32,458 bases of DNA from Microgenomates group bacterium Gr01-1014_5 (lineage in GTDB: Bacteria; Patescibacteriota; Microgenomatia; UBA8517; UBA10165): assembly GCA_007376395.1 (NCBI GenBank), contig VMGE01000002.1, positions 143,118-175,575 of the forward strand, in the 5' to 3' direction. The number at the start of each line of letters is the position of its first letter. Positions within the stretch are counted from its first letter, which is position 1. The position numbers were made by a program, and so were the translations under genes. The notes under the pieces were generated by a model. It saw only the letters and a program-made list of their open reading frames with translations. It did no database searches and was not told where the DNA came from. This document shows positions 1 through 32,458 of this stretch, piece by piece.

Positions 1-289
1 AAATATCCCGGGGTAAAGAAACCATCACTGCTTGGTTTGTATTTCGATCTAAGGAAGCAAAAAGTATCGTGTCTGTTAGACCCGAAGGTTCATTTTTGGC
101 GCCACCCAAACCCAGAATAACCACGTTTGTACGCCCATTATCTTGCCGGACATATTTCCCGTCCATAACAAAATCCCGGGTAATGCCTAAAGCGCGCGGT
201 AAATATCCAAGCAAAGGCCCCATATACAAGACCAACAACCCCATGAGGACTAAAAAAACAACCAATTTTGTGTATTTTTTGGTAAACAT
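1..289 (-). CDS. LytR-CpsA-Psr (LCP) family protein, N-terminal part (runs off window start)
   Basis: Not in the ORF track. Manual translation from ATG 289: MFTKKYTKLVVFLVLMGLL (TM)...RTNVVILGLGG...LTDTILFASLD...MVSLPRDI, matching LCP motifs. Confidence 0.88.
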   Translation of the reverse strand, partial: MFTKKYTKLVVFLVLMGLLVLYMGPLLGYLPRALGITRDFVMDGKYVRQDNGRTNVVILGLGGAKNEPSGLTDTILFASLDRNTNQAVMVSLPRDI

Positions 290-320
290 ACTAAGAAGCC
301 AGCTATGGTAAAATCTGAGC

Positions 321-2291
321 ATGCGAAGTAATGATATTTTAACTGGTCTTAACCCTAAACAGCAAGAGGCTGTAAGTCACTGGGGGTCTCCTTTGTTAAT
401 TTTAGCAGGAGCAGGGAGCGGAAAAACACGGGCTTTGACGCACCGTGCGGCTTGGTTGGTTTTGGAAAAAGGGTTTTTGCCAAACAGTTTATTACTTTTA
501 ACTTTCACCAATAAAGCTGCGGCAGAAATGAAAGAACGGATTGTCAAACTCCTCGCTTCCCACCCAGCTTCACAAACATCTCAGCCATTTGCTGGCACTT
601 TTCATTCTTTCTGTGCACGTGTATTGCGCCAAAGCGGTAAACCAATTGGCATTAGCCCAAGTTTTGTTATTTTTGATGACGGAGACCAGCAAGATGTTTT
701 GAAGAGCATTATAGCAAAACTGGGTTTAACAAAGTCTCTAAAGCCGCAAGTTGCTAAGGCGCTGATCTCTGGAGCAAAAAATGAACTGATAAACCCCCTA
801 GAATACGCCGAATACGCACGCGGAGACGTCCAAAGAAATGTGAGTCATATTTATCTGGAGTATCAAAAGGCGCTAAAAAGAAACGATGCTCTGGACTTTG
901 ATGATTTACTGGGAGAAACAGTAAGACTTTTAAAAAATGAGGAGCAAATACTTATTAAATACCGCAACCATTTTCAATATGTATTAGTCGACGAGTGGCA
1001 AGACACAAACAAGGCTCAATACGAAATCACCAAAGCGCTAGTCCAACGCGACCACAACTTGACTGTCGTAGGAGACGCAAGCCAGTCGGTGTATAGATGG
1101 AGAGGTGCAGACTACCGTAATATTGAATATCTCAAACGGGATTTTCCAGACCTAAAAACAACCAATTTAGACCAAAATTACCGCTCTACCCAGAATATCT
1201 TAGACGCGGCCTATGGCGTGATAAGCCGTAACAAATCTCACCCCATACTCAAGCTTTGGACCGATAATTTACAAGGAGAAAAAATCGTGCTCTACCCGGC
1301 AAGTTCAGAAATCGACGAAGCAAGTTTCGTTGTATCACAGATACAACAGCTTACAGACCACAGACTACAGTCTACGGCTAGCAACAAAGCGGCAGTAGTC
1401 AGTAGTCAGTCGACAGTAGACCTATCCGACGTCGCAGTGCTTTACAGAACTAACGCGCAATCGCGTGTTTTGGAAGAAGCTTTACTGCACGAAGGAACGC
1501 CCTACGTGCTTTTTGGCGGTACAAGATTTTACGAGCGGCGGGAAGTTAAAGACGTCTTAGCCTATCTTCGCCTTCTTATTAATCCTGAAAACGAGGTTTC
1601 GCGAAACCGCGCAGAAAAACTTGGCAAAACACGCCTCAAGAAGTTAGAACAGTTCATGCAGGATGAAGTTAAAAGAGACGAGGGAAAGGTATATTTAAAA
1701 AACAGTGAAGCTACAACCCGCGAACTGCTCGATAAAGTATTAGAAAACACCGCTTACCTTGAGTTGTATGATGCGCAAAACGAAGAAGATCTTGCACGAA
1801 TAGAAAACATTAAAGAGTTGCGTTCTGTCGCCACCGAATTCCCCAACCCTTATGAGTTTTTAGAGCAAGTCACTCTAGTTGAGTCTGTACAAAATAACAA
1901 AGAGGCTGCTCGCCCGCAACGCCTGAGCGTAAGCGATAGCGGGCGGGTTACGCTCATGACTACCCACTCTGCTAAAGGCTTGGAATTTAAAGTTGTATTT
2001 ATTGTCGGCTTGGAAGAAGGGTTATTTCCACACTCAAGAGCACTCTTGGACAATGAAGAATTGGAAGAGGAACGAAGACTGGCATACGTGGGCATAACCC
2101 GGGCCAAAGAAAGGCTGTTTTTAACTTATGCCCGCCGCAGGCTTATCTTTGGTCAAAGCGGATCTTCTCTTCCGTCGCGTTTTTTATCTGAAATTCCCGA
2201 AAACTTGTTGGAAAATAGTTTTCAAAAGTCTCAGGGCGCGAGTTATTTAAAAAACGAGTTGAAGAATTATCTTAATGATTACGATTTCTGA
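321..2291 (+). CDS. pcrA: ATP-dependent DNA helicase PcrA/UvrD (SF1A)
   Basis: AGAGSGKT, TFTNKAA, TFHSF, DEWQDTN, VGDASQSVYRWRGA, NYRS, HSAKGLEF, EERRLAYVGITRA. Confidence 0.96.
   Translation: MRSNDILTGLNPKQQEAVSHWGSPLLILAGAGSGKTRALTHRAAWLVLEKGFLPNSLLLLTFTNKAAAEMKERIVKLLASHPASQTSQPFAGTFHSFCARVLRQSGKPIGISPSFVIFDDGDQQDVLKSIIAKLGLTKSLKPQVAKALISGAKNELINPLEYAEYARGDVQRNVSHIYLEYQKALKRNDALDFDDLLGETVRLLKNEEQILIKYRNHFQYVLVDEWQDTNKAQYEITKALVQRDHNLTVVGDASQSVYRWRGADYRNIEYLKRDFPDLKTTNLDQNYRSTQNILDAAYGVISRNKSHPILKLWTDNLQGEKIVLYPASSEIDEASFVVSQIQQLTDHRLQSTASNKAAVVSSQSTVDLSDVAVLYRTNAQSRVLEEALLHEGTPYVLFGGTRFYERREVKDVLAYLRLLINPENEVSRNRAEKLGKTRLKKLEQFMQDEVKRDEGKVYLKNSEATTRELLDKVLENTAYLELYDAQNEEDLARIENIKELRSVATEFPNPYEFLEQVTLVESVQNNKEAARPQRLSVSDSGRVTLMTTHSAKGLEFKVVFIVGLEEGLFPHSRALLDNEELEEERRLAYVGITRAKERLFLTYARRRLIFGQSGSSLPSRFLSEIPENLLENSFQKSQGASYLKNELKNYLNDYDF
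1346..1421. repeat. Two opposed tracts of degenerate heptamer repeats inside pcrA
   Basis: ACAGCTT ACAGACC ACAGACT ACAGTCT ACGGCTA, then AGTAGTC AGTAGTC AGTCGAC AGTAGAC. Confidence 0.8.
1909..1947. repeat. Palindromic element (family B) in frame within pcrA
   Basis: CTCGCCCGC-AACGC-CTGA-GCGT-AAGCGATA-GCGGGCGGG; related to 12216-12284. Confidence 0.7.
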
Positions 2292-2318
2292 GTACAAATA
2301 CTATATAGATAATACGAA

Positions 2319-2346
2319 GTCCGCCGTAGCTTTAGCGAAGGAGGAT
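2319..2346. repeat. REP-like palindrome (family A)
   Basis: GTCCGCC-GTA-GC-TTTA-GC-GAA-GGAGGAT; related copies at 6243, 7183, 10782, 30583 and 30639. Confidence 0.8.
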
Positions 2347-2351
2347 AAGAT

Positions 2352-3491
2352 ATGACCATACGCGAAGTAACGACTGAAGAACACAGCGACTACAACAGTG
2401 TTGTTGACCATCCTGTGCAAACTTGGGAATGGGGAGAATTTCGGGAAAAAACAGGTAATAAAATTCTGCGCCTTGGTTTATACGATAAAAACAAACTTGT
2501 GGAAGGGTATCTTTTAACCCTGCACCGCCTTCCTTATACCAATCGCTACGTTGCCATGCTTGCCAAAATACCCGCGCCAACCCGACAAATGCTTATGAAT
2601 TTGAGGAATTGGGCAAAGCAGGAGAATATTATTTTTATCAGGCTTGAGCCAAATATAAGTATTGCCAGTAAAAGCTCCCGCCGAATATTTGAACTTTTCA
2701 AAACTTTCAAAATGTTTCAAGGGCGGCCATTTTTTAACAAAAAAACACCCGAAATCGACCTGACTCAATCCGAAGAAGAGCTGTTGAAAAAAATGCACCC
2801 TAAAACCCGCTATAATATTCGCCTTGCCCAGAAATATGGCGTCGAGGTGGCGGAAGACAATTCAGAAGAGTCCTTTGCCCGTTATCTTGACCTAATGGAC
2901 GAAACAACCAAGAGACAAAATTATTTTGCTCATTCTGAACACTATCACAAACTAATGTGGAAAACCCTGCGAACTGGGGGTATTGCTCACTTATTGAAAG
3001 CTGTTTATCCCCCTTCGCGAACCGAGAGCGTCAGCTCGCAGGTCAGAGCGAAGTCTTATTCGCTTCGGAGGGATTCCGCTCCCTACGAAGTGTGGGGAGA
3101 AGATACCCCGACCGCCAGGTCGCGGGAGCTTCATCAAGGAACTACCCTAGCCAGCTGGATTCTGTTTGTGTGGAAAGACAAGTTGTATTATCCCTATGGC
3201 GCCTCAAGCTCTGAACATAGAAACGTCATGGCGCCATACGCCATCATGTGGCAAGCAATTAAATTCGGCAAAAGATTGAATCTTAAAACGTTTGATCTTT
3301 GGGGAAGCGACGAGGCTAAGGGCTATACCAGATTTAAAGAGGGTTTTGGACCGGAAAATATTGAATATTTAGGAACTTGGGACTTGCCGATTAACAACAA
3401 ACTCTATTATCTTTACAGACTGGCTGAAGAAATCCGCTGGAGATTCTTAAAACTTAGGGCTCGCCTTATCCCTTTATCGTCATTCCGTTAA
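2352..3491 (+). CDS. FemABX-family peptidoglycan peptidyltransferase (lipid II aminoacyltransferase) with 42-aa insertion
   Basis: HPVQTWEWGEF, IFIRLEP, IDLTQSEEELLKKMHPKTRYNIRLA, YYPYGASS, FDLWG, FKEGFG. Confidence 0.93.
   Translation: MTIREVTTEEHSDYNSVVDHPVQTWEWGEFREKTGNKILRLGLYDKNKLVEGYLLTLHRLPYTNRYVAMLAKIPAPTRQMLMNLRNWAKQENIIFIRLEPNISIASKSSRRIFELFKTFKMFQGRPFFNKKTPEIDLTQSEEELLKKMHPKTRYNIRLAQKYGVEVAEDNSEESFARYLDLMDETTKRQNYFAHSEHYHKLMWKTLRTGGIAHLLKAVYPPSRTESVSSQVRAKSYSLRRDSAPYEVWGEDTPTARSRELHQGTTLASWILFVWKDKLYYPYGASSSEHRNVMAPYAIMWQAIKFGKRLNLKTFDLWGSDEAKGYTRFKEGFGPENIEYLGTWDLPINNKLYYLYRLAEEIRWRFLKLRARLIPLSSFR
3009..3134. mobile_element. 126-nt structured in-frame insertion in femABX
   Basis: GC-rich nested hairpins (CTTCGC...GAGC-GTCA-GCTC...GCGAAG; GCTCCC...GGGAGC); no equivalent segment in the paralog at 4812. 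Confidence 0.7.
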
Positions 3492-3562
3492 GCCCCAAAA
3501 ACAGATTGTGGCTATGCTATAAATTTGCTTAGCCTTATTTCCTGTGCTAGACTACCCAAGAA

Positions 3563-4807
3563 ATGGTGTTAACAAAGAGCCCTCTCCCAGACGAGCCGCG
3601 GGATATAGTTTTCTTTAAACTTGGCGGTACTTGGGATATGGTTAAGATAAATGGAAAACTTATTGGTTCAGGAATCTTAGATGACGAAACTTTGCACAAG
3701 ATAGAGAGCTCTCTCGGATATTACAAAAAAAGAGAGAGAAATTTTTTAAAACTTGAGCTTTCTTTAGCAAAGAAGATTGAAGAAGCAACAACAATTAACG
3801 GCAAACGTTCGCTTGATATAACAGAACATCTTAGGTGGGTTCCTAGAATAGCCAAGAGAGTTAAGGGTAAATTCATACCTTTATTCAGTGGCGACAGCGC
3901 TCATTTGCGCCCTTCTCTTATTGCACCCTTCGTGTCCCATCTTTTAAAATTTGCAAACGACAACCCGTCTGTCCAAATAACAGGTGCCCAAGGAACTGAC
4001 TCTGCAGATATTTCTATTCTCACCTTACTTGATGCTTTTACTTTTGACACAAGCCTTCTTCCAATCCTTTTTACTGGTTCTAACCGGTCTCATGGTGAGT
4101 GGAATTCTGACGCTCCAAAAAACTTTATCGATTTAACACAGGTTGTTGGGGCAAATCTTCCGTCGGGGGCATATTGGATTTTCGCTTCTCATGTTTATCG
4201 CGCTAGCGATTTTGTTAAAATCGACCCTCTAGAAAGCAGAAGGATTGAAAACTACACGACATTTTTTTCTCCTCGTCTAACAGCTCGACACACTAAAAAA
4301 GTTATTGAAGAAAACCACATCTTTCGCCCACCCCTTGCGACATCAGCTCCCAAGAGTCATATTTCTCAAAAAATAAAGGCGGCTGACCTCTACCAAGCGC
4401 TTACCAAAACAAGTATTGTAGATTTAGGTGACCAAAAGAATACAGAGGAGGATGTCTCAGAAATATTGAATGACAAAACAAGGGCGGTCATTGTGGCCGC
4501 ACATAGTTTAGGTAATGTAAACAATCCCATCAAACATGCTTGTGTTCAAGCAGCACTGAAAGGTAAATTAATAATTGTGGTAAGCAGGTCTCTTATTGGA
4601 GAGGTAAATGAACGTTATGCCGCAAGCTTGCTAGGAGTAAATGAGAAAGAATTACTAGGAAGCGGAAAAATGGTGATATCTGGACACAAAATGAACAAGA
4701 ATGTGGCGAAAGCGGTTGTCGCAAGAGCGGTGTTAGAAAAATTAGACCAGAAACATACGCAAACTCTTATAAACGTTTATTGTGAATCTCGTACTTTGAT
4801 AAGCTAA
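3563..4807 (+). CDS. Divergent L-asparaginase/glutaminase-fold protein
   Basis: LGGT, QGTDS, ILFTGSNRS, SDA and SLGN echo type I asparaginase/GatD motifs. Confidence 0.7.
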   Translation: MVLTKSPLPDEPRDIVFFKLGGTWDMVKINGKLIGSGILDDETLHKIESSLGYYKKRERNFLKLELSLAKKIEEATTINGKRSLDITEHLRWVPRIAKRVKGKFIPLFSGDSAHLRPSLIAPFVSHLLKFANDNPSVQITGAQGTDSADISILTLLDAFTFDTSLLPILFTGSNRSHGEWNSDAPKNFIDLTQVVGANLPSGAYWIFASHVYRASDFVKIDPLESRRIENYTTFFSPRLTARHTKKVIEENHIFRPPLATSAPKSHISQKIKAADLYQALTKTSIVDLGDQKNTEEDVSEILNDKTRAVIVAAHSLGNVNNPIKHACVQAALKGKLIIVVSRSLIGEVNERYAASLLGVNEKELLGSGKMVISGHKMNKNVAKAVVARAVLEKLDQKHTQTLINVYCESRTLIS

Positions 4808-4811
4808 GTGT

Positions 4812-5663
4812 ATGACAGACCTTCGCCAAACTCCACAATATGCCAAGTATATGCAAATCCTTGGATGGGAAGTTGTTCTGTTGAATAAAGAATTAGGAAT
4901 TACGAATTACGCATATCTAAAAAAGATTCCAATTATCGGTGCTATCGCAAAAATTCAGAGACCAAATAACCTAACACAAAAGCAAATACTCCTATTTCAA
5001 AAAAATAATAATTTAGCTGTAATTTATATAGAACCCTTAATTCATAATTCATCATTCCAAATTCTTGGTTTCAAGCACGCTCGGTCTGCGTTCTTGCCCT
5101 CCAAAACAATCCAAATTGATTTAACAAAGTCCGAAGAGCAGTTACTAAAGGAAATGAAGCCAAAAACCCGCTATAACATTGGTGTAGCCAAAAAGCGTGG
5201 AGTAGACATTAAGGAATCTGCTGATATTGAGGCCTTCGCTAATCTATGGAAATCTTCAGCGAGACGACGCCTTGCGCTTCCTCAAGACAAAGAGATAAGA
5301 GCCCTCTGGGAAGCGTTTGCAGGAAAAGCCTGCTTACTCTTGGCCTACCACGACAACGACCTCGTTGCAGGAGTACTAACTGTAAAATCCCCTGACACAG
5401 CCTTTTATATGTACGCCGGATCAACTCGCGAGGGTAAAAAGCTTTTTGCTCCAACTCTTGTTGCCTGGGAAGCAATAAGACTGGCAAAAAAATTGCGTTG
5501 TAAAACTTTTGACTTCGAAGGGATTTATGACCCCCGCTATTCTTCAACAAAAAGCTGGCGCGGGTTTACAAAGTTTAAGGAAGGCTTCGGCGGAAAAATA
5601 GTCGAATTTCCAAAAACTTTAGTCTATTTTCAGAATCCTCTATTAAGGTTTTTGAATTTTTAA
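4812..5663 (+). CDS. Second FemABX-family peptidyltransferase
   Basis: DLRQT, IDLTKSEEQLLKEMKPKTRYNI, YMYAGS, FDFEGI, GFTKFKEGFGG. Confidence 0.9.
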   Translation: MTDLRQTPQYAKYMQILGWEVVLLNKELGITNYAYLKKIPIIGAIAKIQRPNNLTQKQILLFQKNNNLAVIYIEPLIHNSSFQILGFKHARSAFLPSKTIQIDLTKSEEQLLKEMKPKTRYNIGVAKKRGVDIKESADIEAFANLWKSSARRRLALPQDKEIRALWEAFAGKACLLLAYHDNDLVAGVLTVKSPDTAFYMYAGSTREGKKLFAPTLVAWEAIRLAKKLRCKTFDFEGIYDPRYSSTKSWRGFTKFKEGFGGKIVEFPKTLVYFQNPLLRFLNF

Positions 5664-8600
5664 CTGTTAACGCCGCAAAACATCTTGTATTCGCATTCGC
5701 GGCAGAAGAAGCCCTTGTTGCAGGCAAAATCTGAAGTTTCAATTGCCTCTTTAACTTTCATTATTTCCTGAGCCGCATTCTCTAATTCCTCCACTGTTCT
5801 GGTTGTTGAAACTTTTTTACCCAAATCAAAATAATACAAAGAGAGGGTTATTTCCTCTAAATCCCGTCCCAAAGGCGCTTCGTGTACTTTGTTGGCGGCC
5901 ATAGCGTAGACAGAAAGCTGTAAATCTTTTCTTAATTCGCGTTCTGTCGGCACTTCCTTGTGGGAAAAATCGGTTGTTTTGTAATCAATAATCTCAATAC
6001 CATTCTTGGTTTCGTCCACCCGATCGATTACCCCCCCTATTTTTAAATCGCTATTTAGACCGAAAGTGAATTTTTGTTCCAAAAGCACCGGGGGGGTATC
6101 GGGTTTAAATAAATCGCTCTTTAAGTAATTTACTAAATACTCCCTTCCCCGCTTCTTCATTTCAAGTTCATGTTTTTTGTTTTCATAGCCTACCGGTATC
6201 CAGTGTTTGTCCAGCAACTCCAAAATATATTTGTCTGGCTTGCCCCGCGTAGCCGAGTCCGACGAGGCGAAGTGGAGGTTAAAGTCGCGCATTGTGTAGT
6301 GCAGAGAGCTTCCAAAGCTTAAAGGAGCAGAAGCTTGGGTGGGAATTCCTAAAACATAACGCAGTTTGTAATGCAGAGGACAAATCTTAAAACAGTCTAT
6401 TTGGGAATAGCTTAAATAATTAATGGTATGTGGGAGTTTAGAAATTAGAGGCTGGAGGTTAGATTGAGAAGCAGGGGGTGAGAAAGGAGAAAACGAATCT
6501 AAAATAGAAAGCTGTTCGACTTCTACACTTTTGACCGAAGCTTTAGACTTTGGACCAAAAGTTTCTGCGACAAATGGCGAAAGTTTTTTCTCACGCTTGC
6601 CTTCTCCATAGTAGTCTGCCGCAGTCACAAAAACTCTTTCTTTGGCGCGGGTCAAGGCAACGTAAAAAAGCCTCCGTTCTTCTTGTAAATGGTAATCTCC
6701 GTTGGGTAAAATCTCTTTTATTAATTCTTCAGGGATTGGAATCTGCTCTTTTCTTTCGATGGTAGGAAAACGCTGGGCAACTAGGTTAACGACAAAAACG
6801 ACTGGAAATTCTAAACCTTTGCTCGAGTGAATTGTTAGAATATTAACGGCATTCTCGCTTCCCCAATCAAAGTCGGCAGCTCGCGGGGATTCACCCACCT
6901 CGAGACTTAAATCAATCCAATCAATAACTGCATAAATTGAGGCGTCTTCATTTTGTGCTTCAAAACTTTTTAACCGGTCAAAAAGTTTGGATATATTTTG
7001 TGCTCGTTTATCATCGCCAGGAGTCTGAGAACTTCCAAGTTTTTGTAAAATTCCGCTCTCTTCCAAAAATTTATAAAGAATCTGCCCTGCAGTTTCCTTG
7101 GGCACAAGTTCTAAATGTTTATGAATCATTTCAACAAGGCTTTTCATTTTTATCTGAGTGTCGCTTGAAACATGAACGCCTTGCCCCCCCGTAGCCTTTG
7201 GCGAAGGGGGGTCTGCTATCTTTTCTACGGTTTCAAAAAACGAAAGATTGTTTTTCCTTGCATAATTTGCAATCACAGCCAAATCACGAGCTGGAATACC
7301 TACGCAATCCATGGTCAAAACCTTATAAAACGCGGCAGAGTCTTCAAAGTTATATAAAACTTTTAAATAAGCAATTAGCTCTCCCACTTCTTCTTGGCTA
7401 AAAAGTTTCCCTGGCCCTAAAAATTGAAATGGGATTCCAAGCCGGGAGAAAGCTCGCGAAAAAGGTTCGGCGTGATTATTAGCGCGAACCAAAACGGCAA
7501 AGTCTGAATAATTCCGTTTTTCTGTTTCAATCAAATGAAGTACCTTTTTGGCTACTTGATCTGCTTCATCTTCTACTCTCTCTGTATAAATAAATTCCGG
7601 CTCGAATCCTTTATCTTTATTTACCCCGATCAACTCCGATCCTATCGGAGCCAAATCGGGGTTTACCGCCTTGAGTTTTTTGTCGATTTTTTCTACGACT
7701 TCTAACCGATCCGGGTTATTATTTTGAATTAGTTTATAGGCTAAATCCAAAATAACTTGAGTTGAGCGGTAGTTTTGGGTCAGGGCAACAATTTTTGTTT
7801 TAGGATAAGTCTCTCGAAACTGAATTACGTTTGAAATTGCGGCTCCCCTCCACTTGTAGATGCTCTGATCATCGTCGCAGACAACTGTCAAATTCTGTTT
7901 GTCATTAACCAAAAGCTTTACTAGAACGTTTTGCGCGATATTGGTATCTTGAAATTCATCTACCAAAACATATTTAAATTGTTTATGGTAACGAGCTAGA
8001 ACATCTTTCCGCTCTCGGAAAAGCTTTACTGTGTTTGTAATCAAATCTGCATAATCCATTACTCCTTCTTTAGTTTTCATCTCTTCGTACTTGGCATAAG
8101 CCTTTGCCAATTCATCCCACTTTTCTACTTCCCCTTTTTCTATGTTCTTTGTTCTGTGTTCTTTGTTCTTCGCCCAAGCGAGATACTCGCTGGGCGAAAC
8201 ATCTTCATCTTTAAGTCTTGAAAAATGCTGCAAAAGCCCAGCAATAAACCTAGTTGGATTACCAAGAGGACGAAAGTAAGAAAGATCAAGATTAAACAGG
8301 TTTTTGCGCAAAAAACGGATTGATTCCGCCTCAGTCATTAAACGAAATTTTGTGTCAAGACCGATACTTAAAGCCTCATTGCGCAAAACCCGGTCACAAA
8401 AAGAGTGGAAGGTTGAAATCCACATTTGCGTGTAACCATACGGCATAGCGACATCGACTCTTTCCTCCATTTCGCGGGAGGCTTTTTCGGTAAAAGTTAA
8501 GGCTAAAATTTCTTGGGATAAAGCACGGCCGGAAATAATTAAATGTTTAATCCGCTCAGTAACAACAGTCGTTTTACCTGTTCCTGCGCCTGCAACTATT

Positions 8601-8671
8601 AGAAGAGGACCTTCGCCATGCTCTATCGCCTCTACTTGTTGTTTGTTTAACCGGAGTTTATCTGAAGCCAT
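5660..8671 (-). CDS. UvrD-like helicase fused to C-terminal PD-(D/E)XK nuclease with putative Fe-S cysteines (AdnAB/AddAB-like)
   Basis: AGAGTGKT, DEFQDTN, HSSKGLEF, EERRLFYVALTRA; then LSYSQI..CP, GVIDRVD, IIDYKT, QLSVY, CRECEYKMFC. Confidence 0.92.
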   Translation of the reverse strand: MASDKLRLNKQQVEAIEHGEGPLLIVAGAGTGKTTVVTERIKHLIISGRALSQEILALTFTEKASREMEERVDVAMPYGYTQMWISTFHSFCDRVLRNEALSIGLDTKFRLMTEAESIRFLRKNLFNLDLSYFRPLGNPTRFIAGLLQHFSRLKDEDVSPSEYLAWAKNKEHRTKNIEKGEVEKWDELAKAYAKYEEMKTKEGVMDYADLITNTVKLFRERKDVLARYHKQFKYVLVDEFQDTNIAQNVLVKLLVNDKQNLTVVCDDDQSIYKWRGAAISNVIQFRETYPKTKIVALTQNYRSTQVILDLAYKLIQNNNPDRLEVVEKIDKKLKAVNPDLAPIGSELIGVNKDKGFEPEFIYTERVEDEADQVAKKVLHLIETEKRNYSDFAVLVRANNHAEPFSRAFSRLGIPFQFLGPGKLFSQEEVGELIAYLKVLYNFEDSAAFYKVLTMDCVGIPARDLAVIANYARKNNLSFFETVEKIADPPSPKATGGQGVHVSSDTQIKMKSLVEMIHKHLELVPKETAGQILYKFLEESGILQKLGSSQTPGDDKRAQNISKLFDRLKSFEAQNEDASIYAVIDWIDLSLEVGESPRAADFDWGSENAVNILTIHSSKGLEFPVVFVVNLVAQRFPTIERKEQIPIPEELIKEILPNGDYHLQEERRLFYVALTRAKERVFVTAADYYGEGKREKKLSPFVAETFGPKSKASVKSVEVEQLSILDSFSPFSPPASQSNLQPLISKLPHTINYLSYSQIDCFKICPLHYKLRYVLGIPTQASAPLSFGSSLHYTMRDFNLHFASSDSATRGKPDKYILELLDKHWIPVGYENKKHELEMKKRGREYLVNYLKSDLFKPDTPPVLLEQKFTFGLNSDLKIGGVIDRVDETKNGIEIIDYKTTDFSHKEVPTERELRKDLQLSVYAMAANKVHEAPLGRDLEEITLSLYYFDLGKKVSTTRTVEELENAAQEIMKVKEAIETSDFACNKGFFCRECEYKMFCGVNS
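6243..6278. repeat. Family A palindrome variant, in frame in helicase-nuclease
   Basis: CCGC-GTA-GCC-gagtccgacga-GGC-GAA-GTGG; encodes HFASSDSATRG. Confidence 0.65.
7183..7212. repeat. Family A palindrome, in frame in helicase-nuclease
   Basis: GCCCCCCC-GTA-GCC-TTT-GGC-GAA-GGGGGGT; encodes PPSPKATGG. Confidence 0.8.
7623..7662. repeat. Palindromic element (family C), in frame in helicase-nuclease
   Basis: ACCCCGAT-caa-CTCCGAT-cct-ATCGGAG-ccaa-ATCGGGGT; encodes NPDLAPIGSELIGV. Confidence 0.75.
8138..8172. repeat. Heptamer tandem repeat (5 units) in helicase-nuclease
   Basis: TTCTATG TTCTTTG TTCTGTG TTCTTTG TTCTTCG. Confidence 0.8.
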
Positions 8672-8673
8672 GT

Positions 8674-9066
8674 AAGCATTTTACCACGAGTGTTGCGTTG
8701 TGAAACGGGGAGTGGTATAAAGCTATATGGGTCACGAAGGCGAAAAGGCACTCGATGTTGTGCCTTGTAATGTAACAACAGAGACAGAAAATCAGACTAG
8801 AGCCATAACTCCACCTCCAATAGAAGAAATCAGAGCAGCTTTAAGACGAGCAGGAGATAACGCAGAAAGGGAAAGGGCTGATTTTAGAAGAAATATGCCA
8901 GACGGACCTTATCCCAAAAATATTAAGTGGCGAAAAAGGAAACCGTATTATTTGGTCTAAATCTGAGGAATTAAGCAAGTTGCTTTTTACGTTTTTTCAA
9001 ATTCTCAAAAAAAGCTGAGTGCTGCTATCTGTTTGCTGTAAGCTATAATGCAAGCATTTTACCACG
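8674..9066. repeat. 15-bp direct repeat bracketing a small ORF
   Basis: AAGCATTTTACCACG at 8674-8688 and 9052-9066. Confidence 0.85.
8727..8960 (+). CDS. Hypothetical protein (77 aa)
   Basis: Fills the intergenic gap; TGGTATAAA -10-like box lies just upstream of the ATG. Confidence 0.6.
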   Translation: MGHEGEKALDVVPCNVTTETENQTRAITPPPIEEIRAALRRAGDNAERERADFRRNMPDGPYPKNIKWRKRKPYYLV

Positions 9067-9073
9067 CGAATGA

Positions 9074-9961
9074 TCAATTTACTGGCATACTGATCTCTTT
9101 AACTTCTGGCTCGTCAGAAGCAAGCTTGCTTACATCTTCGTGGGTTTCTTTACCCAACCTGCGGGTCGTAGAAATCTTTTGACCAAGAGTGCTAAAACTT
9201 GAAAAAACTTGGCTCATCATGTTTGAGGCGTTGTTTAGATGCTTGCCTAAAACCCCTAAACCTTCTTCTACTTTAAAGTAGTCTTTTTCTACGGCACGGA
9301 TAGCAGATAAAATTTCCCGCGCCTGGGATTCAATTTTTTGTCCCTCAAATGACATTAAAATCGATTGTAAAAAAGCATAAAAAGTCGAAGGGCAAACAGG
9401 TAAAACCCGCTTCTCTTGTCCATACTCCCAAAGTCCCTCTGCATTGCAAATCTCGTAATATACATTTTCTGACGGAATATACATTAAGGCAAAATCAATC
9501 GTACCTTCGTCAGTTAAAATATATTTCTTGGAAATATCGTCCATATGTTTTTTAACATCCCGGGCGAACTCTTTTTCGTACATCTTTTTGTCTGCTTCGT
9601 TTTCTGCTCCCATCATTTTCTTAAAATTCTCCATGGGAAACTTTGAATCAATTGGGATTACCCCACCGCTGGTTGTAACCGCGGCATCAACTATGGCACC
9701 AGATTTAAAAGCGTATTGGAGGTGAAATTTTTGTTTGGGAAGCATTTGAGTTAAAAGCTCTTTTAAGACTTGTTCTCCTATGTTGCCCCGCAACTTCGGG
9801 GAACGCAGAAATTCTTGCAAATCACGCATATTGCGCCCTATTTCACTCATCTCGCCTACTGATTTTTGTACGCCCATAATTACACGGGCGGCGTTGTCCA
9901 AACGTTCGTTAAAAGTTTTAGCTTGTTCCTCAAGACGGGAGTTGGTCGTCTGCATGAGCAT
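9074..9961 (-). CDS. rmuC: DNA recombination protein RmuC (N-terminal anchor apparently detached)
   Basis: PKLRGNIGEQVL, IPIDSKFP, ISKKYI, TIDFALMYIPSE, VCPSTF. Confidence 0.9.
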   Translation of the reverse strand: MLMQTTNSRLEEQAKTFNERLDNAARVIMGVQKSVGEMSEIGRNMRDLQEFLRSPKLRGNIGEQVLKELLTQMLPKQKFHLQYAFKSGAIVDAAVTTSGGVIPIDSKFPMENFKKMMGAENEADKKMYEKEFARDVKKHMDDISKKYILTDEGTIDFALMYIPSENVYYEICNAEGLWEYGQEKRVLPVCPSTFYAFLQSILMSFEGQKIESQAREILSAIRAVEKDYFKVEEGLGVLGKHLNNASNMMSQVFSSFSTLGQKISTTRRLGKETHEDVSKLASDEPEVKEISMPVN

Positions 9962-10028
9962 TAAACCAGGCTAGAAAAAAGAAAGCAAAAGCTATACCGC
10001 CAAGAATAAAGAAGAGTTCAGCAGACAT
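9930..10028 (-). pseudogene. Out-of-frame N-terminal TM segment, probably belonging to rmuC
   Basis: ATG 10028 gives MSAELFFILGGIAFAFFFLAWFN..., preceded by TGGTACAAT; frame differs from the rmuC body. Confidence 0.6.
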
Positions 10029-10075
10029 GGTATGATATTGTACCACAGCCTTGTCCGCCGGCAGGCGGGTTCGAC

Positions 10076-10402
10076 ATGCTCAAACCTAGACAGAAAATTA
10101 TTAGAAAAAATTTCGTTGCTACTTTTTTACTCACCTTTCTTCTCTGGACAATTTGGGCAATTTTATTCTTTTTTACCCCTCCGGAATATTTCCTGACGCC
10201 ATTAGTTTTTTTGTTAATTAGTTTCCTGGCAATTCTTTTTACTTTTGCCTTACTTTTTGCTAATACAAGGCGGGGTTTATTGGTAGCACTTGGAGCTGTT
10301 GCCTTTATGGCACTGCGTTACTACGAAATCGGAAACTATTTGAATTTGTTACTTCTTGCTGGCGTCCTTTTAAGCCTTGAATATTACCTTTCAAACAATT
10401 AA
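10076..10402 (+). CDS. Small multi-TM membrane protein
   Basis: About 4 hydrophobic segments in 108 aa. Confidence 0.75.
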   Translation: MLKPRQKIIRKNFVATFLLTFLLWTIWAILFFFTPPEYFLTPLVFLLISFLAILFTFALLFANTRRGLLVALGAVAFMALRYYEIGNYLNLLLLAGVLLSLEYYLSNN

Positions 10403-10612
10403 GTCGCAAAAAGAGTCGCGGTTTCTTACTGGCTCGATAAAAAACGTAGCTATGAAAATATTCACGAAAACCTGAAAGTTTCCAGCGCCACAATCGCCGT
10501 AATTCAAAATTCAATGAAAGAGCCTGGCGTTAGGCTCGCGCTTCAAAAGATTAAAGCAGAAGAATGGGCCAACGTCTGGACCCAAAAAATCCGCAAATTT
10601 GTCAAAGTATAG
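10403..10612 (+). pseudogene. C-terminal half of TrpR-like (YerC/YecD) HTH regulator, no start codon
   Basis: VAKRVAVSYWLDKKRSYENIHENLKVSSATIAVIQ...* resembles the TrpR/YerC HTH; begins directly after the upstream TAA. Confidence 0.65.
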
Positions 10613-10628
10613 CCACGAGGAGTATACT
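10599..10628 (+). promoter_or_regulatory. Sigma70-type promoter for the metG leader
   Basis: TTGTCA-18 nt-TATACT, 9 nt before the leader ATG. Confidence 0.65.
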
Positions 10629-10637
10629 TAGCGCTAT

Positions 10638-10685
10638 ATGAATCAAGCCTCCAAAATCATGACTGCCATGATGATGATCGCCTAA
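10638..10685 (+). CDS. Met-rich leader peptide MNQASKIMTAMMMIA
   Basis: Four internal ATG codons, three consecutive, directly upstream of metG. Confidence 0.85.
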   Translation: MNQASKIMTAMMMIA

Positions 10686-10754
10686 AGCGGTCTGGAGGTT
10701 GTTGTTATCAAAATAATTAATTACACTAACCTCCAGTAGGAGGTTTTTGCTTTT
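10645..10754 (+). promoter_or_regulatory. Ribosome-mediated transcription attenuator of metG
   Basis: Seg1 AGCCTCCA (~10646-10653), seg2 CTGGAGGTT (10692-10700), seg3 AACCTCCAG (10728-10736), seg4 GGAGGTT (10739-10745); pairings are mutually exclusive. Confidence 0.82.
10728..10754 (+). terminator. Intrinsic terminator (3:4 hairpin)
   Basis: AACCTCC-AGTA-GGAGGTT followed by TTTGCTTTT. Confidence 0.85.
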
Positions 10755-10781
10755 CTACAGCCTTTTTACAAATAGCAAAGC

Positions 10782-10810
10782 ATCCTTCCGAAGCTTTAGC
10801 GAAGGAGGAT
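10782..10810. repeat. Family A palindrome in the metG 5' UTR
   Basis: ATCCTTCC-GAA-GC-TTTA-GC-GAA-GGAGGAT. Confidence 0.8.
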
Positions 10811-10822
10811 TATTCAACTATC

Positions 10823-12247
10823 ATGAACAAATACTACGTCTCAACACCAATCTACTATGTCAACGACGTGCCGCATATTGGCCATGCCTACACCACACTT
10901 GCTGCCGATGTTTTAGCGCGCTACAACAAGCAACTTGGTAAAGACGTCTTTTTTCTGACTGGTACCGACGAGCATGGTGCCAAGGTCGCTCAAGCAGCAA
11001 AAGATGCTGGGAAAGAGCCCAAAGAGTATGCCGATTCAGTTGTTTCTGGATTTCAGGATGCCTGGAAACTTCTTAATATCGACTTCGATCACTTTATAAG
11101 AACAACAGACCCTAGGCATGAGAAAATTGCTTCAGAAGTTTTACAAAAGATTTTTGACAATGGATATATCTATGAAGGTGAATACGAAGGTTTATATTGC
11201 GAGGGCTGTGAGAAGTTTTTAACAGAAGCAGACTTAGTCGATGGTAAATGCCCCCTTCATCCGAACAAAGAACCCGTCCAACAAAAAGAAAAGAATTATT
11301 TTTTTAAACTTTCAGAATTCCAAAGTTGGCTTATTGAAATCTTTGAGAAAGACGAAGTCAAAATTCTTCCGGAAAGCCGCAAAAATGAGGTTTTAGGAAA
11401 ACTTAAACTGGGATTGCAAGATATTTCTGTTTCCAGAGCCGAAGTATCTTGGGGAATTCCTGTACCTTGGGATAATTCACAAACGATTTATGTCTGGGTA
11501 GAAGCACTGCTTAATTACCACACAGCAACTAAATTCCTAGAAGGTAAGGAAAAGTTTTGGCCAGCAGACTTACACCTCGTGGGAAAAGACATTTTATGGT
11601 TCCATACAATTATCTGGTGTGCTCTACTCAAGGCCGCCGGGATTGAACTTCCAAAACAAGTCTTTGCGCATGGATTCTTCACTGTTAATGGCCAAAAGAT
11701 GTCTAAATCGTTGGGTAATGTTATCTCTCCAAAAGAATTAGTAGACAGATACGGTGTAGATGGCGCACGCTATCTCCTCCTGTCTGCTTTTCCGTTTGGC
11801 GATGATGGAGATTTCTCATTTGAAAAGCTCGATACAAAATTTAATGCAGAACTGGCAAATAATCTCGGAAATTTGGTATCTCGTGTTGCTAAATTATGCG
11901 AAACTGGCAATGTTGATATTGGCCCACAACAGCCAAATTCTCAGCACCATCTACCCTTTACAGAAAAACATATCCAGAACTTAGAATTTGATTCTGTCTT
12001 ACAACTGGCAACTGGGTATGTTGATCAAGTTAACAAACAAATAGATGAAACCAAACCTTGGGAAAATATAGAAAGCAAACACCATGTGTTAATTGAACTC
12101 GTAGACACATTACGGCAAATTGCTTATGAAATTAGACCATTCGTCCCAGAAACAGCTGAAAAAATTCAAAACCAGTTTAAAGGGCCAAAAATTAAATCGG
12201 GTGAGCCCTTGTTCCCCCGCCTGCAACGCTTTGCCCGCTCGCAGTAG
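10823..12247 (+). CDS. metG: Methionyl-tRNA synthetase (short form, no C-terminal tRNA-binding domain)
   Basis: TPIYYVN..PHIGH, TGTDEHG, CEGC/CPLH knuckle, YVW, GKDI, KMSKS. Confidence 0.97.
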   Translation: MNKYYVSTPIYYVNDVPHIGHAYTTLAADVLARYNKQLGKDVFFLTGTDEHGAKVAQAAKDAGKEPKEYADSVVSGFQDAWKLLNIDFDHFIRTTDPRHEKIASEVLQKIFDNGYIYEGEYEGLYCEGCEKFLTEADLVDGKCPLHPNKEPVQQKEKNYFFKLSEFQSWLIEIFEKDEVKILPESRKNEVLGKLKLGLQDISVSRAEVSWGIPVPWDNSQTIYVWVEALLNYHTATKFLEGKEKFWPADLHLVGKDILWFHTIIWCALLKAAGIELPKQVFAHGFFTVNGQKMSKSLGNVISPKELVDRYGVDGARYLLLSAFPFGDDGDFSFEKLDTKFNAELANNLGNLVSRVAKLCETGNVDIGPQQPNSQHHLPFTEKHIQNLEFDSVLQLATGYVDQVNKQIDETKPWENIESKHHVLIELVDTLRQIAYEIRPFVPETAEKIQNQFKGPKIKSGEPLFPRLQRFARSQ

Positions 12248-12284
12248 TTACAGCGTTTCGGGCGAGCGTAGCAATGCGGGCAGG
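12216..12284. repeat. Family B palindrome overlapping the metG 3' end
   Basis: CCCGCCTGCA-ACGCT-TTGCCCG...CGGGCG-AGCGT-AGCAA-TGCGGGCAGG. Confidence 0.7.
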
Positions 12285-12297
12285 CCCGCGAATTTAA

Positions 12298-13623
12298 TAT
12301 GAGAGATCCACGGCAATTACAGCCAGTATTGCCCACCTGCGGGTTCAAGCATCAAAAAAATTTGATTGGGTGGGCGAGGCAAAATCATTCCAGGATTGGG
12401 ATAAAGTTCAGCATTTTGTGGTTATTTCAACCTACAAAGAACCTCTTCATATTCTGCAAAGAACTTTAACCTCTTTAGCAAACCAGGACTTGCCAACTAA
12501 ACAAATACATCTTGTTTTAGGCATGGAAACGAAAGAAGACGAGGGAGTAAGAACAGAGAAAGCTAAACATTTAAAAAAGGAATTTGGGCACGCTTTCGGC
12601 AGTTTCTTAGTTACGGTCCATACCTTGGTTCCCGGAGAGGTTGTCGGAAAATCCTCAAACGAACGTTATGCTATTTTAGAAGCCAAAAGAGAGATTTTGG
12701 TCAAAAAAAAGATAGACATCAAATACGCTACCGTCACTTCTTGTGACGCAGACCACACTTATCACCCCAAACACTTCTCTTGTTTAACTTATAAGTTTTT
12801 AGACGATCCTGATAGATACCACAAATTCTGGCAAAGTGCTGTATTTTTTTACTCTAATATCTGGCGGCTTCCTCCACCAACCAGAGTTGTCAACCGCATG
12901 TCCTCGATTTGGAATTTGGCACAACTTCCGAGGCGTGACAGGCTGGTTAATGCCCAAAATTACTCTCTTTCATTTAAGCTTTTAGACGAAACCGGTTATT
13001 GGGACGCTGATCTTATTCCAGAAGATTATCACATCTTTTTTAAAGCTTTTTATAAATCTGGAGGGAAAGTTGAAGTCGAGGCGCTTTACCTTCCACTCCT
13101 TGCCGATGCACCAGAAGGTGATAATTGGATTCAAGCTATTAAAAATCAGTACCTCCAATATCAGCGTTGGGCCTGGGGAGTCTCAGACGATCCCTATGTT
13201 ATTAAAAACTATCTCTTAACTCCCGGTGTCTCTTTTTTCACTAAGTCATACCGTCTTTTAGCTTTGTTCCGAGATCATTTTCTTTGGCCAGTCAACTGGT
13301 TTATTATCACTTTAGGGCTTTCCGTCCCAGTACTCTTAAACCCCGAATTTGCACGAACTACTCTTGGGTATACTCTTCCCGGTCTATCCTCGATAATTTT
13401 AACCGTATCTCTTTCTTTCTTGATAGTAATGATTATTATCGAGAGCTACCACAGACCAGCAGCGCCTAAAGGCTATGCCCGGTGGAAAGTATTTCTCTCT
13501 CCTTTGGAATTTCTACTTCTACCAATCGTTGGCTTTGTTCTCTCTGCGCTTCCAGGACTCGACGCCCACACCAGGTTAATGCTGGGTAAATATATGGAAT
13601 ACCGGGTAACAGAAAAGAAATGA
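12298..13623 (+). CDS. GT2-family membrane glycosyltransferase; N-terminus appears missing
   Basis: ISTYKEP, GKSSN, CDAD, IPED, QYQRWAWG, C-terminal TMs. The frame is open from 12298 without a start; first GTG is at 12370. Confidence 0.85.
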   Translation, partial: YERSTAITASIAHLRVQASKKFDWVGEAKSFQDWDKVQHFVVISTYKEPLHILQRTLTSLANQDLPTKQIHLVLGMETKEDEGVRTEKAKHLKKEFGHAFGSFLVTVHTLVPGEVVGKSSNERYAILEAKREILVKKKIDIKYATVTSCDADHTYHPKHFSCLTYKFLDDPDRYHKFWQSAVFFYSNIWRLPPPTRVVNRMSSIWNLAQLPRRDRLVNAQNYSLSFKLLDETGYWDADLIPEDYHIFFKAFYKSGGKVEVEALYLPLLADAPEGDNWIQAIKNQYLQYQRWAWGVSDDPYVIKNYLLTPGVSFFTKSYRLLALFRDHFLWPVNWFIITLGLSVPVLLNPEFARTTLGYTLPGLSSIILTVSLSFLIVMIIIESYHRPAAPKGYARWKVFLSPLEFLLLPIVGFVLSALPGLDAHTRLMLGKYMEYRVTEKK

Positions 13624-15173
13624 TATACTCGAATCTGGTGCAAATATTTGGTCAAATCAGCCTGTTTACTAAAAAAATCAAGACTACTCCGATTACTCTC
13701 GTTGTTTTCTTAGTTATTTTACTCAGAATTCCCAACCTCTTTGAACCTTATTGGTATGGCGACGAAGCAATTTACCTAACACTTGGCGAAGGCGTAAGAC
13801 AAGGCCTGACTTTATACAAAGACATCTTTGATCACAAACCGCCGTTAATTTATCTTCTGGCCGCCGTTGCCGGGTCTATTTTTTGGTTCAAATTTCTACT
13901 TCTTGTGAGTCACACTGCCTCAGTCTTTATGTTTTGGAAATTGGCAGAAAAACTTTTTAAACAAAGTTCTATACCAGAAAAGAGTCAAAAAAGGGCTGTC
14001 TTTTTAGCTGGAGGGTTTTTTGCTCTCTTTACTACCTTGCCAATGCTCGAAGGCAACATTGCCAATGCCGAGATATTTATGAGTTTACCGATAATTGCAG
14101 GATTACTCTATGTCTTTTCTTTAAAAAGAGAGACGTTTGGCGCTCTGTTTGTTGCAGGAACTATTTTTTCAGCGGCAGTACTTTATAAAGTTCCTGCGGC
14201 TTTAGAAATCGGCGCCCTGTTTGTATTTTGGTTCCTTACGAGTTGGGGAAGTATTGAAAAGCTTAAACATGCTTTTTCTAAAAGTTTTGCTTTGGGTCTT
14301 GGCGTACTTACTCCAATCGCAGTTACGATTGTTTACTACGCTACACAAGGAGCGCTTAATGATTATTTATCAGCAGGTCTTTTGCAAAACTTTGGGTATA
14401 TTGCCAGCTGGAGCGCACCTGTAGTTTCCCAAACACAAGCGTTTAGCGGTGACTTTACTTTCAGAGCGCTTGTTTTAGTTTTAACTGTTTGTGCACTTTT
14501 TCTTCTCAAACGCCGAATTGACCAAACTTTACTTTTTGTTTCGCTTTGGTTTATCTTTGCTCTTTTTGCCATGCTTTTATCTGGCCGTCCCTACCCTCAC
14601 TACATCATCCAAATTATTGCGCCTTTAGGACTTTTACTTGCAATTCTGGTTAATGGCCGAGACTCGCAAAGGTTTTGGACTACGCCGCTTTTTTTAATTT
14701 TCCTGGCAAGTTTAGTTTTTTACAAATTCACGACTTATCCGACGTTATCTTACTACCAAAACTTCCTCTCGTTTGCGGTAGGAGCCAAAACTCACGACAA
14801 TTATTTATCCTATTTTGACCAAAGAATTCCCAGAACTTATCGCCTAGCCCAATACATCGCTCGTTCAACCAGCCCCAGGGACCGTATTTTTATCTGGGGA
14901 ACAGAACCGGAGCTGTACGCCCTTTCCCGTCGTTTGCCGCCAGGCAGATACACCACATCTTTTCATATCAATGATTTTGGCGGTCGCGAAGAAACGCTCG
15001 CCGCCCTAGAAAACAATCCCCCAAAGTACATTTTAATTAACACAAAAGAACAACGGGTTTTACCGGGACTGCGCCCTTTTCTCTATAGCCGCTATATTTA
15101 CCTTGAAAACTTTGGCGAAATTGAGGTTTGGAAAGAAATCGGTCCTGCTCTGATTCGAGCTTTGAGCAAATGA
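13620..15173 (+). CDS. GT-C fold (ArnT/PMT-like, GT39/83) membrane glycosyltransferase
   Basis: WYGDEAIY, LYKDIFDHKPPLIY, ANAEIF, YPHY, many TMs; ATGA overlap with the upstream gene. Confidence 0.85.
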   Translation: MIYSNLVQIFGQISLFTKKIKTTPITLVVFLVILLRIPNLFEPYWYGDEAIYLTLGEGVRQGLTLYKDIFDHKPPLIYLLAAVAGSIFWFKFLLLVSHTASVFMFWKLAEKLFKQSSIPEKSQKRAVFLAGGFFALFTTLPMLEGNIANAEIFMSLPIIAGLLYVFSLKRETFGALFVAGTIFSAAVLYKVPAALEIGALFVFWFLTSWGSIEKLKHAFSKSFALGLGVLTPIAVTIVYYATQGALNDYLSAGLLQNFGYIASWSAPVVSQTQAFSGDFTFRALVLVLTVCALFLLKRRIDQTLLFVSLWFIFALFAMLLSGRPYPHYIIQIIAPLGLLLAILVNGRDSQRFWTTPLFLIFLASLVFYKFTTYPTLSYYQNFLSFAVGAKTHDNYLSYFDQRIPRTYRLAQYIARSTSPRDRIFIWGTEPELYALSRRLPPGRYTTSFHINDFGGREETLAALENNPPKYILINTKEQRVLPGLRPFLYSRYIYLENFGEIEVWKEIGPALIRALSK

Positions 15174-15523
15174 TATTTGGTAGGCCTAAAATAATTCCAC
15201 AAGAGCTGTCTATTAAAAAGCCATTCTTTTTTGGTTTAGGAAGTCTTGTTGCCGCTTTGTTTTTTCTTGCTTTCTTCTGGCCTAGTCTACCTCCCCAACT
15301 TCCGCTTTTTTACAGCAAACCCTGGGGAGAAAGCCAGCTTGCGCCAAGCTACTTCATAGCTTTACCGATAATTCTATCAGCTCTTCTCCTTTTTGCTAAT
15401 TCCATTTTTGCGCAATTAGTAGACGGTTATCCGCTAATTAAAAGAATGCTTATCTTTGGCGCAGCTTCGGTTTGTGTCTTGGCAGCAATTACCGTTATCC
15501 GAATAATTCTACTCGTCGTTTAA
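15170..15523 (+). CDS. Small membrane protein (DUF1648-like)
   Basis: LPPQLPLFYSKPWGE and 3 TMs; start moved to the ATGA overlap at 15170. Confidence 0.75.
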   Translation: MIFGRPKIIPQELSIKKPFFFGLGSLVAALFFLAFFWPSLPPQLPLFYSKPWGESQLAPSYFIALPIILSALLLFANSIFAQLVDGYPLIKRMLIFGAASVCVLAAITVIRIILLVV

Positions 15524-15526
15524 TAT

Positions 15527-16630
15527 ATGTTTGATTTTACCCAACTTACTACTCTCTTTTTTTCTCCGGCAGGCGCCGCATTTATTATTTCTCTCTTGGT
15601 TACCCCTTTAATTATCAAATTGGCTCCTGTTCTAAAAATCATTGATGATCCAAAAATTCGCCGCCATCCGGCAATTTTACACACCAAGCCCACACCGCGC
15701 GGTGGCGGAATTCCCCTCTTTTTAGCAATCGCCGCGACAAGTCTTATTTTCTTGCCGCAAGACGGGCGGCTTCTTGCCATCTTGCTGGGAGGTTTGGTTG
15801 TTGTCGTTGTGGGTTTTCTTGATGACAAACGCGACTCAAGCCCTTACATGAGACTTGTGGCCCAATTTTTGGCTGCCGGAATTGTTGTTGCTTCGGGAAT
15901 CGGCATCTCTTTTATTTCAAACCCTTTTGGGGGAATTATTGACCTCTCAGGCTTTCAAATTAATTTTTCACTCTTAGGAGCTGAACACAGTCTTTGGATT
16001 TTTTCAGCACTCTTTGGCCTAGCATGGATTGTCGCCTTAATGAATGCTGTCAGCTGGTCGTCTGGGGTTGACGGGCAACTTTCTGGCTTTGCCGCAATTT
16101 CTGCCTTGGTTATTGCTATCTTTTCTCTGCAATACTCTGCCGATATTACCCAATGGCCGGTAACTATTCTTGCGGCTATCACCTTCGGTGCTTTTGCCGG
16201 TTTTTTACCTTGGCACGCTTATCCGCAAAAGATTATGCCCGGGTTTGGAGGAGCAACGCTTGCCGGGTACATGCTCGCCGTGCTTTCCATACTTACAACC
16301 GCCAAGGTGGGTATTTTGCTTGTTGTTTTGGCTATTCCGGTAGTAGACGCCGGGTATTCAATTGTAAGAAGACTAATGTCCGGAAAGTCGCCTGTGTGGG
16401 GTGATAAAAAACATTTACACCACAGACTCATTGCGGCAGGTTGGAGTAAGCAAAAAGTGGCTGTTTTTTATTGGATTTCAACGATGGTGTTGGGAGTTCT
16501 TGCTTTAAATTTGAATGCTACGCATAAGTTCTATACAATTGTAGGTATCACCCTCTTTGTCGGAGCGCTGATTATATGTTTAAATTCTTGGTTGCAGTCA
16601 TCAAAACCGCAAGACCGCGCCAGTGGATAA
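15527..16630 (+). CDS. WecA/TagO/MraY-family polyprenyl-phosphate GlcNAc-1-P transferase
   Basis: PTPRGGG, GFLDD, NAVSWSSGVDG, DKKHLHHRL. Confidence 0.9.
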   Translation: MFDFTQLTTLFFSPAGAAFIISLLVTPLIIKLAPVLKIIDDPKIRRHPAILHTKPTPRGGGIPLFLAIAATSLIFLPQDGRLLAILLGGLVVVVVGFLDDKRDSSPYMRLVAQFLAAGIVVASGIGISFISNPFGGIIDLSGFQINFSLLGAEHSLWIFSALFGLAWIVALMNAVSWSSGVDGQLSGFAAISALVIAIFSLQYSADITQWPVTILAAITFGAFAGFLPWHAYPQKIMPGFGGATLAGYMLAVLSILTTAKVGILLVVLAIPVVDAGYSIVRRLMSGKSPVWGDKKHLHHRLIAAGWSKQKVAVFYWISTMVLGVLALNLNATHKFYTIVGITLFVGALIICLNSWLQSSKPQDRASG

Positions 16631-17526
16631 AAAACCTTGCGATTTTCGCGGCGTTAGTCTTTACAGGACAATTCTATAATCCCGGACTCTTCGACAAGAC
16701 TTTACAAGGCTTTATCGCTTTGACGCTTGTCGTTTCTGCAATCTATTTTATCAACGATATCGCAGACGTACGCTCGGACAAACTTCATCCTTTTAAAAGA
16801 TTCCGTCCAATTGCCCGCGGAGACATTCCTGTTCCAATTGCTCTAATTATCGCCGGGGCAGGCGTATTTGCTGGTTTGTGGCTTGCTAATTCACTTTCCA
16901 ACTTCTTTTTTCTGACTCTGCTTGCTTATCTTCTTTTACAACTTGCCTACACCTTTTGGTTAAAGGAAATGGTAGTTATTGATATTTTAGTCATTGCCAC
17001 GGGTTTCATTATGCGCGTATATGCCGGAGCCTTCTTAATTGACGCCCATCTCTCAATTTGGTTTTTGCTGTGCGTTATTTCTGTTTCGCTCTTTTTAGCA
17101 GCGGGAAAAAGACGCGCAGAGCTTTTTATTCTTCATGAAAAAGCGGCCGAGCACAGAAAAACTTTAAGCCTATACTCCACCGACCTTTTAGACGCCTATC
17201 TTTCCATGTTTGCTACTGCTTCCTGGCTTTCTTGGGCGTTGTTTACTTTCTTCAAAGAAGACGAGACAAAGTTTTATCTTAGCGAGGCCGTATCCCCTAA
17301 TTTACTAGATACTATCCCGCTAACAATCCTTGGCTCAGGCAAGTTATTAATGATGACAATTCCGGTAGTTGTTTTTGGTGTTATGCGTTATTTGCGCATA
17401 GTTTATGAAGGATCCCGTGCAGAAACGCCCGAAAGAGTCTTAATGACCGATAAGCCGCTTGTTATCGCCTTTGCTCTTTGGACTACATTAATCTTTCTCG
17501 TCCTCTACGTCTTTCAGACGGGATAA
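16576..17526 (+). CDS. UbiA-family prenyltransferase (decaprenyl-phosphate phosphoribosyltransferase-like)
   Basis: RPRQWIKN, YFINDIADVRSDKLHPFKRFRPIARG, KRRAE. Confidence 0.9.
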   Translation: MFKFLVAVIKTARPRQWIKNLAIFAALVFTGQFYNPGLFDKTLQGFIALTLVVSAIYFINDIADVRSDKLHPFKRFRPIARGDIPVPIALIIAGAGVFAGLWLANSLSNFFFLTLLAYLLLQLAYTFWLKEMVVIDILVIATGFIMRVYAGAFLIDAHLSIWFLLCVISVSLFLAAGKRRAELFILHEKAAEHRKTLSLYSTDLLDAYLSMFATASWLSWALFTFFKEDETKFYLSEAVSPNLLDTIPLTILGSGKLLMMTIPVVVFGVMRYLRIVYEGSRAETPERVLMTDKPLVIAFALWTTLIFLVLYVFQTG

Positions 17527-17555
17527 ACGTCTTCAAGACACAGTAGTTGTCGATT

Positions 17556-18374
17556 TTATTCCACCTTCTTGGCATATTCTGAAGTAACCCAGCCTTCTTT
17601 GTCTTTCTGGTATTCAATTTTATACCAGCTTTCTTTTTCTTCAAGTAAAACATACTCTTCTCCAGGCTTTACTTGTCCTGATTCTGTGGCATTTTTAGTG
17701 GGTGCAGAGCGTACTCTTAAAAACCCTGTTGGCGTATCAGCTATTTTAACTTTTTCCCGCTGCGGCTCTTCCGCAAGGGCAGATTCTTCGTTTGCTTCAA
17801 CCGTATCAAGTTTAGCAAGCATAGCAACAACCGTCAGTTTATACCCTGCTCCGGCGCGCGCCTGAATCTGTCTCTCGCTGTAACCTGCTTGGGAAATTAT
17901 CAGTTTATGCTCGCCGACGGCAATGTCGTTTATCGGCAGTGGAGTAAAACCTCTGTTCTGACCATCTAAATTAACTTGCGCCGCGTCAGGCGTGGAAACC
18001 ACAGTCAAAGTAGCAGTGTTTCCAGACCTTTTCTCAAAGGAAAGGATTTCCCCTGCTGAGGCTTCCTCGATTTCAGCAAAATCTCGCCTAATTACCGTCT
18101 TAACGCCTTGGACTAGCGTTACTTTTGTCCCCCAAGGAGCAAGGCTTGTTTCTGTTGCGATTGGCACTAAGCGGATAGAAATTTCACCTGGTTTTTGCAC
18201 CAATTCAAAAGGGGTCGTTCCCATTTGATCACCGTCGATATAAACTGTGGCTTGAGGAGTCGTCTCAATTTGTAAACCCGCTTGAGCTGGTCTAAGTTTA
18301 GAAAATAGTAAAAACCCGCCAGCCCCCAAGAGCATTAAGATCACCCCCATAACTAACATCCATTTTCTCTGCAT
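17556..18374 (-). CDS. Membrane-anchored PEGA-domain plus SH3b protein
   Basis: N-terminal TM; two T/S-x-P..A.V..DG...G.TP repeats; LRVRSAP...WYKI...GWV. Start moved to ATG 18374. Confidence 0.85.
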   Translation of the reverse strand: MQRKWMLVMGVILMLLGAGGFLLFSKLRPAQAGLQIETTPQATVYIDGDQMGTTPFELVQKPGEISIRLVPIATETSLAPWGTKVTLVQGVKTVIRRDFAEIEEASAGEILSFEKRSGNTATLTVVSTPDAAQVNLDGQNRGFTPLPINDIAVGEHKLIISQAGYSERQIQARAGAGYKLTVVAMLAKLDTVEANEESALAEEPQREKVKIADTPTGFLRVRSAPTKNATESGQVKPGEEYVLLEEKESWYKIEYQKDKEGWVTSEYAKKVE

Positions 18375-18463
18375 TATAAGTTTTGCCCCGTTCAGCGGGA
18401 TTTGAACAGAATAGCAAAAAGATTTTAAGTTGACAACGGCCAACAAAAGACATAACCTAAAGC

Positions 18464-19033
18464 GTGGACTTTTTAAAGGCATTAAAACCAATTCATTGGA
18501 TTTTAGGCGCTGTCGCGATTCTGTTTTTAATGGGGTGGAGTTCGTACAACTCATTTGTTACCCAAACAAACGCTATCGAAGGGCAATGGAAGCAAGTCGA
18601 GGTACAATACCAAAGAAGATTTGATTTAATTCCCAACCTCGTCGAGTCGGTCAAGGGTTTACAGGCTCAAGAGCAAAAAATCTTTGGCGATATTGCCAAT
18701 GCGCGCACTGCTTATACTGGAGCAAAGACAACCGACGCAAAGGTCCAGGCGGCAAATCAGCTCGAATCTGGTTTAGGCAGACTTATTGCCATTTTTGAAA
18801 ACTATCCCCAAATCAAATCAGATCAAGCCGTTCTTAAGCTTATGGACGAGCTCTCAGGAACCGAAAACCGCGTCTCTGTCGAGCGCAGGCGCTATAACGA
18901 ATTCGTGCAAAGCTACAACACTGCAACCAGCGTCCTTCCGGGGAAATTCTTTGCCAGCCTTTTTGGTTTTGGCTCCAAGACCTACTTCGAAGCTGCAGAT
19001 GGCAGTGAGAATCCTCCTAAGGTACAATTCTAG
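18464..19033 (+). CDS. lemA: LemA family protein
   Basis: QYQRRFDLIPNLV, ENYPQIKS, ENRVSVERRRYN; TTGACA-17-TAACCT upstream. Confidence 0.95.
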   Translation: MDFLKALKPIHWILGAVAILFLMGWSSYNSFVTQTNAIEGQWKQVEVQYQRRFDLIPNLVESVKGLQAQEQKIFGDIANARTAYTGAKTTDAKVQAANQLESGLGRLIAIFENYPQIKSDQAVLKLMDELSGTENRVSVERRRYNEFVQSYNTATSVLPGKFFASLFGFGSKTYFEAADGSENPPKVQF

Positions 19034-19036
19034 TAA

Positions 19037-19939
19037 ATGGGTAAGAGGCTAAAGTCCGCAGTAATTACAGCTATTTTTGCGCTTACACTCTTTTCTTCAT
19101 TTACTCTATCTTTTGCCAAGCACATTCCGTCCCCCTCTGGTCACGTTAATGACTTTGCAGGTGTTTTAACGAATGAACAAAAAACAACTCTTGAAAACGA
19201 TTTAGCAAACTATAAAAGCCAGACCGGTAACGAAATTGCCGTCATTCTAGTCAGTAACTTAGACGGCGGAGATATCGACGATTTTACAGTCCGGGCGTTT
19301 GAAGAATGGAAAATTGGTAATGCCGGAAAAGATAACGGGCTCTTGCTTCTTGCCGCTATTGAAGACCGCAAAATACGTATCGAACCCGGTTACGGCTTAG
19401 AGCCCTATTTAACCGATTCAGAAGCCGGAAGTATCATCCGCGATATTGTTGCTCCTGAATTTAAAAAAGGTGATTACTTTACAGGAATTGTACGGGCAAC
19501 AGAATCCATAAAAATTCAACTCTCTGCCGATCCTGCTAAAGAAGCGCCAAGCGACAAAAAAACTCCTCCCTGGGTCAACATTCTAGCTGAAATAGGCCTT
19601 CCCCTGTTGTTTATTGCAGTCTTGTATCTTTTTGCCTATATGTCAAGAACAAAGAGCATTTGGCTTGGAGGCATAGTCGGCGGAGGAATCGGGGCGGTTG
19701 TTGGACTTATAGCCGCTTCTGTAATTATAGCCTTGATTTCCCTTGTTATACTTGGGGTTTTGGGAACAGTTCTTGACTACATTCTCTCTACAGTTTATCA
19801 AAAGCGTAAAACAGAGGGGAAACCAACCGACTGGTGGCATTCTGCAGGCGGATTTTTCGCAGGTGGTGGACGCGGCGGAGGATTCGGCGGGTTTGGCGGA
19901 GGAAGCTCGGGCGGCGGCGGCTCTTCTGGAGATTGGTAA
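19037..19939 (+). CDS. TPM-domain (YgcG-like) membrane protein with Gly-rich tail
   Basis: VNDFAGVL, WKIG..GKDNGLLL, RIEPGYGLE, GGGSSGGGGSSGDW; typical lemA partner. Confidence 0.93.
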   Translation: MGKRLKSAVITAIFALTLFSSFTLSFAKHIPSPSGHVNDFAGVLTNEQKTTLENDLANYKSQTGNEIAVILVSNLDGGDIDDFTVRAFEEWKIGNAGKDNGLLLLAAIEDRKIRIEPGYGLEPYLTDSEAGSIIRDIVAPEFKKGDYFTGIVRATESIKIQLSADPAKEAPSDKKTPPWVNILAEIGLPLLFIAVLYLFAYMSRTKSIWLGGIVGGGIGAVVGLIAASVIIALISLVILGVLGTVLDYILSTVYQKRKTEGKPTDWWHSAGGFFAGGGRGGGFGGFGGGSSGGGGSSGDW

Positions 19940-20197
19940 AAGTAAACCTCTCACCTTTAAACTTCATCCCACCAGCTTAAAATACCTTGTATAACCTTAT
20001 CTCCGCTAGGATCACCAATTCCTCCAGAGATACCTAAATAAAACTCCGTTTGACCTTTACCGAAAGGGGTTTGACCTCTTAAAATTTATAGGCACGTCGG
20101 CTCGCGGGTCGCCAGTTATCCAACTTCTCTCCATGGCGTCTGCCAATCTCTCGTAAAACGGAGCCTCAACAACAGCATTCTCTACCATACACAACTA

Positions 20198-20860
20198 CTA
20201 TAACATATCGTGGCGGTTTTTTTTCTTAAATTTTCTTACCAAGAAGTTTCCAATTAAAAAAATTAAGGCAGCAAAAAAAGCAAACAAGATACTAACTACT
20301 ATCGACCCTTCAGGACTATTGGTTTTAGAAACAGCATAATACCAGATTACATTTCCCGGAATAATTGCGAGAGCCGTAATAAGTATATAGGTAGAAAATT
20401 TCATAGGGGTTAGTCCGTAAGCATATGAGACAAAATCTCCAATTCCTCCTTGCAGCATCCTAGCGGCGATTAGAGTTATCACTCCATATTCTTTAGATAG
20501 CTTGTCGATTTTTTCAATGGCATCTTTTCCTGCAAATTTACTAACTAAAGATCTTCCCCAAATCCTACTTATCCAAAAGTTAATTGTTGCACCTATAAGA
20601 ACCACAAAATATGTATAAACAATTGCTGTTTTCCCAAATAAATAGAAGCCGCTAACTAAAAAGGGTAATCCGCTGATCGGAGCTATCACATAGCTGACTT
20701 GATGGAGAAGTATCCAAGCTATTGGAGCCCAAGGTCCTGAACTTTGCACAAAATTCTCAATCTCTTCTTGCGGAATTTGCTTACCCCAGAAATACAAAAG
20801 GACTGAAATTAAAATTGCTATGGCTAAACCAGCCTGGAACCTGGGATTTAGTTTGAGCAT
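20198..20860 (-). CDS. DedA/TVP38 (VTT) family membrane protein
   Basis: APISG, GATINFWISRIWGR, SYAYGLT; start moved to ATG 20860. Confidence 0.85.
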   Translation of the reverse strand: MLKLNPRFQAGLAIAILISVLLYFWGKQIPQEEIENFVQSSGPWAPIAWILLHQVSYVIAPISGLPFLVSGFYLFGKTAIVYTYFVVLIGATINFWISRIWGRSLVSKFAGKDAIEKIDKLSKEYGVITLIAARMLQGGIGDFVSYAYGLTPMKFSTYILITALAIIPGNVIWYYAVSKTNSPEGSIVVSILFAFFAALIFLIGNFLVRKFKKKNRHDML

Positions 20861-20959
20861 ATACCTTATTTTATTATAGCGGGATAACAATAATCCTTCC
20901 TCAAGTCCAAATAAATCGGGTTCAAAAATGCCAGAACTCTTGGTTTTTAGTTAAACTGT

Positions 20960-21403
20960 TTATCGGTCCTGAGGCAAGGAGACGGTCGGACTGTGGATTT
21001 CAAAAGGCCCGGTAATCGCGGTACCTTCGACAGAATAATTCCCTCTATAGCAAAATTCTCTTCTCACGTACCGGCCTTCATATTTAATATTGCCAAAACC
21101 TCCTCTTTTCCTTGCTGCAGCTGAATAAGTTTTGATAAAGGTAATACCCTCAGACGTTGCTACCCCCGAAAACACCGAAAATCCGACTCTGTCGTGAATC
21201 ACACCCTCGATTACATCCACTCCCATTAAATAACCATCAATAATTCCAAGACCCGGAACTACAGAACAGTCTACCGTTTGTGATGTTCTTCTAAGGATCC
21301 ACAGCTGGAAATTTCCTGAACCATTCCCTTCCCATGATCCAACAAGGTCAGGACTGCCCAATCTCTCAATTTCCGTGGAATGTGTTACTGCTTCTGCGCT
21401 CAC
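20960..21403 (-). CDS. Hypothetical protein (beta-rich)
   Basis: ORF fills the gap; likely GTG start 6 nt after TGTTATAGT. Confidence 0.55.
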   Translation of the reverse strand: MSAEAVTHSTEIERLGSPDLVGSWEGNGSGNFQLWILRRTSQTVDCSVVPGLGIIDGYLMGVDVIEGVIHDRVGFSVFSGVATSEGITFIKTYSAAARKRGGFGNIKYEGRYVRREFCYRGNYSVEGTAITGPFEIHSPTVSLPQDR

Positions 21404-21455
21404 GCAACTACTATAACATACTGCGAAGATTTTCTTTTCTTTCAGTGGTAAAATA

Positions 21456-21902
21456 ATGACCATGTCTAGCATTTCAGAGGTAGATTATCCGGCGCGAAGA
21501 GCGTTTCTCGTCAGAGCCGCTTTCCTTGGCAGTGCGCTCATGGCAGGAGTCGTACTCTTAGAGCTTGCCGGGCAAAGAGAAAATACAGAACAGCAGAGGG
21601 CGCGGGTCGTTTTAGAAGATCCAACAATTATCAAGACAGAGTGGATAGTCTCCAACCATCCTGAAATCCCGGAAGGCGGTCTTGCTGTAAGACCGCTTCC
21701 AAAATCCCAAAGTGCCGGAGAAAACAACATTAAACAACTTCCAGCCGGGTATTTAATAAAAGGAGTTCTCTGGAAAGGACAAGGTGGACAAGCGGAGAAA
21801 GGAATTTTAAGCTGGGTGGCGTTTAAATACAGAACAGATCCAAACGATACCAAAGACCTTGTTGGTTTTGTACCGCTAGACTGTTTAACCCCAAAAGCCT
21901 AA
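21456..21902 (+). CDS. Hypothetical membrane-anchored protein, possibly SH3-like
   Basis: N-terminal RRAFL plus hydrophobic helix; GLAVR..P...W...GFV pattern. Confidence 0.6.
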   Translation: MTMSSISEVDYPARRAFLVRAAFLGSALMAGVVLLELAGQRENTEQQRARVVLEDPTIIKTEWIVSNHPEIPEGGLAVRPLPKSQSAGENNIKQLPAGYLIKGVLWKGQGGQAEKGILSWVAFKYRTDPNDTKDLVGFVPLDCLTPKA

Positions 21903-21930
21903 ATTTATATTTTCTATGATTATATCGGCT

Positions 21931-23016
21931 CTATTCCAAGTAGTCTTGAAGCTTCTTCCGTCTTGAGGGGTGTTTCAATTTTCTTAAAGCCTTGGCTTCG
22001 ATTTGGCGGATACGTTCGCGCGTAACTCCGAATTCTTTACCGACTTCTTCTAAAGTCATCGGTTTATTGCCGTTTAAACCAAAGCGTAATCTCAATACTT
22101 TTGCTTCACGGTCAGACAAAGTGGCAAATACTTCTTCTAAGCTTTCTTTTAAGAGTTCTCGGGAGGCCTGGTCGACCGGTGAGGGTTGGGTTGTGTCTTC
22201 AATAAAATCCCCCAAAAAACTGTCTTCGTCATCGCCAACTTTGGCATCAATCGAAGTAACTTCTTGAGCGATTTTAAAGATTTCGCGCACGCGGTCTGGT
22301 GCAATCTCCATTTCCGTGGCAATCTCTTCAATAGCCGGTTCGCGGCCAAGCTCCTGCATTAACTTTCGTGAGATGCGGAAAAGTTTATTGATTGTTTCAA
22401 CCATGTGGACCGGAATACGGATAGTGCGCGCTTGATCAGCAATGGCGCGGGTAATTGCCTGTCTAATCCACCAAGTAGCGTAAGTTGAAAACTTAAATCC
22501 TTTGCGCCAGTCGTACTTTTCTACAGCACGAATAAGCCCTTGGTTTCCCTCTTGGATCAAATCAAGCAAAGTCAATCCCCGGCCAACATACTTTTTAGCA
22601 ATAGAAACAACCAAGCGCAGGTTTGCCTGAGTTAGTTTTTCTTTAGCACGGCGGTCACTGTTTTCATTTTTTTTGGCCAGATCTACTTCCTCTTCAGGTG
22701 TCAAGAGGCGGAAACGTCCAATTTCGCGCAGATATTGGCGGACTGGGTCTGTTGAAGCTCCGGCGTCAAGCCGGGTTAAAGCTTCGATTTCGCGCTCGAG
22801 TACATCTAGAGATTTGGTTTCGTCAACCAGGTCTGATTCGGTAACCGACTCAAAGACATCGACCCCTTCCCCAATTAGTTGAAAATAAAGCTCGTCAAGC
22901 TCCCCAATACGGTCTTCAGCGTTCGGAAAGACCTCAAGAATCTCATCCTGGGTGAGGAATCCTTGCGATTTACCTTTGTTTAAAAGATCTAACGTGCTTT
23001 TTCGAAGTTTAGCCAT
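21931..23016 (-). CDS. rpoD: Primary sigma factor SigA/RpoD
   Basis: [53 protein letters not shown]. Confidence 0.98.
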
Positions 23017-23108
23017 ATATTAAAAATACCCAGGAAAATCCTGTGCACTGGTTACTGACTACTGAGTACTGTTCTACATTATACCCCCTCGAGCCTATTT
23101 TGACCATA

Positions 23109-24875
23109 CTACAAGCTTTCTGATCTAAGCTTGGTCAGTTGGCGGGATAGTTCTGTTAGTTTTTCTTCAAAAGAAACTACCTCTTCCTGCTTTCCTTGGG
23201 ATTCAAACTCCCGGATTTTGAACGTTAGTTTTTCTATCTCTTCTTTTATCTGCATCACCGCCAAATTTCTTTTGGCGGATTCTATTTCTTTTTTAACAAA
23301 TTCAGGATCGTTATGTTCGCCAGAAGCAAGAAAAAGGCTGGCAAACAAGTCAACCAATTCGTCTGGGAGTTTTTTAGCAAAGGCTACGGGATCAAAGTTT
23401 TCAATCTTGCCATTATATTGATTTTGCAACTCCTTAATAATTCTTTTTGCTCCCGGTGATTGGAAAACGGCCGTTGTGTCTTCCTCTTGCAGAGTACTTG
23501 GAGAAAAATTAAGCAATAAGGATAAAAGGTGCTCTTCTGTAATAACCCTGCCTGTTCTTACCTCTGAACTTTTCTCTTGGGAATATTGCACAGCGGCCTG
23601 TTTTACCTCTCTTTTTGCAACTTGCGAGAGCACTGCTTCTTCCGGAACCTGCAATCTTTGAGCCACAATCTTCACACAATGGCTTTTGATAATCTCGTCC
23701 TCTATCAAAGCCAAAATAGGGGCAATCTCGCGGCTTATTTTAGACTTTCCTTCGGTTGTTTCGGCGTCATACCTTTTAAACACAGAATTGATTAAAAAGT
23801 CGTGCACTTCTTCCGCGTTCTCTAGAGCCTTTTTTAAACCCTCTGGATCCTTATCCGCCATCTCATCCGGATCCTTGTATTCACCTAAAACAGCAACTTT
23901 GACTGAAAATCCCTGGGCGCGCATTGTTTCCAGACCGCGCCTGGCGGCCGCGTCACCTGCAAAATCGCTGTCCAGGGCAAGCACAACTTCCGAGCAAAAA
24001 CGGAAAAGGAGAGACGCCTGGTCTTCTGTTAGAGCCGATCCTTTTATCGCAACCACGTTTTTTATCCCCACCTGCCAACAAGAAATACAATCCAGCTCGC
24101 CCTCGACAATAATTGCCCGACCGGCCTTTTTAATTTCACTGCGCGCAACATCAAGCCCGTAAAGAGTTCTGCCTTTTTTGTACACTTGCGTGTCAGGACC
24201 ATTAATATATTTTGCTACTTCACCACGGTCTTCTATTACTCGCCCGGCAAACGCCAAAACATTCCCCAAATGGTCTTTTAGAGGAAAAATGACCCTCCCT
24301 CGAAAGCGGTCGAAATATTGACTGCCCCGAAATACAACAAGACCGGCATTTTCAATAACTTTCGGGCTATACCCTCTTTTTTTAGTCAAATAATCAACTA
24401 GCGCCGAGGGTTGGTCCGGAGAGTATCCTAATCCAAAAGCTTTTATTGCCTCGGCGTCTACCTTGCGCTGTTTTAAATAAACTCTCGCCTTTTCTCCGGC
24501 TTTGTGTGTATTTAACACGTACTTATAAAACTCGCCTGCAGTATAATTTATCCTGTATATTTCCTCTCTTTCTTCGTAGCCGGTAAAGCCTTTTAACGGC
24601 TTTAATTTAACCCCAACCCTGTCTGCTAGTATTTTTAAAGCTTGCGGAAAGTCGACTTTTTCAAATTCCTGGACATAACGAAAACAATCGCCTCCCAAAC
24701 CGCAACCAAAGCATTTGAAAATTTGCAATTCCGGAGTAACCATAAAAGAAGGCGTTTTTTCGCCATGGAATGGACAAATACCTTTAAAGTTGCGGCCTGC
24801 GCGCTTCAGCTCAACAGACTCTGAAATGAGCTCAACAATATCAATTTTTCTTTTAACTTCTTCAATTTGATCCAT
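23109..24875 (-). CDS. dnaG: DNA primase
   Basis: CPFHGEKTPSF, CFGC, DRFRGRVIFP, KYIN, VEGELD, DSDFAG, KDPD; start at ATG 24875. Confidence 0.97.
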   Translation of the reverse strand: MDQIEEVKRKIDIVELISESVELKRAGRNFKGICPFHGEKTPSFMVTPELQIFKCFGCGLGGDCFRYVQEFEKVDFPQALKILADRVGVKLKPLKGFTGYEEREEIYRINYTAGEFYKYVLNTHKAGEKARVYLKQRKVDAEAIKAFGLGYSPDQPSALVDYLTKKRGYSPKVIENAGLVVFRGSQYFDRFRGRVIFPLKDHLGNVLAFAGRVIEDRGEVAKYINGPDTQVYKKGRTLYGLDVARSEIKKAGRAIIVEGELDCISCWQVGIKNVVAIKGSALTEDQASLLFRFCSEVVLALDSDFAGDAAARRGLETMRAQGFSVKVAVLGEYKDPDEMADKDPEGLKKALENAEEVHDFLINSVFKRYDAETTEGKSKISREIAPILALIEDEIIKSHCVKIVAQRLQVPEEAVLSQVAKREVKQAAVQYSQEKSSEVRTGRVITEEHLLSLLLNFSPSTLQEEDTTAVFQSPGAKRIIKELQNQYNGKIENFDPVAFAKKLPDELVDLFASLFLASGEHNDPEFVKKEIESAKRNLAVMQIKEEIEKLTFKIREFESQGKQEEVVSFEEKLTELSRQLTKLRSESL

Positions 24876-24936
24876 CTCTCGTAGTACTACTCCTCGAGAC
24901 AAGTATAGCGCGGGAAGGCAAATATGGAGTTTTTAC

Positions 24937-25024
24937 AAATCTTTGATTGGCGGAACGTAATCCCGTTTTGCGGGAAACGTTCCAGCAACGTTTAAATTGT
25001 GTAACAATTTATTACGTTGCGGTG
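24937..25024 (-). repeat. Orphan copy of the tRNA-Ser trailer element
   Basis: 88 bp identical to the reverse complement of 28438-28525. Confidence 0.95.
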
Positions 25025-25044
25025 TCTGTTTGAAAATATCCGAA

Positions 25045-25893
25045 TCAGAACGGAAACGGTGATTTCAGGTTTGTCTTTGGCAGCAAATTCTTTTTTCTGA
25101 TAATTGTAATATTTCTATCTAGAGAGATTTCTTTATGACCTAGTGGTTTAGCGTATGGATTGCTTTCGTCTATCGCTATTTCACAATCAAGTTGTCGCAA
25201 TGCCTCAATTAACATCTTGTGTTCAATATCAGAAAAAGAAGTAATGATAATAATTCCATCTTTTCCAACTCTTTGAATGGCCTGCTGGAATATTTTTGCC
25301 CAAGTTTGCTCATTATTAGAAATTTGCTCATGTCGGATTACAACCACATCGACTTCCTTTGGGATTTGTTGATACTGGTCTAAGTTGGTCGCATCGCCAA
25401 CAATAAATTCATAATTATGGGGCAAAACATATTTAGTAACTCTCTCTGAGAAATCTGGGATTGAGTAACCACTGACAGCTCTTGAAATATCCTTCTCGCT
25501 AATGTCTACACCAATTAACTTTACATTGTTGCTACTACTGCCGAGAGTTTCTCCGCCGAAAAAAGCACTCAATACTATTCCTTCCTCACACTCACCACAG
25601 CCAAGATCGAGTATTGTAGTTTGCCTTTCTTGCGGCGGTTTATATCCGGCTCTTTCAACTGTTGAAACGAGCATATTCCAAAAGCGTTGTATATTATCCC
25701 CAGTTTCTCTTGCACCTTCTAAAACTTTTAAATATCTTTCTCGTTCCTCTGGCGTTTCAAATGTTGATAAGGTGTAATCATCAACAAGGTTAGCCCCTTT
25801 TTCTAGTGGTAAGATTCTGGTTGATAATTTAATTTTATCTTTCAGGTCCGTTTCCGGCTGTACTGTAGGTGGTTTTTCAAATGGTGTTTCCAT
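25045..25893 (-). CDS. Class I SAM-dependent methyltransferase
   Basis: ILDLGCG, LIGVDIS, FIVGDA. Confidence 0.82.
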   Translation of the reverse strand: METPFEKPPTVQPETDLKDKIKLSTRILPLEKGANLVDDYTLSTFETPEERERYLKVLEGARETGDNIQRFWNMLVSTVERAGYKPPQERQTTILDLGCGECEEGIVLSAFFGGETLGSSSNNVKLIGVDISEKDISRAVSGYSIPDFSERVTKYVLPHNYEFIVGDATNLDQYQQIPKEVDVVVIRHEQISNNEQTWAKIFQQAIQRVGKDGIIIITSFSDIEHKMLIEALRQLDCEIAIDESNPYAKPLGHKEISLDRNITIIRKKNLLPKTNLKSPFPF

Positions 25894-25897
25894 AATT

Positions 25898-25951
25898 TTA
25901 TTTCATAAAATCATCAATAGTAATTCCCAAACCCTTGGCAATTTTCATCAT
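25898..25951 (-). pseudogene. C-terminal fragment of an XRE-family HTH regulator
   Basis: MMKIAKGLGITIDDFMK* resembles the final helices of XRE proteins. Confidence 0.55.
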
Positions 25952-25959
25952 TTCTCAAT

Positions 25960-26014
25960 TGGCGGCAAGTACAATACTATACCTGCCTGCAAGATGCAGG
26001 GTTGTATCTTGCGG
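25960..26014 (-). repeat. Sequence-divergent double-hairpin trailer downstream of tRNA-Ser(CGA)
   Basis: CC-GCAAGAT..ATCTTGC-A-GGCAGGTA..TACTTGCC-GCCA. Confidence 0.7.
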
Positions 26015-26073
26015 AGGAGGTGAGATTTGACAATTTGTGCAAACAAATTGGTTGTTCACCCACGCCGCGTAAG

Positions 26074-26159
26074 CGGAGGGTAGAGGATTCGAACCTCTGC
26101 GGGTCTTGCGACCCAACTGTTTTCGAAACAATCGCCTTAGACCACTTGGCTAACCCTCC
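26074..26159 (-). tRNA. tRNA-Ser(CGA)
   Basis: Acceptor GGAGGGT/ACCCTCC-G; anticodon arm ATTGT-TTCGAAA-ACAGT; long variable arm; GGTTCGAATCC. Confidence 0.95.
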
Positions 26160-26598
26160 CAATCCCTTTTTCTAAAACTTCTTTTTCACTCTTGAAAGAT
26201 AATTTTTTTAATGCTTCTTCTTCCAGCACCCAAACCGCTTCTTCTATTTCGTCCTCCCATTGCTTTTCTATTTTTGTGTCTTTGCCGTCCGTCGATTTCA
26301 TTAAATAAAAAACCACCACTTTAAATATTTTCTCTGTGTCCTGGACGAAAAAATACTTAATATCTTCTATCTTTTCCAATATCTGAGCACGCACTCCTGT
26401 TTCTTCAAAAATTTCCCGGATTGCTGTATCGGCTGACTTTTCGCCTCGGTCAATTTTTCCTTTTGGCAATTGCCAGCGTTTTGTCCCTTTGGGTTTAATT
26501 AACAACCACTCCCGTAAGTTGTGATTTTTGCGGAAAACTGCTCCTCCAGCGGAAAAGTGGCGAATTACTTTAATTTGGCTTTCTTTTCTTTTTGCCAT
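26137..26598 (-). CDS. NUDIX hydrolase (Ap4A hydrolase-like)
   Basis: SAGG, WQLPKG and an intact Nudix box GKIDRGEKSADTAIREIFEETGV. Confidence 0.92.
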   Translation of the reverse strand: MAKRKESQIKVIRHFSAGGAVFRKNHNLREWLLIKPKGTKRWQLPKGKIDRGEKSADTAIREIFEETGVRAQILEKIEDIKYFFVQDTEKIFKVVVFYLMKSTDGKDTKIEKQWEDEIEEAVWVLEEEALKKLSFKSEKEVLEKGIGRVSQVV

Positions 26599-27005
26599 TG
26601 ACGCAAGACATCGTTTGCCTGACCTAAAACTTTCTGTTCACGGGCAAGCTCTAATTTGCGGCGAGCGCTGCTATATTTAAGCCACGATCCGTGAAGTGTG
26701 GCTGGGAATTCAGGTTTGCCTGTTCCTTGGCGCATTAAATAAACAATAACCCGCGCGTCTTGGGATTGCCCATTGTTTTTAATAGTCACATTCATCCGCC
26801 CAGCCTCTTCAAGAACAGTAATGCGCAAACCAGCACTTTCTTTTAAGTAACGGATTGCAGCGCTAACCGAGGATTCACCTCGCCTAACGTCGCTTTTAGG
26901 AATTTCTAGGCTATTATTGTCCTTAGATTTAACCAAAAACCACTCGTTCTCCCCGCTTCTCTCCCTAAAAGCTAATGCTCCAGCAATTAATTTATCAGTG
27001 ATCAT
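26565..27005 (-). CDS. Degenerate NUDIX-fold protein
   Basis: PKSDVRRGESSVSAAIRYLKESAGL; start moved to ATG 27005 to avoid the tRNA. Confidence 0.75.
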   Translation of the reverse strand: MITDKLIAGALAFRERSGENEWFLVKSKDNNSLEIPKSDVRRGESSVSAAIRYLKESAGLRITVLEEAGRMNVTIKNNGQSQDARVIVYLMRQGTGKPEFPATLHGSWLKYSSARRKLELAREQKVLGQANDVLRQWQKEKKAKLK

Positions 27006-27024
27006 GTTTATATTTGGCAGTTTG

Positions 27025-27096
27025 TGCACCCACCCAGAATCGAACTGGGATCAGCGACTCCGCAAGCCGCTACTTTATCCGTTAAGCTATGGGTGC
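27025..27096 (-). tRNA. tRNA-Arg(GCG)
   Basis: Acceptor GCACCCA/TGGGTGC-A; anticodon arm GCGGC-TTGCGGA-GTCGC; T arm CCCAG-TTCGATT-CTGGG. Confidence 0.93.
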
Positions 27097-27147
27097 TCAC
27101 GTAGTGAGCGCACATATGGTTCTGGCGAGCCAGGTTCATATGAGTGT
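27097..27147 (-). repeat. 5' leader hairpin of tRNA-Arg
   Basis: ACACTCATATG-AAC-CTGGC-TC-GCCAG-AAC-CATATG. Confidence 0.7.
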
Positions 27148-27156
27148 TTTTAATTT

Positions 27157-27708
27157 TTAACCCTCGAGTTGAACTCTTTTTGAAAGCCAGGAGGCAGCTT
27201 TATCTAAAAAGTTTGGCGCCGCTTCTTCATAAACGAGCCTTTCCTCGAGCTCGCGTCGCAAACGTTCTTTGTCTTGGCTTTGGATAACCATTTCCAGCCT
27301 CCACGGAGCTCTTACAGCCTCAACAATTAACAGTTCTGTCCCAAACGTTCCGAAACGGTCAGAAAACCAAAATCTCGTCAATTCATCCCAACCATACTTT
27401 TTACCCGCAAAATAAAGTCCCTTGTTAGTTAACTTATGTTCGACCTCTTCAGGCGGAATTGTCGAGAGCACGTAAAGTAAAAAATATAAAGCCGCTATCA
27501 CCGCTACCGGCAATAACCCTTCCAAAAAGAACATAACTAAACCAACAAGAATAGCGATCGCTCCAACAGTCGTAAAAAACTGCCGGTCGCGCCTCTTAAA
27601 TGGTCTAACTGGGGCACGCCAGGTGAAAAGATCTTCTTCGCGAACGTTTTTCAAAGTGCTCTCGGCGTCATCTTGCAGGGTAGTATGGGCTTGTTTTTCG
27701 GGCTCCAT
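27157..27708 (-). CDS. Hypothetical 2-TM membrane protein with PH-like C-terminal domain
   Basis: W.AP.RPFK.R, two TMs, then TNKGLYF...YGWDELTRFWF. Confidence 0.75.
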   Translation of the reverse strand: MEPEKQAHTTLQDDAESTLKNVREEDLFTWRAPVRPFKRRDRQFFTTVGAIAILVGLVMFFLEGLLPVAVIAALYFLLYVLSTIPPEEVEHKLTNKGLYFAGKKYGWDELTRFWFSDRFGTFGTELLIVEAVRAPWRLEMVIQSQDKERLRRELEERLVYEEAAPNFLDKAASWLSKRVQLEG

Positions 27709-27727
27709 TGCAGGGTTTTGTGCTCTA

Positions 27728-27751
27728 AGTATACCACTTTTCTGGTATAAT
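27728..27751. promoter_or_regulatory. Divergent extended -10 promoters
   Basis: TGGTATAAT (+, 27743-27751) and TGGTATACT (-, 27736-27728). Confidence 0.7.
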
Positions 27752-27760
27752 GGCTAGGTT

Positions 27761-27797
27761 TGGTAGGTCGCACAAGCAAAGCTTGTGCTTCCTTCCA
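27761..27797 (+). repeat. 5' leader hairpin of tRNA-Ser(GCT)
   Basis: TGGTAGGTC-GCACAAGC-AAA-GCTTGTGC-TTCCTTCCA; begins as a near copy of TGGTGAGGTCGCA. Confidence 0.7.
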
Positions 27798-27803
27798 TTT
27801 CAT

Positions 27804-27891
27804 GGTGAGGTCGCATAGCTGGTCCATTGCGGGGGATTGCTAATCCCCTGAGTCGAATAGGCTCACGCGGGTTCGAATCCCGCCCTCACCG
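27804..27891 (+). tRNA. tRNA-Ser(GCT)
   Basis: GGTGAGG/CCTCACC-G; GGGGA-TTGCTAA-TCCCC; long variable arm. Confidence 0.96.
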
Positions 27892-27892
27892 C

Positions 27893-32458: not shown

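Follow-up and report, generated by a model that had tools for sequence, protein, structure and literature searches.

How a bacterium with a genome of about 0.93 Mb and few regulators adjusts its methionyl-tRNA supply is the question raised by the 5' leader of metG in Microgenomates group bacterium Gr01-1014_5. This leader lies in the window, that is, the whole stretch of 32,458 nucleotides that was analysed (contig VMGE01000002.1, positions 143,118 to 175,575), and it places a short ORF rich in methionine codons ahead of a set of segments that can pair in alternative ways. Our analysis indicates that the leader is likely to be a transcription attenuator of the ribosome-mediated (leader-peptide) kind, which would sense the charging of elongator tRNA-Met and thereby control metG. 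This conclusion rests on sequence, comparative and folding evidence, and no expression data support it.

Table 1. Features of the metG leader and its neighbours (positions count from the first nucleotide of the window)
Feature	Positions	Strand	Basis
TrpR/YerC-like gene, 3' remnant (final 69 codons)	10403..10612	+	Pfam Trp_repressor
Sigma-70-type promoter: TTGTCA (10599-10604), 18-nt spacing, TATACT (10623-10628)	10599..10628	+	promoter scan, 10/12 match
Nearly leaderless leader ORF of 15 codons, stop TAA at 10683-10685	10638..10685	+	sequence; homologous ORFs in relatives
Putative regulatory Met codons: codon 8 (10659-10661) and codons 11-13 (10668-10676)	10659..10676	+	sequence
Segment 1 (AGCCTCCA), in the ORF at codons 3-6; partner is segment 2	10646..10653	+	sequence
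Segment 2 (CTGGAGGTT); partner is segment 1 or segment 3 (antiterminator)	10692..10700	+	sequence
Segment 3 (AACCTCCAG), antiterminator 3' arm; 10728-10734 is the terminator 5' arm	10728..10736	+	sequence, folding
Segment 4 (GGAGGTT, 10739-10745) and U-tract (10746-10755)	10739..10755	+	terminator scan
Remaining metG 5' leader, with GGAGG at 10804-10808	10756..10822	+	sequence
metG, methionine--tRNA ligase, 474 aa, the putative regulated gene	10823..12247	+	Pfam, NCBIfam

The elements of the leader (Table 1) were shown directly. The metG product matches Pfam tRNA-synt_1g (1.5e-108) and NCBIfam TIGR00398 metG (467 bits, cut-off 336). The ATG of the leader ORF lies 9 nt past the -10 hexamer, and its Met codons begin at 10638, 10659, 10668, 10671 and 10674, giving four Met among 14 internal codons; segment 2 begins 6 nt past the stop codon. 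As read from the sequence, the 1:2 helix has eight pairs, one of them G-U, and the 2:3 helix has nine Watson-Crick pairs with a possible additional G-U. The terminator scan gave a 3:4 helix (10728-10745) of seven pairs with the 4-nt loop AGTA and the tail TTTGCTTTTC. The terminator and antiterminator helices both use segment 3 and are mutually exclusive; the terminator hairpin with its U-tract ends 77 nt upstream of metG, and the GGAGG of the remaining leader sits 14 nt upstream of the metG ATG. The promoter, the ORF, the coordinates of the segments and their pairings, including the perfect 2:3 pairing, were thus all present as an earlier preliminary description, made from the sequence alone, had given them.

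In the attenuation reading, transcription would start 2-3 nt before the ATG at 10638, and a ribosome would translate the short ORF, on a message with almost no leader, before RNA polymerase has left the region. With ample Met-tRNA, this ribosome would reach the stop codon at 10683 with its leading edge on the start of segment 2; segment 3 would then be free to pair with segment 4, and the transcript would end at about 10746-10755, before metG. A shortage of Met-tRNA, or too little MetRS, would instead stall the ribosome at Met codon 8 or at codons 11-13, hiding or blocking segment 1 and leaving segment 2 free; the 2:3 helix would then form, no terminator would arise and polymerase would enter metG. 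Four points in this scheme are inferred: where transcription starts, that the ORF is translated, that transcripts terminate at the U-tract and that the system responds to Met. The organism is known from metagenomes only, and none of the 20 public runs that contain the stretch is RNA, which gives no evidence on expression either way.

The predicted structures were obtained by constraint folding of the window leader with 28-nt ribosome masks. With the A site of the ribosome at the stop codon, the model formed seven of the seven terminator pairs and none of the nine antiterminator pairs; with the A site at Met 8, 11 or 13, it formed 8-9 of the nine antiterminator pairs and none of the seven terminator pairs. 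The switch between a ribosome at the stop and one stalled on Met codons, as set out in the preliminary description, is therefore reproduced by the model, and its claim of trp/pheST-type attenuation of metG is supported by comparative and folding evidence, with nothing experimental. Its claim that a terminating ribosome masks segment 2 held only in part, as such a ribosome was modelled to cover only about the first four of the nine nucleotides. Without a ribosome, the antiterminator fold, in which segment 1 pairs with segment 4, reached -37.8 kcal/mol compared with -36.1 kcal/mol for the fold containing 1:2 and 3:4. The two conformations are nearly isoenergetic, and the edge of 1.7 kcal/mol lies with the antiterminator, so the resting state is not clearly 'terminate'. 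The outcome when initiation fails for want of charged initiator tRNA is undetermined. The 201-nt leader as a whole folded with z = -2.93, and two of 200 shuffles folded equally well.

In the 930,562-base genome, the pattern AACCTCC-N(3-6)-GGAGGTT occurs only in the metG leader, and three consecutive ATG triplets occur six times when both strands are counted. Of 299 terminator-like sites screened in this genome, three combined an upstream segment of complementary sequence with a short ORF that stops next to it and a gene no more than 160 nt downstream. The metG site had the longest complement (10 nt), and the screen revealed no second convincing attenuator in the window's own genome. A covariance model built from Met-type leaders, the matches of which are consequently biased to the Met type, found no match in this genome besides the metG leader; the multi-amino-acid set of leaders discussed below is thus seen in relatives and not here. 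As a separate and rough observation, made without proper gene calls and with up to four start candidates per ORF, Shine-Dalgarno (SD)-like motifs before the ORFs of the genome were not obviously enriched.

Conservation of the arrangement was shown in related genomes. An automated screen of 118 metG upstream regions of the order was blind to Met content and required three features, namely a short ORF linked to a -10 hexamer, a terminator and a segment that complements the 5' arm of this terminator; it recovered the full arrangement in 12 regions. Two further metG leaders (G055 and G047) were spotted by eye and confirmed by the covariance model, and in four more genomes the leader is followed by a SAM hydroxide adenosyltransferase-like gene, with metG no more than 1.6 kb past that gene in three of them (G026, G053 and G080) and the contig ending first in the fourth (G056). 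A Met-rich leader before metG or before a SAM hydroxide adenosyltransferase-metG pair is therefore found in 18 of the 139 genomes of the order, representing at least 14 genera. Beyond the order, the leader was matched at E <= 1e-4 in six of 150 genomes sampled evenly from the class. All six of these matches have 2-4 internal Met codons, five have metG no more than 1.6 kb downstream, and four have a full SAM_HAT_N + SAM_HAT_C gene between the leader and metG or directly after. Wherever the contig was long enough, the leader of these 18 of 139 and six of 150 genomes always preceded metG or the SAM hydrolase-metG pair. The preliminary description had proposed aligning the metG upstream regions of relatives for Met runs and stems, and both do recur in this set. 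A family-level search added no new genomes. A search of genome contigs with a MetRS alignment relied on patterns that proved too general; its 80 loci are MetRS genes from across Bacteria, include no close relative and were left unused.

The geometry of the leader is also conserved. The 12 automatically recovered metG leaders contain 28 internal ATGs, every one of them in the frame of the ORF and none outside it, and a -10-like TAnnnT ends 6-10 nt before the leader ATG in all 12; segment 2 starts between 9 nt before and 7 nt after the end of the ORF in relatives. Over 33 aligned leaders, the 1:2 helix was 69.5% paired and the 3:4 helix 96.5% paired, with five of seven pairs changing on both sides in each; taken jointly, the two helices were 83.6% paired, with 10 of 14 pairs changing on both sides, and none of 500 shuffles matched this. 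The competing 2:3 helix was 87.5% paired over the same leaders, compared with 38-66% when the partner was slid. These counts come from an alignment that was fitted to the model and therefore tilt towards the structure. Several observations do not sit easily with the family. The leader is patchy, and the nearest homologues of the window metG (G004, G002 and G015, 64-66% identity) lack it; three metG leaders (G025, G122 and G047) have a single internal Met codon each, which counts against the reading; and ORF-less variants, in which a -10-like hexamer is followed directly by the hairpin (G006, G093, G112, G128 and L050/L051), remain unexplained under attenuation.

The hairpin could instead be the terminator of the upstream TrpR/YerC-like gene, the promoter and the ORF being products of chance and the metG promoter lying unrecognised in 10756-10822. 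In favour of this, four relatives (G015, G013, G114 and G138) show a terminator after the upstream gene and then a clear -10 before metG, and rplT is one of several other genes that end in an ACCTCC-N4-GGAGG terminator. In addition, promoter-like sites are not enriched in the region (six found in 9000-13000 compared with 7.7 +/- 2.6 in shuffles), so the promoter call rests on the geometry conserved in relatives and not on the scan. However, the upstream gene of the window is a remnant without a start. Its Trp_repressor match (1.3e-05, 25.6 bits) is under the 27-bit cut-off, and its frame opens right after a TAA at 10400-10402, with the first in-frame start leaving 32 aa; the corresponding protein of relatives has 117 aa. 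The end of the remnant overlaps the -35 element of the leader promoter, and the hairpin lies 116 nt downstream of its stop codon. Moreover, the ORF, its in-frame Met codons, the -10 spacing and the distance from stop to segment 2 recur together in 24 genomes of the order and class, and the sequence of 10756-10822 contains no -10-like hexamer adjoining the window metG start. We therefore consider this explanation very unlikely.

The same hexamer bears on how far metG depends on attenuation. A TAnnnT ends 5-10 nt before a start candidate in 104 of 114 metG genes of the order; the window metG lacks it and thus appears to depend on the leader promoter. In most leader-bearing relatives, a -10-like hexamer persists between the terminator and metG, directly ahead of the start codon, so the attenuator there cannot be the sole source of metG mRNA.

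A link between the codons of the ORF and the gene behind it was shown in a sample chosen without regard to ORFs. Across the 139 genomes of the order, the terminator pattern ACCTCC-N4-GGAGGTTTT was matched 33 times, in 27 genomes, and the reversed control not once. Fifteen distinct matches had a -10-linked ORF: in the seven leaders before metG or the SAM hydrolase gene, Met made up 20 of 98 internal codons, compared with one of 117 in the eight leaders before other genes. When leaders were sorted by the presence of metG no more than 1.6 kb downstream, the 15 with metG had Met at 38 of 200 internal codons and the nine without at five of 135, four of these five coming from the genome in which the contig ends at the SAM hydrolase gene (G056). 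Leaders of other codon types also precede cognate genes. A leader with three Lys codons precedes lysS (G095; NCBIfam lysine--tRNA ligase, 555.9 bits, cut-off 468), one with two Lys codons precedes tRNA-Lys(UUU), and Phe-rich leaders (for example, in G087) precede an operon ending in an AlaX-PheS fusion.

In most of the 118 relatives examined, the YerC-like gene is the immediate upstream neighbour of metG, which raises the possibility that AACCTCC-N4-GGAGGTT is a DNA operator of the TrpR/YerC-like helix-turn-helix protein, acting as a roadblock on metG, with the RNA hairpins a by-product. The stem is also more conserved than a plain terminator requires, as the 33 matches in 27 genomes and the empty control indicate. 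Against this, lysS, tRNA-Lys, racemase, peptidase and rplT loci also carry this hairpin without an adjoining YerC-like gene; the U-tract always lies 3' of one strand, and the loops of the ACCTCC-type hairpins are mostly GNRA-type tetraloops. In four genomes (G001, G137, G208 and G258) the terminator stems differ and each is accompanied by a matching, covarying segment 2, and the YerC-like gene itself is truncated in the window. An operator is thus a very improbable explanation of the motif. Two further ideas were rejected. The first, that the tetraloop mimics an anticodon through which MetRS regulates itself, fails because the loops vary and are 4 nt long; the second, that metG uses the segment 4 GGAGG as its Shine-Dalgarno sequence, fails because the spacing of this GGAGG to the start ranges over 13-77 nt across the family.

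The Met-rich ORF might sense Met-tRNA and yet act on metG translation initiation or message stability, for example through exposure of the GGAGG at 10804-10808, rather than on termination. The full-leader fold does pair segment 1 with this GGAGG, and four CCTCC/GGAGG-type segments together with the metG-proximal GGAGG allow many alternative pairings; furthermore, the polycysteine leaderless sensory ORFs of mycobacteria are reported to act by occlusion of the ribosome-binding site (bioRxiv 10.1101/834739). However, a U-tract directly follows the 3:4 hairpin in the window and in all 33 aligned leaders, and many relatives have a separate -10 hexamer next to the start, with the hairpin upstream of it. 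Only five of 114 metG genes in the order are preceded by an SD-like motif, which leaves most of the family without a binding site that could be occluded. A translational output therefore seems unlikely, although we hold this less firmly than the rejection of the other alternatives.

Finally, the AUG triplets could act without translation, as specifier-like binders of the anticodon of uncharged tRNA-Met in an RNA-only sensor of the T-box style. T-boxes do occur in the lineage: a T-box match at E <= 0.001 was found in 17 of 41 genomes, two of them above the Rfam cut-off, and on another contig of this genome a match below the threshold (50.3 bits) includes a T-box core that can be recognised. At the leader itself, however, 10350-10950 gave no T-box or other credible Rfam match even at E <= 10. 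All 28 internal ATGs noted above are in frame with the -10-adjacent ATG, and the stop is placed at segment 2; the leaders carry a run of 2-4 cognate codons and not one specifier, and the Lys and Phe leaders obey the same frame rule. We accordingly regard an RNA-only sensor as very unlikely. Seven weak Rfam matches in 10350-10950 (eukaryotic snoRNA, miRNA and lncRNA, and rhizobial sRNA) were far under their cut-offs and were treated as chance.

Rfam and literature checks had both been suggested in the preliminary description. At the gathering score, Rfam returned no family and no T-box for the window; the curated amino-acid leader families (Trp, His, Leu, Thr, Phe and others) did not match the metG leader, 12 related loci gave nothing beyond tRNAs, and the conserved unknown element of L033 had no match at E <= 1. 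In the open-access literature searched, we found neither a Met-codon attenuator nor any attenuator in CPR/Patescibacteria, although a Met leader described in subscription journals or supplements cannot be excluded. The label CPR used in the preliminary description agrees with the size of the genome and with the groundwater sources. A further remark of that description, that MetRS also charges the initiator tRNA, is accepted: the sensed codon is also the start codon, and both tRNAs are charged by the enzyme under control.

Leader-peptide attenuation is a textbook mechanism, and the leader meets the marks of a classical attenuator, namely a short ORF at the 5' end, enrichment of cognate codons, mutually exclusive helices, an intrinsic terminator and suitably placed codons and stop; these hold at the level of sequence and model only, with translation, termination and the starvation response inferred. 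In the sections consulted, accounts of the mechanism cover only a small number of amino acids and concern chiefly Proteobacteria, Actinobacteria and some Firmicutes (PMC1262725, PMC2965389). The metG leader shares with the trp, his, leu, thr and pheA attenuators of Proteobacteria the four-segment logic of 1:2, 2:3 and 3:4 helices, with regulatory codons in or just past segment 1, a stop just before segment 2 and then an intrinsic terminator. It differs from them in matching no Rfam leader family and in an unmasked fold that slightly favours the antiterminator, and its proposed targets are a synthetase and a salvage enzyme rather than a biosynthetic operon.

Synthetase genes provide closer parallels. 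The Escherichia coli pheST attenuator uses the pheM leader peptide. In Streptomyces, trpS and leuS have been described as having classical attenuators ahead of them, like pheST in gamma-proteobacteria (PMC1262725). In all of these, as here, a synthetase gene lies behind a short ORF rich in cognate codons and terminator/antiterminator hairpins. In contrast to these systems, the metG leader would sense Met, whose sole codon is also the start codon; its ORF is leaderless and not SD-led; its host is an ultra-small groundwater bacterium; and relatives insert a SAM hydrolase gene between leader and metG. The histidine leader peptides of Bacillus hisS paralogues, found by comparative analysis of premature terminators (PMC2965389), likewise show synthetase-type attenuation outside Proteobacteria, although they concern another amino acid and lineage and are not described as leaderless in the relevant sections of that work. 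T-boxes are the usual control of metS/metG in Firmicutes. The T-box (RF00230) resembles the metG leader in its tRNA-charging signal, class of target gene and terminator/antiterminator output, but it binds tRNA directly without translation, and none is detectable here. The polycysteine leaderless short ORFs of mycobacteria (bioRxiv 10.1101/834739) also combine a leaderless sensory ORF with a run of one codon and use one design at several loci, one aminoacyl-tRNA coordinating a gene set, or 'ribulon'. They sense Cys, whereas the leaders described here would sense Met, Lys, Phe or aromatic residues, and the hairpin and U-tract found here point to transcription termination.

A bolder reading is that the metG leader belongs to a set of leaderless leader-peptide attenuators that extends across the class, in ultra-small, presumably amino-acid-auxotrophic bacteria. 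In this view, a shared platform, consisting of the segment-2 motif after the stop and the ACCTCC/GGAGG terminator, would be retained while only the codon run is swapped among Met, Lys, Phe or Tyr-Trp-His-Tyr-Phe. The ribosome would thereby coordinate metG, lysS, pheS, a tRNA gene, a SAM hydrolase able to release Met, and peptidase and racemase genes, and this 'ribulon' would be the main response to amino-acid shortage. The case for this reading and the case against it seem to us balanced.

In the same reading, the Met member would be the first attenuator in which the sensed codon doubles as the initiation codon, and it could integrate the charging of initiator and elongator tRNA-Met. The family of leaders connects methionine salvage with the SAM hydroxide adenosyltransferase, and it leads to the prediction that a number of peptidase and racemase genes also have a role. 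At about 120 nt the design is compact, and it is modular; its presence in reduced-genome groundwater bacteria, alongside sister leaders with Lys, Phe and aromatic codons, suggests that organisms with few regulators and no amino-acid synthesis may sense their amino-acid supply through the ribosome.

The preliminary description had read a promoter, a short Met-rich ORF, four leader segments and a terminator upstream of metG; when positions 10300-11100 were read, every one of these elements was confirmed where it had been placed. The promoter hexamers are spaced 18 nt apart and scored 10/12 in the promoter scan, the leader ATG lies nine nt downstream of the -10 hexamer, and Met occupies codons 1, 8, 11, 12 and 13 of the ORF. 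By sequence reading, metG carries GGAGG 14 nt upstream of its ATG and has no start-adjacent -10 hexamer, unlike most leader-bearing relatives, which keep a second such hexamer 3' of the terminator. Because this hexamer is absent, metG mRNA in the window probably comes mainly from the leader promoter, an inference from sequence alone. The promoter scan found no local enrichment of promoter-like sites, and the leader promoter must therefore be judged by conservation.

Features of the metG leader and other genes in the window
Feature	Position	Strand	Basis or remark
TrpR/YerC-like gene remnant, last 69 codons	10403-10612	+	Pfam match below cut-off
Promoter -35, TTGTCA	10599-10604	+	sequence reading; promoter scan
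Promoter -10, TATACT	10623-10628	+	sequence reading; promoter scan
Leader ORF, 15 codons, TAA at 10683-10685	start ATG 10638	+	sequence reading
Segment 1	10646-10653	+	within leader ORF
Segment 2	10692-10700	+	begins 6 nt past stop codon of leader ORF
Segment 3	10728-10736	+	sequence reading
Segment 4	10739-10745	+	sequence reading; TTTGCTTTTC directly 3'
Terminator hairpin, 7-pair stem, 4-nt loop	10728-10745	+	terminator scan
metG	10823-12247	+	Pfam tRNA-synt_1g 1.5e-108; NCBIfam metG 467 bits, cut-off 336
Five tRNA genes	26074-28682		in window
tmRNA gene	30660-31023	-	149 bits

The genome is 0.93 Mb at 96% completeness, and the public runs that contain the stretch are groundwater metagenomes; both agree with a CPR bacterium. 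The AACCTCC...GGAGGTT hairpin occurs once in its 930,562 bases, three consecutive ATGs occur six times with both strands counted, and the 201-nt leader has a fold z of -2.93. Three of the genome's 299 terminator-like sites have the 5' arm complemented by an upstream segment, together with a short ORF that ends next to this segment and a gene no more than 160 nt downstream; of the three, the complement is longest at the metG site.

Among 139 species-level relatives of the order, metG was found in 125 (E <= 1e-60), and 118 upstream regions were gathered. Most have a -10-like hexamer immediately 5' of the metG start: in 104/114 regions a TAnnnT ends 5-10 nt 5' of a start candidate, compared with 15/114 in the same test 40 nt further upstream, and SD-like motifs were seen in only 5/114. 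Because of these counts, leaderless expression of metG is likely to be the rule in the order, although this too is inferred. An attenuator screen blind to amino-acid content asked for four features together: a terminator, an upstream segment of 5 nt or more complementary to the terminator's 5' arm, an ORF of 5-33 codons that starts with ATG and stops next to this segment, and a -10-like hexamer ahead of the start codon; the complete arrangement was present in 12/118 regions. The 12 ORFs contain between one and four internal Met codons apiece; their internal ATGs, 28 in all, lie in frame without exception, the -10 hexamer ends 6-9 nt 5' of the ATG, and segment 2 starts between 9 nt before and 7 nt after the ORF end. 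Two extra leaders (relatives G055 and G047) were found by eye and matched by a covariance model, for which 16 Met-type leaders had served as the input and helices 1:2 and 3:4 as the structure. In the alignment of relatives' metG upstream regions that the preliminary description had proposed, Met codons and alternative stems recur. A plain terminator beside a chance ORF is very unlikely, as it is contradicted by the recurrence of ORF, frame and codons in relatives. A T-box-like, RNA-only sensor is equally hard to sustain: T-box-like elements do occur elsewhere in this genome and lineage, but the leader has no T-box match and its ATGs obey a strict reading-frame rule.

The helices were assessed in 33 leaders aligned by fitting to the covariance model, which biases the counts towards its structure. 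Helices 1:2 and 3:4 together are 83.6% paired (1:2 singly 69.5%, terminator 96.5%), with both-sided changes in 10/14 pairs; slid partners reach 35-62%, and none of 500 shuffles reached any of five measures. The antiterminator 2:3, which lies outside the model, is 87.5% paired compared with 38-66% for slid partners and has double changes in 3/8 pairs, the window itself contributing one (U-A where most leaders have C-G). In G001, G137, G208 and G258 the terminator stems differ, and segment 2 matches each genome's own stem. It has also to be considered that the palindrome serves the YerC-like protein as a DNA operator; this is very unlikely, given that an identical hairpin stands at unrelated loci, the U-tract is one-sided, the loops are of GNRA type, the stems covary and the YerC-like gene is truncated in the window.

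For leader-peptide attenuation, positions 10636-10757 were folded with ViennaRNA, the ribosome being represented by 28 masked nt. The best unmasked fold is predicted at -37.8 kcal/mol, with 2:3 present and segment 1 paired with segment 4, and the best with 1:2 and 3:4 at -36.1 kcal/mol; in prefix folds 1:2 is the earliest helix, formed by position 10705. With the stop codon in the A site the terminator is predicted to form 7/7 pairs and the antiterminator none, whereas with Met 8, 11 or 13 in the A site the antiterminator forms 8-9/9 pairs and the terminator none. The masked folds would therefore behave as the attenuation model requires. Failed initiation is a further case to consider, with an undetermined outcome, since the initiator tRNA is likewise charged by MetRS. 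That the leader acts on translation instead of transcription is unlikely but not excluded.

The pattern ACCTCC-N4-GGAGGTTTT has 33 matches in 27/139 genomes, and its reversed control none. For a test of codon specificity, loci were picked by this terminator pattern, blind to the ORF, and a -10-linked short ORF lay upstream of 15 distinct matches. Seven stand upstream of metG or of a gene with the C-terminal domain of a SAM hydroxide adenosyltransferase and have 20 Met in 98 internal codons; the other eight, preceding HAD hydrolase, Asp/Glu racemase, M20 peptidase, GNAT-domain, small unknown or tRNA genes, have 1 Met in 117 and carry runs of other residues in its place. Phe-rich leaders occur at L154/L277/L285 (G087), upstream of an operon of GNAT, M20 deacylase, a 148-aa ORF and an AlaX-PheS fusion; at L150/L274 (G073) and L272 (G032), upstream of small Cys-rich ORFs of 75-76 aa without a family match; and at L158 (G108). 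Leaders of the Tyr-Trp-His-Tyr-Phe type precede Asp/Glu racemase-family genes (L145, L149, L156/L279, L162), M20 peptidase-family genes (L157, L163, L164) and a HAD hydrolase (L143), enzymes that may serve aromatic amino-acid supply. A three-Lys-codon leader precedes lysS in G095 (L278/L286; NCBIfam 555.9 bits, cut-off 468), a two-Lys-codon leader stands directly upstream of tRNA-Lys(UUU) in G137 (L165), and Lys-codon leaders on the same platform at L271 (G110) and L280 (G041) precede two genes without a Pfam match.

At E <= 0.01 the covariance model matches 50/139 genomes of the order; the metG leader is its sole match in the genome of the window. A -10-linked ORF is present in 24 of the 33 best matches: 15 are followed by metG within 1.6 kb and have 38 Met in 200 internal codons, and the other nine have 5 in 135, four of these in the G056 leader, upstream of a SAM hydrolase-like gene at a contig end. 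Met-type leaders total 18/139 genomes; in G026, a member newly added by the model, the Met-rich leader is followed by a SAM hydrolase-like gene and, 9 nt further, metG. A class sample of 150 further genomes, drawn evenly, gave six matches at E <= 1e-4, each Met-rich (2-4 internal Met), with metG within 1.6 kb downstream in 5/6, a complete SAM_HAT_N + SAM_HAT_C gene after the leader in 4/6 and a small methyltransferase in 1/6. Since only Met-type leaders had gone into the model, the class sample shows spread and not specificity.

Several neighbouring elements were also observed. Four rplT ends (L153/L276, L160/L282, L161, L169) carry the segment-2-like CGGAGGT right after the stop codon, then an ACCTCC/GGAGG terminator upstream of pheS or a GNAT operon; possibly, by inference, rplT translation itself sets termination there. 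Hairpin-only variants without a leader ORF (L017/L141 of G006, L183 of G093, L191 of G112, L229 of G128, and L050/L051) have a CCTCC/GGAGG hairpin and U-tract within about 15 nt downstream of a -10-like hexamer, and a second such hexamer often precedes metG. At several loci a conserved stretch of some 90 nt, its core resembling GAGCCGTG-AACGAATAG...GAAAAGGCGAAA, lies between terminator (or promoter) and the start of a SAM hydrolase-like, GNAT or metG gene (L144 about 1525-1637; L147; L154/L277 past the terminator; L033/L034 about 1400-1500); Rfam gives no match for this stretch, either at gathering score or at E <= 1, and it might be an undescribed cis-regulatory RNA. In the own genome, C16:16162-16332 has a T-box match below threshold (50.3 bits, E 1.6e-10) with recognisable core and terminator, preceding a 104-aa ORF that may resemble a stand-alone tRNA-binding domain. 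On the minus strand of C14, at about 78032-78120, a TATAAT hexamer, a short ORF, a terminator-arm complement and a terminator form another possible attenuator.

The YerC-like gene stands directly 5' of metG throughout the order, in most of the 118 regions (L002-L254), ending 40-60 nt before it; relatives encode 117 aa, and the window's remnant follows immediately, and in the same frame, on the TAA that closes a 108-aa membrane-like ORF (10076-10402; weak EXS-family match). A near-identical full-length copy is present at metagenome loci L050 and L051; its 3' end almost equals the window's before the sequences part right after the stop codon. These two loci lack a leader ORF, and their metG shares no more than 44-46% identity with that of the window; conversely, L035 has a G009-type leader upstream of a metG 64% identical to the window's. 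Leader and metG may thus be exchanged as cassettes.

The preliminary description had also proposed an Rfam and literature check. No Rfam family matches the leader (window and related loci searched), and neither a Met-codon attenuator nor, for Patescibacteria, CPR or Saccharibacteria, any attenuation by leader peptides was found in the mainly open-access literature searched, which left out most subscription journals and supplements. Leader peptides were at one time known only in Proteobacteria, Actinobacteria and, newly, Firmicutes (PMC2965389). The pheST, trp and his attenuators share the working design of the metG leader, the synthetase attenuators named in PMC1262725 are closest in target, and mycobacterial polycysteine ORFs (bioRxiv 10.1101/834739) share a leaderless sensory ORF and multi-locus use.

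Overall, the observation in the preliminary description is confirmed, and its attenuation interpretation is supported by comparative and folding evidence. The element is likely a Met-specific, leaderless variant of classical leader-peptide attenuation controlling metG, its transcription, translation and termination being inferred. In relatives the Met-type leader would, in all likelihood and without expression data, control a SAM hydrolase-metG pair. The metG leader also appears to belong, with leaders for other amino acids, to a multi-amino-acid family in the class.
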